This document shows, one piece after another, positions 1 through 64,000 of a stretch of DNA of 64,000 nucleotides. The notes beneath the pieces are model-generated. The model saw nothing but the letters and a program-made list of their open reading frames with translations, did not search any database and was not told the origin of the DNA. Numbering within the stretch: the first letter of the stretch is position 1; the number at the start of each line of letters is the position of its first letter. This DNA comes from Gammaproteobacteria bacterium (GTDB lineage Bacteria; Pseudomonadota; Gammaproteobacteria; Eutrophobiales; Eutrophobiaceae), in NCBI GenBank assembly GCA_965243205.1, contig CBDEUK010000002.1, forward strand, positions 96,001 to 160,000, written 5' to 3'. The position numbers were made by a program, and so were the translations under genes.

Positions 1-2140
1 TGCTATCTACAATAATCGGGCTTATGTTTGATACTGTTTGAATAGGACCAATGTAACCATCTGCAATAACGAGATCATCAAAATAAATATAGCCTTTTGC
101 ATCGTTTGTATTTTGGAAGTTACCCATAAAAGAGAATGTACTGCTATCACCAAAGGTCATATTTTCTCTTACATATTCTGGAATATCGTCTTCTTCTCCC
201 AGTTTATCAATATGAATTCTTTGAGCGCCATCGGTGCCTCCTAATGTAGATTCTCGAACCCGAACTTCTTCAATGTAATACCATGTGTCGTATTCGAGTA
301 TAATGCCAGTTTTTCTTTCAGGTACTCCATTCGTTTCTTTCATTACAGTTGTGACCTCTAAATTACTCATTTGTATTTTAAGAGAACCTTCGTCATAGCC
401 ATCAACTTTCCAATAACCAAGTTTGGTGGTTATGTTTGGATAAACTTGATTGCTAGAAGGTGATGGTAAGTAGAGATAAAAGCGACGAGATAATGTATCA
501 CCTGGTTCAAATTGATTAGGAAAGTCATGGCCTGTGAAATAATTGATACAGGCGTTGCAATCACTCCTTTTTTCATTTGCATCACAAGTGTGAAATACAA
601 GTACTTCATCATTTGAATCAAAATCACATTCTCCTCCCATGTCATTCTGAATAGGAACATCATTAATAAAATTTGCTATGTTAAAATTACTTCCTTCAAA
701 TGATTCAACTTCCCACTTACAAAATTGATCATCTTTGTTATAAACAAAATCAACTGGGTTGTTGTTAGAGAATAATGTAAGTAGATTTGTATCAGTTTCT
801 AACTGATTAGAATCGTCTCCACCAACATGAATCAAAGTATCTTGATATTTTTCTATTCCGTTTTCTTTAGTTGGTAAGCATTCATTGAAACGGTTATTTC
901 TTCCATCAAACTGAAGTCTTAAACTGTAGTTACCATCATTAACAACAGTATTACTTCTTACCCACATATCTGCATCAGTATTGATGGAATTTTTTGAAAA
1001 CATAAATCCATCAGACCATTTCCAAAGTTTTGTTGGGTCTTGAGAATTAGGGTAGGGTGCTCCTAATAATTCAGTTTCATCTTCAAAATTTTCATTAACG
1101 AAACGTGTAGGTTCGACGAAATCATCCACATTACCAACTGGTATTGTAATTACGCCTTGATCATTTCCAGAAACTGAAGCGATATAGGTAATTTCAGTAA
1201 ACCGTTCATAATCAAACATAGCTGAATTATCGATTGTTACGACACCTGTATTTGGATTCATGCTTAAACAATTACATTCATCAAATATTTCTGTATAGGT
1301 ACCTACGTCGTTATCCAAATTGGCGTCGTTATAATCATAAATAAGAGTGGCATTAGGCATATGTTCATCGATACTATTTATATAAGCATCGTTAATCGTA
1401 TTGGTAGGTGCTTCAGCTATTTCATACATTACTAAACCTTTAGTGCCCTTGTTTCCTTCTGGGCCTCTATTTCTACACAGATATGAGTCAATAATAGATG
1501 TGTCTATCTGGTTTACGATATAAGAAAAGCCTGTAACGTTTCCTGCACCATTAATATTATCCTCATTCGCAAGGATAACATTGCCATCTCCTTCCATTGT
1601 CCATAAATTTGCATAGGTATTCGATTTAGTATCTGTACTACTACAATAAATAGTACTATTCGCTGTGGTTGTATTTATGCTTGATTCAATGACTGGATCA
1701 GTTCCTGTATTATTTTTTTGGCCAATCGAAGAAACTGCTCCAATATCACCAGCATCATTTAAAGTCATACACCACGCAGCTGCATTTCCATTTGTTGTTT
1801 GAAGATTAAAACTTAATTGGTTTGAACCTGTTGGAGGTGCATCTAATTTAAATACTTGTGTGTTGGGATTACTTTCTCCATAAGTATTATTCATACTAAT
1901 GATATTATCCATTGGAATGCCTGCATAAGTAACATCAGAAACCTGTTGCAGACCCGGTTCGAACATAATATGACAAATTAATTTTCTGTCATCTGCAATA
2001 ATCCCAGTATCGTATTGGCAGGTTTGTGGATTAGAACCAGCTGCGCTTGTTTCAAGACACTCAGCTGAGTTTTGAACTGATATTTGAGCAGAAACATTTA
2101 AACTAATTAAGAATATTAATGTGGATAAGATTTTATACAT
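1..2140 (-). CDS. Large secreted protein, partial (runs off left edge, >713 aa): cadherin-like repeat plus C-terminal beta-jelly-roll (polysaccharide-lyase-like) region
   Basis: Not in ORF track. Manual translation from ATG at 2140 (AAGGA SD upstream): MYKILSTLIFLISLNVSA signal peptide; cadherin motifs SIDEHMPNAT..NDA..DND, LSMNPNTGVVTI..FDYE, ITIPVGNVDD; later RRFYLYLP..TKLGYW..WYYIEEVRV..IYFDDLVIADGYIGP; frame is consistent with reading through to base 1. Confidence 0.85.
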   Translation of the reverse strand, partial: MYKILSTLIFLISLNVSAQISVQNSAECLETSAAGSNPQTCQYDTGIIADDRKLICHIMFEPGLQQVSDVTYAGIPMDNIISMNNTYGESNPNTQVFKLDAPPTGSNQLSFNLQTTNGNAAAWCMTLNDAGDIGAVSSIGQKNNTGTDPVIESSINTTTANSTIYCSSTDTKSNTYANLWTMEGDGNVILANEDNINGAGNVTGFSYIVNQIDTSIIDSYLCRNRGPEGNKGTKGLVMYEIAEAPTNTINDAYINSIDEHMPNATLIYDYNDANLDNDVGTYTEIFDECNCLSMNPNTGVVTIDNSAMFDYERFTEITYIASVSGNDQGVITIPVGNVDDFVEPTRFVNENFEDETELLGAPYPNSQDPTKLWKWSDGFMFSKNSINTDADMWVRSNTVVNDGNYSLRLQFDGRNNRFNECLPTKENGIEKYQDTLIHVGGDDSNQLETDTNLLTLFSNNNPVDFVYNKDDQFCKWEVESFEGSNFNIANFINDVPIQNDMGGECDFDSNDEVLVFHTCDANEKRSDCNACINYFTGHDFPNQFEPGDTLSRRFYLYLPSPSSNQVYPNITTKLGYWKVDGYDEGSLKIQMSNLEVTTVMKETNGVPERKTGIILEYDTWYYIEEVRVRESTLGGTDGAQRIHIDKLGEEDDIPEYVRENMTFGDSSTFSFMGNFQNTNDAKGYIYFDDLVIADGYIGPIQTVSNISPIIVDS

Positions 2141-2426
2141 AGTAAATTCCTTGTTCATGACGAGTGTAGGTTTAGAGAAAGGAAATTTGAGATTTGGAAT
2201 GAATGTGCACAGAGTATGTTTGATTTAATCGGGTGTTATGTCTATTAAAAAACATAGATGATGATATCTTGTTTATGTACACCATACTCTTAATTTCCCT
2301 AGAAAAAATCTGTACGAGAGTGTCGTTAATAATTCAATATAAATATTAAATTAAGATTACAAAAATATTAAATATGTAGTAACTTTTATTTAAAGTAATT
2401 TAAATAACTTTTTTATAATTTATCCT

Positions 2427-2603
2427 ATGAATTTATCTTTTCTTTCGCAGTAATTTTTCCCCTAACTAAACCTCAAATATTAAGGGGATTATCACTATCA
2501 TATTCAGGAAAAATTCATAGCTTTATATTTTTTATATTCATTCAATGGATTTTTTGTAAATCAAATAAGGATACATTCCTGATAGGCTTATGAATCTTTC
2601 AAG
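2427..2603. promoter_or_regulatory. Cluster of putative NarL-family operator sites (three pairs)
   Basis: ATGAATTTATCTT 2427 / AGTAATTTTTCCC 2449; AGGGGATTATCAC 2483 / AGGAAAAATTCAT 2506; AGGATACATTCCT 2568 / ATGAATCTTTCAA 2590; pairs spaced 22-23 bp. Confidence 0.55.
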
Positions 2604-2669
2604 CTTTTTCCATATCTCTTATCAACATAGATATTAAAACTTATAATTTTAAAAATGTTGTTATAAAAA

Positions 2670-3716
2670 TTGATTTATATGGATACTGCAATTTCAAAAA
2701 ACTTAATTGAAAAAAACGAACCGAATTCTGGCTTTCTTTATAAAGAGCGATTGTCGAATAAGGCTTATTTTGATTTGGCGATCGTTCTATTCATTAGTTT
2801 GGTTTTCCTATTATTTTCTATTGAATTCGATTTTTATGAAAAGGTATATATATGGAGTCGACAGTACGATCTTTTTGAAATTGATGAGTTATTGATCGCA
2901 ACGTTTATATTTTTTCCTGGTTTGATATGGTTCGCTATTCGTCGTTGGCAAGAAGCATCATTATCTTATAAAAAAAGTAATGAAGCTTTTCATGCATTAG
3001 AAAAAACACAAGTAAACTTGCAGAAGACGTTAAAGGAAAATCGTTCATTAGTAAAACGTTTAGATAAAATTCAAGAAGAAGAGCGTCAGAGAATTGCTGT
3101 GGATCTTCATGATATATTTGGACAGCATTTAACGGCTATTCATGCCAATGCATCAACTCTGCAGTTAAAACTGGATAAAAATGAAAATTTAAAAACATTA
3201 ACCAAACGAATTTCTTCTAGCTCTGAACAGCTGTCTCAGTTAACACGATTAATGTTCAATGAATTAAGACCGCCTGTTTTGGAAAATATTGGTTTAACTG
3301 CAGCATTAAAAAACTATATTTCAAATTGGTTAGAAAGCCATCATGAATATAAAGTGGAATTTAATTCTGAGGGCTGCGACAAAAATATACCTATATCTAA
3401 AGGCTTAATATTATATCGTGCTCTGCAAGAAGCTCTAACTAATATTATCAAACATTCTAATGCAAAAAATATTCAAGTTAGTATTAAACATGGAATTATG
3501 GAATCAAAAAATATTGATTCTTATACAGTTCTTGAGATTGTTGATGATGGAGTTGGGTTTGATAATGCATCACAAAATTTAGGGCTTGGTTTAATCGGAA
3601 TGCGAGAAAGAGTATTGAATTCTAATGGGGAATTTAAAATAGATTCTAAGAAAAAGATTGGTACACGCATATGGATGAAAATTCCAGAGAAATATCAGGG
3701 GGAATATGATGAATAA
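2670..3716 (+). CDS. Sensor histidine kinase, NarX/UhpB (HisKA_3) type, two TM helices
   Basis: EEERQRIAVDLHDIFGQHL H-box, QEALTNIIKHS N-box, DDGVGF, GLGLIGMRERV; real start may be ATG 2679. Confidence 0.93.
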   Translation: MIYMDTAISKNLIEKNEPNSGFLYKERLSNKAYFDLAIVLFISLVFLLFSIEFDFYEKVYIWSRQYDLFEIDELLIATFIFFPGLIWFAIRRWQEASLSYKKSNEAFHALEKTQVNLQKTLKENRSLVKRLDKIQEEERQRIAVDLHDIFGQHLTAIHANASTLQLKLDKNENLKTLTKRISSSSEQLSQLTRLMFNELRPPVLENIGLTAALKNYISNWLESHHEYKVEFNSEGCDKNIPISKGLILYRALQEALTNIIKHSNAKNIQVSIKHGIMESKNIDSYTVLEIVDDGVGFDNASQNLGLGLIGMRERVLNSNGEFKIDSKKKIGTRIWMKIPEKYQGEYDE

Positions 3717-4398
3717 TACTATTTCAATTTTATTAATTGATGATCATCAGATTGTTTTAGAAGGTTATCGTAATTTATTTGAAGCAGAAGGATTCAATGT
3801 CGTTGCTACATGTGAAAATGCAATGGATGGTTTTGAAGCCTATAAACAATTTAACCCAGATGTGACATTGTTGGATATTTCAATGCCAGGGAAGAGTGGT
3901 CTAAATTGTATCGAAATGATTTTAGGCTTTAATAATAAGGCAAAAGTTATATTTTCAACCATGTATGATGATATTGAACTTGTTGTGCAAGCGATGAAAT
4001 TAGGTGCAAAGGGGTTTGTGACAAAAGTTAATCCTATTGAAACATTAACTTCAGCAATAAAAAAAGTTTATGAAGGTGGTTTTTATTTAAGCCCTAAACA
4101 TGCTCACTCTATTGCGATATTAAATGATGAGATTTCAAAATCTAATAATAATGGGCAAGATACTTTTAAAGTTTTAGATTCTCTTACTGAAAAAGAAATA
4201 ACAATTGTAAAATTAGTAGCTAGTGGAATGGAGACAAAAGAAATAGCTAAGGAAATTGGACTGTCATCAAACACAATAGCAAATTATCGTTCAAAGATTA
4301 TGTCTAAATTAAAAGTTAAGAACTCAAGAGAATTAACGGTTTTTGCAATTCAAAATGGACTTTCAGAATCTGGTGAAGAATTAATTGCCGCAATATAG
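3706..4398 (+). CDS. NarL/LuxR-family response regulator
   Basis: LLIDDH, LLDISMPG receiver; LTEKE..G..KEIA HTH; overlaps kinase stop. Confidence 0.95.
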   Translation: MMNNTISILLIDDHQIVLEGYRNLFEAEGFNVVATCENAMDGFEAYKQFNPDVTLLDISMPGKSGLNCIEMILGFNNKAKVIFSTMYDDIELVVQAMKLGAKGFVTKVNPIETLTSAIKKVYEGGFYLSPKHAHSIAILNDEISKSNNNGQDTFKVLDSLTEKEITIVKLVASGMETKEIAKEIGLSSNTIANYRSKIMSKLKVKNSRELTVFAIQNGLSESGEELIAAI

Positions 4399-4409
4399 AG
4401 ATAAAAAAT

Positions 4410-4850
4410 ATGAATTCTATCTATATACACATATTTAAAATAATTTCATTATCGATTTTATTAAGCCTAATAAACGTAGCTAATGCAAAAGGTAATTTAA
4501 TAGCGCGTTGTGAAAAATTAGATGGCCAAGTTTTAGGTGTTGATGATTCAGGGTTTGAAGTGAAAAATTCTGTTTATAAAATTGAAACAGGAAAATGCTA
4601 TAAGTTGACAATTCATTCTACTGGAAAACATGAATATATTTTAGAAGGTGCGGATTTTTTTTCTAATATCTTTATAAGGAAATTAGACATAGGAAAAATC
4701 GAATTGAAAATAAACAGTCTCCATTCAATCGACTTTGATGATGAAGTTTCAGCAAAGCTCTATTTCTTACCAGTAAAGCCTGGCAAATACACGATTTATG
4801 ATAAATATATGTCTGATAAAGGTACTCAATTTGTTTTTGAAATAGAGTGA
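4410..4850 (+). CDS. Exported cupredoxin-like protein associated with PQQ dehydrogenase loci
   Basis: Signal peptide; ETGKCYKLTI..FF..I..IDFDDE..LYFLPVKPGKY pattern. Confidence 0.55.
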   Translation: MNSIYIHIFKIISLSILLSLINVANAKGNLIARCEKLDGQVLGVDDSGFEVKNSVYKIETGKCYKLTIHSTGKHEYILEGADFFSNIFIRKLDIGKIELKINSLHSIDFDDEVSAKLYFLPVKPGKYTIYDKYMSDKGTQFVFEIE

Positions 4851-4853
4851 TTT

Positions 4854-4942
4854 AGGTAAATTTCCGAGTCATTCCTGGAATTTTTCTTATTAAATACAAG
4901 GAAGTTTATACCTATTATTAAAAACTCTGAGTGAAATAATAT
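4854..4942 (+). promoter_or_regulatory. Triple operator array and putative activated promoter
   Basis: AGG-N7-CCG 4854, TGG-N7-CTT 4876, AGG-N9-CCT 4899; AT-rich -10-like AATAAT/TAATAT at 4935-4942. Confidence 0.55.
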
Positions 4943-4945
4943 TAA

Positions 4946-5030
4946 TGGCCCTAATATAACCTCACTCCTCTAGTATTATTTATATGAAAGGCTGTCTAAT
5001 GATGCCTCTCATCTAGAGAGGCATCATTAA
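4946..5030 (+). ncRNA. Candidate small RNA (or structured 5' UTR) with an anti-SD loop and a 14-bp hairpin
   Basis: Stem TAATAT/GTATTA (4952-57/4973-78) encloses the ACCTCACTCCTC loop; perfect stem TAATGATGCCTCTC/GAGAGGCATCATTA 4997-5029. Confidence 0.45.
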
Positions 5031-5070
5031 CTATTAAACGTTATGAAATTCACTTATTAATCAAACCATA

Positions 5071-5430
5071 ATGAAAATAACTATTAATAAAATTATTATA
5101 TCCATGCTTATCTTTCTGTATACAAATTTTTGTTTTTCAATTGAATCTCCCAATGAATATCCAACCAGTTGCCAAGAAGCGATTGACTTAGTGGTAGAAA
5201 ACATTGATGAAGAAAGTAAAAAGCTTCTGCTTTCTATCGAAAAAGAAGAACTGCAATCCAGACGTTTTATTACAGGTTGGGGTAAAGGAATACGTGATGG
5301 ATTTGGCTTAACAGAAGGAAATTTTGAGTTGATGGAATCTTGTCAGGCTTTACGAGAAGATGCTGCTTTTCATCCAATTAATATTTCTGGAATCATCATG
5401 GAAGAAGTCTGGCAGGCTCTAAGAAAATAA
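5071..5430 (+). CDS. Exported protein, DUF6794-like
   Basis: Signal peptide; GWGKGIRDGFGL..N..L..HP..IS..I..VW pattern. Confidence 0.6.
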   Translation: MKITINKIIISMLIFLYTNFCFSIESPNEYPTSCQEAIDLVVENIDEESKKLLLSIEKEELQSRRFITGWGKGIRDGFGLTEGNFELMESCQALREDAAFHPINISGIIMEEVWQALRK

Positions 5431-5483
5431 TTATTAATCATTATTTTAGTGGCGGGAATAACTTCTTAAAATCATAAATAGTT

Positions 5484-5550
5484 TGGGTTTTTTTCCCAGC
5501 CGTATTGAGGTAAAACTTACCTTATTACTTGATCCAAATACTCCTATTCT
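5484..5550 (+). promoter_or_regulatory. xoxF promoter with paired palindromic operators
   Basis: TGGG-T7-CCCA 5484-5498; perfect AGGTAA-aac-TTACCT 5508-5522; -10-like TATTCT 5545-5550. Confidence 0.6.
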
Positions 5551-5707
5551 TCAAAACTGCAAAAGCCTTCGGGTTATCTTCTTAAAGATTCAACCATATA
5601 GCTTAAATGCTAGATGTTAAATCAGAAAGAAGCTTTGCAAACCTTACGTAAATATTTCTAGAAATATTTGTACATAACATAACAATAGTAACTGGAGGGT
5701 AGTTGAT

Positions 5708-7669
5708 ATGTTTAATCACTCATATCTGCACCGGATTGCTGCAACAGCTTTAACCGCAGCACTATGTTTAACCGGCGCAAACGCTGGGGCGGTAACTGCA
5801 TCTGAAGAGATTGATGCACGCGCGGAAAACCCCAATCTTTGGCCAGCTCCTGGTCGAGATAATCAATTAACACGCTATAGTAAGTTGGATCAAATCAACA
5901 CAGCTAATGTTAAACGACTTAACTATGCATGGAGCCAATCAACCGGTTCTCTACGTGGTCATGAAGGCCAGCCTGTAGTGGTTGAAGTTGATGGAACACC
6001 AATGATGTATTTTTCAAGTAGTTGGCCAAACATCATTCAAGCTTTAGATTTAACCGATCCTGATAATCCAAAGCAAATTTGGAACTATGAAAAACAAACT
6101 GACCGTGATGAAACTGCAGTACCTCGTGCTTGTTGTGACGTTGTACACCGTGGTGTTAACTATGCAAAAGGCATGGTTATCTTCCATACATTAGATGGAT
6201 TCATCATTGCATTGGATGCAAAAACCGGTGAAGAAAAATGGGTAACCAAACATGCTTATCCGCCTAAAGGTGAAACTCATACTGGTCCTACCATTATTGC
6301 TGAAGACTTAGTCATTGGTGGTTTCGGTGGTGATGAGTTCGCTGCGCGTGGTCGTATGGTTGCTTATGACATTAATACTGGTAAAGAAGTATGGAAATGT
6401 CATTCAACTGGTTCTGATGATGATGTTTGTATGTCTAAAAACACCAACAAAGCGAATCCACACTTTGGTACATACGGTAAAAACCTAGGTATCAACTCTT
6501 ACCCTGAAGGTGAGTGGAAAATCGGTGGTGGTGCTCAATGGGCATGGTTATCTTATGATCCAAAACTAAAAATCGTTTACGCTTCAACTGGTAACCCAGG
6601 TCACTGGAGTCCTTCTTACCGTTGTGGTTACACTGGCGATGATCTTACTCATGAAAAGTGTAACGATGGTAAATACGACAACAAATGGTCAATGACCACA
6701 TTTGCTCGTAAAGTTGATACTGGTGAAGTTGTTTGGGCTTATCAAATGACTCCATTTGATCAATGGGACTATGATGGTGTAAACGAAAACATCTTAGTTG
6801 AAATGGAAATCGATGGTGAGAAAAACCGTCCTGTTCTAGTTCACTTCGACCGTAATGGTTTCGTATATGTTCATGACCGTCGTGATGGTACTTTATTACG
6901 TGCTCACAAATTTGTGACCGTAAACTGGGCTGAGAAAGTTGATCTTAAAACAGGTCGTCCTGTTAAAGTGAAAAAACACTCTCCTTTCGCAGTAGGTGTT
7001 AACACTCAAGCTTGTCCATCTGCTATGGGTGGTAAAGACCAACAACCATGTTCAGTCGATCCTAATGAATCTCATATGTTCTACTGCCCAACTAACAACT
7101 GGTGTATGGAAGACGAACCTCAAAAACGTACTCATACCCAACAAGGTACTGTTTATGTTTTTGCAAACGTTTACATGTATCCTGAAGTTCCAGGTATTAC
7201 CGGTAAGATCAAAAAGTTTGATGTTCGTACTGGTAAAACAGCTTGGGAAATTCCTGACCCATATCCAAACTGGGGTGGAACTATGGTCACAGATGGTGGC
7301 TTAATGTTCTACGGTAGTAAAAGTGGACACTTCCGAGCTGTTGACCGTAATACCGGTAAAGTTGTTTGGCAGCGTAAATTAGGTTCAGGCATCATCGGTA
7401 ATCCTATTACATGGAGTGTTGAAGGTAAGCAATACATTTCAATCTTTGCTGGTTTAGGTGGTTGGATTGGCTTACCAGTAACTGCTGGCCTTGATATGGA
7501 TGATAAATATGGTGCTATTGGTGCTACTGCTATGGCGAAAGCTACCGGGTTAAATAAGATCCCTCAAGGTGGTGAGTTATATACTTTTCGTTTGTTTTCT
7601 CCAAATGAAGGTTTAACAAATGTGCCTCAGCCAGTAATGCCTGATGAAGCACAAGTAGTATCACAATAA
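5708..7669 (+). CDS. xoxF: Lanthanide-dependent PQQ methanol dehydrogenase, XoxF1-like
   Basis: Signal peptide; vicinal CC (RACCDVV); GDEF Glu, TGNP Asn, WDYDG with the extra Ln-binding Asp; WSQSTG.LRGHEGQP and TDRDE.AVPRACCD segments recalled as XoxF1-type; SD GGAGG. Confidence 0.92.
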   Translation: MFNHSYLHRIAATALTAALCLTGANAGAVTASEEIDARAENPNLWPAPGRDNQLTRYSKLDQINTANVKRLNYAWSQSTGSLRGHEGQPVVVEVDGTPMMYFSSSWPNIIQALDLTDPDNPKQIWNYEKQTDRDETAVPRACCDVVHRGVNYAKGMVIFHTLDGFIIALDAKTGEEKWVTKHAYPPKGETHTGPTIIAEDLVIGGFGGDEFAARGRMVAYDINTGKEVWKCHSTGSDDDVCMSKNTNKANPHFGTYGKNLGINSYPEGEWKIGGGAQWAWLSYDPKLKIVYASTGNPGHWSPSYRCGYTGDDLTHEKCNDGKYDNKWSMTTFARKVDTGEVVWAYQMTPFDQWDYDGVNENILVEMEIDGEKNRPVLVHFDRNGFVYVHDRRDGTLLRAHKFVTVNWAEKVDLKTGRPVKVKKHSPFAVGVNTQACPSAMGGKDQQPCSVDPNESHMFYCPTNNWCMEDEPQKRTHTQQGTVYVFANVYMYPEVPGITGKIKKFDVRTGKTAWEIPDPYPNWGGTMVTDGGLMFYGSKSGHFRAVDRNTGKVVWQRKLGSGIIGNPITWSVEGKQYISIFAGLGGWIGLPVTAGLDMDDKYGAIGATAMAKATGLNKIPQGGELYTFRLFSPNEGLTNVPQPVMPDEAQVVSQ

Positions 7670-7693
7670 AACTAATTTAATTAGTTAATTGTA

Positions 7694-7723
7694 AATGGTC
7701 GGCGCCTTTTGGCGCCGGCCATT
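7694..7723 (+). terminator. GC-rich hairpin between xoxF and xoxJ (attenuator or 3' stabiliser)
   Basis: AATGGTCGGCGCC-TTTT-GGCGCCGGCCATT followed by CTTCGTTT. Confidence 0.8.
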
Positions 7724-7758
7724 CTTCGTTTGTAGAATTAGAAAGGGGTAGGTGTGCT

Positions 7759-9576
7759 ATGCAAACAGATTTAATAAAAAAAATAATTATAATCTCTCTT
7801 TGTATTTGTTTTTCATTATCTATTGAAGCACGTAATCGTGAATTCAATTCATATCGTTATCAAAAAAACTTTGATGAATTAACTCAAGCAGAACATACAA
7901 AAGCCAAGCGAACTGCAGCTACGGCTGACATTCGTCCATTAATAGCCTGTGCCGATCCAGGTAACATGCCAATGTCGAATATGAAAGAAGAAGGTTATGA
8001 TAATCAGATCATAAAATTGTTGGCTGAATCTATGGGGACTACTGTTTCATTTTTTTGGCGTCCATATTTAGAACGTGGATTGAATCGAGAAACATTTGAT
8101 AACAAAGAATGTGATTTATTGTTAGGGATGCCTCATGGCTATAATCAATTATTAACTACCGATCCGATATATAGAAGTACTTATGTTTTTGCCTACCGTG
8201 AAGATAAAAATTACAAAATAGAAAGTTTAGATGAACCGATTCTTTCTGACTTAACGATTGGAACTTATCAGCATTCAGGACTTCGTGAAGCATTAAGCCG
8301 ATACGGTCATACAAACAATATTGAAGTGCACGTCATACGACAAGACACAGATCTAGTTCCAGAGACACAACAATGGCGTCAAGTGCAAAAAGTAGCTGAT
8401 GGTAATCTTGATATAGCAGGTGTTTGGGGGCCATTTGCAGGCTATGTCAAAACAGTTAAAAAAGAGCCATTAGTGATTCAACCTGTGAATATGATGGAAG
8501 ATAAAACACCTTTAGAATTTTCTTTATCAATTGGAATGCGTGAGAAGGATGTTATATTAAAATACGCATTGGATCTGGCAATAGAAAAAAATGCTGAAAA
8601 AATTGAAGAAATTCTTAAAGGATTTGGCGTGCCTTTGGTTTCATGTAGTGATTGTTTTATTCAAGGTGATATTCCTTCACATGGCTCTTATTATGAACGT
8701 TTTCTAGCAGAAGCTAAGTCTCGTTATTTAGAACCTATAGAAGAAGATTTAAAAACATTGGATGAAAGTAAAGCCAGCGCTGATCAAGTTGTTACAGAGG
8801 AACGTATAGAAAATTGGTTAGAAGAGGGTGCTGATGTTAATGATGAATTGGCTAATGCGGTTTTAGCAGGTGACCCAAAAAGAATTAAATTTGTTCTCGA
8901 CCATGGGGCGAATATTAATCATATTAATGCACAGGGCTATGGCTTATTGCATGAAGCTGCGCGGTATCGAGATTCAGAAACATTGCAATTGTTACTAGAC
9001 CTTGGAGCTAACCCTGATATTCAAGACATTAATGGTTGGACACCACTTATTCATGCAGCTTATAGAAACCATGTTCCTTCGATTGAGATATTAGTGAATA
9101 AAAATGCAAATCTTGAGCTAACAACAAAAAATAATTATACGGCTTTAGCAATTGCTTTAGGTGAGCGAAAATTTTGGGCAACACGTGCCTTAGTTGAAGC
9201 TGGAGCAAATGTTAATGCACTAATTGGTGATAAAAATATGACACCATTAATGATTGCAGCGATTCATCACAAATCAAAAGATCGAGAAAAAAATATCATT
9301 GAGGGTACTGAGCCTATTGATATTGCTAAATTACTACTTGAACATGGCGCTAAGATAGATGCGCAAACTACGCATGGGGAAACTCCCGTTATGTTTGCTG
9401 CTGCACATGATAATTCACCAATCATCGCTTTTTTAGTTGAGAATGGTGCTGATTTATTAATTAAATCAAATTCGGGTGAGACTGCTTTAGATGTTGCAAA
9501 AGAAAATCGTAGTGATGGAGCTATTAAATCCTTGGAATTGTTTATGAGTTTAAACAAAACCAAGAGTAAAACTTAA
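7759..9576 (+). CDS. xoxJ: XoxJ/MxaJ-type periplasmic binding protein fused to C-terminal ankyrin repeats
   Basis: CADPGNMPMSN..GYDNQI, ECDLL, IYRSTYVF, VWGPFAGY; then several ankyrin repeats (GWTPLIHAA..N, GETPVMFAA..D, GETALDVA). Confidence 0.85.
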   Translation: MQTDLIKKIIIISLCICFSLSIEARNREFNSYRYQKNFDELTQAEHTKAKRTAATADIRPLIACADPGNMPMSNMKEEGYDNQIIKLLAESMGTTVSFFWRPYLERGLNRETFDNKECDLLLGMPHGYNQLLTTDPIYRSTYVFAYREDKNYKIESLDEPILSDLTIGTYQHSGLREALSRYGHTNNIEVHVIRQDTDLVPETQQWRQVQKVADGNLDIAGVWGPFAGYVKTVKKEPLVIQPVNMMEDKTPLEFSLSIGMREKDVILKYALDLAIEKNAEKIEEILKGFGVPLVSCSDCFIQGDIPSHGSYYERFLAEAKSRYLEPIEEDLKTLDESKASADQVVTEERIENWLEEGADVNDELANAVLAGDPKRIKFVLDHGANINHINAQGYGLLHEAARYRDSETLQLLLDLGANPDIQDINGWTPLIHAAYRNHVPSIEILVNKNANLELTTKNNYTALAIALGERKFWATRALVEAGANVNALIGDKNMTPLMIAAIHHKSKDREKNIIEGTEPIDIAKLLLEHGAKIDAQTTHGETPVMFAAAHDNSPIIAFLVENGADLLIKSNSGETALDVAKENRSDGAIKSLELFMSLNKTKSKT

Positions 9577-10778
9577 TGAGATTAAGGTTTAATTCTCTAC
9601 TCATCTTAATTAGTTTCTTCTTTTTCAGTGGATTTATAATATCCGCTGAAAAAGAAGCTGTTTCTCATACGATAGTTTATTTGGGAAAGAAGTATGAGGA
9701 ACCACCACCGTTATCGTTATTGGAAAAGATATTAATCGATGAAGGTGTTCAAGGCTCTCGTCTTGCTTTAAAAAATACAAACTTAACTGGGCGTTTGCTC
9801 AATACTGAATTTAATCTAATTGAGAAAAAATTAGAACTTAATGAGTCACCTAAAGATGCATTCATCAATTTCATTAACTCTGGCTACAAATATTTTATCC
9901 TTGATCTAAATGCTGAGGATATATTAGGGATAACATCTTTAAATGAATCACAAGATACAATTTTAATTAATGTTAAGGCGGAAGACGATTATTTAAGAGT
10001 ATCTGAATGCAATTCTAGTTTGTTTCATGTGATACCTAGCCGAGCTATGCGTACTGATGCCTTGGCGCAATATTTAATTTGGAAAAAATGGCGATTATGG
10101 TTTTTAGTCAGTGGTAAGTATTCATCTGACGCGGCCTATGTTAATGCAGTTAAACGTTCTGCTAAACGTTTTGGAGGAAAAATTGTTGAAGAACGTTCAT
10201 ATAAACTTGAAACAGGAAATAATCGCGTAGACAGCGGCCACCAACAAATACAAACTCAAATGCCAATGTTAACTCGTAATGCGAAGAAACATGATGTTGT
10301 GTTTGTGGCGGACGAGAACGAATCTTTTGGTCTTTATTTGCCTTATAGGACAGCAGAACCAAGACCTGTTGTTGGAACTTATGGTTTAGTTGCAACAGCT
10401 TGGCATCGTTCTTATGAACAATATGCAGGCACACAGATGCAAAACTCTTTTGAAGAATTTTCTGGAAGGATTATGACTGAAAAAGATTATATGGGATGGC
10501 TAGCTTTAAAGATTATTGGAAAAGCTGTTATGCAATCGAAATCTTCAGATATTAAATCGCTTAAAGATTACATGATATCGGAAAAATTAAGTTTGGCAGC
10601 ATACAAAGGTAGGCCATTAACATTTCGCCGTTGGAATCAACAAATGCGTCAACCATTACTCATATCAAGTGATAGAGCATTAGTTACAATGGCACCTTTA
10701 GATGAATTTTTGCATCCAAAATATTATACGGACACGCTTGGTTTTGATGAAAAAGATTCAGAATGTAAATTAAATTAA
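9576..10778 (+). CDS. ABC substrate-binding protein, PQQ-dehydrogenase-associated (PedA2/LutA-like)
   Basis: HVIPSRAMRTDALAQYL..KKW, FG.YLPY, AWH..YEQY, YKG..LTFR.WN.Q.RQP, DTLG.D..S.C. Confidence 0.88.
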   Translation: MRLRFNSLLILISFFFFSGFIISAEKEAVSHTIVYLGKKYEEPPPLSLLEKILIDEGVQGSRLALKNTNLTGRLLNTEFNLIEKKLELNESPKDAFINFINSGYKYFILDLNAEDILGITSLNESQDTILINVKAEDDYLRVSECNSSLFHVIPSRAMRTDALAQYLIWKKWRLWFLVSGKYSSDAAYVNAVKRSAKRFGGKIVEERSYKLETGNNRVDSGHQQIQTQMPMLTRNAKKHDVVFVADENESFGLYLPYRTAEPRPVVGTYGLVATAWHRSYEQYAGTQMQNSFEEFSGRIMTEKDYMGWLALKIIGKAVMQSKSSDIKSLKDYMISEKLSLAAYKGRPLTFRRWNQQMRQPLLISSDRALVTMAPLDEFLHPKYYTDTLGFDEKDSECKLN

Positions 10779-10800
10779 TTTAGTTTAAAAAATTATAATT

Positions 10801-11769
10801 ATGAAAATATTAATAAAAAATAAAATCGTAATTTCATTATTGCTCTTTAGTAGTCAATTAACGGCAGGTACCTTATTTGTTTCTAATGAACGCGACAATA
10901 CAGTTACTGTTGTCGATAGTGATACTTATGAAATTATTAAAACTATTAAAACTGGACGAAGACCACGTGGTTTAATTTCTTCTCCAGATGGTAAAGAGAT
11001 TTTTGTTTGTGTTGGGGATGACCATAGGATTGATGTAATTGATGTTGCTACGTTAGAAATCTCAAGAGAACTGAGTTCAGGACCTGATCCTGAATTATTA
11101 GATGTTGATCCTGTAGGAAATCGTATTTATATAGCAAACGAAGATGATGCTATGGTTACCGTTTTGTCTATAAAAGATAATGAAATGTTAGCAGAGATCC
11201 CGGTTGGGGTTGAGCCTGAAGGTATGCGCGTCCATCCAAATAATAAATTAACCGTAGCGACATCAGAAGAAACCAGCATGGCGCACTTTATTGATACCGA
11301 ATCATTAGAGCTAAAGGCAAATATACTTGTCGATACGCGTCCTCGACATGCTGAATATACTAAAGATGGTAAACAAGTATGGGTTTCTTCAGAAATTGGT
11401 GGCACGGTTTCAATTATAGATATAGAACAACAAGCCATTGTTCATAAAATCATATTTGAAATAGATGGTGTGCGCTCTGAATTAATTCAGCCTATTGGTA
11501 TGCGCATGTCGAAAGACGGCAGTATGGCATTTGTTGCCTTAGGGCCAGCGAATCGTATTGCCGTTGTTGATACCAATAGCTACGAAGTTAAAAAATATAT
11601 TCTAGTTGGCCAAAGACCTTGGCATATAGAAATTAACCCTGATGGTAAATCACTCTATGTTGCGAATGGACTTACCAATGATATGACTATTATTGATCTA
11701 GAGTCACTTAAAGCGAAAAAATCAGTACCCGTAGGACGATTGCCTTGGGGTATTGCTTACGTGGATTAA
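10801..11769 (+). CDS. YVTN beta-propeller protein, PQQ-catabolism associated (PedA1/LutB-like)
   Basis: FVSNE.DNTVTV, GRRPRG, SGPDPE, VGVEPEGM, VG.RPW repeats. Confidence 0.9.
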   Translation: MKILIKNKIVISLLLFSSQLTAGTLFVSNERDNTVTVVDSDTYEIIKTIKTGRRPRGLISSPDGKEIFVCVGDDHRIDVIDVATLEISRELSSGPDPELLDVDPVGNRIYIANEDDAMVTVLSIKDNEMLAEIPVGVEPEGMRVHPNNKLTVATSEETSMAHFIDTESLELKANILVDTRPRHAEYTKDGKQVWVSSEIGGTVSIIDIEQQAIVHKIIFEIDGVRSELIQPIGMRMSKDGSMAFVALGPANRIAVVDTNSYEVKKYILVGQRPWHIEINPDGKSLYVANGLTNDMTIIDLESLKAKKSVPVGRLPWGIAYVD

Positions 11770-12086
11770 TGAATATTAGTTTTAAAATTAGTATTTCTAT
11801 TTTTTTATTGATTGTATCTTTTAAACTTATATCAGAAACCAACCCTTGGTCTTAGCCGATATGGAAAATCCCACCTTTACCGACTAATCCAAATGCAGAA
11901 TTTGATAGCCATGATCCTTATGGGTTAAGTGTTGGTTTGTATATAAAAACCGATTGTTCTATACGTTTTGTTTGGCATGGAGATAACAAAATTTATTGTT
12001 TTAATAGTTTAACATCGAAATCATTTTTTATAGATAATCCTAAAAAGTATATTGATAGTTCTAATGCATTCTTAAATTCTCAATAG
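11769..12086 (+). pseudogene. YHS-like small exported protein interrupted by one in-frame TAG (codon 29)
   Basis: ATG overlaps the upstream TAA (TAATG); MNISFKISISIFLLIVSFKLISETNPWS*PIWKIPP..AEFDSHDPYGL..DCSIRFVWHGDNKIYCFNS..SF F..NPKKYI; TAG at 11853-11855. Confidence 0.7.
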
Positions 12087-12108
12087 CAATTATTGCTAAA
12101 TAAAGATT

Positions 12109-12166
12109 ATGAATTTTTCACAGTTGACCAGGGAAAAAAACATAAAACATTTATTATTTACTCATA
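12109..12166 (+). promoter_or_regulatory. Triple operator array upstream of xoxG
   Basis: ATG-AATTTTT-CAC 12109, GGG-AAAAAAA-CAT 12131, ATT-ATTTACT-CAT 12153; 22-bp period. Confidence 0.55.
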
Positions 12167-12245
12167 AATCAATATTTAACGAATTATTGTAGTATCGCTC
12201 TTGTCATAAAAAGACGATATGTAAAATAATATATTGAGGTGAACA

Positions 12246-12788
12246 ATGAAGTCGAATAATTCGTTGAGTAATAGTTTTATAAAAATATTTATCGCTTGCT
12301 TTTTACTCGTTCCTTTTTCTATCAATGCTTCTAGTGCAGAAAACACTGAAGCAGAAGCAAAATCTTCTGACTCTTCGAGCGTTGATATTCTGTCAATGAC
12401 ACCTGCAGAAGTAGTTGAAAAAATTCCACAAGGAGAAATCAAAAGCCCTTTCGTGCCGACAGATGCAAAAGTAGCTGAAGAGGGTCATACAGTATTTATG
12501 GAAACAAGTTGTAACGGTTGTCATGGTGGTACTGGTGGCGGTGGCATGGGACCTCCATTATCAAATCAAAGATGGGTATATGGAAATGATGTTGATACTT
12601 TATTCCGTCTTATTACTTTGGGTACTATTGAATTACAAGCAAAAGGTTATACCCGTAAAGCACGTGAAAATGTTCGAGCGCCTATGCCAGCACAAGCTTC
12701 TGGTGCAATTGTAATCGAAAGTCTTACCACTGAAAGAATCTTGAAAATCATTAATTGGATTCAATCACTACACGTTGATAAAAAATAA
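12246..12788 (+). CDS. xoxG: Cytochrome cL-type electron acceptor XoxG
   Basis: Signal peptide; CNGCH heme motif, GGGGMGPPL, W.YG, distal Met MPA; SD GAGGT. Confidence 0.88.
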   Translation: MKSNNSLSNSFIKIFIACFLLVPFSINASSAENTEAEAKSSDSSSVDILSMTPAEVVEKIPQGEIKSPFVPTDAKVAEEGHTVFMETSCNGCHGGTGGGGMGPPLSNQRWVYGNDVDTLFRLITLGTIELQAKGYTRKARENVRAPMPAQASGAIVIESLTTERILKIINWIQSLHVDKK

Positions 12789-12801
12789 TAATTAAAAAAT
12801 A

Positions 12802-12833
12802 AGCGTCTTAGTTTTATATAAAATTAAGACGCT
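12802..12833 (+). terminator. Hairpin after xoxG
   Basis: AGCGTCTTAGTTT...AAATTAAGACGCT. Confidence 0.6.
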
Positions 12834-12926
12834 CTAATTTATAAGAACTATCTTGGAGGAGTGTTTATGAGATGTCTAATACTCTTTCTAATTTCTCCAT
12901 GAATTATAACTATAACGGTAGTATTT

Positions 12927-13754
12927 ATGTTTTATATATTCTTAAAAAAACAATATGAATTTTCACATTTATTTTTAACATGTTTAATTTTCATTTCGTC
13001 AGTTATGCCAATCAAATTAATTGCTAACGATAATATAGAAATCATTTACTATGGCCATCGTGATGAAATGGCATTTATAGGGCTAGGGCAGGGCTTAGAA
13101 GATAGCAGTGAAAAACATGGGGGTTTAAAATTTAGACTGAACACTGAATTAGAAAACTTTCGACCTTATAAAGATCCGAAAGTCGATGCACTGTTTGTTT
13201 CAATGGGTGTTGAGGCGATTCGAATATTAAGTATGTTGAATCCTCAAATACCAATTTTTAATTTGGTTGACGATTCAGAAGAAATTAGAAGCATGTGCTT
13301 ACCTAATGTTTTTCATTTGCTGCCTTCAAAAAGCATGAGAGGGAAAGCTATTTCTGAATGGAAACAGAAAAATTCAGATGAATCTAATACTTCATTAGAT
13401 GCTAAAGCATGGGATCCTACTTTTAATGACGGTAAAGCCTATGTTCTCAATATTAAATTTAAAGAAAAACGTTCTATTGAATTATCTGAGCAAGGCTGGG
13501 CTGGATGGGTTGCTGCAACGGCGCTTTCTGATGCACTAGTAAAATCTAAAAAAGACAATTCAAATATCATTGATATTCTGAAAAATGATTTCAATATAAA
13601 CGTTTATAAAGGTATTGATTCCCACTTTGGCAAAGATGGTCAATTAAAACAAATTGTTCTTATAAAAAATGAAGAAAAGGTAGTCGGTCAAATACCAGTT
13701 AAAGATAGTGGAAAAGATACATTAGATTCTATTGTTGAAACATATTGTCAGTAA
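12927..13754 (+). CDS. Shorter paralogue of the PQQ-associated ABC substrate-binding protein
   Basis: IFN..D..IR..C.PNVFHLLPS..MR, AW.P, GWAGWVA, YKG...F...GQLKQ shared with 9576..10778. Confidence 0.7.
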   Translation: MFYIFLKKQYEFSHLFLTCLIFISSVMPIKLIANDNIEIIYYGHRDEMAFIGLGQGLEDSSEKHGGLKFRLNTELENFRPYKDPKVDALFVSMGVEAIRILSMLNPQIPIFNLVDDSEEIRSMCLPNVFHLLPSKSMRGKAISEWKQKNSDESNTSLDAKAWDPTFNDGKAYVLNIKFKEKRSIELSEQGWAGWVAATALSDALVKSKKDNSNIIDILKNDFNINVYKGIDSHFGKDGQLKQIVLIKNEEKVVGQIPVKDSGKDTLDSIVETYCQ

Positions 13755-14737
13755 TTATGTTTCGTTTGTATTCAGGCAAAACACCAAGACCATTTTTTAT
13801 TATTCTGATGATATTGGCGCCTGTTATTTCAGCCGCTGATGATTTTAGAGTTGCAGTATTACAGTTTGGTACTGTTAGCTGGGAGATGGATGTTATAAAA
13901 CATCATGGCCTGGATAAAAAACATAATTTTAATTTAGAAATTGTATCCTTAGGCTCTGCGAATGCGGTTAATGTGCGTTTGCAAAGTAAGGATGTTGACG
14001 CAGTTGTTGGTGACTGGATCTGGGTATCTCGACAAAGAGATATGGGTAATAATTATACATCCTTTCCTTATTCATTAGCGGCTGGAGAAGTAATAGTCAA
14101 TCCAGAATTAAATATTTCTACTTTAGAAGATTTGAATAATAAAAAAATAGGTGTTGCTGGTGGCCCAACAAATAAAAATTGGCTGATATATAAAGCATAT
14201 ACACATAAAAAATTTGGTATAAATTATCAAGAATTATTAGAAATATCATTTGCAGCTCCACCTTTATTAAACAAATTATTTCTGAAAGGTGATTTTTCAG
14301 CAGTTATAAATTTTTGGCATTATGCAGCTAAGTTAAAACATTTAGGAATGGTAAAGCTTATTAGCATAAAAGAAATGTTGACCGAGCTTGAAGTAAATGA
14401 ATCTACACCATTATTAGCTTGGGTGTTCCCTGAAAATAAAAATATTGAATTGATTAATAGTTTTTTATCCGCATCATTTGAAGCAAAAAAAATATTAAAA
14501 ACTTCAGATAACGAATGGAATCGTATCAAAAATTTGCTCCATGTTAAGAACGAAGGTGAATTGATATTGTTACGTGATTATTATCGAGAATCAATTCCAG
14601 ACAGTTTTGGAGAATCAGAAATAGTATCTGCTAAAAAATTGTATGAAATATTGAAAGAATATGGAGGCAGTGATTTTGGTAGAAGTTCAAAGGAATTGAA
14701 TCAAGGTACATTTTATACAGAGTACACGATACTTTAA
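13745..14737 (+). CDS. NitT/TauT-family ABC substrate-binding protein, PqqT-like (candidate PQQ binding)
   Basis: VLQFGTVSWEMDVIKHHGLD, DWIWVSRQR, GVAGGP..K.W, APPLL, NFWHY. Confidence 0.75.
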   Translation: MSVIMFRLYSGKTPRPFFIILMILAPVISAADDFRVAVLQFGTVSWEMDVIKHHGLDKKHNFNLEIVSLGSANAVNVRLQSKDVDAVVGDWIWVSRQRDMGNNYTSFPYSLAAGEVIVNPELNISTLEDLNNKKIGVAGGPTNKNWLIYKAYTHKKFGINYQELLEISFAAPPLLNKLFLKGDFSAVINFWHYAAKLKHLGMVKLISIKEMLTELEVNESTPLLAWVFPENKNIELINSFLSASFEAKKILKTSDNEWNRIKNLLHVKNEGELILLRDYYRESIPDSFGESEIVSAKKLYEILKEYGGSDFGRSSKELNQGTFYTEYTIL

Positions 14738-14751
14738 TGACGTCATAAATA

Positions 14752-15492
14752 ATGAATGCTGATTCACTATTAAAAATCGGATCTATTATTTTCTTTATTA
14801 TTTTATGGCAAATAATATCGTTAATACTAAAAAATGATTTATTGCCTTCACCAACTATTGTTTTCAATAGCCTATTTATACATATAACTCAGAATGATCT
14901 AGTTAATCAATTATTGATCACACTGCGCAGAGTGTTTGTTAGTTTTATGATTGCAATGGTTTTTGGAGTTGCAATAGGAATAATGATGGGAAAGTACCGC
15001 TATATAAATTCTTTTTTGGATAGCTTGCTTACGTTGGCATTAAATATTCCGGCTTTAGTAACAATCATATTATTGTATGTATGGCTAGGTTTAACTGAAT
15101 ATGCAGCGATTCTAGCTGTAGTTGTTAATAAACTACCAACAGTTATTGTTACGATTAGAGAAGGTGCACGTTCTGTTGATAACAAATTATTACAAGTAGG
15201 CGAGGCTTTTCGAATTTCGCCTTTTACTCGACTTTTTAAATTATACTTTCCTCAACTTTATCCATATATATTTGCTGCGGCTAGAAATGGTTTGTCATTA
15301 ATTTGGAAAATTGTATTAGTAGTTGAGTTGTTAGGGCAAAGTAATGGTGTTGGGTTTAAATTGGGCACCTTTTTTCAGTTTTTTGATATTACTAGTATTC
15401 TCGCTTATACCATTGCTTTTGCCTCTGTCATTCTGTTATTTGAGTTAGTGTTAGTTCAGCCATTAGAAAGACGTTTAAATAGGTGGCGATAA
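14752..15492 (+). CDS. NitT/TauT ABC permease
   Basis: LP.P, TLRRV, LNIPAL, REGARS, WKIVLVVELLG..NGVG. Confidence 0.9.
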   Translation: MNADSLLKIGSIIFFIILWQIISLILKNDLLPSPTIVFNSLFIHITQNDLVNQLLITLRRVFVSFMIAMVFGVAIGIMMGKYRYINSFLDSLLTLALNIPALVTIILLYVWLGLTEYAAILAVVVNKLPTVIVTIREGARSVDNKLLQVGEAFRISPFTRLFKLYFPQLYPYIFAAARNGLSLIWKIVLVVELLGQSNGVGFKLGTFFQFFDITSILAYTIAFASVILLFELVLVQPLERRLNRWR

Positions 15493-16244
15493 TGATGCAT
15501 TGTGAAATTAATATAAAAGAAAAAGTATTTTCTAAAAAATTTATTTTAAATAATTTGATTTTAAATATTAAAAACAATGAGTTTATTAGCATTGTCGGAC
15601 CATCTGGAACGGGTAAAACTACATTATTAAATATTATTGGTGGTTTGGATTCAGATTATTCAGGTGGAATACAATTTAATCATGATATTCAAAATCACAA
15701 TGCTATTTCTTATGTGTTTCAAGAACCAAGATTGATGCCTTGGCTCACTGTCTATGAGAATATTGATATAGTTATACCAAAGCATATTAGTAATAGAGAA
15801 GCTTTGATTAATGATCTACTAATCAATACAAATTTGTCTGAATATAAAAGTTCTTTTCCAAATCAATTGTCTGGTGGTATGCAAAGACGAGTTGGCCTTG
15901 CTAGAGCTTTTTCAATTAAACCTTCAATGTTGTTGATGGATGAGCCATTTATATCATTAGATTTACCAACTGCAAATTCTTTAAGACAGTTTTTAATTAA
16001 TATATTAACTGATTATAAACCGACAATTTTATTCGTAACTCATGATCTAATGGAAGCTTTAGCTCTGTCTGATAGGGTAATATTTCTTTCACAGAAACCC
16101 ACTCATATTATTCATGAGATAAAAATAAAACATGGTAGTAGTACTATGTATGAACGTGAGCAAACAGCTAAAGCATTACATGAAAATTTGAATGATGAAC
16201 ATCCAAATATATTAGATGGTGTATTAAAACAAACAATAAATTAA
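15483..16244 (+). CDS. NitT/TauT ABC ATPase
   Basis: GPSGTGKT, FQEPRLMPW, LSGGMQRR, LLMDEPF. Confidence 0.93.
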   Translation: MAIMMHCEINIKEKVFSKKFILNNLILNIKNNEFISIVGPSGTGKTTLLNIIGGLDSDYSGGIQFNHDIQNHNAISYVFQEPRLMPWLTVYENIDIVIPKHISNREALINDLLINTNLSEYKSSFPNQLSGGMQRRVGLARAFSIKPSMLLMDEPFISLDLPTANSLRQFLINILTDYKPTILFVTHDLMEALALSDRVIFLSQKPTHIIHEIKIKHGSSTMYEREQTAKALHENLNDEHPNILDGVLKQTIN

Positions 16245-16265
16245 CTAATAAATTTTAAACTAATA

Positions 16266-17012
16266 ATGATTTTAGATATAAAACAACTTACAAAATATTA
16301 TGGAAAAAGAAAAGCGCTCAATGCAATCAGTTTTGATATTGAGAAGGGCACCTTTGCTGCCTTATTAGGGCAAAACGGAGCTGGAAAAACAACATTATTT
16401 CAACTTTTAACTGGCTTGTTTGTACCAGATTCAGGCAGCATAGCGATTGATGGGAATGATATAACTAAATCTGCAGTAAAAGCGTTAGCTGGTATCGGTG
16501 TCGTATTTCAACAAATAACCTTAGACATGGATTTAAGTATTAAAGCCAATCTGAAATTACATACTAGATTGCATGGCATCAATGATAAGGTAGCAAACTA
16601 TCGTATACAAAAAGAGTTAGAGCGCCTTGAATTATTTGATCGTCTTAATGAACCTGTTCGTAGTTTGAGTGGTGGAAATAAACGTAAAGTCGAATTGGCA
16701 CGTTCTCTTTTACATGAACCACATATATTGTTTATGGATGAAGCATCCGTTGGATTAGACCCAGCAGCGAGACAATCTTTGGTCGATTATGTTTATGAAC
16801 TAAAAGATACTCGAAAAGTATCTATCTTATGGGCGACCCATCTAGTTGATGAAGTGAACAATGCGGATAAATTAATTGTTTTACATCAAGGACATTTATT
16901 AATGTCTGGCGAACCTCAAGAATTATTGAATAGAACGAATGAAAATAATCTTTCTGATGCTTTTCTAAATCTCACGTCATTATTTATTAATGAGGGAGCG
17001 AAAGCATCATGA
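16266..17012 (+). CDS. ABC ATPase, PQQ-dehydrogenase system (PedB/LutE-like)
   Basis: GQNGAGKT, GVVFQQ.TLD.DLS, LSGG..RKVE, WATHL. Confidence 0.9.
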   Translation: MILDIKQLTKYYGKRKALNAISFDIEKGTFAALLGQNGAGKTTLFQLLTGLFVPDSGSIAIDGNDITKSAVKALAGIGVVFQQITLDMDLSIKANLKLHTRLHGINDKVANYRIQKELERLELFDRLNEPVRSLSGGNKRKVELARSLLHEPHILFMDEASVGLDPAARQSLVDYVYELKDTRKVSILWATHLVDEVNNADKLIVLHQGHLLMSGEPQELLNRTNENNLSDAFLNLTSLFINEGAKAS

Positions 17013-17818
17013 ATATAAATCATGCAATCATGGCTTTACGTGCCCTAAGTAGCCGTGAAATTACAAAATTTGTACATCAAAAAGGCCGATTATTTTCTGC
17101 GTTGGTAAGACCTGCTTTATGGTTATTTGTTTTTGCAGTTGGATTTCAAAATGTATTAGGTATTTCGATCATACCGCCATATGAAACTTATATTGAATAT
17201 CAAGTTTATATTGTGCCTGGTTTGTTAGGGATTATTTTATTATTCAATGGTATGCAATCGTCATTAGCGATGGTGTATGACCGAGAGATGGGTTTGATGA
17301 GATTATTACTGACTTCTCCATTGCCAAGATGGTATTTGTTATTTTGTAAATTAATCTCAGGAACGGTTCTTTCTATTTTACAAGCGTACGCATTTTTAAT
17401 TTTATGTGTCATTTTTAATATTGAATTACCATTTGAAGGAATATTAAATATATTTCCTGCTCTATTATTAGGTGGCATGATGCTAGGAGCAATTGGTTTG
17501 GCGCTTTCGGTACATATCAAACAATTAGAAAATTTTGCTGGCACTATGAACTTCGTCATATTCCCGATGTTTTTTATTTCTTCAGCTTTATACCCATTAT
17601 GGAAGTTACAAGATGCTGGAGCTGAAATTTTATATAAAATAGCTCATGTCAATCCTTTTACTCATGCAGTGGAGCTCATACGTTTTGCTATGTATTCAAA
17701 ATTTACGCTTGTTAGTTTTCTTGTAGTTATAGCTTGTATCGTTCTTTTCTTTTCTTTAGCAGTTTGGGGTTATGACCCACAAAGAAGTTTGAGTAAGAAG
17801 GGGGGTAAAGCCAAGTAA
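17009..17818 (+). CDS. ABC-2 type permease (PedC/LutF-like)
   Basis: SALVRP.LWLFVFA.GF, IIPPYETYI.Y, QLENFAG.MNFVIFPMFF, NPFTHAVELIRFA. Confidence 0.9.
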   Translation: MNINHAIMALRALSSREITKFVHQKGRLFSALVRPALWLFVFAVGFQNVLGISIIPPYETYIEYQVYIVPGLLGIILLFNGMQSSLAMVYDREMGLMRLLLTSPLPRWYLLFCKLISGTVLSILQAYAFLILCVIFNIELPFEGILNIFPALLLGGMMLGAIGLALSVHIKQLENFAGTMNFVIFPMFFISSALYPLWKLQDAGAEILYKIAHVNPFTHAVELIRFAMYSKFTLVSFLVVIACIVLFFSLAVWGYDPQRSLSKKGGKAK

Positions 17819-17829
17819 GTAGTTCAGAA

Positions 17830-18477
17830 TCAGGAATCAAGATCAATACCATGACAGATCGCTATTTTTATTAAGTCTGGAATATTACGAGCTCCGAGCT
17901 TTTGTTTTATCTTATAAAGATGCGAAGACACAGATTTAGTCGATATCTCTAAGTTTTTTCCGATGGTAGTAGAATTCAAGCCGCGTACTGCTTGTATGAA
18001 TACATTAGCCTCTTGATTGGTTAGTGTGGATAGAAGATTTTTGTCAATATTAATATTGTTATAATAATTTTGGTTATCAATATCTTCGCTAAGAAAATAT
18101 TTACCTTTCATAACGGATTTTATGGCTTTAGTTAAGTTTGATGGTTCACTGGTTTTTGTAATATAACCAAATACACCATATTGTAATGCTCTTTTTATGA
18201 ACATTGGATCATTATGCATAGAGAATACAATGATTTTAGCCGTTTGATCATAGGTAGATATATTTTCTATTGTATCTAGGCCACTGGTGCCTTCAATAGA
18301 AAGATCAATGATACATAAATTAGGTTGGTATTGTTTATAAGCTTCAAATGCATCATCACCATTTTCGCCTTCCCAACAGATTAGGAATTTTTCCTTTTCC
18401 AATAATGAACGGCATGAATGACGAATGATTATATGATCATCGAGTAATAATGCTGTTTTAGATTCTTTATAATTCAT
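17830..18477 (-). CDS. NarL/LuxR-family response regulator, divergent from the kinase
   Basis: LLDDH, IIDLS, VFSMH, YITK, C-terminal HTH. Confidence 0.92.
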   Translation of the reverse strand: MNYKESKTALLLDDHIIIRHSCRSLLEKEKFLICWEGENGDDAFEAYKQYQPNLCIIDLSIEGTSGLDTIENISTYDQTAKIIVFSMHNDPMFIKRALQYGVFGYITKTSEPSNLTKAIKSVMKGKYFLSEDIDNQNYYNNINIDKNLLSTLTNQEANVFIQAVRGLNSTTIGKNLEISTKSVSSHLYKIKQKLGARNIPDLIKIAICHGIDLDS

Positions 18478-18590
18478 ACATACGAGTGATTTTAATATGG
18501 TTATAGATTCAGCTATATAGAGACTGAGTCTTTATGTTTATTATAAATAGTATAAAAATTATTTAATGAGAAAAAATCTGGATAATAGTA

Positions 18591-19925
18591 ATGAAAATAT
18601 CACTAAAAACTCGACTAACTATAATCGTTAGTTTTATTGTGATAATTACCTTGTTAGGACAAGGTGTTTTATTAATTCATAATTGGAAACAGGCAATACG
18701 TTCTGAAGTTGATTCGAGTTATAACTTGGCAAAACGACTTGTCGGTAGCAGTTTTATTACACCTAAATCATCATTAAGTGATGTAGAAAAAAAAGAAATT
18801 GTTGGTGTTCTCGAGGGTATGCGACATATACAAGTGATGGTTACTTATGATGGAAAAAAAACTACAACATTAAAAAATAATAACTCAAAAGATACGGCAG
18901 ATGTTCCCGAATGGTTTTCAAAAATCATCTATCCTTATGAACAAGCTCTTCCAAAAGTAAAAATTTATAGTTTTGATAATGCTTCTCAATTGACGATACA
19001 AGCTGATACGGATGATGAGATAGAAGAGGTTTGGGAAGATTTCAAAATTCAATCTTTAATTACAATTGCTTTTTCTGTATTTATTATTTTTCTGATGTAT
19101 CTGGGGCTATATTTTGGCCTTTATCCATTAAATCAATTACAGAGTGGATTTGAGAAACTTGAACAGGGTGACTTTAATACTAAAGTAGATGAAGACGTTT
19201 CTCAGGAATTATCTATTATTAATAAAAAATTCAATCATATGGTCACGGTATTAAAAAACACCTCTTATGATAATTCCTTATTAGTTAAAAAATTAGTTAA
19301 TATCCAAGAAGAAGAACGAAAATCTATTTCACGAGAACTTCATGATGAAATGGGTCCCCATTTGTTTGGTATTCGAGTAAATGCCTCGAAAGCTAGATCG
19401 CTATTAAAAGAAAACCAATATTCTGAAATTGATAATCAACTTACGGTAATTGACAATAGTGTTGTAAATTTACAAACGCATATGCGTAAACTTTTAAAAG
19501 AATTAAGACCATTAATATTAGATGATTTAACAATAGAAGAGGCCATTCACTCAATTGTCGATGCTGGAGAAATCAGTAGTTTAAACATTGATTGGAAAAT
19601 CGATTTGAGTAATTTAATTATAGAATTAGATGATACTTTAACGGTTACTTTATACAGAATTGCGCAAGAATGTGTTACCAATATAGTTCGGCACTCGCAA
19701 GCCACGAAAGCTAAAATAGTCGTTGCTAGTGATTACAAAGATAATACACATTCAAACCTTATAATTGTTGTTGAAGATAATGGTAAGGGCTTGAACCCAG
19801 ATAATTCATATGGCTTTGGCTTGATAGGAATGAGAGAAAGAGTTGTTGCTCTTGGGGGAGTTTTAGAGCTAACTAAGAGTGAATTTGGTGGTGTAAAGCT
19901 AGAGGTAAATATCCCAATTGGCTAA
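18591..19925 (+). CDS. Sensor kinase, MxaY/MxcQ/PedS2-like (periplasmic MoxY-type domain, HAMP, HisKA_3)
   Basis: MRHI, VPEWF, D..DEIEEVW periplasmic motifs; EEERKSISRELHDEMGPHL; GFGLIGMRERV. Confidence 0.85.
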   Translation: MKISLKTRLTIIVSFIVIITLLGQGVLLIHNWKQAIRSEVDSSYNLAKRLVGSSFITPKSSLSDVEKKEIVGVLEGMRHIQVMVTYDGKKTTTLKNNNSKDTADVPEWFSKIIYPYEQALPKVKIYSFDNASQLTIQADTDDEIEEVWEDFKIQSLITIAFSVFIIFLMYLGLYFGLYPLNQLQSGFEKLEQGDFNTKVDEDVSQELSIINKKFNHMVTVLKNTSYDNSLLVKKLVNIQEEERKSISRELHDEMGPHLFGIRVNASKARSLLKENQYSEIDNQLTVIDNSVVNLQTHMRKLLKELRPLILDDLTIEEAIHSIVDAGEISSLNIDWKIDLSNLIIELDDTLTVTLYRIAQECVTNIVRHSQATKAKIVVASDYKDNTHSNLIIVVEDNGKGLNPDNSYGFGLIGMRERVVALGGVLELTKSEFGGVKLEVNIPIG

Positions 19926-19946
19926 ATAACTAATAAATCAATGAAA

Positions 19947-19982
19947 AGGAAATATGCATGACTGCATAGGGAAAAGTTCATA
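19947..19982 (+). promoter_or_regulatory. Operator pair upstream of the third response regulator
   Basis: AGG-AAATATG-CAT 19947, GGG-AAAAGTT-CAT 19969; 22-bp spacing. Confidence 0.55.
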
Positions 19983-20043
19983 TTTATTGCATTTATAAAT
20001 TCATTATCATATAGGGTCTTATAAATATATCAATGAGTTATAA

Positions 20044-20703
20044 ATGATTGATCCTAATATCCCTATATTATTAATAGATGACCATACGATTGTTTTGGAA
20101 GGCTGTGTCATTCTATTAAAACAACATGGTTTTAAAAATATCCATGTCGCTTCAAATTGTGAAGAAGGCTTGCAGTTTTTAGTCAAAACCCAACCAATGT
20201 TAGCCATAATTGATATTTCTATGCCGGGTATGGGCGGATTAGGTATTGTTAGACGGATCCAAAAGAAACAACTCAGGACCAAAGTCATTGTATTTTCTAT
20301 GCATGATGATCCAAGTATCGTTTCAAGGACATTGAACGCAGGTGTGAATGGTTACATAAGTAAAACTAACTCACCTGAAAGTTTAATAGATGCGGTAAAA
20401 AGTGTATTAGCAGGGAATATCTATTTATCTCAAGATATAGCCCAAATATTAGCCTTAGATAAACTTAACCCAACTCGTTCACGACTAGATTCATTGACCC
20501 CGAAAGAGTACGAAATCTTTGAAATGCTGGTTAATGGTAATGATATATCCGAAATAGCATTAACGTTATATCTCAGTTCAAAGTCTGTGAGTAATTATGT
20601 CACTAAGATAAAATCAAAATTGGAAGTTACTTCTGTAGCCGATATGGTTCATCTTGGTTATAAATATAATGTGACTCAACCTGACCTTCAGATGTCAGAG
20701 TAA
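20044..20703 (+). CDS. NarL/LuxR response regulator, MxaB/MxcE/PedR2-like
   Basis: LLIDDH, DISMPG.GG, VFSMH, LTPKEYEIF, S.KSV.NY. Confidence 0.92.
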   Translation: MIDPNIPILLIDDHTIVLEGCVILLKQHGFKNIHVASNCEEGLQFLVKTQPMLAIIDISMPGMGGLGIVRRIQKKQLRTKVIVFSMHDDPSIVSRTLNAGVNGYISKTNSPESLIDAVKSVLAGNIYLSQDIAQILALDKLNPTRSRLDSLTPKEYEIFEMLVNGNDISEIALTLYLSSKSVSNYVTKIKSKLEVTSVADMVHLGYKYNVTQPDLQMSE

Positions 20704-20724
20704 ACCTATATATAATTTTGTTTT

Positions 20725-20762
20725 AGGAAAAACTCACTCAATCTGTTGGATGTCATCTCATA
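20725..20762 (+). promoter_or_regulatory. Operator pair upstream of mxaD
   Basis: AGG-AAAAACT-CAC 20725 and degenerate TGG-ATGTCAT-CTC 20747. Confidence 0.4.
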
Positions 20763-20816
20763 TTAATAAGATGGTAATTTTTTTATGATTACTTTTTTAT
20801 TATAGGAGATTTAGCC

Positions 20817-21293
20817 ATGTTTTATAGCCGTATAATATCTATTGCAGCTTGCTTAGTAATTTCACTCAACGCCTATTCGGGGCAATCTTTACAAGTCACA
20901 AAAACCATACAGATTGATGCTAGTCCAGAAAAAGTTTGGGAATATGTGGGTGATTTTTGTGCTATCAAAGATTGGCATCCTGCCGTAAAAAATTGTGAAA
21001 TTGTTGAAGAGAACCATGAGAAATTCCGCATTCTCACATTGCAAGATGACGCAACAATTAAAGAAGCAAAAGGTGGAAAAAATCCAATGGGTTATATGTA
21101 TACGATTACTGAAAGCCCACTACCAGTAAAAGACTACAATGCTTTATTTGATGTTGAGAAAAAAGATAATGGAACTCTTATTACTTGGACGGCCACTTTT
21201 CTAGCAAATGGAAAGCCAGATCAAGAGGCTAAAGATGTCATCAGTGGGATTTTTGAAGCGGGCTTGAATTCTATTAACGATAAATTTAAGTAA
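20817..21293 (+). CDS. mxaD: MxaD-like periplasmic SRPBCC protein
   Basis: Signal peptide; PEKVW..VGDF..I..WHPAV, R.LTL, LPV..Y, I.GIF..GL. Confidence 0.75.
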   Translation: MFYSRIISIAACLVISLNAYSGQSLQVTKTIQIDASPEKVWEYVGDFCAIKDWHPAVKNCEIVEENHEKFRILTLQDDATIKEAKGGKNPMGYMYTITESPLPVKDYNALFDVEKKDNGTLITWTATFLANGKPDQEAKDVISGIFEAGLNSINDKFK

Positions 21294-21310
21294 GAGATAA
21301 ATTATATTTA

Positions 21311-21343
21311 TATACCATCTTATGTTTAAACTAAGATGGTATA
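21311..21343. terminator. Bidirectional terminator between convergent mxaD and soxYZ-like gene
   Basis: TATACCATCTTA-N9-TAAGATGGTATA. Confidence 0.7.
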
Positions 21344-21346
21344 GTT

Positions 21347-22141
21347 TTAATGTTTAGATTTAAAAATTGAATTCTTACTATCCATAGCCTCTACAACAAT
21401 AAACTCTTCAGTATTTGAATTAAAATCAAATCTGAATGATGGGTTTTCTGAGATAGTGATCCCAGAATGAATTATCATCATTGGTGTCTCGCCATATTTA
21501 ACTAATACTTTATTTATATATCTAGCTGGAATAAAACCATCTTCATTTTTGCTAGTAGGTTGCATCCCAGTAAAGTTAGGATGGCGTATCTTTATGATTG
21601 CTTGTCGCCAGTTTTCACTGATATTCGTATCTTGTAACATTTTAATTTTTATCTTTCCAAGGTCTTTCAAAGCATCTTCAAGATTCATTGATGGTGGTGA
21701 CGAACAACCACCTGAACCTGCTACAAAGCTGGTATCCATATATAGTTTTTTATCTTTTGTTTCTAGCACCGCTCTTATTTCAGAAAAATTATTGACTCGT
21801 ACACGAGTATTAATGGTTCTTTCATTATCACTTTTAATTTGCTCAAACCCTTCTTGAAATTCTATTTCCATTGCATAAGGGTCTGGATTTCTATCGATAA
21901 TTAAATAGAGTTTTTTTAAATCCCTTATAATTTCTGGTGATAGTCGAATACTTATAGGAACCAATGATGCATCAGCGGCTAATTCAGGTGTGTATAATTT
22001 TACATAAGAGCTATTTTCATTAATATCGCGGTTTTGAAAATATTGCTTATGTAAATATGGCCATGGGTCAATATCAGAAAGAGCATTTTTTGAAAAAATA
22101 ATAAATAAAATAAATAGTGACTTGAAAAGAAAATGTTTCAT
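21347..22141 (-). CDS. Quinoprotein-dehydrogenase-associated fused SoxYZ-like carrier
   Basis: A.DA..VPI, IID.NP.P, RVRVN.FS.IRAV, GSGGCS, HPNFTGMQ, ISENP.FRF. Confidence 0.88.
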   Translation of the reverse strand: MKHFLFKSLFILFIIFSKNALSDIDPWPYLHKQYFQNRDINENSSYVKLYTPELAADASLVPISIRLSPEIIRDLKKLYLIIDRNPDPYAMEIEFQEGFEQIKSDNERTINTRVRVNNFSEIRAVLETKDKKLYMDTSFVAGSGGCSSPPSMNLEDALKDLGKIKIKMLQDTNISENWRQAIIKIRHPNFTGMQPTSKNEDGFIPARYINKVLVKYGETPMMIIHSGITISENPSFRFDFNSNTEEFIVVEAMDSKNSIFKSKH

Positions 22142-22146
22142 GATTT

Positions 22147-23547
22147 TTATTCTCCTAAAGCAAGAGGGTAAAGTTTAGGAAGTTGTGAAGAAGAAATTGA
22201 TTTAAATAGATGCTTATTTTGTTTTTTCCATTTTTTTAAAGCTTCTGCTGTATTATCCCCATTCCAATTTATATTTTTTGAACTATATATATAAGAATTT
22301 AATAACAATAACTCTTGTTTGAATTCTTCATTAACTTTAAATGCTAACTCTGAAAGTGAACGAATTTTAAAGTCAGTATTATAATTGTTAATAAAATTAA
22401 TTAGGTGTTTTTCTGCAGATTTAGCATCGTTCTGATTGCAGGCATGTAAAAATTTTCGATAGGCAACTGAAGATTGATTCCTTCGGACATGATATAAATT
22501 CTTTTTAATTAAGAATAAATACGTACTGAACAATATTGCTATGCTAACAATAGTTAGAACTATATATTTAAGATTATTTTTAATAATTAATTTGTTTTTG
22601 CTGCTATTAGTAAAAATTGACTGAATACTATCAGCAATACCTCCACCACGTTTTTTCTGAGCTGATTCAGTATCTTTGGTCGGTAAAATTTTTAATGTTT
22701 TGCCTGGGAAATACGCTATCTCTTCTTTGTCCTTTATTGTATTCCACCAAGGAACTGAAATTTCAGGTACTTCGAATGTACCTTCAACGGTAGGTACGAA
22801 TACGATCTCTTGTTGTAATACTGCAATCAATCCTGATTCAGCATGTTCTAATTCTTTTCTTTCCGTTTGTCTCGGATAGACTCTAAACCCAGTAGATTGA
22901 GGTGGCTTAAATGATGGGATATGGCCACTTCCAAGACCTGTAGCAGATAGAAATAAGTTTCGAGAAATAGGTTTCCCTACTTCTAAAGAAGACGATGGAG
23001 GTTGAAAATCTTGGTAAAGCTCTACTGATCTTGCAGGTATCCAAATATTACCTGAATATGTCTGAGGTATTGGTCTTACATCAAGATTTATAATATTAGA
23101 TTCAACTTCTACAAAACTAATTGTTCCGCCTTTGACAATATGTCCTTGAAATATTGAAGGTCCAATTATTAATTCGCCACTTTGTTCAGGATATAACACG
23201 TATTCCTGTTCAGTAACAACATATAATCGATTATTTTTATACATTCTATAACGACGTTTATTGATACCAATATTACGAAGCATGACATTTTTGCTTGTAA
23301 TTGGATCAGATAATTCAGGATAGGACATAGCTGCATCAAAACTCGTTGCATCACGAAACAGTCTTAGTTTTATAATCGTTTGTGCCTGAATATATGGACT
23401 TAATGTATTGGCCTCCAATTCAACAATGATAGTTTCTTTGCTTACGTCATCATTCACATAAACCGTATCATCATTATTGTTATCAGCTATAGCGATTTTT
23501 GGAATTACTAATAGAAAGAAGGCTAGGCGATATATGGTTTTCACCAT
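22147..23547 (-). CDS. BatD-family protein
   Basis: YP.QSGELII, W.PA, GKPI.R, P.I.VPWWN, C-terminal TM and LYP. Confidence 0.8.
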   Translation of the reverse strand: MVKTIYRLAFFLLVIPKIAIADNNNDDTVYVNDDVSKETIIVELEANTLSPYIQAQTIIKLRLFRDATSFDAAMSYPELSDPITSKNVMLRNIGINKRRYRMYKNNRLYVVTEQEYVLYPEQSGELIIGPSIFQGHIVKGGTISFVEVESNIINLDVRPIPQTYSGNIWIPARSVELYQDFQPPSSSLEVGKPISRNLFLSATGLGSGHIPSFKPPQSTGFRVYPRQTERKELEHAESGLIAVLQQEIVFVPTVEGTFEVPEISVPWWNTIKDKEEIAYFPGKTLKILPTKDTESAQKKRGGGIADSIQSIFTNSSKNKLIIKNNLKYIVLTIVSIAILFSTYLFLIKKNLYHVRRNQSSVAYRKFLHACNQNDAKSAEKHLINFINNYNTDFKIRSLSELAFKVNEEFKQELLLLNSYIYSSKNINWNGDNTAEALKKWKKQNKHLFKSISSSQLPKLYPLALGE

Positions 23548-25286
23548 GGGTCACCCTCGTAAGTATTTTTTTTATTACGAGATTGTTCTCGAAATTTACG
23601 TCGCATCAGTCCAGCAGGATCATCTTTAATTCTTCTTAGCCATTGTTCTTCAGCAAGATTATTTTCAGCTATATCTTGTTCAACCTCACCAACTTCAGCA
23701 GTATTTGCATCATCAGTTTCACTAGGTTTAGTTGCAGTATTCTCTATAGGTATATCATCTGGGTTACCAGACGATTGATTAGAATCATTATCTTGATTAG
23801 GTTGATTCGGAGGATTATTTTCCTGATTTTCAGAATCACTCTGTTTAGAATCATTGGATTTTTCTTTAGGATTTGTTTTATCTTTATTCTGAATGCTGCT
23901 GTCTTTATTCTCATTAGATAGTTTTTCCAACAATCTCAATACTTCAGACTTATTAAATAAAGCATCTTCATGTTGAGGGTTACGCTTTAATACTTGATTG
24001 TAAGCAATAACGGCTTCTTCTAAACGAGCTAAAAATACTAAGGTGTTGCCACGGTTGTAGATTGATTCAACATCATTAAGTTGTTTATATAAATCTAAGG
24101 CTGTTTCCCAGTTGTTTAGACGGTAAGCAGTTGCTGCTTGCCAACGGATATCAGAAAATAATTTTTCAGCAGTTTGAAAGTCCTTTCTGTCAAAGGCTTG
24201 TTTGCCTTGTTGATTTTTATTTAAAAATAAATTATTTGATTCCGCAGCGATAACTTCTTTATGGGGCGACAAACTTATTGCAATCAATACAATGAAAATG
24301 GCATTTTTTCGAAACAATAATGCCATAAAGGCTAAGCATAATAAGCTTATCCAAAAACCTTTATCATTCCAGTGAGAATCGCCTAGCTCATCACTGTCTT
24401 GATGTTCATTATTCACATTCAACAAATGTTTTATTAATTCATTAATATCTTTAATATCGGATCGAGACTGTATATATTTTCCATCAGTCCCTTGTGCTAA
24501 AGAAGACAATGATTCTGATTCCAAACGCGATTGAATTAATTCACCAGTGCTATTTTTGATAAAATCAATATCATTCATCTCAGGAATGTTAGCGCCAATC
24601 TCTGTACCGACCCCTAATATTGAAACACGTAAGTTAGCTTGTTTTGCAAAAGATATGAGTTCGTCAATATTATTACTACCAATACCATCTGTTACCAGAA
24701 CAATGTCACCACTATCCAATTCACTACGTTTTAAAAGTTCTTTTGATAATTGTAATGCAGCATAGACATTACTGCCTCTGCCTGGCATGATTTTGGGTGT
24801 TAAAGCAGGTACAAGAGATTTCAATGTTTCAACATCATGAGTTAATGGTGTTACAGCATAAGCATTTGCCGCATATGCAATCAATGCAACATTACCTTTT
24901 TGGTAATTATTCAGTAGGTCTTCAATTTTAAATCGAGCCCTCACATATCGCGCTGGCTTCACATCACGCACCAGCATGGAATTTGATAAATCAAAAGCGA
25001 TCAGTAATGCATTTTTATTACGTAATAAAGGATTAGGATCTTTATCCCAGGCAGGACCAGAAAGGGCGAGGATTGATAATAAACCAATGATAAAAAATAA
25101 ATTATTTCGATTTGATAATTGATTGCCACCACTATTCTCAACCAGTAATGCTTTTGTTAGTGCTGTATCACATACATTGTTCCAGATTGAATGAGCCGTT
25201 TGATTATTTTTATTTTGCCACCAAATATAAATAACCACTGGTATTAATAATAAGAAAACAGGACGGACAAAGTGAAAAAAATCCAT
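23541..25286 (-). CDS. VWA plus TPR protein (BatB/BatC-like)
   Basis: HF.RP..L, DLSNSM MIDAS, PLT.D, TDG, YNRGN TPR, EQWLRRI.DDP.GL.RRKF. Confidence 0.9.
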   Translation of the reverse strand: MDFFHFVRPVFLLLIPVVIYIWWQNKNNQTAHSIWNNVCDTALTKALLVENSGGNQLSNRNNLFFIIGLLSILALSGPAWDKDPNPLLRNKNALLIAFDLSNSMLVRDVKPARYVRARFKIEDLLNNYQKGNVALIAYAANAYAVTPLTHDVETLKSLVPALTPKIMPGRGSNVYAALQLSKELLKRSELDSGDIVLVTDGIGSNNIDELISFAKQANLRVSILGVGTEIGANIPEMNDIDFIKNSTGELIQSRLESESLSSLAQGTDGKYIQSRSDIKDINELIKHLLNVNNEHQDSDELGDSHWNDKGFWISLLCLAFMALLFRKNAIFIVLIAISLSPHKEVIAAESNNLFLNKNQQGKQAFDRKDFQTAEKLFSDIRWQAATAYRLNNWETALDLYKQLNDVESIYNRGNTLVFLARLEEAVIAYNQVLKRNPQHEDALFNKSEVLRLLEKLSNENKDSSIQNKDKTNPKEKSNDSKQSDSENQENNPPNQPNQDNDSNQSSGNPDDIPIENTATKPSETDDANTAEVGEVEQDIAENNLAEEQWLRRIKDDPAGLMRRKFREQSRNKKNTYEGDPW

Positions 25287-25294
25287 TATTTATC

Positions 25295-26275
25295 TTAACT
25301 CCATATCCTGGTAAAACGTAGACAGATAATAATAATCAGTAAGGCAATGCCTAATGGCCAAACATACAGTTCTTTGTATAAATATAATTGTTCACCTTCA
25401 CTTACGACGGGTTCTAGTAAATTAATTTCATCGTAAATATTTTTTAGTTCTTCAGTATCACTGGCTAAGTAATATTTGCCGCCTGTCAAATAAGATATAT
25501 GTCTTAAAGTTTTTTCATCCAAGCCATAAGAATTAGGGCCAATCGATTGTTCTTCTCTAATAATTTCTGATTCGTTGCCTATGCCAATCGTATAAATTTT
25601 TAATCCTGCAGTTGCCGCAAGCCTAGCCGCGACAATGGGTCCAACTTCGCCAGCAGTATTTGCACCATCCGTCATTAGGATCAATACTCTTTCTTTAGCA
25701 TCGGATTCGCGTAATCGTTTAACCGCCAATCCAATCGCATCGCCAATCGCCGTTTTACTACCGGCTAGGCCAATCGAGGTTTCATCTAATAAGATTTGCA
25801 CTGTTTTACGATCTAAAGTTAAAGGGGTTTGAATATAGGCTTGAGTACCAAATACAATTAAACCAATACGATCACCTTCGCGTTTACTTATAAAATCTTT
25901 AGCAACTAATTTACTGGCTTCAAGTCGATTAATGATGCCATCATCTAATTCAAAATCGGTTTGTCGCATACTTTCAGAGAGATCAACTGCAACTACTAGA
26001 TCTCGACCACTGATGGGTTGTCCCTCGGCTTCAATGACCCACTGTGGTCTTGAGGCTGCAAATATTAATAATAGCCAAATCAATATTGATAAAATTAATG
26101 GCCAATTGATGGTTTTGTTTTTTATGGGATCACTGAGTCTTTGAAAATCATCTAGATAAGGTAGCCAAATTGCGTCTTGAGAATTACTTAGTGGTGGAAG
26201 TACATATCGAATCAAAAATGGCAAAGGAATAATCAATAATACAATAGGCCAGGCGATGTGTAAGTTAGGAACCAT
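25295..26275 (-). CDS. VWA protein (BatA/MxaC-like)
   Basis: DLSESM MIDAS, GDRIGLIVFG..A, TAIGDAIGLA, TDGANTAG. Confidence 0.92.
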   Translation of the reverse strand: MVPNLHIAWPIVLLIIPLPFLIRYVLPPLSNSQDAIWLPYLDDFQRLSDPIKNKTINWPLILSILIWLLLIFAASRPQWVIEAEGQPISGRDLVVAVDLSESMRQTDFELDDGIINRLEASKLVAKDFISKREGDRIGLIVFGTQAYIQTPLTLDRKTVQILLDETSIGLAGSKTAIGDAIGLAVKRLRESDAKERVLILMTDGANTAGEVGPIVAARLAATAGLKIYTIGIGNESEIIREEQSIGPNSYGLDEKTLRHISYLTGGKYYLASDTEELKNIYDEINLLEPVVSEGEQLYLYKELYVWPLGIALLIIIICLRFTRIWS

Positions 26276-26802
26276 TAATGACCTACAACTTTTAGTTTAT
26301 TGTAAGAATGATGAATGGGATATTCAGGCAGTCCATTAATGATATTTTGCGTAAAACAAAGCAACTCATTAGTTTCTGGTATTTGATCTATTTGATAAGG
26401 AATGGTTAAGAGTTGGCGTTTCAACTCTATTGAACAAGCATCTACATTTAATTCTTCAGTTAGCCAATCTATCCAAAGCCCTTTGGTATCTCGATTAAAA
26501 GTTTCTGAGCCAGGTAATAGATTAGATACTCTGCGTAATAGCAAATGTAATGCTTTGAACAGTTCATGATTACTTAATGTCTGTTGCTGTAGCAGGTTGA
26601 ATTCGTATTTAGCAAGTGCTCGCAGTGATTTGACTTGTTTATTTTTTTGATACCAATAATAAATAATTAATGTGAGTATTAATAAACTAGCACCTAACAT
26701 CCACCAACCTGTTGCTAGCGGCCACCAAGGAACATCATTTGGTAAATGAATATCTCGCAAATCAATATTGATCATTGCTTCAGAATTCATTCCACCCATC
26801 AT
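26275..26802 (-). CDS. DUF4381-family membrane protein
   Basis: LRDIHLP..V.WWP.A.GWW, LLRR. Confidence 0.85.
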   Translation of the reverse strand: MMGGMNSEAMINIDLRDIHLPNDVPWWPLATGWWMLGASLLILTLIIYYWYQKNKQVKSLRALAKYEFNLLQQQTLSNHELFKALHLLLRRVSNLLPGSETFNRDTKGLWIDWLTEELNVDACSIELKRQLLTIPYQIDQIPETNELLCFTQNIINGLPEYPIHHSYNKLKVVGH

Positions 26803-27731
26803 TAATACCTAAATAATTTCCTTAATTCGTCAGCGGGTTCACAGTCTGTTGTTAAATTTAATATAGGTGAACGCATTGAGCTGACTAAGCTTTCGATGTT
26901 TTCTTTCTGCAAATTTGCAATCTCATCAAGCTCTGCTTGCATCTTATTATTATCACCCAGTACCGAAACTTGTGCTCTTGCATTTATCATTCGATACAGA
27001 CCTTTGGTTTTCGGTAGAGATGATTCAAGATGATCCGAAACTTGCGCTAACACAAAATCACATCGACTGCGTAATTGAGTGAATTCTGTAATATGGTTTG
27101 AATTAAGCCCTTGAAAGTCGCTAATAAAAAAAACTAATGAACCTGGAGTGATATACTTGCGTAACTTACTCAAAGCAACAGATAAACTATTAGATAATTC
27201 CTGATTTGAAATACTTGCACGGCGACTAGAGCGGCCGAGTTCTTTAACAAATTTCATAACTGCGCGACGACCACGAGCAGATTTTATAATGATTTGTTGT
27301 TGTTCATTAAATATAAACCCAGCAATTCTTTCTCCTTGAAAAAATGCTTTCCACGCAATAATGGCCGCAGTGTTTGCAGCAACGGTGCGTTTATAACGTG
27401 TTCTTGTACCAAAATGCATAGACGCTCGATCATCGACACATATATAAACAGGGCGCTCTCGTTCTTCACGAAAAACTTTGGTAAATGCTTCGCCACGTCT
27501 AGCGGTAGTACGAGAATCAAGATAACGAATATCATCACCAGCTTGATATACTCTGGATTCATCGTATTCCATACCTCGACCGCGTGATAAAGATAAATAC
27601 TGTCCGCCTTTATTGGCTCGAATCGACTTTACCCATGAAGGTAAGCGTTTTGCAATGCGCGCTAGCTGTACTAATTCTATTGGATCAGCGATAGTGATTC
27701 CGACAATATCGTTAATGTTGTCACTTCGCAT
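26802..27731 (-). CDS. DUF58 family protein (MxaS-like, VWA-related)
   Basis: GRGMEYDESR.YQ.GDDIR, TARRG, REERER, SM.FG, FISDF. Confidence 0.92.
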   Translation of the reverse strand: MRSDNINDIVGITIADPIELVQLARIAKRLPSWVKSIRANKGGQYLSLSRGRGMEYDESRVYQAGDDIRYLDSRTTARRGEAFTKVFREERERPVYICVDDRASMHFGTRTRYKRTVAANTAAIIAWKAFFQGERIAGFIFNEQQQIIIKSARGRRAVMKFVKELGRSSRRASISNQELSNSLSVALSKLRKYITPGSLVFFISDFQGLNSNHITEFTQLRSRCDFVLAQVSDHLESSLPKTKGLYRMINARAQVSVLGDNNKMQAELDEIANLQKENIESLVSSMRSPILNLTTDCEPADELRKLFRY

Positions 27732-27746
27732 AAGAGATACCTTAGT

Positions 27747-28715
27747 TTAAGGCGTTGTAACGCGATCTAATAATGTATCGATACATTGTTCAACTGATAT
27801 ATCTTCGCTTTCAGCTTCGTAACTTAATACCAATCGATGACTCAAGATATCGGGTAATAATGTTTGTATATCATCGGGTCCTACAAAATCTCTATTGTTT
27901 AACCATGCATTGGCTCGTGCACAAATATCCAGTGCAAGTGTTGCACGTGGACTAGCGCCATATTCGATCCATCGAGCAAGATCATCTCCGTAACGTTGAG
28001 GTTTTCTAGTCGCTAGTATCAACTCGATTAAGTATTGTTCTACTGATTCAGCAAGATGTACTTCTGTTACTTGTTTACGTGCTTGAGTGATCTCTTCATG
28101 AGTGATACTGATCCGTTGTTTTTTTTCTTTTTCTGTATTGACATATTGTTCAATCCTCTCCTGATTCGCTAAAGCCAAAATTGTTTTCTCGTCTTCTGCT
28201 TTAGGGTAATCAACCACCGTTTTCATTAGAAAGCGATCGAGCTGCGCTTCGGGTAAAGGATAGGTACCTTCATGTTCCAATGGATTTTGTGTTGCCATAA
28301 CTAAAAATAATTCTGGCATCCCATACGTATTGTTACCTATAGTAATTTGCCGTTCGCCCATCGCTTCTAATAATGCTGATTGGACTTTTGGTGGTGCGCG
28401 GTTAACTTCATCGGCTAAGATGATTTGATAAAACAATGGCCCAGGTTGAAAATCAAATTCCCCCGTCTGTGGCCGAAATACATCGGAACCAGTTAAATCA
28501 GCTGGTAATAAATCTGGTGTGAATTGAATACGATGAAATTCAGCATCGATACATTCACTAAGTAACTTAATGGCCTTGGTTTTAGCCAAACCAGGCGCAC
28601 CTTCAACTAATAAATGTCCATCGGCTAAAAGTGAAATTAGGAGTCTGTCGATGAGTTTTGGTTGGCCTATAATATTGGCTGAAAGGTATTCAACCAGGCT
28701 TGATAAATTATTCAT
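27747..28715 (-). CDS. moxR: MoxR-family AAA+ ATPase (MxaR-like)
   Basis: GAPGLAKT, RIQFTPDLLPAD, LADEVNRAPPKVQSALLEAM, ATQNPLEHEGTYPLPEAQLDRF. Confidence 0.95.
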   Translation of the reverse strand: MNNLSSLVEYLSANIIGQPKLIDRLLISLLADGHLLVEGAPGLAKTKAIKLLSECIDAEFHRIQFTPDLLPADLTGSDVFRPQTGEFDFQPGPLFYQIILADEVNRAPPKVQSALLEAMGERQITIGNNTYGMPELFLVMATQNPLEHEGTYPLPEAQLDRFLMKTVVDYPKAEDEKTILALANQERIEQYVNTEKEKKQRISITHEEITQARKQVTEVHLAESVEQYLIELILATRKPQRYGDDLARWIEYGASPRATLALDICARANAWLNNRDFVGPDDIQTLLPDILSHRLVLSYEAESEDISVEQCIDTLLDRVTTP

Positions 28716-28942
28716 TTATACCCTCAATAATGGCTTTGAACAAATCATCAGCGTCACAACAGAATGGGTAGAAAATGAATGAAAAGACAATCAAAAATAA
28801 TTATTTTATTTCGTTTATCTACCTTCAAAATCTAGGTAACTTTTGAATTATTTAGAAAACAATCCCTCATTTCATGCAGCTGATTATCTATTATTGAAGC
28901 TGCCGGAATGCTCTTATATAGTCAATTACAAGACATCGAATT

Positions 28943-29001
28943 AGGAAAAATTCATTATGATTTTTGGGTAATTATTACCATTTTAAAGGATAAATTTTCA
29001 A
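28943..29001. promoter_or_regulatory. Operator array upstream of the moxR operon
   Basis: AGGAAAAATTCAT 28943 (identical to 2506), GGG-N9-CCA 28966 (+23), AGG-N9-CAA 28987. Confidence 0.55.
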
Positions 29002-29048
29002 ATAGCAGTTTCTGGTTCAATAGCTGGAAGGTTTTAAAAACTTTATTA

Positions 29049-31109
29049 TCAAGCAACTTTAAATATATTCACTTCTGATTGTAAATCATTTGATAGTTTT
29101 TGCAGTTGGTGAATAGACTGTAGTAGTTCATTACTGTTTTCATTTGTTTGCTGAGCAGTATCACTAATATGAACAATATTTTGGTTTATATCTTCACCAA
29201 CAGTTTTTTGATTATCGGTTGTATTAGCTATTTCATTGGTCATGGTTGAAAGTTTTGACATTGAACTATCGATTTTTTCAAGTGACTTGGAAGCATTGTC
29301 AGATACAGTGACACTTTCGTTACTCTTTTCTAAACCATCTTTCATAATGGAGACTGCTTCTTTAGAAGTAGTTTGTAATTTTTCTATGATAGTTTGAATC
29401 TCATGTGTTGAGTCATGAGAGCGTTGTGCTAATGTTCTTACTTCATCTGCCACAACGGCAAATCCGCGTCCTTGTTCACCAGCTCTTGCTGCTTCGATTG
29501 CAGCATTAAGTGCTAATAAATTGGTTTGTTCAGCGATATCTTGGATGACATCTAAGACTGTTGAAATAGAATTTGAATCTTGATCAACACGGTCGATCAT
29601 TGTTGCTGTTTGTTCGATCGTTTGTGAAAGAGATTGTGCAGTGGTAGCGGATACACCGACAATTTCTTGGCCTTCTATAACCATACTACCAACACCTTGA
29701 GTTTCATTTGCGACATTTTTTGTAAAGTTTGCAATTTCTTGGCTAGATGCAACCATTTCAGTTATTGCTGTTGCTAGACTATCTGCATCTCTTTTTTGTG
29801 CCTCAACATTTTTGAAATTCTTATTAGCAATTTCATTTAAACTTTCAGTAGCAGAACCAACAGAGTTTGCTGAAGAGGAAATTTGTTTTACTAATTTATT
29901 CAGATTTATCAATAATTGATTGATGTCTTTATTTAATAAATCTATTTCGTTGTTTGTATCAGTTGCCGCATTTGTGTTTGTTTGTATTTGTAAGTCACCT
30001 TTACTTATATTTTTTATGGTTTCACTGACTTGGTTTAATGGTTTAAGACCCAAACGTAATGTTAAAATGGTTAACCAAACGACGACCATGCAACAAACAA
30101 TACCCGTTACGATTAAAATATTTCTTATAGCAGTACTAGCAGATGCAAGTTCATCAACGTATCCTTTAGAAACAACCATAACATTCCAAGGTTCGAATAT
30201 AGTGTAAGATGCAATCATTTCACGAGAGTTTATTGATTCAATATCTTGCCAATGATATGAAATAGATCCGCGTTGATTCTCATACATATTTCGATATAGA
30301 GATGTTCCATCTGCATCGTTCATATCTATAATCGTTTTATCTTTTAGAGCATGATCTACTAATACTCTACCAAAACTATCACCTTTCTTTGTGCTAAAGA
30401 CTAATACATTCCCATTTTCACCGAAACGTAGTTCATCCAGAGTTTGATAAAGCGATTTCAAGCCTTCTGTAAAATCAAAACCAATATAAAGAATAGCAAT
30501 GGTATTACCACTTGCATCCTGAATTGGAGAATAAACGGTCATATAATCACGGCCAAATAAATGTGCGCGGCCAATATATTTTTTACCATCCATTAATTTT
30601 TTATATCCAGGATGGTTCTGACCTAACAATGTACCAATAGCACGTTCACCATTTGTTTTACGTAACGAAGTTGTTGCTCTTAAAAAATCGTCTTCATAAC
30701 GGACAAAAATTGTAGCAGTACCACCAGTGAGCTTTGTAAACTGATCAGGATATGTAAAATCAAGATTTAATGGAACTGAATTGAGTAAAAGCAATGGGCT
30801 TTCATATTTTCCAATAGAAATGGTTTGAGATGTATCAAGTTGAAACTTTCCATCGACCATTGAGAAGAAAGCATTGCTTAAACGGTCTGCATTATTTCTT
30901 AATGTCTCATCATAAAAACGTAATTTTTCAACAATTAAATTAGTATCACGTTCTAGAGCTTCTTCCGCTTGTGTGATTAGTGCGTTTTTTGAATAAAAAT
31001 AAGCAATGCTGGCAAATGCGAAAAAAAAAGTAAGTATCACCACAATTAATGGTAATACAGTTTGTTTGATCAAAGACATATGTTGAAACTGTTTCATAAC
31101 GTGACCCAT
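29049..31109 (-). CDS. Methyl-accepting chemotaxis protein with Cache_3-Cache_2 sensor
   Basis: [17 protein letters not shown]...[27 protein letters not shown]; [34 protein letters not shown]. Confidence 0.95.
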
Positions 31110-31115
31110 TTCAAA

Positions 31116-31484
31116 TTATATTCCTAGGCAGTTTTGTTCCATTACTTCATTCCTAGAAATCGTGGATAAAATTTTATTCAGTAGAATTTTTTTTTGCATT
31201 TCCATTTTATGAAACTTCAGTCCTATGCTGGAATCTGTCATCCAACAAATTTGTATACGAGAGATAAAAGTACTCGGCTTAGCCATATCATTGATATTTA
31301 TTTTTAATAAATATTCAGGTTTAGTTTCCCAATTTTGTGGTCGAATGACTTCAATACCACCTTGAGAAAGATTCCTGATTGGTACTCTATATACCGTTTT
31401 GTTTGTAAGTATTTCAGCTGTATAACTAACTTCTCTTCTTGGAAACTTACGCCTATCTTTCACTAAATTTTGCCTGATATTCAA
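31116..31484 (-). CDS. PilZ domain protein
   Basis: RRKFPR and NLSQGG c-di-GMP motifs, GLKF; TTG start. Confidence 0.85.
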   Translation of the reverse strand: MNIRQNLVKDRRKFPRREVSYTAEILTNKTVYRVPIRNLSQGGIEVIRPQNWETKPEYLLKININDMAKPSTFISRIQICWMTDSSIGLKFHKMEMQKKILLNKILSTISRNEVMEQNCLGI

Positions 31485-31720
31485 TTATCTAGGTCTTTTT
31501 ATCGGCTATTAATGCTAATAATTTAATAAAAATACCTCATTGAGAGTTCAATTAATTACGATAAAGTGATTTCCTTAGACGTAATGAATCTTGTGAAATA
31601 AGTAATACTTAAACGTATATAAAACTTAACTCTCAATTGAAAATCTATCTTTAAGTACTTCTTCGCTTCCAGTATTTTTAAGGAATAAGGGAATTTTCAC
31701 TCGAATCTATCAGAGAATTG

Positions 31721-31762
31721 ATATTCATAAATGATATGTTATAACATATCATTTATGAATAT
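31721..31762. promoter_or_regulatory. 42-bp perfect palindrome containing overlapping Zur boxes
   Basis: ATATTCATAAATGATATGTTA|TAACATATCATTTATGAATAT, ending 33 bp upstream of zur. Confidence 0.8.
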
Positions 31763-31795
31763 GAGTGAATTCAAAATCCTCTTCTAGGTATTCCA

Positions 31796-32191
31796 ATGCA
31801 ATTGACCACAAATCAACAAAATGTGCTTGCCGCGCTTGAGCAAGCAAGCAGTCCACTCAGTGCCTATGAGTTACTCAAACAGTTGAGTAAACCAGGATTC
31901 AACGCACCGGCACAAGTTTATCGTGCCTTGAGCAGGTTGGTAGAACATGGTCTGGTACACCGGCTGGAAACGTTGAATGCATACATTGCCTGCTCGCACC
32001 CCAACGATTGTGAGAGCGGTTTTACAGCTTTCTCTATTTGTGACACATGTGGACAAGCAGACGAATTTGCAGTCAAAGATGTGGGTTTGAGACGCTGGGC
32101 GAAGAGCCATGCTTTTGTTATTGAAAACACTGTGATTGAGGTTCGTGGTCAATGTGCTACCTGCGCCAAGCGAGTACAGACTGAGAGCTGA
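31796..32191 (+). CDS. zur: Zur-like Fur-family regulator
   Basis: LSAYELL, APAQVYRAL, VHRLETLNAY.AC.H, CDTCG, EVRGQCATC. Confidence 0.85.
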   Translation: MQLTTNQQNVLAALEQASSPLSAYELLKQLSKPGFNAPAQVYRALSRLVEHGLVHRLETLNAYIACSHPNDCESGFTAFSICDTCGQADEFAVKDVGLRRWAKSHAFVIENTVIEVRGQCATCAKRVQTES

Positions 32192-32219
32192 ATATTTTTA
32201 ACCTTAAGAATTTACGAGT

Positions 32220-33335
32220 ATGACAATGAACTCTGAAGTCTCTATACAACAACAGCCCGAAAAAATACCTGTTACTCTACTAACCGGTTTCCTTGGTAGC
32301 GGCAAAACGACTGCGCTTAATCACCTAGTACGTCAGCCAGAACTAGCTGATACATTAGTCATTATTAATGAGTTTGGTGAGATGGCACTGGATCATTTAC
32401 TGGTCGCCCACAGTACAGAAAACTTGGTGATGGAGATGAGCAGCGGTTGCCTATGTTGCACTATCCGTGGTGATCTCGTTAAAACATTGCGAGAAATCAT
32501 CTGGCGTTTTTCGCGCAACAGTCAACGCCAGTTCAAGCGTGTCATGATCGAAACTACTGGACTGGCCGATCCCGCGCCAATTGTTCATACATTAATGACC
32601 CATCCGCATATTGCTCCAAGATATCGTCTCGACGGTATTGCAGTGACTATTGATATGGCGACAGGTTCGAACACACTTGATGAGCATAGTGAAGCTATCA
32701 AACAGGCGGCCGTAGCTGATTCGCTATTGTTGACCAAGTCTGATCTTGCTACCGATGAACAAAAAATGGCATTACTTAGACGTCTCGATGATATCAACCC
32801 CGCTGCGCCAAGATATGAAGTGCATAATGGTAAAGTCGCACCTGAGCAGGTGTTGGATCTAGGATTATTTTCAGGACATGGTAAAACACCAGATGTTGAG
32901 CGTTGGCTTAAGCAAGAAGCCTACGCTGAGGCATCATCAGAGCATCATGAACAACACAGTCATGACCACGACCATGGCGATAGACACCATCATCATGATG
33001 TGAATCGTCACGACGATCATATTAATTCTTTTTGCTTCGTATTAGAGGAACCGATTTCGAAACAGGTATTGTCTGCCTGGTTAGGGTTGATGAGTGTCTT
33101 TGTCGGTACTCGCATTCTACGTGTTAAAGGCATTATCAATGTTAAAGAATATGATCAGCCAATCGTCGTGCATGGAGTGCAACATGTCTTCCATCCGCCT
33201 GTTCCACTTCCAGCCTGGCCCAGCGAGGATCGTCGTTCGCACTTGGTGTTTATCACCCAGGATGTAGGGCGGGATGTTATCAAAAAAACATTGGATATCT
33301 TCCAACAGTCACAAACAGGTGAGGCGGTAGCGTGA
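32220..33335 (+). CDS. COG0523 (CobW/ZigA-type) G3E GTPase metallochaperone
   Basis: TGFLGSGKTT, NEFGE, GCLCC, ETTGLADP, His-rich linker, RVKG, HGVQH. Confidence 0.95.
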   Translation: MTMNSEVSIQQQPEKIPVTLLTGFLGSGKTTALNHLVRQPELADTLVIINEFGEMALDHLLVAHSTENLVMEMSSGCLCCTIRGDLVKTLREIIWRFSRNSQRQFKRVMIETTGLADPAPIVHTLMTHPHIAPRYRLDGIAVTIDMATGSNTLDEHSEAIKQAAVADSLLLTKSDLATDEQKMALLRRLDDINPAAPRYEVHNGKVAPEQVLDLGLFSGHGKTPDVERWLKQEAYAEASSEHHEQHSHDHDHGDRHHHHDVNRHDDHINSFCFVLEEPISKQVLSAWLGLMSVFVGTRILRVKGIINVKEYDQPIVVHGVQHVFHPPVPLPAWPSEDRRSHLVFITQDVGRDVIKKTLDIFQQSQTGEAVA

Positions 33336-33392
33336 CCTCAGCGATCCATCTACAGAATTCTCTGAGAAAACAAAACAATCTTTGCAAATAAT

Positions 33393-34316
33393 ATGTCCAA
33401 ATCAGATGACGATGTACGTATGAATGCTTCGATCAGTAAAACATTGATATTGCTCTTAGTCTTTTTTTGTACATTTAAAAGTACAAACACATCTTATGCA
33501 CACCCTATATTCCCTCCTGAGGTAATGGAATTTTTAAAACAAAATCCAAATGCCACAAAAGAGGAGATAAACAATTTCATGTTGAAAACTTACGGGAATC
33601 TAGAGGAGCTTTATGGACCTCCGTTATATATAAATAGTCCTGAAGTCATTGATTTGTTAGAGGAAAAAATTAACAAAGATAAAACAATTCAGAATATTAC
33701 TGATGATGCGAGACTAATTCTATCAACAAGAGATAAAAACAGATCTTTCCTTAAAAATGCTCGAGATTTTACCATTCTGGGTGTAGAGCATATTCTCATA
33801 GGTCTAGATCATATTTTATTTGTAATTTCACTTGTTTTGATACTTTTACCGTGGAGAAAAATTTTATCCATGGTAACCACATTTACAATCGCTCATTCAT
33901 TGACACTTATTTTAGCTGGAAGCGGCATACTGACTTTGTCAGGAAGAATTGTTGAGCCAATCATAGCTTTTTCCATAGCGTATATGGCTATAACAACGGT
34001 ATTTTTAAAACACATTACATTTTTTCAAAAAATGCATAGCAGGCTTAGCGTAATTTTTGTTTTCGGTTTGTTTCATGGATTGGGATTCGCTGGAGTATTT
34101 TCGGATTTACAGATCCCAGCTGATAAATACCTTTCATCACTTCTTTTCTTCAATGTTGGAGTAGAAATAGGACAAGTATTAATTTTAGTTTTGGTTGTTC
34201 CTTTGCTAATTCTTCTAAATAAGAATGAAAAATTATATGAAATCACCACAAAGATATTTGCCTGCATAATTTCACTCTTAGCTATTTATTGGGTAGTCCA
34301 AAGAGTTTTTTATTAA
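33393..34316 (+). CDS. HupE/UreJ-family metal transporter-like membrane protein
   Basis: GVEHIL.GLDHILF, FTIAHSLTL, VEPIIA.SI, FGLFHGLGFA, FNVGVEIGQ. Confidence 0.88.
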   Translation: MSKSDDDVRMNASISKTLILLLVFFCTFKSTNTSYAHPIFPPEVMEFLKQNPNATKEEINNFMLKTYGNLEELYGPPLYINSPEVIDLLEEKINKDKTIQNITDDARLILSTRDKNRSFLKNARDFTILGVEHILIGLDHILFVISLVLILLPWRKILSMVTTFTIAHSLTLILAGSGILTLSGRIVEPIIAFSIAYMAITTVFLKHITFFQKMHSRLSVIFVFGLFHGLGFAGVFSDLQIPADKYLSSLLFFNVGVEIGQVLILVLVVPLLILLNKNEKLYEITTKIFACIISLLAIYWVVQRVFY

Positions 34317-34397
34317 CTGACTCCTATAAATATACTTAATTAGTATTTCAATCATTTACTGAATTATAGATTCCTAAAAATTAACAATAAATTTTTA

Positions 34398-34425
34398 TTG
34401 AAAAATACGACCGGTCGTCTATAAT
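34398..34425 (+). promoter_or_regulatory. Sigma70 promoter with a TetR/NemR-type operator in the spacer
   Basis: TTGAAA 34398-403, TATAAT 34420-25, palindrome ACGACCGGTCGT 34407-18. Confidence 0.7.
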
Positions 34426-34539
34426 GTTTTTAACGAATTAGAATTTCAAATACGGTTTGTATAAAACGTTTTTATTAATTCTATTTTCTGTACATAAAAT
34501 TCTTTAAATAATAATTAGTTATAGTATGAGGAGAAACAA

Positions 34540-34812
34540 ATGCCTAAATATATTATTGAACGAGATATTCCAGACGCTGGGAAATTAACATCAGGCGATT
34601 TACAGGGTATTTCCCAAAAATCATGCTCAATTCTAAAAGACCTAGGCCCACAGATTCAGTGGCAACAAAGTTATGTAAGTGATGACAAAATTTATTGTGT
34701 GTATATAGCGCCTGACAAAGAAGTGATACGTGAACATGCTGAACAAGGTGGTTTCCCGGTTAATTCAATATCTGAAATTCGAAATATTATTGATCCAACA
34801 ACTGCAGAATAA
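34540..34812 (+). CDS. DUF4242 protein
   Basis: MPKYIIERDIP.AG, QW..SYV..DKIYCVY.A, H....GFP, IDPTTAE. Confidence 0.9.
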   Translation: MPKYIIERDIPDAGKLTSGDLQGISQKSCSILKDLGPQIQWQQSYVSDDKIYCVYIAPDKEVIREHAEQGGFPVNSISEIRNIIDPTTAE

Positions 34813-34845
34813 ATATTGAATACTTAAAATAGATGAGATTTTCTT

Positions 34846-35763
34846 ATGTTATTTAAATTAATTTCTTTTGTATTGTGTATTTCAACAGGTTTTGTATTTG
34901 CAAACGAAGGTAATACTTTAAATCTAACGGAAGTCGCTGATGGAATTTATGTACATGCAGGGATGCATTTGGGTTTTGAAGAAGAACATGCAGATGATAT
35001 TGCGAATATAGGATTTATAGTTGGTTCAGAATGTATTGCAGTTATAGATACTGGAGGTTCATATAAAATAGGTGAGCTTTTAAAAAAAGAAATTAATAAA
35101 ATCAGTGATGTTCCGATTTGTTATGTCATAAATACACACATTCATTATGATCATGTATTAGGAAATGCTGCATTTAAAGATACAAAAGTTAAGTTTGTAG
35201 GACATAAAGGACTTGCTGAAGAACTTGAATACAATAAAGAATTCTTTCTAGAACAATTTAGTCACTTTATTGACAAAGAAAATATTGAAAATGTAATCGT
35301 TAAACCTGACATTGAAGTCGAAAATACTATGAATCTAGATCTTGGTAATAGAGAAATAGTATTAACCGCTTACCACAGAGCTCATACCGATACAGATTTA
35401 ACGATCATAGATATCAATACAAATACTCTTTGGTTATCTGATTTACTATTTATGGAACGAATTCCTGCTATTGATGGCAGTATTAAAGGATGGTTATCAG
35501 TTATGGAAGAATTGAAGCAAAGAGATTTTAAGTTAGTGATCCCAGGGCATGGGCCTGTCTCTGCCAAATGGCCTAGTGCTGCTAAAAGTCAGTATGCATA
35601 TTTAAAATCATTACATGATGAAGTGGAAAAGGAAATCGATCGAGGTGCTTTTATGGAAGACATTATTGAGACAGTATTGAGTGAAGAGAAAAAGAAATGG
35701 CTTTTGCATGAAGAAAATCATCGTCGCAATGTGAGTAAAACATTTACTGAATTGGAATGGTAG
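34846..35763 (+). CDS. Quinoprotein relay system zinc metallohydrolase (MBL fold, exported)
   Basis: IANIGFIVG, VIDTGGS, NTHIHYDH..GN, AHT.TD, PGHG, ends ELEW. Confidence 0.85.
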   Translation: MLFKLISFVLCISTGFVFANEGNTLNLTEVADGIYVHAGMHLGFEEEHADDIANIGFIVGSECIAVIDTGGSYKIGELLKKEINKISDVPICYVINTHIHYDHVLGNAAFKDTKVKFVGHKGLAEELEYNKEFFLEQFSHFIDKENIENVIVKPDIEVENTMNLDLGNREIVLTAYHRAHTDTDLTIIDINTNTLWLSDLLFMERIPAIDGSIKGWLSVMEELKQRDFKLVIPGHGPVSAKWPSAAKSQYAYLKSLHDEVEKEIDRGAFMEDIIETVLSEEKKKWLLHEENHRRNVSKTFTELEW

Positions 35764-35876
35764 TAAATGGCTTAAAAGAATATTATTACTGATATTATAT
35801 TTTATTAGATAGTTAGTATTATAAGAGTGATAATATCTTCTAAGTTAATTTAAGTAATCAGTAGTACGTTCTCAAT

Positions 35877-36473
35877 ATGGTAATGGATAAAAAAGAAATC
35901 AAGAAAATAAAAGTTCTCGACGAAGGCGTTCGTCTGTTCATGAAACATGGATATCATGGTACAGGAGTGAAAGAAATTCTTGATAATGTAAAAATCCCTA
36001 AAGGTTCGTTTTACGCTTACTTTGATAGCAAAGAAGATTTTTTAGCGAGTGCTATAACTCATTATATTGAGCCCTTCATTAAACATCTAGAAAAGAACAT
36101 CAATACTCCAGGTCTTAATGGTTATGAAGCGCTAAAGAAATATTTTTCATCGTTAATAGATGATATGGAAAAGTCTAATCTTGAAACGGGCTGTCTTTTA
36201 GGTGACATGATGGGTGAGTTAACTATTGATGGTGAGATAGGTAGAAAATCACTTATGAAGGCAGTAGATGATTATTGTTCATTGATTACAAAAGCACTTT
36301 CTTCTGCGCAACAAGAAGCAATCATACGTGATGATATATCGCCAGAAAAAATGACAAATATAATTTTTAGTACTTGGCAAGGTGCTTTACTAAGAATGAG
36401 ATTAGAACAATCTGTTGAACCACTATATGAATTTTATGAAGCAATTTTAGAAGATTATATATTGGTTAAATAG
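35877..36473 (+). CDS. TetR-family regulator, NemR-like
   Basis: GYHGTGVKEIL....PKGSFY.YF.SKE, GCLLG, WQGALL. Confidence 0.9.
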   Translation: MVMDKKEIKKIKVLDEGVRLFMKHGYHGTGVKEILDNVKIPKGSFYAYFDSKEDFLASAITHYIEPFIKHLEKNINTPGLNGYEALKKYFSSLIDDMEKSNLETGCLLGDMMGELTIDGEIGRKSLMKAVDDYCSLITKALSSAQQEAIIRDDISPEKMTNIIFSTWQGALLRMRLEQSVEPLYEFYEAILEDYILVK

Positions 36474-36515
36474 ACTACTAATACTTTAATATATACCTTT
36501 TATATTGTTATGTTA

Positions 36516-38180
36516 CTACGCGCTCACAGGTACGTTAACAAAACGTTCATTTCCAACAGCATCATCGAATCCAGGTTCGACACACATATTACCCAGCTGT
36601 ACAGTCATATAGCGTGAATAATAGTCTTCAAGTTTATTTTCAATGTGCTTGCGATCATAAGCGGGCAGGGTATGTAAGCCACGACCACTTGGTGTATCGA
36701 TTACTTTGCCATCAATGACTACTTGTTGTCCTGATTTAAAAACCGTATGTGCTGAGGCGAACATTTTTGCGATATTCTTCTGTGGTTTATATACAGCAAC
36801 ATCTGCTATGCAACCAGGTGCTAGACTTCCACGATCATGTAAACCCATTAAACGAGCAGCAGCACTTCGTGTCATAACAGCAATCTCATGAAGTGAATAT
36901 TCACGCTTTAAATTTGGTAGTAGTGTCATTGCTAATGCTTCTTGATTGAGTCTCGACATTACTTCAGCACGATAATCCGCACTCATCAATAAATGGAACA
37001 ATTCAGGATAACGTGTGAAAGGTGCACCATTTGGATGATCGGTGGTAAAGAAGATACGCGCAGGATCATCAGCAAGTAGAAACAATTCAAGACCGATTGC
37101 CCATTGTAGTGTATTTACAAAATTGAGTTCACGGTATTCATAGGGTACGACACCGCCGCCGCCTTCACATTCTAATTCTGTAAAAACGGACTTGGCGGGT
37201 TTAGCGACCGAACGATTGTTAAATTGAGCAAGTAGGTCTGATGATATAGTTACTGTTTGTCCAAATAGTACCTGACCGACATCCATAGTAATATTGGGAT
37301 GTTTCTGCCAAGCATCGATCAATTTAGATGCTGCAGAAGAAAACTCTAATGAACCCTCTTGGCCATAAGCATAGAATTGTACGTGAGCAAGATGCATAGG
37401 CATGCCTTCGGCAGCTTCAATAGTTTCTATGAGAGTATCAATACCTTGACCGGCAACACCTAAGTTATTGCAATGAACATGCAAAGGATGTTGAACACCA
37501 AGTTCGACTACTGCTCTTTGAAGAGCTTGTACAATCTTGCGAGAAGTTACACCGTAGTATGGAACCTCATCATCAAAACTGTATATTCGAACATTCTCTT
37601 TAAATGCAGCAACACCGCCAGCATTGATTACCTTCAGACCTAAGCAACGTGTGGCGTCTAATGTCCAAGCTACATGTTGATTGATCGCTTCTTGGGAGGC
37701 ACCAGCTCTAAGAAGACTTAATAAGTAGTCGTCATTACCTAGGATAGCAAGCCCCGCAGTATCCAAGATGGGAATATCTGCCATCTCTAAATGTGCAGCT
37801 ATAGCGTTGCATGGTAATACTGCTGGTTCAACTACAGTGGTGTACCCCATTTTTGCATAACGAACACCAGTACCTTTAGCAGTCCATCCACCGACATGGC
37901 GTCCATTTTTCAGCAATTTACCGCCTCTAATAGTTGCAGCAAGTTGCAATTCAGGTAAAAGAAGGCGTGCGTTGTTTACATTACCACCAGCAATGTGAGA
38001 GTGGATATCAACTGCGCCGGCCATAACAATACAACCACTGATATCAATATCCTGATCGATTTGTTCACCATTAGTAGGTGCTTCGACAAAATATCCATCA
38101 CGTATATATAAATCGTTCACAACATCGTCCATGTTTTGTGTTGGGTCGAAGAGTCGTCCTCCGGCTAGTCGAGTTAACAT
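36516..38180 (-). CDS. fhcA: Formyltransferase/hydrolase complex subunit A (FhcA/FwdA)
   Basis: DIHSHIAGG, YA.MGYTT, GLKVINAGG, HPLHVHCNNLG, HLAHVQF, QWAIGLE, TTDHPNGAPF. Confidence 0.93.
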   Translation of the reverse strand: MLTRLAGGRLFDPTQNMDDVVNDLYIRDGYFVEAPTNGEQIDQDIDISGCIVMAGAVDIHSHIAGGNVNNARLLLPELQLAATIRGGKLLKNGRHVGGWTAKGTGVRYAKMGYTTVVEPAVLPCNAIAAHLEMADIPILDTAGLAILGNDDYLLSLLRAGASQEAINQHVAWTLDATRCLGLKVINAGGVAAFKENVRIYSFDDEVPYYGVTSRKIVQALQRAVVELGVQHPLHVHCNNLGVAGQGIDTLIETIEAAEGMPMHLAHVQFYAYGQEGSLEFSSAASKLIDAWQKHPNITMDVGQVLFGQTVTISSDLLAQFNNRSVAKPAKSVFTELECEGGGGVVPYEYRELNFVNTLQWAIGLELFLLADDPARIFFTTDHPNGAPFTRYPELFHLLMSADYRAEVMSRLNQEALAMTLLPNLKREYSLHEIAVMTRSAAARLMGLHDRGSLAPGCIADVAVYKPQKNIAKMFASAHTVFKSGQQVVIDGKVIDTPSGRGLHTLPAYDRKHIENKLEDYYSRYMTVQLGNMCVEPGFDDAVGNERFVNVPVSA

Positions 38181-38308
38181 TTTTTAAGTGCCTGTTGTTG
38201 TTAAAAATGGATTTTTATGAGGGTTTGGCATGCAAGCAATATTTGAATTAGGCTTGTATTTATATGAATTAATTATCATTTTTAAGATTTGAGTTAAGTT
38301 GTTCTATA

Positions 38309-38334
38309 AAATGTTATGTTATATCATAACATTT
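38309..38334. promoter_or_regulatory. Zur box (two overlapping TGTTAT-N3-ATAACA-like sites)
   Basis: AAATGTTATG-TTATAT-CATAACATTT; same core as the palindrome upstream of zur. Confidence 0.75.
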
Positions 38335-38398
38335 ATTAAATATGCTACCAATGGTGTTTTGTAGCCAACAATATAAATTTAATTACCCAGGAGAAAAT

Positions 38399-38785
38399 AT
38401 GTTCGAAACAGCAAATGATGTAATGGAAAAATGGATGCAAGGAGTTAATGAAGGTGATGTTGAAGGCTTACTGAGTTTATACGATGACCAAGCTGTATTG
38501 ATTCCAACATTCTCTAACAGATTATTGAATAGTCCAGAAAAACTAAGAGAATATTTTGAAAAGCTTGGTAGTCGTGAAGCATTGAGTATTGCTTTGCATG
38601 AAAAGACCTTACTGACTCAAAAAATGAGTAATGAATTATTTGTTATAGGTGGTATTTATACATGGCGTTTTAACGTTGACGAAGAACCACTTATTTTTGA
38701 AGCTAGATTTAGTTACGTGATTGATCTTTCGAAACCCAATCCAATCTTGCATCATCATTCGTCGCAGATCCCGCGCACACTTTAA
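38399..38785 (+). CDS. Iota-class carbonic anhydrase-like protein (SnoaL/NTF2 fold, COG4875-type)
   Basis: LY...AVLIPTFSN, YF, G.YT, EARFSYV, HHHSS; ATG 38399 has a GGAG SD (track start 38342 lacks one). Confidence 0.75.
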   Translation: MFETANDVMEKWMQGVNEGDVEGLLSLYDDQAVLIPTFSNRLLNSPEKLREYFEKLGSREALSIALHEKTLLTQKMSNELFVIGGIYTWRFNVDEEPLIFEARFSYVIDLSKPNPILHHHSSQIPRTL

Positions 38786-38903
38786 TATATTACATATCGG
38801 TATATGTCTGACTAGTCTGTTGTTCATTAAAAAAAACAACAAATTTCAGAGATTACTTTTTATTTGAAGATGTATTGAGCAAACCAAAGAGAGCAAAATC
38901 ATA

Positions 38904-39131
38904 ATGGCTAAAGATGATTTATTTCCATTAAATTACGAAGATTGGAAACATTGTATAACTGTGAAGTGTGGTATTCCTTTGACTAAAAAATATATAGAAG
39001 AACGTATAGTGACACTTAATAATGTAAAGAGCGAAGAAACAAAAAAGTTTGTTAAGTTATACGGAGAAGATTATACCAGACAAGTTATTTCTTGGTTTGT
39101 TTTAGCAAAAGATGAGTTTGCAAATAGGTGA
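38904..39131 (+). CDS. Small conserved hypothetical protein
   Basis: P..YEDWKHCITVKCGIPLT..YI..R...L, F..LYG pattern. Confidence 0.7.
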   Translation: MAKDDLFPLNYEDWKHCITVKCGIPLTKKYIEERIVTLNNVKSEETKKFVKLYGEDYTRQVISWFVLAKDEFANR

Positions 39132-39165
39132 ACCAATTTATAATAGTGCGCGAGAGTTATAATTT

Positions 39166-40287
39166 TTAGCTCATACTTAACTCGAAATCTTTACGTCCTA
39201 ACGAAACACCATTCACAAAAATTTCTACACTATGAATACCACTATAATAGGTACGTGTTGTGATTGGCTTTATGGCATGTTTTTTTGTTGTAGTTAATGT
39301 CGCAGAAGGTTTTAAAGAAATATTTTTCCATTTGAAAACTTTGGGTGATGTACTGCCGTTTGCTTTGCGGTGATGAATTGCATAATCAATAATAAGGTCT
39401 TGTGCCTTATTTGAAGTTGATTTTATTACTAAATCAAAAATCAATGTATTACCGAATTTGACTTCAGGTGTCTGAATAACTAAGTCTTCTAAAATAACGT
39501 TTGGTGGGCCATATCCTAAAGCATCTAATGCGTCTTTATGGCCTTTTTTTATAAGTGTTCGGCAGGCATGCTTCACAAGTCGCTGTCTATTTTTATCAGC
39601 GTTTTTCAGCCATTTTTTTGCAATCTCAGCAACAAGATCTGGATGGTCTTTCGCGATGTCATTTAGATTATTGGCCACTGAACGGCGTACGTATTCTTCA
39701 TCATCATCTTTGAGTGCTTCAAGTAGAGGTAAAATAGGAGCAGGGTCATCAATAAAAGTTTGTAACGTCATCGCCCAAGGAAGGCGAGGCCGAGTTCCCT
39801 CGGATACTAAGCGGCGAACATGATGATTCGGATCTTTTGTCCAAGAGCTTAATAACTTAAGTGTACGTTCTTGGTCATCGATTAAGAAAAAACGGATATC
39901 GAATTCTGCGCTAAAACGCGAGGTAACTTCCTTAAAAAAAGCCATCGATGTATCAAAATGCTGAAGACCATTTTGGCTAACATAATGATTAAGCGGTAGT
40001 GTTCCCCAGCCTGTAATGCCAAGTTCTTTTCCTGCTTGCCAATCTTCATTATATGGCGCCAGTGATTTCAGTAAAATAAAAACAGAGTGCTCAAAATCAT
40101 CCGGAAGATAGACCGTTAATGCCTCTGCTATGTTTACAAGGCGTTCTTTCAACTCTAGATTTTCTAAGTTTTTTGTGGCAGTTTTGATATATTCTTTTGT
40201 ATTGAATTCAGGCCATGCACGTTGTAGATGTTCTCCCATTTGAGCAATCATTTTCGGGTTGAATTCATTTTTAAAAGGTTCTGGCAT
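39166..40287 (-). CDS. DNA alkylation repair protein (AlkC/AlkD-like HEAT-repeat glycosylase with C-terminal Ig-like domain)
   Basis: FSAEFDIR, HVRRLVSEGTRPRLPW, YVRRSVANNLNDIAKDHP, KVFKWK, ITTR.YY.G.H. Confidence 0.9.
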   Translation of the reverse strand: MPEPFKNEFNPKMIAQMGEHLQRAWPEFNTKEYIKTATKNLENLELKERLVNIAEALTVYLPDDFEHSVFILLKSLAPYNEDWQAGKELGITGWGTLPLNHYVSQNGLQHFDTSMAFFKEVTSRFSAEFDIRFFLIDDQERTLKLLSSWTKDPNHHVRRLVSEGTRPRLPWAMTLQTFIDDPAPILPLLEALKDDDEEYVRRSVANNLNDIAKDHPDLVAEIAKKWLKNADKNRQRLVKHACRTLIKKGHKDALDALGYGPPNVILEDLVIQTPEVKFGNTLIFDLVIKSTSNKAQDLIIDYAIHHRKANGSTSPKVFKWKNISLKPSATLTTTKKHAIKPITTRTYYSGIHSVEIFVNGVSLGRKDFELSMS

Positions 40288-40350
40288 GGTTCTAAAGAAT
40301 TACATATATAGGTCGATAATGGATAGATTATATCATTTGATAATGGAATT

Positions 40351-42309
40351 TTGATGGTTCCAAAATACAATAAATCCAATATTGTAAAAGTACTAATGGC
40401 TGTCTTGTCATTAGTTATTATCTTTTCAATATACATTATTAGAGAAAATTTACGTTCAGTTGAATCAGTTTCTACAAAAACTGAAAGCCTGATTAATGTT
40501 CATATAACAGGTTTACAAAAGATTGCTGATCTCGAAAAGTTTGTCAGTGATTCAGTTATAAACTTACATCGATATTATGCAAATATTGATAAAAAGTTTT
40601 ATGACTTAAATGTTGAACAAATTAAATTAATTCGAACATTCATATCCGATAATTCCGTCCTGTTCGAAAATGATGTGAAACTTAAATTGCTAGATAATCT
40701 TCTAGAGTTTGAGCAGCATGGAAATAATTTCGATCAAGAAATGTCTAAATCCGATCGTGATTGGGATCTATTACGCCAACATTTATACGATTCACAAAAA
40801 AGCTCTAATGAAATAACAAAATTGTTAAATGCTACGAGAGAAGATATTAGAGAAAATGTAGAGAAAAATAGTACGCTGACTCTTGATGAAATAACGACAT
40901 TAAATAGTCTGCAAATAATATTTGTTATTGGTCTTTCTTTAGTATTAGCTTACCTTGTTTTTGTTCTCTATGGACGCGTCAAAGATCAAGAAAAACTTTA
41001 TCAACTTGCTTATTTTGATCCAAACACGAATCTTCCAAATAAATCGAATTTTGAAAAAACAACCTCGGAACTGATTGAATTTAATAACTCTGAAAATCAA
41101 ATTATTTTTTTAGTGACTATTGATCAATATAAATTGATAACAGGACGTTTCGGGTATTTGGTTGGAGAGCGTTTAGTTCAAGAAATTTCAAATTGGTTAA
41201 CAGATATTTTAATTGGCGATGAAAATAATTTTAGATTATATAAATTTAGAACAACTTCATGGTTAATACATGCATCAAAAAATCTTGATGCTGATTCGAT
41301 TTCAAATTTTGCTAATAAGTTATTAAATATTCAAAACTCAAGAATTATTATGGATGATATTGAGTTAACGTGTAGTTTTAGTATTGGTATAGCTGTTGAT
41401 AATAATTACGATAAAGAAAAAGTAGATTTAATACGTGAAGCGGATGCGGCATTGAATATTTCTCTACAAGATGGTGGAAATTGTTTTAATATTTACACGG
41501 AACATATGGGTGAGAAAATTAAAGAGTATGTTGATATAGATAGCGCCCTTCGTAGAGCAATAGATAAAGATGAACTCTCTCTTTATTTTCAACCAAAAGT
41601 ACATGCTGTCTCGGGTGAACTTTCTGGTTCAGAAGTGTTATTAAGATGGAATTCAAATGGTAAAATGATAGGGCCTAATATATTTATACCTATCGCAGAA
41701 AGAAGTGGATTAATTGTTCGTATCGGCAACTGGGTGCTTGAAAAAGCATGTGAACAATGGAGTAGTTGGCAACAGCAAGGTTTAGAGCCATCACCCATCG
41801 CAGTCAATATTTCTGCGCTTCAATTTAGAGATCCAAAATTTCCTGAAATTGTTAAATCAATTTTACTTAAAACTAAAATGCCTGCTTATATGTTAGAGCT
41901 GGAAATAACAGAAGAAGTAGCAGCTATCAACCCTGAAGAAATAATTAAAATTTTAAATATGTTAAAACATATAGGTGTTACTATCGCTTTAGATGATTTT
42001 GGAACGGGTTATTCATCATTATCTTATCTAAAACGTTTCCCAATCGATGTGCTTAAAATTGATCAATCATTTGTTAGAGATATGAATGCATCTGATAATG
42101 CTAAAGATATCGTAAAATTGATCGTGGACTTATCTAAAAAATTAAATTATCGAATAGTTGCTGAAGGCGTTGAAACAGATGAGCAATACCAACAATTGAA
42201 AGAGTGGGATTGTGATTATATGCAGGGCTACTTATTTAGTAAGCCAGTTGAAGCAAAAGAGTTTTCAAAAGCTTTGAAACAAGATTCTATAAAAACTGCA
42301 ACTGCTTAG
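40351..42309 (+). CDS. Membrane-anchored GGDEF(degenerate)-EAL phosphodiesterase
   Basis: Two TM; GGDEF site reads RTTSW; EVLLRW, LELEITE, DDFGTGYSSL, KIDQSF, AEGVE, QGY intact. Confidence 0.9.
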   Translation: MMVPKYNKSNIVKVLMAVLSLVIIFSIYIIRENLRSVESVSTKTESLINVHITGLQKIADLEKFVSDSVINLHRYYANIDKKFYDLNVEQIKLIRTFISDNSVLFENDVKLKLLDNLLEFEQHGNNFDQEMSKSDRDWDLLRQHLYDSQKSSNEITKLLNATREDIRENVEKNSTLTLDEITTLNSLQIIFVIGLSLVLAYLVFVLYGRVKDQEKLYQLAYFDPNTNLPNKSNFEKTTSELIEFNNSENQIIFLVTIDQYKLITGRFGYLVGERLVQEISNWLTDILIGDENNFRLYKFRTTSWLIHASKNLDADSISNFANKLLNIQNSRIIMDDIELTCSFSIGIAVDNNYDKEKVDLIREADAALNISLQDGGNCFNIYTEHMGEKIKEYVDIDSALRRAIDKDELSLYFQPKVHAVSGELSGSEVLLRWNSNGKMIGPNIFIPIAERSGLIVRIGNWVLEKACEQWSSWQQQGLEPSPIAVNISALQFRDPKFPEIVKSILLKTKMPAYMLELEITEEVAAINPEEIIKILNMLKHIGVTIALDDFGTGYSSLSYLKRFPIDVLKIDQSFVRDMNASDNAKDIVKLIVDLSKKLNYRIVAEGVETDEQYQQLKEWDCDYMQGYLFSKPVEAKEFSKALKQDSIKTATA

Positions 42310-42385
42310 TTTAATATATCTGCTACTGTTCTATAGAAAGAAAAGCGGTCAACTTATTAACAACATATGTTTTAGCTACAAAAAT

Positions 42386-42601
42386 TTAACTAACATTGGC
42401 AATAATTACTTTCACTAAGAAGTACAGAATTAAGTGAAAAATAAATGCGAATGCAAAGCCAAGTATCACATAGTATTTAATACCTTTTTTTTCTATAAAC
42501 GCTTCATCCCGTTCATAATTTTCTCGGTTTTGCACGCCAATAAAGGCAGCTAAAATACTGTGTGCGAGTTGAAAGAATGTTGGGTCTTTTTGTTCTGCCA
42601 T
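42386..42601 (-). CDS. DUF2970 membrane protein
   Basis: SILAAFIGVQ..N..RD motif and TM. Confidence 0.85.
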   Translation of the reverse strand: MAEQKDPTFFQLAHSILAAFIGVQNRENYERDEAFIEKKGIKYYVILGFAFAFIFHLILYFLVKVIIANVS

Positions 42602-42659
42602 CTTAATTAGCCTGTAAAATTTTTAATTCATAAACAGTTTATGTTCTGTCTATAAATAA

Positions 42660-42742
42660 GTACAGATATAAAAAAACATTTGTTTATAGGGTCAGTTCTG
42701 GTTACAGTTATTCTGTACCTAACTATTTTTATGGAACTGTAC
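42660..42742. promoter_or_regulatory. Putative MocR operator repeats
   Basis: GTACAG 42660, CTGTAC 42713 and 42737 in the divergent intergenic region. Confidence 0.35.
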
Positions 42743-42744
42743 CC

Positions 42745-44151
42745 ATGAAAACGCATAAATACCGTCAACTCGAACAGCATTTGCGCGATGAAATATATTC
42801 CGGCCAACGTAAGATGGGTGAACGCATGCCCAGTATTAAAAGTTTATGCGCCGAGAAAAAAGTCTCGAAATCAACGGTTATCAATGCCTATACACGATTA
42901 GAAGCCGATGGATTCATCGCCGCCAGACCACGCTCGGGTTATTACGTTGTTTATTCAAATGAAACTCAACTAAAAGCTCCTTCGCCAAGTAGCCCAGTAT
43001 CGAAACCAGTATTTGCATCAGCTGCTCAGGTCTTCGTTGATATCATGGAACAAGGGGCTGCCTTCGATATTTTGCCAAAAAATAACGATTTAAATTCTAA
43101 TGAATCTCTTAAGCGTTGTTTAAGTCGAGCTAACCGCCAATCAAGTGGGAAAAATCTTTATTATTATGATGAACCAATGGGAGTGGAATCGTTAAGAGAA
43201 CAATTAGCGCAAAGAATTGGTTATGGGGGAGGCAGTGTCCGGTCAGATGAAGTCATGATTACTTCAGGTTGTCAGCATGCATTGTTGCTTGCCTTGATGG
43301 CCTGTACTTCGCGAGGGGATGTTGTTGCTGTTGAGTCTCCTGGTTTTTATGGTGTATTAGAATTACTTGAGTTACTCGGTTTACAAGTGATTGAGTTACC
43401 TTGCTCCGCAGAAACGGGTCTTAGTCCTGAGGCTCTAAGTTTGGCATTGGAGCATTGGGAAATTAAAGCGTTGATTGTTACGCCTAATTTCGCAACGCCT
43501 ACAGGCGCCCAAATGCCGGAAAAGAATAAACTAGAAATTATAGAGATTGCCCATAAACATAATATGACAATTATTGAAGATGATATCTATGGCGAGCTGA
43601 TGTTTGATATGCAACGTCCTCGAACTTTATTATCGTATGATTCTTATGACATTGTTATTTACTGTTCTTCGTTTTCAAAAAGTTTATCCAGAGATTTAAG
43701 ACTTGGTTGCATAGTCACTGCTAATTTTATGAAAGAAGTTAAGCGGCTTAAACTTATTACAGTTCTATCATCAAGTGTGGCATTACAAAGAGGTGTTAGC
43801 GCATTTTTAGAAGAGGGAGGTTACGATAGACATTTAAGAATATTCAGACAAACACTTAAACATCAGTGTCATGAACTTTTGAGTTTAATACCAACCTTGA
43901 TACCCAATTACATTAGTTGCAGTCAACCAAAAGGTGGCTTAGCTCTTTGGCTTGAACTTCCTACTAATGTATATACCTTGGACTTATATATAAAAGCCAG
44001 AGAGGAGGGCATCATTATTGCCCCTGGTCGCTTATTCACTGCACAAGACAGATACAATAATTTTTTAAGGATAAGTTTTTTACATGCATGGGATGAATCT
44101 AGAAAATCTGCACTTAAACGTTTAGGCGAAATGATTCGTGATTGGCAATGA
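42745..44151 (+). CDS. MocR/GntR PLP-dependent regulator
   Basis: GERMPSI..L, VS.STV..AY, RPRSGY; ITSGCQ, IIEDDIY, SSFSKSL. Confidence 0.95.
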   Translation: MKTHKYRQLEQHLRDEIYSGQRKMGERMPSIKSLCAEKKVSKSTVINAYTRLEADGFIAARPRSGYYVVYSNETQLKAPSPSSPVSKPVFASAAQVFVDIMEQGAAFDILPKNNDLNSNESLKRCLSRANRQSSGKNLYYYDEPMGVESLREQLAQRIGYGGGSVRSDEVMITSGCQHALLLALMACTSRGDVVAVESPGFYGVLELLELLGLQVIELPCSAETGLSPEALSLALEHWEIKALIVTPNFATPTGAQMPEKNKLEIIEIAHKHNMTIIEDDIYGELMFDMQRPRTLLSYDSYDIVIYCSSFSKSLSRDLRLGCIVTANFMKEVKRLKLITVLSSSVALQRGVSAFLEEGGYDRHLRIFRQTLKHQCHELLSLIPTLIPNYISCSQPKGGLALWLELPTNVYTLDLYIKAREEGIIIAPGRLFTAQDRYNNFLRISFLHAWDESRKSALKRLGEMIRDWQ

Positions 44152-44183
44152 GATTGTTCTTAATAATTTATTTTAAAAGTTTA

Positions 44184-44636
44184 TTACAAATCCAATTTAA
44201 AAATTGTTTCACCAGCTAAAATCCGCTTTATCAAATTCTCTTTATCATTGGTCATAAGATCTTTTGCCTGTTCTGGGATATATGAATTCGGAAATGTTTT
44301 TTCTGACCATAAGGCAAATTCAATGAGGACTGGCGCGAAAGAACGACCAATATCAGTCAGTTCATAAATCACTTTTTTTCCATGATTCGGATGAGGCTTT
44401 TTTTCGATTAACTTATATTGTTGTAGTCTTTCGAGACGCTCACAAAGAATATTGGTAGCAATACCTTCTCCAGAATTTAATAAATGACCGTACTCATTAC
44501 GATTAGTAAACATTAAATCTCTTAAGATAAGCATCGTCCAACGGTCACCAATCAGTTCTAAGCCATTGGCGATAGCGCATGCTGAACGAGATTTATGGCA
44601 ATCTGGTTTACTGTCTTTCAAAGTTTTTTTAGTCAT
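44184..44636 (-). CDS. HxlR-family winged-helix regulator
   Basis: RSACAIANGLELIGDRWTMLILRDL, EGIATNIL.ERL, YELT..G; ATG 44636 preferred over the track start. Confidence 0.92.
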   Translation of the reverse strand: MTKKTLKDSKPDCHKSRSACAIANGLELIGDRWTMLILRDLMFTNRNEYGHLLNSGEGIATNILCERLERLQQYKLIEKKPHPNHGKKVIYELTDIGRSFAPVLIEFALWSEKTFPNSYIPEQAKDLMTNDKENLIKRILAGETIFKLDL

Positions 44637-44661
44637 CTTTTCTATAATATCACGATTAATA

Positions 44662-44720
44662 TACTTGCAAATCACAAGTAAATATTGTTATAGTCTAACT
44701 TACTTGCAAAATAAAAGTAA
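44662..44720. promoter_or_regulatory. Two HxlR-type operators
   Basis: TACTTGCAAATCACAAGTA 44662-80 and TTACTTGCAAAATAAAAGTAA 44700-20 (TACTT-N9-AAGTA). Confidence 0.65.
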
Positions 44721-44736
44721 CTTTAGAGAATAATAG

Positions 44737-45384
44737 ATGAAGATTTTCAGTTTTCCTACCTTGAATTTAACAAAAGTAGTGCTGGCTGCGGAAGAAGTAG
44801 GTCTCGACTATGAACTTGATTTAATGGAAATTACATCAGGGGCTCATAAATCACCCGAACACATAGAGAGACATCCATTAGGGAAAGTTCCAGCAATTGA
44901 ACTTGATGGGGTTTTTTACTTCGAAAGTAATTCAATAGTGAGATTGTTAGCAGAAAAGTATGGACAACAACTGTATGCAAATACACCAGAGGCTAGAGCA
45001 GTGATAAATCAATGGATAGATTTTATGGGTTATCATGCCGGTCGTTGGTTAACGGTTTATCTTTTTGAAGAATGTTTTAAACCAACTTTTTTAGAGAGTG
45101 AACCTAACCAATCAAAGTTGGATGAAGCTGGAGAATATTTAACGCAACAATTACCAATCCTAGAGCAGCAATTAGCAAAATATTTTTTTATATGCAGGGA
45201 AACAATCAGCATTGCAGATATCATAGCATTTAGTTTTATTCACACTACGGATCTTACCTCTATTGATATCAGTGGTTTTCCAAGAATTCTCGAATGGAAA
45301 CAAGCAATGGAATCACGACCTTCGTTTATAAATGCGATGTCAAAGTTTCCTAAACAAGATATTTATTTCGAACTTAGAAAATAA
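44737..45384 (+). CDS. Glutathione S-transferase
   Basis: HPLGKVPAI, FESNSI, SIADI, RPSF. Confidence 0.93.
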   Translation: MKIFSFPTLNLTKVVLAAEEVGLDYELDLMEITSGAHKSPEHIERHPLGKVPAIELDGVFYFESNSIVRLLAEKYGQQLYANTPEARAVINQWIDFMGYHAGRWLTVYLFEECFKPTFLESEPNQSKLDEAGEYLTQQLPILEQQLAKYFFICRETISIADIIAFSFIHTTDLTSIDISGFPRILEWKQAMESRPSFINAMSKFPKQDIYFELRK

Positions 45385-45418
45385 CAGATTCAAAAATTAC
45401 ATTAATTAGGACATCTTA

Positions 45419-47758
45419 ATGGCGAATACACTCAAACGTTATACAAACTTTATTCTTAATCACCCCTTTTTAGTCATACTCATGAGTTTACTTATGATTG
45501 GATTAGTAGGCAGTGGTGGGAAACATTTGGAATTTAATACCAATTATCGAGTGTTTTTTTCGGATGCTAATCCGCAAATGGAAGCATTTGATCAAATAGA
45601 AAAAGTTTATATAAAAACAGACAACGTTCTTTTTACCATTAAAGCCAAAGAGGGCGATGTTTTTCAACCAAGGATTTTACAGTTAGTACAGGATTTAACA
45701 GCAGATGGTTGGAAATTACCTTACTCACAAAGAGTTGATTCGATCACTAATTTCCAACATTCGTATGCCGAAGGTGATGATCTAACAGTTTTAGATTTAG
45801 TTGAGGGTGATCCGAGTCAAAAGACTCAACAAGAATTAGATGAGTTAAAACAAATTGCTCTTAAAGAACCAATCCTCAGTGGTAAATTAATTAATAAACA
45901 AGCTACGGCAACAGGTGTTAATGTTTTAATTAACCTTCCACGTAAAAAAATGACTGAAGTACCAGAAGTTGCAGCAGCCGCACGTGAATTAGTTGCAAAG
46001 TATCAAGAGCTATATCCTGAAATAGAAATCCATCCTTCTGGAATGGTATTTATGAACAATGCGTTCATGGAAAATTCAATGCAGGATATGTCGAAATTAA
46101 TGCCGATGATGTTTGTTATGTTATTGGTTGTTATGGTTGTATTGGTTCGTTCTGTTTCAGCAACGTTTGCAACACTCATTATTATTATGTTTTCTGCGAT
46201 GGCTGCTATGGGCTTTGGTGGTTGGATGGGCTTCCCCTTAACTCCTCCATCGGCTTTAACTCCCACTATTGTCTTAACATTGGCCATCGCAGATTCTATT
46301 CATATCGTAGTTTCAGTTATAAAAGGGATGCATGCAGGATTGAGTAAACGAGACGCTCTTGTTGATTCAATGCGTATTAATTTTCAACCTATATTCTTAA
46401 CTTCAGTAACGACTATCATCGGTTTTTTAAGCCTTAACTTTTCGGATAGTCCTCCGTTTTGGCATTTAGGTAATATGACGGCGTTTGGTATTGGTGCTGC
46501 GTTTGTTTTCTCTGTCTTTTTATTACCTGCGTTATTAATGTTGTTACCACTTAATTTTAAACCGAGAAAAGAGAATGAATATGGCTTAATGGAACGTTTT
46601 GCAGACTTTGTTGTTAAGTTTAATCGTGCTTTATTAGTAGTATCAGTATTATTGACTGCATTGATAGGCTCAATGATTTCTAAAATAGAGATTAATGATC
46701 AATTCGTTCAATACTTTGATTATTCTATATCGTTCAGACCTGATACCGAATTCATGATGGAAAATCTAAGTGGTATATACACCTTCGAATATTCGGTACC
46801 TTCAAAAGGTCCTGAGCAAATTACACAGCCAGAATACCTCCAAAACCTTTCTGAGTTTACAGATTGGTTACGTACACAACCAGAAGTCGATCATGTATTT
46901 TCTATGTCAGATGTATTTAAACGTTTAAACAAAAATATGCATGCTGATGATGAAACGATGTATCGAATTCCAGATCGACAAGATATGGCTGCGCAATACT
47001 TATTACTCTATGAGTTTTCATTGCCATATGGTTTAGATTTAAATGATCGCGTTAACATCGATAAGAGTGCAACACGAGTAACCGTGACGATCAAAGATTT
47101 ATCAACCAAAGAAGGGCGTGCGTTTAAAGCACGTACAGAAAAATGGTTAGATGATAACGCTCCGAGTTATATGAAATCTGAAGCAACCAGTCCTGCGGTT
47201 ATGTTTTCATTCATATCTGAACGTAATATTAACTCAATGGTTCGCGGTAATATTTTATCCTTAGTGCTAATTTCCGGCATTATACTAGTTGCTTTAAGAA
47301 GTTTTTCGATGGGGATTCTTTCATTAGTACCTAACCTTATGCCGCTAGTATTAGGCTTTGGTTTTTGGGGCATGTTAATTGGACAAATTAACATGGCAGT
47401 AGCATTTGCGTTTGCTGTGTGTCTTGGGATCATTGTGGATGATACGATCCATTTTCTTTCTAAATACATTCGTGCACGACGTGAAAAACATCTTGATGCA
47501 AGACAAGCGATTCGTTATGCCTTTCATACAGTTGGTTCGGCTTTATTTATGACAACAGTGATCTTAGTGGGTGGATTTATTGTATTAGCGCAATCAGGAT
47601 TCCAAATGAATTCATATCTGGGTTTATTAGTTGGAATAGTCATTAGCTCGGCATTATTCCTCGATTTTTTATTATTACCTCCATTATTAATTTTAATTGA
47701 AGATATACGTAATTATTTTAAAAAGGGTGTACAAAATGAAGCACTACAAAATACATAA
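45419..47758 (+). CDS. MMPL/RND-family exporter
   Basis: LAIADSIH, TSVTTIIGFLSL, LGIIVDDTIHF; two-repeat TM architecture. Confidence 0.92.
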   Translation: MANTLKRYTNFILNHPFLVILMSLLMIGLVGSGGKHLEFNTNYRVFFSDANPQMEAFDQIEKVYIKTDNVLFTIKAKEGDVFQPRILQLVQDLTADGWKLPYSQRVDSITNFQHSYAEGDDLTVLDLVEGDPSQKTQQELDELKQIALKEPILSGKLINKQATATGVNVLINLPRKKMTEVPEVAAAARELVAKYQELYPEIEIHPSGMVFMNNAFMENSMQDMSKLMPMMFVMLLVVMVVLVRSVSATFATLIIIMFSAMAAMGFGGWMGFPLTPPSALTPTIVLTLAIADSIHIVVSVIKGMHAGLSKRDALVDSMRINFQPIFLTSVTTIIGFLSLNFSDSPPFWHLGNMTAFGIGAAFVFSVFLLPALLMLLPLNFKPRKENEYGLMERFADFVVKFNRALLVVSVLLTALIGSMISKIEINDQFVQYFDYSISFRPDTEFMMENLSGIYTFEYSVPSKGPEQITQPEYLQNLSEFTDWLRTQPEVDHVFSMSDVFKRLNKNMHADDETMYRIPDRQDMAAQYLLLYEFSLPYGLDLNDRVNIDKSATRVTVTIKDLSTKEGRAFKARTEKWLDDNAPSYMKSEATSPAVMFSFISERNINSMVRGNILSLVLISGIILVALRSFSMGILSLVPNLMPLVLGFGFWGMLIGQINMAVAFAFAVCLGIIVDDTIHFLSKYIRARREKHLDARQAIRYAFHTVGSALFMTTVILVGGFIVLAQSGFQMNSYLGLLVGIVISSALFLDFLLLPPLLILIEDIRNYFKKGVQNEALQNT

Positions 47759-48575
47759 TTTTATTAGCACTACATTATTTGCTGCATTACTTTCTGCAAA
47801 TACCTATGCAGAAGTCAGTAAAGATGAATTAATTAAGGCCGGTAGTCCTGAAGAAATTGGTGAAGCTATCGCAGTTGAATTCGATAATCGTGATTTAGGT
47901 TTTGAAAGTCAGGTTTCAAAGATGCAAATGATTTTAAAAAATGCACACGGTGGTGAAAACCGTCGAGAAATGGAAGCTCGCATTTTTGAACGTCAACCAA
48001 GAGATATTGGCGACAAATCAATGTTAGTCTTTTTTAATCCACGTGATATCAATGGTACCGCATTAGTATCGCATGCCAATATCTTGGAAGCAGATGATCA
48101 GTGGTTATATTTACCTGCTGTGAAACGAGTAAAAAGGATTTCTTCTAAAAATAAATCGGGTCCTTTTGTGGGTTCCGAATTTGCTTATGAAGATATTACC
48201 GGTAACGAAGTTGGTAAATATGCTTGGCGTTATGATGGTTTAGAGCCTTGTCCTATTCTGGGAACAGAATGTTTTAAACTGACATCAACGCCTAAATACA
48301 AACATTCTGGATATACTAAACGAATCGTTTGGGTTGATACTGAAGAGTTTCGAGTCGATAGAATTGATTTTTATGATCGAAAGGATGAATTACTGAAAAC
48401 TCAAACATATCATTCTTATAGTGAATATTTAGATAAACATTGGCGTGCAGATAGTTGGAAAATGGTGAATCATCAAACAGGAAAAAGTACAGATTTGTTG
48501 TTTGAAAATTATCAGTTTAAAACAGGTTTGACAGATAAAGACTTTGATAAAGCAGCATTAAAACGTGTACGTTAA
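47736..48575 (+). CDS. Outer-membrane lipoprotein-sorting (LolA-like) protein
   Basis: F..P.DI.GT.L, DDQWLYLPA.KRVKRI, SGPF.GSEFAYED; ATG 47736 gives a signal peptide. Confidence 0.88.
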   Translation: MKHYKIHNFISTTLFAALLSANTYAEVSKDELIKAGSPEEIGEAIAVEFDNRDLGFESQVSKMQMILKNAHGGENRREMEARIFERQPRDIGDKSMLVFFNPRDINGTALVSHANILEADDQWLYLPAVKRVKRISSKNKSGPFVGSEFAYEDITGNEVGKYAWRYDGLEPCPILGTECFKLTSTPKYKHSGYTKRIVWVDTEEFRVDRIDFYDRKDELLKTQTYHSYSEYLDKHWRADSWKMVNHQTGKSTDLLFENYQFKTGLTDKDFDKAALKRVR

Positions 48576-49746
48576 ATCATTCATAATTTTTTTATTCCTT
48601 ATATTGCATACAGGAATTTCAATAGCCGGAGAACTCTCCGGCTTCATTGCAGCTGAACACAGACAATTTTTTTCGAGCGAACAATTTTCTGGACAAAAAG
48701 AGGGTTCTGTACCTTCATTAATTATAGAACCAGAATATATCAGTCGTTCCGAAAATGGTGACCATTCTTTCATAGCAAAATTATTTTACCGTTATGATCC
48801 AGTTGATGCTGAACGCTCGCACTTTGATGTGCGACAGGCTGATTGGACATATGCAAATAATGATTGGGAACTGCGTGTAGGTATGAGTCGTGTTTTTTGG
48901 GGAGTGATTGAATCGCGAAAGTTAGTTGATACCTTAAATCAAGTGGATGCTGTAGAAGACGTTGATGAAGAAGATAGATTGGGACAAGCCATGTTTCAAT
49001 TTGCGTCGTTTCACGATTGGGGAACACTTCGAGCTTTTTATTTACCGTATTTTCGTGAAAGGACTTTTCCTGGTCGTGAAGGTAGGTTACGACCTGCAGT
49101 TACTGTTGATGATGACGCGGCTCGTTATGAAGAGAATGCTGAAGAATGGTATCCAAATATTGCTTTACGTTATGAACATTATTTTGGTAATTGGGATATT
49201 GGTCTTGCGCAGTTTCATGGCACAGGAAGAGAACCTGTATTTCAATTTGAAAATGGCTTATTCGTTCCTTTTTATGAAACAATCAATCAAACATCGCTCG
49301 ATCTTCAATACACAAATGATGCTTGGTTAGTAAAACTAGAAAGTTTATATCGTGAAGGACAAGGCGATAGCTTTATCGCGTTATCAGGTGGTGTTGAATA
49401 TACCTTGTTTGGAATTTTTGAAACCGATCATGATTTAGGTTTGTTAGTTGAATATCATCATGATGGACGAGATGAAGAAGCACCTATAACATTTTTTGAT
49501 GACGATGTGTTTATTGGTTTTCGTTATGTGTTAAATAATATTTCTGATACTGAAATATTAGCCGGTGTGACTATGGATACTCGTGGTAATGGTAGTATTA
49601 GTGTTGTTGAAGCATCACATCGTATTAATGAACATTTAAAAATCGAAGCAGATGCCAGGATGTTTAATGGCATAGATTCAAATACTCAATTTGCTTTTTT
49701 AAATAATGATGACTTTGCGCAAATTAGATTGTCTTATTATTTTTAA
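48565..49746 (+). CDS. Outer-membrane beta-barrel protein
   Basis: Signal peptide; VFWGVIES..LVD..NQ.D, FRERTFPG..GRLR; C-terminal aromatic YYF. Confidence 0.8.
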   Translation: MYVKSFIIFLFLILHTGISIAGELSGFIAAEHRQFFSSEQFSGQKEGSVPSLIIEPEYISRSENGDHSFIAKLFYRYDPVDAERSHFDVRQADWTYANNDWELRVGMSRVFWGVIESRKLVDTLNQVDAVEDVDEEDRLGQAMFQFASFHDWGTLRAFYLPYFRERTFPGREGRLRPAVTVDDDAARYEENAEEWYPNIALRYEHYFGNWDIGLAQFHGTGREPVFQFENGLFVPFYETINQTSLDLQYTNDAWLVKLESLYREGQGDSFIALSGGVEYTLFGIFETDHDLGLLVEYHHDGRDEEAPITFFDDDVFIGFRYVLNNISDTEILAGVTMDTRGNGSISVVEASHRINEHLKIEADARMFNGIDSNTQFAFLNNDDFAQIRLSYYF

Positions 49747-49774
49747 TATTTTTTAGAAGGATAATTTAATTAAT

Positions 49775-50392
49775 ATGAATAAGAAGAAATTAAAAGATGC
49801 TGAGAAGTTATTTTTAAAAAAGCATCCTTTAGGTTTTGAGTCGCCTGACTTACAAGCTTTAGGCAAAAAACATAAAATGACTCAGATGATTGAGATGGCT
49901 CAAGAAAACTTTAAGAAAAAGAATTTTTCTGATTCATCTATCATTGCGGAATACATGGTCAAAATGGTCAGTCGTTCTTCAATGGTATCAATGTTTGAGA
50001 AACCAAAGTTTCGAGATACTGTTTATCAAGCAAGTGACGAAGAACGAGAGCAATTATCAAAAGGCCTAAAATCGTTTTTACATGGCAGTCAAAAAAGAGG
50101 ATTTGAAACACTAATTGATGTATTGCTTCCTTATAAACTGGCTAAGTGGTCATTAGTGACGGTGATTCCAAATTATTATAAACCAGATGATGAAGTGTTT
50201 ATTAAACCGACAACTGCAAAAGGGGTTATAGAATATTTCGAATTGAAAAATTTAACATACAAACCTCAACCCACTTGGGAGTTCTATGAGAATTATCGCG
50301 ATGTTATTTTATCAATGAGAGAACAAGTCGATGATTCCGTAGCACCTAATAATGCTGCGTTCTGTGGTTTTTTAATGATGAGTATGAATTAA
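49775..50392 (+). CDS. Conserved hypothetical protein
   Basis: 205-aa ORF with SD-like AGGA; no function recognised. Confidence 0.75.
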   Translation: MNKKKLKDAEKLFLKKHPLGFESPDLQALGKKHKMTQMIEMAQENFKKKNFSDSSIIAEYMVKMVSRSSMVSMFEKPKFRDTVYQASDEEREQLSKGLKSFLHGSQKRGFETLIDVLLPYKLAKWSLVTVIPNYYKPDDEVFIKPTTAKGVIEYFELKNLTYKPQPTWEFYENYRDVILSMREQVDDSVAPNNAAFCGFLMMSMN

Positions 50393-50404
50393 ACTACTTT
50401 TTAG

Positions 50405-50432
50405 TTGCATACGATTTTAACCTAACTATAAT
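50405..50432 (+). promoter_or_regulatory. Sigma70 promoter
   Basis: TTGCAT 50405-10, 16-bp spacer, TATAAT 50427-32. Confidence 0.65.
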
Positions 50433-50439
50433 CTCGCAT

Positions 50440-50545
50440 ACGGCTTTGGATGGAAGCCTGCCTCGCGAAAGCGTATGTACCATCTTTCTTAAAGCAAGCA
50501 ATTAGCTTGTATATCTTCTCAGGTCCAATAGCGAGTAGGCCCGAT
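50440..50545 (+). ncRNA. Candidate structured cis-regulatory RNA leader
   Basis: GC-rich island with CGC-GAAA-GCG hairpin, GATGG/CCATC, GCAAGC/GCTTGT and GCCTGCCTCGC/GCGAGTAGGC pairings. Confidence 0.5.
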
Positions 50546-50559
50546 TAAATAGAGACGAT

Positions 50560-50997
50560 ATGCAAATGAAAAATTCATCACTTCAATCCGAATCAATCAA
50601 TCTTTTACTAAGAGAAGCGAAACGATTACATCGAGCCGCTAAAGCTGAGTCTTTGCAATGCGCTTTGCCGGTTTTACGCAGATTAATTGCGAGTAATACT
50701 TTAAAAAACATTTCTTTAGTAGCATTACATAGAAAAAGAGAAATTATTCAACGTAAACATATCTTGAATATGTTGGCATATGAAGTCGGTTATAATAATT
50801 GGGCTGAATATAAACAAGAGATGATAGCGGGCAGAACAATAACAACAGAACATTACTCAATACTTCTTAAAAATACGGGATATCCAAACCAGTGGTTTTC
50901 TAATCTTAAGGAAGCAAAAGAATATGCTCGTATTAATGGAGGAAAGCCAATTCCTGTTGGTAATCAAGCTGTTGTTATTGTAGGAGAATCGGCTTAA
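50560..50997 (+). CDS. Hypothetical helical protein
   Basis: REAKRL..RKH.L..LA.E.GY..W pattern; function unknown. Confidence 0.75.
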   Translation: MQMKNSSLQSESINLLLREAKRLHRAAKAESLQCALPVLRRLIASNTLKNISLVALHRKREIIQRKHILNMLAYEVGYNNWAEYKQEMIAGRTITTEHYSILLKNTGYPNQWFSNLKEAKEYARINGGKPIPVGNQAVVIVGESA

Positions 50998-51182
50998 ATA
51001 TTATTTATATGACAAATAAGTTTGTAATTTAATTGTATTAATTTAGCAAGAATCGGGTCGAACTCTAAGAACAAAATTTATAAAGTGTTCTCTTAATAAC
51101 AAATTTAGGATACTTAATCATATATTTGCTCAATGTTAGTCGATGGTGGTGTATCGATTAATAAAACGTAAGAGAACCTATA

Positions 51183-52031
51183 ATGGCTGATCAAGAAAAT
51201 ACTAACTATTATCGCATTGCTCAGGCGATTGCATATATTGAAAAGTATTTTAAAGAACGGCCCTTATTAGATGACATTGCTGCCGAAATTGGTCTTAGTC
51301 CTTTTCATTTCCAACGTTTATTTACTGAATGGGCGGGAGTCAGCCCAAAAAAATTCATGCAATACCTAAGTATTGAATACGCTAAGAATCTATTGAAAAA
51401 TGAACAGGCAACATTATTAGACACTGCTTATAAAACTGGTTTATCCAGTACAGGTCGCTTGCATGATTTATTTGTCAGTATCGAAGGAATGACACCTGGT
51501 GAATTTAAAAATGGCGGCGAGAAACTCACCATCAATTATTGTTTTGCAGAAAGTCCATTTGGTAAAATGATTGTGGCTTCAACTGAAAAAGGAATTTGTC
51601 ATATGTTTTTCAATGATAATGAAGAGCAGGCATTATCCGACCTTAAACAACGTTTCCCAAATGCACAATACCATCAGCTTCATGATAAGTTTCAACAAGA
51701 TGCACTGTTTATTTTTCAAAAAGACTGGAAACAGCTCGATCAAATTAAATTGCATTTAAGAGGTACAGAGTTTCAGCTAAAAGTCTGGGAAACGCTACTA
51801 AAAATTCCAATGGGTAAATTAACTACCTATGGCAGTATTGCTGAACAAATCGCTAGACCAACAGCTTCGCGGGCAGTTGGTACTGCCATAGGATGTAATC
51901 CTGTGGCATTTCTTATTCCTTGTCATAGAGTGATTCAAAGTAGCGGTAAAATCGGTGGTTATATGTGGGGCAATATTCGTAAATCAGCCATGATAGGCTG
52001 GGAAGCATCAATAATAGATAAGCAAAAATAA
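51183..52031 (+). CDS. Ada-like bifunctional AraC-HTH / O6-methylguanine-DNA methyltransferase
   Basis: LSPFHFQRLF..WAGVSPK; GTEFQLKVW, RAVG.A, NP..FLIPCHRV. Confidence 0.93.
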   Translation: MADQENTNYYRIAQAIAYIEKYFKERPLLDDIAAEIGLSPFHFQRLFTEWAGVSPKKFMQYLSIEYAKNLLKNEQATLLDTAYKTGLSSTGRLHDLFVSIEGMTPGEFKNGGEKLTINYCFAESPFGKMIVASTEKGICHMFFNDNEEQALSDLKQRFPNAQYHQLHDKFQQDALFIFQKDWKQLDQIKLHLRGTEFQLKVWETLLKIPMGKLTTYGSIAEQIARPTASRAVGTAIGCNPVAFLIPCHRVIQSSGKIGGYMWGNIRKSAMIGWEASIIDKQK

Positions 52032-52187
52032 CCTGTGTTTCTAATAACAATCTCAATAAGTTAAAGCAATTCTGCTTATTCCATAAGAATGAATTTCTAT
52101 GAAGTATAAGTAATTGCTATATTAAGAGTTTTCTCGTTATAATACGCGCATTAGCAGCAAGGACGGATTGAGCGTAACGGAATGAAT

Positions 52188-52277
52188 AAAGCCCATTATG
52201 GGCTTTTTTTATTGCTGAAATTCCTACCAGGAAAGTAGGGCTGTTTTTTGAAAAAATGGGCTTTGAGCCCATTTTTT
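52188..52277 (+). promoter_or_regulatory. rimP leader hairpins
   Basis: AAAGCCCAT-T-ATGGGCTTT plus T-run; CCTAC/GTAGG; AAAAAATGGGCT-TTG-AGCCCATTTTTT. Confidence 0.65.
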
Positions 52278-52307
52278 ATTTATAAAGTAACGTTTTATAT
52301 AGGCAAA

Positions 52308-52766
52308 ATGATTCGACAAAACCCAAACTTGACCAAATTAGTACAACCAGTGGTTGAGGGATTAGGTTTCGAATTATGGGGATTGGAGTATTTGCCGCAA
52401 TCCAAACCGGCTATTTTGAGAGTATACATTGATGGCCCTGATGGCGTTGACGTGAATGATTGTCAGAAGGTTAGTCAGCAGTTAGTTGGCGTGCTGGATG
52501 TGGAAGATCCTATTCCTTCCGCATATAACTTGGAGGTGTCATCTCCAGGAATTGATCGAGTTTTATTTACACTTGAACAATGTGAACGATTTATTGGAAG
52601 TGAAGTGGCAGTACGATTATCTCGCAAGCACGAAGGTCGTCGGCGTTTTAAAGGTACTATTTTGAGTGTGACGGATACTTCATTATCGATATTGGATAAT
52701 GCTGAGGAATTTGCTTTGCCAGTCGATTCCATCGATTTAGTACGATTAACACTGGAAAATATTTAA
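52308..52766 (+). CDS. rimP: Ribosome maturation factor RimP
   Basis: LRVYID, DC..VS, DVEDPI..Y.LEVSSPG.DR; ATG 52308. Confidence 0.96.
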   Translation: MIRQNPNLTKLVQPVVEGLGFELWGLEYLPQSKPAILRVYIDGPDGVDVNDCQKVSQQLVGVLDVEDPIPSAYNLEVSSPGIDRVLFTLEQCERFIGSEVAVRLSRKHEGRRRFKGTILSVTDTSLSILDNAEEFALPVDSIDLVRLTLENI

Positions 52767-52824
52767 ACAGATCTTTTATTAAGACATTAAATTTTAATTT
52801 GGACAAACTGAAGATTTTGACATT

Positions 52825-54333
52825 ATGAATAAAGAAATTCTTACCGTTGTGGATGTTGTTTCGAATGAGAAAGGCGTTAGCAAAGAAATTATCTTTGAAG
52901 CCATTGAGGCGGCGTTGGCCACTGCGACTAAAAAACGTAACCGTGAAGACATAGAAGCAAGAGTCAATATTGATCGTGAGACGGGCGATTACGATACTTT
53001 TCGTCGTTGGGAAGTGATTGAAGACGAAGAAGAAGTCGAATTTCCTACCCGCCAAGTCCATTTAAAAGATGCTAAAGAATCTGATCCAAGTATCGAGGTT
53101 GGTGGCTTTATTGAAGAACCATTACCATCTATTGAGTTCGGACGGATTGCTGCACAAACCGCAAAACAAGTGATTGTGCAAAAAGTACGTGAAGCAGAAC
53201 GTAAGAAAGTCGTTGAAGCTTATGAAGACCAAGTTGGAAGCATGGTCAGTGGTGTGGTTAAACGTGTTGATCGTGGGAATGTGATATTAGACTTGGGTAG
53301 TAATGCAGAAGCAATTATTCCTCGTGATCAAATGATTCCTCGAGAATTAGTTCGTGCTGGTGATCGTATCCGCGGTTATTTAAGTGAAGTTCGTCCCGAT
53401 GCAAAAGGTCCACAATTATTCTTAAGTCGTACATCTCCAAAATTATTAATCGAATTATTTGAATTAGAAGTACCTGAAATTAATGAAGGTTTAATTGAAG
53501 TATTAAATGGAGCGCGTGACCCAGGTTCTCGAGCCAAGATTGCTGTTAAAGCAAACGATCCACGAATTGATCCTATTGGAGCTTGTGTGGGTATGCGTGG
53601 TTCTCGTGTCCAAGCAGTCTCTAATGAATTAGGTGGTGAACGTGTTGATATTATCCTCTGGGATGATAACCCAGCCCAGTTTGTGATTAATGCGATGGCG
53701 CCTGCTGAGGTACTGTCTATTTTAGTTGATGAAGATTCGCAAACTATGGATGTTGCTGTCGCCGAAGATAACCTTTCGCAAGCAATCGGTCGCGGTGGAC
53801 AAAACGTTAAGTTAGCCAGTGAATTAACCGGCTGGGAACTCAATGTCATGTCGACGGAACAAGCCGAACAAAAGAACGAAGAAGAAGCGCAAAAAATTCA
53901 AGCTGTGTTTATGGAACATCTTGATGTCGATGAAGAGATTGCAACTATTCTTGTTCAAGAAGGTTTTTCTAGTGTAGAAGAAGTCGCTTACGTACCTGAA
54001 AGCGAAATGATGAATATTGAAGAGTTTGATGCTGACTTAGTGAATGAACTTCGTGAGCGTGCTCGTGATGTAATGTTAACACGAGCAATAGCCAGTGAAG
54101 AAAAACTCGATGACAAAAAGCCAGCAGAAGATTTACTAACAATGGATGGCATGGAAGAAGCCTTAGCCTATCAATTAGCTAGTAAAAACATTATCACTAT
54201 GGATGACTTAGCAGAACTATCGGTCGATGAATTAATGGAAATTGAAGGTATGACTGAAGAGCGTGCGGGCAAACTCATTATGACTGCTCGAATACCTTGG
54301 TTCGAAGAAGCAGAGCAAGAAGGAGGAGCGTAA
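52825..54333 (+). CDS. nusA: Transcription elongation factor NusA
   Basis: [45 protein letters not shown]. Confidence 0.99.
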
Positions 54334-54336
54334 TTC

Positions 54337-56904
54337 ATGTCTGATGTTACGGTTAAACAATTTGCTGAGGTCATTAAGACTTCTGTTGAAAAACTTCAAG
54401 AACAATTAAAGGACGCAGGGTTAGATGCAAAAGAGCCTGATGATTTAATCAGTGATGAAGAAAAAAATACCTTATTAGCTTATCTAAGAAACAAGCGTGG
54501 TAAATCAGATGATGTTGATAGTAAAAAAATAACATTAAAACGCAAAACCGTTAGTGAATTAAAAGTTCCTGTCAGTTCTGCTGGCCGTAATAAACCACGT
54601 ACTAAAACAGTTAATGTTGAGTTCCGAAAAAAACGTACTTATGTACAACGTAGCGTTTTAGAAGAAAACGCTGCTGCTGAGCAGGCTGAATTGTTAGCAA
54701 AGAAACAGGCAGAAGAAGCAGAGTTAGCACGTCAACAAGCAGAAGAGGAAGCAGCAAAGAAAGCAGCGGAAGAAGAGGCCGCTAAAGTTGCAGCAGAAGA
54801 GGAAGCAGCAAAGAAAGCAGCGGAAGAAGAGGCCGCTAAAATTGTAGCAGAACAAGAAGCGGCAAAAAAAGCAGCAGAAGAACTCGCGGCAAAAGAAAAA
54901 CAAGAATCAGCTACTAACCAAGCCCCTATTCCTGCCCAATCTGAGCCCTCTAAACCTGCTAAGAAAGGTGGGCGTGAAGATAAGAAAAAATCTAATCAAG
55001 ATGATAAACACACACGTTACGGTCGTCAGGAATTACATGTTGCATCAGACAAATCTGGCAAACGTAAAAAACGTGCTCGCCCGACCCCAACTCCTGCTGC
55101 TAGCGGTAGTTCAAGTAAGCAACATGGATTTGAGAAACCAACTGCACCGATCGTTCGAGAAGTAGAGTTACCCGAAAGTATCTCTGTCTCTGATTTAGCA
55201 AATAAAATGTCAGTGAAGGCACCTGAAGTCATTAAGTTATTAATGGGCTTAGGTACCATGGCCACAATTAATCAAATCATTGATCAAGAAACAGCTACCA
55301 TTGTGGTTGAAGAAATGGGGCACAAGGTTAAATTGATCAATGAAAATGAAGCTGAAGAAGCTTTGTTAGAAGCAGCTCAAGGCGATTTTGAAGAGGTCAC
55401 GCGTGCACCAGTGGTTACTATTATGGGACATGTTGATCATGGTAAGACATCATTATTAGATTACATTCGTAAGAGTCGTGTTGCTGATGGTGAAGCAGGT
55501 GGGATTACTCAACACATTGGTTCGTACAGTGTTGAAACCAGTCTAGGTAAAATTACCTTTTTAGATACACCAGGTCACGCTGCGTTTACAGCAATGCGTG
55601 CACGAGGAGCGAAAGTAACTGACATCGTTGTGTTAGTTGTTGCTGCTGATGACGGTGTCATGCCACAAACAGAAGAAGCAGTGAAACATAGCCAGGCTGC
55701 AGGTGTACCGTTGATTATTGCGGTAAATAAAATGGATAAAGAGGATGCAAACCCTGATCAAATCAAACAAGGATTATCTAAGTTTGAAGTAATTCCTGAA
55801 GATTGGGGAGGTGATACTCAATTTGTTCCTGTTTCTGCTAAGACAGGCCAAGGCGTTGAAGACTTATTAGAATGTATTTCATTGCAAGCAGAGTTATTAG
55901 ATCTTAAAGCGGTCGAACAAGGTCCTGCGAAAGGTACTGTGGTTGAATCTCGTTTAGATAAAGGTCGTGGCCCAGTTGCAAGTCTTATCGTTCAAAGCGG
56001 TAGTTTAAACAAAGGTGACATAATCCTAAGTGGTCATGAATTCGGCCGTGTCCGTGCGTTGTTAGATGAAAACGGTAAAGAAATTATGACTGCAGGCCCA
56101 TCAACCCCCGTTGAAGTATTGGGTCTTTCAGGTACACCGAATGCAGGTGATGAAATGTTAGTGGTAGGTGATGAAAAGAAAGCGCGTGAAATCGCCACCT
56201 TCCGTCAAGGTAAATATCGTGAAAATAAAATTGCTAAACAACAAGCAGCTAAGTTAGATGACTTTATGTCACAAATGGGTACCGAAGGTGGTGCTGTATT
56301 AAATATTCTAATTAAAGCGGATGTTCAAGGTTCTGCGGAAGCTTTGTCAGAGTCATTACAAAAAATTAGTAACGATGAAGTGAAAGTATCGATTATTAGT
56401 AGTGGGGTGGGTGGCATAACTGAATCGGATGCTAACTTAGCGCTAGCTTCTAAAGGTGTCATGATTGGTTTCAATGTTCGTGCAGATGCTTCGGCTAGAA
56501 AGATCATTGATGAAGAAGGCATTGATTTACGATATTACAGTGTTATCTATGATGTTATCGATGATGTAAAAGCAGCTCTTTCTGGCATGTTATCACCAGA
56601 GATTCGCGAACAAATTATTGGTGTTGCTGAAGTACGTGATGTTTTCCGTTCGCCTAAGTTTGGTGATATCGCTGGTTGTATGGTTTCTACTGGTGTTGTT
56701 AAACGCAGTAATCCAATACGTGTTTTACGTGATAATGTCGTGATATACGAAGGTGAACTCGAGTCATTACGTCGCTTTAAAGACGATGTTAACGAAGTTA
56801 AATCAGGTATGGAATGTGGTATTGGTGTGAAGAACTACGATAATGTTCAACCAGGCGATCAGATCGAAGTCTTTGAACGAGTTGAAGTATCTAGAACTAT
56901 TTAA
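54337..56904 (+). CDS. infB: Translation initiation factor IF-2
   Basis: [43 protein letters not shown]. Confidence 0.99.
54738..54840 (+). repeat. Tandem duplication (49 identical bp, 54-bp period) in the infB linker
   Basis: AGCAGAAGAGGAAGCAGCAAAGAAAGCAGCGGAAGAAGAGGCCGCTAAA at 54738 and 54792. Confidence 0.85.
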
Positions 56905-56907
56905 TTC

Positions 56908-57270
56908 ATGCCAAAAGAATATGCACGAAACATTCGAGTTGCGGATCTGATTCAAAGAGAACTTGCAAAAATATTTGAACGCGAACGCATGACTCAAACG
57001 GCAGCATTAATGACCGTTTCTAATGTCGATGTGAGTCCTGATCTAAAGAATGCAAAAATCTATGTTACTTGTTTAGGTGATGTTGATCATAAATCGTTAA
57101 CGAAAGAACTTCAGGAAGATGCTGGGCATTATCGACACCTTTTATCCAAACAACTAAATATTCGTGTGACTCCTAAACTTACATTTAAATATGATGAGCA
57201 ATTAGAGCAGGCGAACCGACTTACTTCGATCATTGATAAACTTTCTGACGATTCTTCTGAACAGGAATAA
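56908..57270 (+). CDS. rbfA: Ribosome-binding factor A
   Basis: R..RVAD.IQRELA, VSPDLKNAKIY, R.TP.L.F.YD. Confidence 0.97.
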   Translation: MPKEYARNIRVADLIQRELAKIFERERMTQTAALMTVSNVDVSPDLKNAKIYVTCLGDVDHKSLTKELQEDAGHYRHLLSKQLNIRVTPKLTFKYDEQLEQANRLTSIIDKLSDDSSEQE

Positions 57271-57274
57271 TTAA

Positions 57275-58204
57275 ATGGGTCGTCGTCCAAAAGCTCGTGG
57301 AAGAAATATTCACGGAGTTTTGCTATTAAACAAACCGGCCGGCTTAACCTCTAACGATTGTTTGCAAAAAGTTAAGCGTCTATTTAATGCGAATCGCGCA
57401 GGTCATACAGGAAGTTTAGATAAACCTGCAACAGGTATGTTGCCCATCTGCTTAGGCGAAGCGACTAAACTTACCAGCTATCTATTGGATGCTGATAAAG
57501 TGTATGAAGCTAAAGTTCGCTTAGGAATAATGACAACAACTGGGGATGCAGCAGGAGATGTCTTAGAACAGAAGCCGATCCCTAAAATTGATAAAGAATT
57601 ATTATTAAATGTTATCAAACAATTTGTCGGTACGATTTCCCAAGTGCCACCAATGTATTCTGCGTTAAAGCACCAAGGCCAAAGGCTATATAAATTAGCA
57701 TACCAAGATCAAGAAGTAGAACGCGAACCACGTAATATCACGATCTATGATATCGATTTGCTCGAATTCGATAATGATAGTTTTAAAATCAAAGTTTCTT
57801 GCTCCAAAGGCACCTATATTCGAAGTTTAGCAGTGGATATCGGTGAAAAATTAGGCTGTGGGGCACATATTGAGACCTTACATCGTATAGAAGTGAGTCA
57901 ATTTAGCCGGGAAGAAATGGTTGATTTTGAGAATATTGAATCTATAACGGATATAGATTCATTATTATTACCTATGGACAGTGTGGTTGAACATCTACCC
58001 ATCGTCGATTTAGAACAAGATTCTACCGCCTATGTACTTAATGGGCAGGCAGTGCTGGTTGCTAAATCACCAAGTTCAGGCTTGGTCAGATTGTACGATC
58101 ATGAACAGTTTTTTATCGGAATTGGCCATATTTTAGAAGATGGTCGCGTAGCCCCCAAAAGATTGTTTCATTTTGCAGAAAATAGTGAGTTGGCTAAGCA
58201 ATAA
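57275..58204 (+). CDS. truB: tRNA pseudouridine55 synthase
   Basis: GHTGSLD, PPMYSALK, CSKGTYIRSL. Confidence 0.98.
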   Translation: MGRRPKARGRNIHGVLLLNKPAGLTSNDCLQKVKRLFNANRAGHTGSLDKPATGMLPICLGEATKLTSYLLDADKVYEAKVRLGIMTTTGDAAGDVLEQKPIPKIDKELLLNVIKQFVGTISQVPPMYSALKHQGQRLYKLAYQDQEVEREPRNITIYDIDLLEFDNDSFKIKVSCSKGTYIRSLAVDIGEKLGCGAHIETLHRIEVSQFSREEMVDFENIESITDIDSLLLPMDSVVEHLPIVDLEQDSTAYVLNGQAVLVAKSPSSGLVRLYDHEQFFIGIGHILEDGRVAPKRLFHFAENSELAKQ

Positions 58205-58391
58205 GTAAAAATATTTTATCTATAAAAATCAATGGGTTAAGGTTTTTTGCAAATATCCTAGGCCTTGGTAACAAAAAAGTCTAAGAACATATTGATTTTT
58301 TTTCAGTTTTCCTTGTTTGCCTAGGTACTCATGGGTACAATACGCCCGCAAAATTGACTGAACATATTGAAAAATACTGGAGTTTTAATAC

Positions 58392-58661
58392 ATGGCACTA
58401 GATGCTCAAAAAAAGGCTGAAATTGTAAAAGAATATCAAAGAGGTACAGGTGACACAGGGTCGCCAGAAGTACAGGTAGCTTTATTGACTGCTCGCATCA
58501 CAGATTTATCTGGACACTTCAAAGAGAACAGCAAAGACCACCATTCGCGCCAAGGTCTATTACGTATGGTGAACCACCGTCGTAGCCTGTTGGATTATCT
58601 TAAATCGAAAGACCTCGATCGTTATCGTACTTTGATCGGTCGTCTTGGTTTACGTAAATAA
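58392..58661 (+). CDS. rpsO: 30S ribosomal protein S15
   Basis: [30 protein letters not shown]. Confidence 0.99.
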
Positions 58662-58676
58662 TCCATAAAACTTTCC

Positions 58677-58729
58677 AATTGCGCTGAAACGGGTAGCCGT
58701 TTAACAATAGTACAAGTCTTAGTGCGATT
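58677..58729 (+). promoter_or_regulatory. pnp leader stem (candidate RNase III site)
   Basis: AATTGCGCTGA/TTAGTGCGATT pairing; inner AAACGG/CCGTTT hairpin; analogous to the E. coli pnp leader. Confidence 0.5.
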
Positions 58730-58762
58730 ACCATTCAAAAAAACAAATAGAAAGGTGTTCAC

Positions 58763-60850
58763 ATGAACGTGGTACGCAAAGAATTTCAATATGGAGAGCA
58801 TACAATTACCCTGGAAACAGGTCGTATTGCTCGTCAAGCAACAGGTGCCGTTCTGGCAAGCATGGGAGATACTACGGTTTTAGTGAGCTGTGTTGCTAAA
58901 ACTGAAGCCGACCCGACTAAAGATTTTTTCCCTTTAACTATCGACTATCAAGAAAAAACCTACGCCGCTGGGAAAATTCCAGGCGGCTTTTTCAAACGTG
59001 AAGGCCGACCTAGTGAGAAAGAAACACTAACTTCTAGACTAATTGATCGTCCTCTGCGCCCTTTATTTCCAAAAAAATTCACTAACGAAATTCAAATCGT
59101 AGTTACAGTAGTTTCGATTGACCCAGACATCGATCCCGATTTAATTTCAATGATTGGTTCGTCGGCTGCAGTGTCAATTTCTGGTGTGCCTTTCAATGGA
59201 CCAATTGGTGTGGCTAGAGTCGGTTACAAAGATGGTCAATACACATTAAACCCTGGTTATAAAGCATTAGAGACTTCTGAATTGGATTTGGTTGTTTCGG
59301 GTACTGAATCTTCAGTGTTAATGGTTGAATCTGAAGCTAAGCAATTACCAGAAGATGTCATGTTGGGTGCTGTTGTATACGGCCATGAACAACAACAAGT
59401 GGTCATTGAAAATATTCGTGCCTTTGCACAAGAAGTGGGTACGCCAGCTTGGGACTGGACTGCGCCTGAAGCTGATACCGATTTAGAACAAACCGTTGCT
59501 GAACAATGTCGTGATTTAATTCGTGAAGGTTATTCTATAACCGATAAATTAAGTCGACGCGATCGCTTAAGTGAGATTCGTAGCCAAGTTATTGAATCTT
59601 TATGTGAAGTAGAAGAACCAAAATGGACAGCTGGACAAGTATCTACTGCGATTGAAGAATTAGAAAGTGAGATAGTACGTGGTGGTATTATTTCTGGTGA
59701 GCCGCGTATTGACGGTCGAGATAATAAACAAATTCGTGATATTAGTGTTGAAGTAGGGATTTTACCTAGAACGCACGGTTCAGCTTTATTTACACGTGGT
59801 GAAACTCAAGCCATTGTGGTTACAACATTAGGCACTGAACGTGATGCACAGATTATTGATGCACTAGAAGGCGAACGTAAAGAGCCTTTTATGCTTCACT
59901 ATAATTTCCCTCCATACTGTGTTGGTGAAACCGGTCGTGTAGGTTCACCAAAACGTCGTGAGATTGGTCATGGTCGCTTAGCGAAACGTGGAATCTTGGG
60001 CGTCATGCCAGATTTAAACAAATACCCATATAGTATTCGTGTGGTCTCTGAGATTACTGAATCTAATGGTTCAAGTTCTATGGCTTCAGTCTGTGGTACC
60101 AGTTTAGCGTTAATGGATGCGGGTGTGAGTATTGATGCGCCTGTTGCAGGTATTGCGATGGGGTTAATTAAAGAAGACGATAAATTTGTCGTGCTTTCTG
60201 ACATCATGGGTGATGAAGATCATCTAGGTGATATGGATTTTAAAGTGGCTGGTTCTGCTAAAGGTGTTAATGCTTTGCAAATGGACATCAAGATTGATGG
60301 AATCACCAAAGAAATTATGGAAGTTGCTTTGAATCAGGCTAAAGATGGTCGTTTGCATATCTTAGAAAAAATGAATGCTGTGATTCAAGAGCCTCGTACA
60401 GAAATGTCAGAGTTTGCTCCAAGAATTACTACCATGAAAATTCATCCTGATAAAATTCGTGAAGTCATTGGTAAAGGTGGCGCTACTATTCGATCAATCA
60501 CTGAAGAAACAGGCGCAACCATTGATATCGATGATGATGGAAATGTGAAAATAGCATCGGTTGATAAAGCTGCCGGTGAAGAAGCGAAAAAACGCGTTGA
60601 ATTAATCACGGCTGACATTGAAGTTGGTAAAATTTATGAGGGCCGTGTTGCTAAGTTAATGGACTTTGGTGCTTTTGTGAATATCCTTCCTGGTAAAGAT
60701 GGTTTGGTTCATATCTCGCAAATTTCAGAAGAACGAGTAGAGCAAGTCAGCGATAAACTGAGCGAAGGTGATTATGTGAAAGTCAAAGTCTTAGAGATAG
60801 ACAAGCAAGGTCGTGTCAGACTAAGTATGAAAGCAGTCAATGCTGAATAA
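58763..60850 (+). CDS. pnp: Polynucleotide phosphorylase
   Basis: [44 protein letters not shown] and S1 domains. Confidence 0.99.
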
Positions 60851-60868
60851 TTTGATTCACTATCATAA

Positions 60869-60899
60869 AATAAAAAAGGCCTTCAGGGCCTTTTTTATT
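60869..60899 (+). terminator. Rho-independent terminator after pnp
   Basis: AATAAAAAAGGCC-TTCAG-GGCCTTTTTTATT. Confidence 0.9.
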
Positions 60900-60962
60900 G
60901 TCTTGAGATTAGAGTTATTTAACCCAAACTGTTTATTCGATCGTTTAAATATTGAATAGGCT

Positions 60963-61562
60963 TTGACAGATTTAGTAAATTATCAATACACTGGTTTTAT
61001 GATCGGCCTAAAAAGTGATGAAACATTAATGATTCAGTACCAGCAAGGTGACTGTAAGGCTTTTGAAAAATTGTATTCACGTCATAAGCAGAAATTGTTT
61101 CGTTTCATGCTAGGTATTTGTTCAGATCGTGCAATTGTTGAAGAGCTATTCCAAGATGTTTGGATGAAATTGATTGATGCAAAGGCTCGTTATCAGGCAG
61201 ATGCAAAATTTACGACCTATTTATTTCAAATTGCTAGAAATAGGGTGATTGATCATTATCGTAAACATTCAACAAAATCCGAATATAATTCCGTTGATAT
61301 GGATAGTTTGATTGAAAATAGTTTGCAACAGGAGTTTGATTCGCCAGAAAAAATAACTGAAGCAGAACAGACTCATAGTGTTATACATAAAATAATAAAA
61401 CAGTTACCGTTTGAGCAAAGAGAAGTTTTTTTATTAAAAGAAAACTCTGATTTAAGTATTCATGAAATTGCTGAGTTATTAGATGTAAACAGTGAAACGA
61501 TTAAAAGTCGGTTAAGGTATGCTTTAAAAAAAATTCAGTCTGGATTAGATGAAAATGGCTAA
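60963..61562 (+). CDS. ECF sigma-70 factor
   Basis: AFE.LY.RH, ELFQDVW, F.TYLF.IARN..ID..RK, LP.EQREVFLL, TIKSRLRYA; start may be ATG 60999. Confidence 0.95.
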   Translation: MTDLVNYQYTGFMIGLKSDETLMIQYQQGDCKAFEKLYSRHKQKLFRFMLGICSDRAIVEELFQDVWMKLIDAKARYQADAKFTTYLFQIARNRVIDHYRKHSTKSEYNSVDMDSLIENSLQQEFDSPEKITEAEQTHSVIHKIIKQLPFEQREVFLLKENSDLSIHEIAELLDVNSETIKSRLRYALKKIQSGLDENG

Positions 61563-62577
61563 AACAGAAGATATTTTAGAACAATATTTAGCAGGCAAAT
61601 CTGATATTTCAAAACAATATCAGAAATCTGAACAGCCTAAAATCCCTAAACGGATTGACGATGTTGTTTTATCGTTAGCTAAATTTAGCGTGGTAACAAA
61701 TGAAGATGAAAATTCAAATGCAAGCTTTTTTCAAAGATGGCAAATTCCTTTGTCGGTTGCAGCTGTATTTGTCATATCAGCTAGTTTAGTGATGACACTT
61801 TATGATGAATATGGTCAAAGTTATTTAGATTCGCCATCGCCACAAACAGTAGATATTGATTCAGCTAGTAATAATATATTTACTAAGGATGATATAGTTG
61901 AAATAGAGGATAGAACTTTAGAGCAAGAAAATATTCAAGAATCTGAGTTGAATTCACCTTCTTTGGAACTTGATACTGTAGAAAGCTATGATTCTGATTC
62001 ATCTTTTCAAGAACCAAAATTAGAGGCTTACAGTCTTGAAGAAAAAATTGAAGTTAAGCAAGAAGCTTTGCCGAATAAATCTGTAAATCAGAAGCAAAGA
62101 TTACATGAAAATGTTATAAATGAATTTAGATTAGAAGAGGAGCCAGTAACTACTGGAAGCAATAAAATTATCGAAAAACCGGATCTAAAGGCATTTGAAT
62201 TAACAGATGCTTTAGATACAGATTTATTAAGCAAAGAAAAAGTTAAAGTGCTCTCAAGTGAGATAGATGAACTAAGACGTGCAAAAGCTGAGTTAGATAA
62301 AGAACAGAAAACATTGCAAGAATCGTTGGAGAGAAATAATTCTAGACAATCTGAGTTACAAAAAAAATTATTAGACACATCTGACTTAAAAGATATAAGC
62401 AGACAATCCTCAATAGAATTAAAAAAAATAAATGAGCTATGGGATCAAGGTAGTAAAGAAGAAGCAAAGAGATTATTAGTCGATTATTTAAAGAATAAAA
62501 GCATTAGCCTTGAACAGTTGAGAATTTATTTGCCTGATGAATTAATTAAAGCAGTCTTGAAAGAAAACAGAGAATAG
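61549..62577 (+). CDS. Probable anti-sigma factor-like membrane protein
   Basis: Overlaps the sigma stop; RW..PLSVAA.FV TM; acidic periplasmic region. Confidence 0.65.
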   Translation: MKMAKTEDILEQYLAGKSDISKQYQKSEQPKIPKRIDDVVLSLAKFSVVTNEDENSNASFFQRWQIPLSVAAVFVISASLVMTLYDEYGQSYLDSPSPQTVDIDSASNNIFTKDDIVEIEDRTLEQENIQESELNSPSLELDTVESYDSDSSFQEPKLEAYSLEEKIEVKQEALPNKSVNQKQRLHENVINEFRLEEEPVTTGSNKIIEKPDLKAFELTDALDTDLLSKEKVKVLSSEIDELRRAKAELDKEQKTLQESLERNNSRQSELQKKLLDTSDLKDISRQSSIELKKINELWDQGSKEEAKRLLVDYLKNKSISLEQLRIYLPDELIKAVLKENRE

Positions 62578-62651
62578 ATAGAGTGTGTTTCACAAAACAT
62601 CATTGATATATAGTACTATTTTTATTAATTTTTAAAATTACTACAATTACT

Positions 62652-63488
62652 ATGAAATTATCGAAAACTGAATTTAATAACTGGGATCGTAAAGCCATTA
62701 CTTTACTTGGTATGTCTGGTGTCGGTAAAACGCGTCTAGCTTATCAGTTGCGTAATCAACATTGGTTTCATTATTCTGGCGATTATCGCATAGGGACACG
62801 TTATCTCGATGAGCCTATTCTCGATAATATTAAGTTACAAGCCATGCAAGTTCCTTTTTTAAAAGATTTATTACGTTCGGATTCAATTCATATCGATAAC
62901 AATATTACTGTTGATAATTTAAAACCTGTTTCGACTTTTTTAGGAAAAATTGGTAACCCTGAACTAGGTGGCCTAGGCAAAGAAGAATTTCAAAAACGCC
63001 AAGCTTTGCATCATGTAGCAGAAGTAGCTGCTATGAAAGATGTGCCTGAATTTATTCGTAAAGCTCATGAAATTTATGGGTATGATAACTTTGTAAATGA
63101 TGCAGGTGGTAGTTTGTGTGAGCTTGATGATGAAAGTGTTATGCAAACGTTATCAGATAGTACGATTATTATTTATATCAAAGCCGATAATCAAGATGAA
63201 AATGAATTAATTGCTCGGGCAGAATCGGATCCTAAACCTTTGTATTATCGTACAGAATTTTTAGAGCAAGAATTAGAGACCTATATGAAGTTAAAGAATA
63301 TAGAATACGTTGCTTTGATTGAGCCAGATGATTTTGTACGTTGGGTTTTTCCACGCTTGTTCTATTCAAGAATACCTCGGTATGAATCTATCGCTAATAA
63401 ATATGGTTATATAGTTAGTGCTAAAGATATTGCACGAGTGAAAACTGAATCTGATTTCATCGAATTGATTAGTTCAGTTTTAGATTAG
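62652..63488 (+). CDS. P-loop ATPase/kinase of unknown function
   Basis: GMSGVGKT Walker A; YSGDYRIGTRY; DAGGSLCE. Confidence 0.8.
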   Translation: MKLSKTEFNNWDRKAITLLGMSGVGKTRLAYQLRNQHWFHYSGDYRIGTRYLDEPILDNIKLQAMQVPFLKDLLRSDSIHIDNNITVDNLKPVSTFLGKIGNPELGGLGKEEFQKRQALHHVAEVAAMKDVPEFIRKAHEIYGYDNFVNDAGGSLCELDDESVMQTLSDSTIIIYIKADNQDENELIARAESDPKPLYYRTEFLEQELETYMKLKNIEYVALIEPDDFVRWVFPRLFYSRIPRYESIANKYGYIVSAKDIARVKTESDFIELISSVLD

Positions 63489-63497
63489 AGTAATACT

Positions 63498-64000
63498 ATG
63501 CCGTTAGTTGCTAATACAGATCTACCTAGCCTTGAGCGTTTAAGAGCTGAAGGCGAAACCGTTTTAGCCGCCGATCATGCAATTCATCAAGATATCCGAG
63601 AATTGCATATTGGTTTATTAAACATGATGCCTGACAAAGCATTAGCTGCGACTGAACGTCAGTTTTTTCGTTTAGTCGGTCAGAGTAATCAAATAGCTCA
63701 ATTTTATGTGCATCCCTTTAGTATCGATGGCTTACAACGTTCTGAAGAAGGCTCTCAACATATCAAACAATATTATGAAACCTTTGAAGAGATTAAAGAA
63801 CAAGGTTTAGATGCTTTAATTATTACTGGTGCAAATGTTATTGGGCGAGAATTATCAGCACAACCATTTTGGGAACCGTTAATCGAAATAGTTGATTGGG
63901 CTTATGATAATGTTACGTCGATATTATGTTCATGTTTAGCAACACATGCGGTTTGTCAATTTCGCTATGGCTTAAATAGAAGGGCATTACCGGAAAAACG
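63498..64000 (+). CDS. metA: Homoserine O-acyltransferase MetA, partial (runs off right edge)
   Basis: Not in track. Manual translation: MPLVA..QDIRELHIGLLNMMPD.AL.ATERQF, DALIITGAN, FWEPL, CSCLATHA. Confidence 0.93.
   Translation, partial: MPLVANTDLPSLERLRAEGETVLAADHAIHQDIRELHIGLLNMMPDKALAATERQFFRLVGQSNQIAQFYVHPFSIDGLQRSEEGSQHIKQYYETFEEIKEQGLDALIITGANVIGRELSAQPFWEPLIEIVDWAYDNVTSILCSCLATHAVCQFRYGLNRRALPEK

Follow-up and report, generated by a model that had tools for sequence, protein, structure and literature searches.

The DNA at positions 4947-5030, here named E1, has the appearance of a genuine short regulatory RNA that is conserved and carries an anti-Shine-Dalgarno (anti-SD)-like motif. 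It lies in a rare genomic island that encodes a XoxF-type dehydrogenase. The reading preferred here, to which we assign a probability of roughly 40% from sequence evidence, is that E1 is a regulated anti-SD small RNA. Its strongest predicted partners are the mRNAs of two resident xoxF genes, which stand above the island xoxF and the cytochrome gene xoxG, the two targets that an earlier note on this DNA had proposed.

The island and the intergenic element

The window (the whole 64,000-nt stretch of DNA that was analysed) corresponds to C2:96001-160000 of the 2.79-Mb genome G000, 36.7% G+C. The island genes that bear on E1 are listed below, with the strand where it was assigned.

2670-3716: histidine kinase gene
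3706-4398: NarL/LuxR-type response regulator gene
4410-4850: 146-aa ORF without a Pfam match
4851-5070: intergenic region of 220 nt that contains E1, between the 146-aa ORF and the DUF6794 gene
5071-5430, + strand: DUF6794 gene (Pfam PF20594, E 1.9e-7)
5708-7669, + strand: island XoxF-type PQQ dehydrogenase gene, methanol/ethanol family (TIGR03075, 552.9 bits against a cut-off of 480)
3' of the island xoxF: genes for an ankyrin-repeat protein, a periplasmic binding protein and a beta-propeller protein
12246-12788: cytochrome c gene ('xoxG')

The motif WDYDG, which we take to mark XoxF-type, lanthanide-dependent enzymes, is present in the island dehydrogenase and in two resident C2 paralogs. 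The island dehydrogenase is 83% identical to that of genome G014 and 82% identical to that of G015; its best match in the same-genus genome G001, from which the island is absent, is 42%. The 146-aa protein, which serves as the island marker, occurs in G000, G014 and G015, 3 of the 126 family genomes, and its matches in a wider genome-contig collection were only the two known relatives, with zero matches in a metagenome-contig collection. Four public sequencing runs, all from one DNA sample that is probably the source, span the whole stretch, and their contigs carry the region unchanged; among the runs registered as RNA, none contains it. The N-terminus of the DUF6794 protein is signal-peptide-like, an SD is not visible for its gene, and this is the gene that would be served should E1 be a leader.

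Between the 146-aa gene and the DUF6794 gene the two relatives have a gap of ~4.3 kb (G014) and ~3.5 kb (G015). In G014 this gap holds six extra genes (a MotA/ExbB-like gene, two unknowns, Sel1, a DUF3108-like gene and a SoxYZ fusion), and in G015 it holds five ORFs, SoxYZ being absent. G000 is without these genes, exactly at the E1 junction.

The features of E1 and of the promoters discussed with it are as follows.

4854-4865, + strand: upstream box 1, AGGTAAATTTCC, inside a block conserved with G014 and G015 (alignment A5)
4876-4889, + strand: upstream box 2, TGGAATTTTTCTTA, aligned to GAAAAATTCTCAAT in G014 and G015
4899-4913, unstranded: box 3, palindrome AGGAAGTTTATACCT (AGG-N9-CCT), a pattern match and candidate response-regulator operator
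4937-4942, + strand: -10-like hexamer TAATAT, 23 nt past box 3, inferred from the spacing
4947-5030, + strand: E1, a predicted non-coding RNA of ~85 nt (fold and covariance model R1)
4947-4993, + strand: stem-loop 1 around the CU-rich motif, with closing stem 4947-4950 paired to 4990-4993
4958-4973, + strand: CU-rich anti-SD-like motif AACCTCACTCCTCTAG, candidate seed, read from the sequence
4997-5029, + strand: perfect 14-bp hairpin in terminator position (arms 4997-5010 and 5016-5029, loop 5011-5015)
5508-5522, unstranded: second AGG-N9-CCT palindrome, in the island xoxF promoter, a pattern match; AGGTATTTATTACCT in G014

The three boxes begin at 4854, 4876 and 4899, just where the earlier note had placed them, and all lie within blocks conserved in two relatives. 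Box 3 is aligned to GGGAAGATAACACCT in G014 and has decayed in G015. At the xoxF promoter the hexamer TATTCT (5545-5550) stands 22 nt past the 5508-5522 palindrome, a spacing that is identical in G014, where the homologue of this promoter lies before E2, the sister unit described below. The proposal that E1 and xoxF have in common a promoter layout of an N7 followed by an N9 palindrome is not confirmed as more than a chance likeness: at the xoxF promoter it depends on a single GGG-T7-CCC palindrome, whose spacing G014 does not preserve. Nor is the pattern AGG(A/T)A-N7-CCT confirmed as exceeding chance, with five matches over both strands of the window (three loci) against 1.95 expected and 8 of 100 shuffles reaching five. 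Transcription is predicted to start at ~4947-4950; a scan with the sigma-70 consensus did not call this putative E1 promoter. Given that the AGG-N9-CCT box is found also at the island xoxF promoter, the E1 promoter is probably served by the island NarL/LuxR-type two-component system, whose adjacent position makes it, by inference only, the obvious candidate regulator.

Folding of 4946-5030 gave -29.6 kcal/mol (z = -5.4), a value that none of 200 shuffles equalled, and bears out the earlier description of an intergenic element of ~85 nt in which a stem exposing a CU-rich run (4960-4971) is followed by a perfect 14-bp hairpin. It should be noted that the minus strand of the same segment folds at least as well (-33.9 kcal/mol). 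RNAfold predicts an equivalent closing stem for stem-loop 1 in all three E1 copies, although support for this stem is weak since the changes in it are one-sided only. The CU-rich motif, AACCTCACTCCTC in G000, aligns with GACCTCCTCCTC in the E1 of G014, is complementary to the resident xoxF start regions and is unpaired or weakly paired in the predicted folds. A single-stranded seed of the ACCTC-CTCCTC type is present in four of the five E1 and E2 units, having been lost in the decayed E1 of G015, and Hfq is encoded in all three genomes. An Rfam search of 3500-13500 at E up to 10 returned 13 matches, none of them over 4851-5070. No conserved small ORF was found in E1, where the frames are not alignable (26 codons in G014, 4 + 10 in G000 and 9 in G015).

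The hairpin of G000 is without a U-run and a terminator scan of 4300-5800 returned zero sites, in agreement with the weak U-tail against which the earlier note had cautioned. Among 261 strong post-gene hairpins in G000, 88 likewise have three T or fewer in the 10-nt tail. Unlike G000, both relatives have U-rich tails 3' of the E1 hairpin, and in a terminator-like scan of the element strand four of the five units pass (E1 and E2 of G014, E1 and E2 of G015).

Conservation and a sister unit

A plain DNA search with the 220-nt intergenic region in 61 genomes found, outside G000, only pieces of 15-45 nt (best E 0.0025); the homology was missed because of the gene gap that separates the 146-aa and DUF6794 genes in the relatives. 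Sensitive local blastn matched window 4900-5038 to the G014 intergenic region upstream of soxYZ-DUF6794, with 60% identity over 143 nt (E 3e-4). In alignments A2, A3 and A5, E1 is co-linear in G000, G014 and G015, the order being three boxes, a -10-like hexamer 22-23 nt past the third, the CU-rich motif, a block AGGCT and the long hairpin. The 14 hairpin pairs are kept across the three genomes; four of them have changed in both partners, and the paired fraction of cells is 97.5%. These values were reached by 11 of 500 shuffles, and sliding the 3' partner lowered the paired fraction to 35-52%. Two G-U pairs in the G015 hairpin fit the + strand only. The covariation rests on three kin genomes, two of them metagenome-assembled, and hence on few independent events. 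Conservation in relatives, which the earlier note had named as a way to check its proposal, is thereby found for promoter boxes, CU motif and hairpin, homologous in all three island genomes, with four compensatory pairs.

Covariance model R1, run against 126 genomes, matched only G000, G014 and G015 (E 1e-11 to 1e-15). Together with R2, the model of E2, it gave no further members among the 126 family genomes, the next-best matches having E values of 0.02-0.96. Six of these next-best R1/R2 matches were read; five resemble ordinary terminators and one, in G033 (E 0.28), has a CU-rich run.

The E1 copies in the two relatives differ in their state and setting. That of G015 is decayed, with box 3 and the CU motif lost, soxYZ absent and DUF6794 cut to 51 aa. 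That of G014 lies in a divergent intergenic region in which a same-strand upstream gene is absent, and its hairpin is therefore not the terminator of a protein gene. A role of the E1 hairpin as terminator of the 146-aa gene was rejected by synteny, as in G014 and G015 the 146-aa gene directly precedes other genes and is separated by 3.4 kb from the homologous hairpin, which sits in a divergent intergenic region. A repeated or mobile palindromic element (REP-like) was also considered and rejected, since E1 is present as one copy in G000, the self match alone being found in the 2.79 Mb searched.

A second unit, E2, is located between DUF6794 and the island xoxF in G014 and G015. It is built of a promoter, the motif (T/A)(G/A)ACCTCCTCT, a 20-nt AU-rich spacer and a GC-rich hairpin followed by a T-run. 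The promoter is homologous to that of xoxF in G000; in G014 its AGG-N9-CCT palindrome is followed by TATTCT 22 nt on. The hairpin is a canonical intrinsic terminator just upstream of the island xoxF in the two relatives, and in both an operator-like AGGAGTTTATATCT occurs 3' of it. Model R2 found no E2 in G000 at E up to 1. Intact CU-rich units are E1 in G000, E1 and E2 in G014 and E2 in G015, so that every island-bearing genome keeps at least one.

Predicted pairing partners

The earlier note had E1 pairing with the ribosome-binding regions of the island xoxF and xoxG and with a third site downstream. By duplex energy all three duplexes exist:

5684-5699, + strand: island xoxF SD region; pairing -15.0 kcal/mol
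12224-12240, + strand: xoxG SD region; pairing -10.5 kcal/mol
12853-12863, + strand: third pairing site, TTGGAGGAGTG, the strong SD of an ATG at 12867; pairing -16.4 kcal/mol

At the third site the duplex reaches -27.0 kcal/mol with the 50-nt 5' part of E1 and -17.2 kcal/mol with the 26-nt core (4957-4982), or -4.0 kcal/mol for the core when corrected for accessibility. Targets were ranked by RNAduplex energy over 2697 start regions (-40 to +20) defined by crude ORF and SD heuristic calls; the accessibility correction, also crude, was applied only where the duplex energy was -9 kcal/mol or lower (n=1228). The ranks of the two island genes depend on the query:

85-nt element: xoxF rank 972, xoxG rank 1898, of 2697
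52-nt 5' part: xoxF rank 238, xoxG rank 1048, of 2697
26-nt core: xoxF rank 40, xoxG rank 458, of 2697
26-nt core, accessibility-corrected: xoxF rank 263, xoxG rank 236, of 1228

With xoxF at 40-972 and xoxG at 458-1898 of 2697, and the corrected ranks as above, the two genes do not emerge as the enriched targets that had been expected. Of the proposed xoxF duplex, the relatives keep only the SD/anti-SD core of 6-8 nt and not its AU-rich extension.

The 26-nt core instead places two resident XoxF-type genes of G000 near the top of the list, C2:209642 at rank 1 (-24.5 kcal/mol) and C2:539765 at rank 3 (-22.7 kcal/mol) of 2697. After accessibility correction these start regions stand at ranks 1 and 5 of 1228, and their sites are third and eighth among all genomic windows with a 7-mer seed, self excluded. 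Conservation of the resident start region, AGAGGAGGAGGT(C/T)ATG, is striking in its nucleotides and extends beyond a single genus. Ten of 20 dehydrogenase 5' regions, from 16 genomes, have GAGGAGGAGGT(C/T) directly 5' of the ATG, close variants occur in four more, and window 4959-4971 is exactly complementary to one of the variants, AGAGGAGTGAGGT in G028. Uninterrupted Watson-Crick runs are longer with the resident than with the island genes in each unit compared:

E1 of G014: resident 14 and 12 nt (the longer run extends to the AU of the start codon); island xoxF 7 nt
E2 of G014: resident 10 nt; island xoxF 7 nt
E2 of G015: resident 10 nt; island xoxF 8 nt
E1 of G000: resident 9 and 8 nt; island xoxF 6 nt

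For G014 and G015, 12-mer counts took the place of genome-wide target ranks. The 12-mer GAGGAGGAGGTY occurs three, six and three times in G000, G014 and G015, respectively; the only gene starts among these sites are those of resident PQQ dehydrogenases, and one G014 site is E1 itself.

How far this preference is particular to E1 was gauged with other CU-rich sequences. Genomic 26-mers with an 8-nt piece of ACCTCCTCCTCT number 63, a set that includes the antisense strands of the two resident start regions; 11 of them place both of these regions in the top 5, and the median ranks over the set are 15 and 22. The anti-SD tail at the 3' end of 16S rRNA (13 of its 14 letters verified) ranks them 6 and 24 of 2697, and nine-nt complements to them were found at 162 loci classed as intergenic by crude gene calls. 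No SD in the genome is longer than those of the two resident xoxF start regions. In view of these three results, E1 is indeed predicted to prefer the resident xoxF mRNAs, but largely as any CU-rich RNA would, in keeping with the caution of the earlier note that anti-SD loops pair with many SDs. Matches in the flanks (CTAG, GTC/GTTA and the AT of ATG) are suggestive, although not statistically secured.

Modules composed of a CU-rich stretch plus a terminator were also seen to adjoin pqqA and PQQ-dehydrogenase genes. A CU motif of any kind lies within ~330 nt in 8 of the 33 pqqA copies scanned (29 loci). In a family-wide search with the module after pqqA, the DNA matches end at or before query position 132, none reaching the module, and Rfam at permissive thresholds gave zero matches for three other CU-rich loci.

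Alternative readings and relation to known systems

Under the preferred reading, 4947-5030 would be the G000 copy of a small non-coding transcription unit belonging to the rare xoxF island. Its promoter, activated through the three conserved boxes, would give a short RNA that presents the CU-rich anti-SD-like motif in a weakly structured region and that is ended or stabilised by the strong hairpin. The motif would most likely pair with SD regions and so block ribosome access, and its prime candidate targets would be the two resident XoxF mRNAs with their unusually long, genus-spanning SD. What the sequences show is the conservation of the unit, the covariation of its hairpin, the complementarity and the ranks; transcription, transcript ends, trans action and target identity are predictions. 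Of the original idea of a trans-acting island sRNA, the regulated unit is backed by homology, covariation and the E2 terminator, but the low ranks of the island xoxF and xoxG do not favour the targets then proposed.

The main rival, a role in cis, is somewhat unlikely. E1 may serve the DUF6794 operon (in G014, soxYZ-DUF6794) as a 5' leader or attenuator, and E2 may be the corresponding leader for the island xoxF; the hairpin would then be a conditional terminator or stabiliser, the C-rich, G-poor motif a protein site, for example for Rho or an antiterminator, and the short RNA a by-product. Each unit has a conserved regulated promoter before it and a gene on its own strand after it, the placement of E2, with promoter on one side and xoxF on the other, is leader-like, the E1 of G015 decays along with its downstream genes, and xoxF in G000 has the homologous promoter without E2. 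Moreover, since a U-run is missing from the G000 hairpin, transcription could plausibly continue into DUF6794, which lies 41 nt beyond it. Inspection of the five sequences, however, found no conserved alternative (antiterminator) pairing, and Rfam returned no leader or riboswitch match. The downstream SDs are weak or absent, the duplexes of the CU motif amounting to only -5.6 kcal/mol for DUF6794 and -5.4 kcal/mol for soxYZ, and neither E1 nor the 16S tail pairs well with the DUF6794 start region. A promoter-like site (7346-7373) between the E1 terminator and soxYZ in G014, and the operator-like AGGAGTTTATATCT after the E2 terminator in G014 and G015, also speak against a role in cis.

It is distinctly unlikely that no regulatory RNA is made, the hairpin having no role beyond structure or termination at the boundary of an operon or a rearrangement scar, and the CU run being incidental. 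Such a view would fit the lack of the ~4.3 and ~3.5 kb of genes exactly at the E1 junction of G000, the 63 occurrences of CU-rich 8-mers in the genome and the absence of an RNA family match. It does not readily explain why boxes, CU motif and hairpin are co-linear in G014, away from the junction with the 146-aa gene (p146), why the stem is maintained by compensatory changes, or why a second unit of like build exists. The earlier reading, in which an sRNA acts in trans with specificity for the ribosome-binding regions of the island xoxF and xoxG, appears highly doubtful. The duplexes are there, the 26-nt core puts xoxF at 40 of 2697, and E2 pairs over 7-8 nt with the island xoxF SD in G014 and G015; against this, longer queries move xoxF to 238-972 and xoxG stands at 458-1898, the accessibility-corrected ranks are 263 and 236 of 1228, the relatives do not keep the AU-rich part of the xoxF duplex, and the resident genes pair better in every genome.

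If E1 is a regulated anti-SD small RNA, the choice between dehydrogenase paralogs would gain a post-transcriptional level of control, and E1 would provide an example of a horizontally acquired metabolic island with its own riboregulator. A further step, speculative and rather unlikely, is that the island riboregulators E1 and E2, turned on by the two-component-controlled type of promoter that also turns on the island xoxF, use their anti-SD seed to shut off translation of the resident XoxF and so act as a paralog switch. Were this true, an acquired island would take over the C1 oxidation step of its host through an RNA-level switch between methanol dehydrogenase paralogs, the conserved resident start region AGAGGAGGAGGTCATG would be a regulatory hub for CU-rich RNAs, and the CU-rich modules beside pqqA and PQQ-dehydrogenase genes would fit this hub picture. 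Regulation of XoxF-type lanthanide-dependent methanol dehydrogenases has been described mainly at the transcriptional level. Full-text searches, limited to the main text of accessible papers, found no native sRNA acting on xoxF or mxaF; the sRNAs in the accessible part of PMC13348613 are synthetic tools.

By its sequence, E2 appears to have the full build of an Hfq-type sRNA, with its own putative promoter, a single-stranded seed, an AU-rich spacer and a GC-rich hairpin with U-run. Classical Hfq-type trans-acting sRNAs combine a 5' seed with an intrinsic terminator, and the E1 of G000 departs from them in its missing U-run. Prematurely terminated leaders and riboswitch-derived sRNAs form another general class, which E1 and E2 resemble in their combination of promoter, short structured RNA, terminator and same-strand gene, so that output both in cis and in trans is possible. 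In contrast to that class, neither a ligand-binding fold nor a known leader family nor an alternative pairing was detected in E1 or E2 by Rfam and inspection.

The closest comparison is with the CcsR1-4/'Cuckoo' RNAs of Alphaproteobacteria which, in the accessible part of PMC8034643, are stress-induced and carry a conserved CCUCCUCCC motif in the loops of two hairpins. Tandem copies of them adjoin a DUF1127 gene, with RpoHI/HII in control, and they are tied to C1 metabolism through the FlhR (flhR) mRNA (PMC8034643, same part). E1 resembles them, as there described, in being a short RNA with a CCUCC-type anti-SD motif, beside a small protein gene of unknown function, whether derived from a UTR or stand-alone. 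Unlike the CcsR RNAs of that account, E1 has its CCUCACUCCUCU in a weakly structured region of ~35 nt, with an enclosing stem of 4 bp and one 14-bp hairpin (loop AUCUA); its neighbours are the DUF6794 gene and the 146-aa ORF without a Pfam match, not DUF1127; it is present as one copy in G000, not in tandem; and its predicted promoter has response-regulator-type palindromes rather than RpoHI/HII control. E1 also matches no curated RNA family model. The loose analogy to CcsR drawn in the earlier note accordingly survives for the CCUCC-type motif and the small-protein neighbour but not for motif placement, gene context or family model. Measured against the CcsR RNAs as far as the accessible part of their description goes, E1 is a separate family of the same general kind, which works alike in principle.

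Start regions of the resident PQQ dehydrogenases

Comparison of the 5' regions of resident PQQ dehydrogenases from 16 genomes (loci L030-L049) revealed a start region, ...CATGATCAAC(T/C)AAAT-AGAGGAGGAGGTCATGAGTAAA, whose nucleotide sequence is conserved in many genera. As judged from the sequences compared, this conservation is well above the requirement of an SD. The variant of the start region in G028, AGAGGAGTGAGGT, is exactly complementary to window positions 4959-4971, within the predicted CU-rich RNA unit E1.

CU-rich modules elsewhere in the source genome

Additional CU-rich sequences occur in the source genome (G000) at the following positions:

C2:2141590-2141720 (L076:1290-1420), + strand, outside the window: CU-rich module
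C2:536690-536910 (L029:3690-3910), + strand: pqqA-like ORF with CU-rich module
C2:758819, + strand: CU-rich run CTCCTCCTCTT, then a 13-bp stem
C2:1841402, - strand: CU-rich run CCCCTCCTCTAG, then ACCGCCCTCGGGCGGT and TTTTATTT

The module at C2:2141590-2141720 contains ATGACCTCCTCCTC, a 12-mer that also occurs in E1 of G014 and is exactly complementary to the start region of resident xoxF. This is followed in order by a small hairpin, a terminator-like hairpin with CCCTCC in its loop and a T-run. The module is flanked by a 406-aa ORF on one side and a cytochrome c-like gene on the other, and on its opposite strand no ORF follows the 'SD'. A piece 77% identical to the module is found in G134, immediately past the stop codon of a PQQ-dehydrogenase-like gene.

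The pqqA-like ORF (MKWETPAYSDIRFGFEVTMYINNK) has its own terminator and is followed after ∼45 nt by AAATCCTCCTCATAT, then a hairpin of 13 perfect base pairs and TTTTATTT; the distance between this locus and resident xoxF-type gene b is about 0.9 kb. G001, the same-genus genome without the island, also has a CU-rich-plus-hairpin sequence after pqqA, but it differs from that of the source genome, and a DNA search across the family showed that the module after pqqA is not conserved. After each of the runs at C2:758819 and C2:1841402 comes a strong hairpin whose tail is U-rich.

Start at 12867 and the island xoxF leader

Three further features lie in the window or in the island-bearing relatives G014 and G015:

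Window 12853-12930: strong SD (GGAGGAG) and ATG at 12867, the start of an 11-codon frame, MRCLILFLISP
Window 5651-5670: perfect 20-nt palindrome AAATATTTCTAGAAATATTT within the leader of island xoxF, about 40 nt upstream of its start codon
L021:8818-8850 (G014) and the corresponding position in L022 (G015): A(A/G)GGAGTTTATATCTGA, directly after the terminator of E2, the sister unit upstream of island xoxF

The 11-codon frame ends at a TGA (12900-12902) in frame with the ORF at 12927-13754, which has a poor SD at its own start. The ATG at 12867 may represent the broken, read-through or mis-assembled start of this periplasmic-binding-protein-like gene.

The 20-nt palindrome may serve as an operator or form an RNA hairpin; inspection of the G014 and G015 xoxF leaders revealed no counterpart. 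About 5% of sampled words of window 4400-7700 occurred in X5, an unrelated DNA run from a coral metagenome, which is uninformative on habitat. The A(A/G)GGAGTTTATATCTGA sequence past the E2 terminator is similar to box 3 of the window (AGGAAGTTTATACCT), the palindrome upstream of E1, and may mark a second xoxF promoter.
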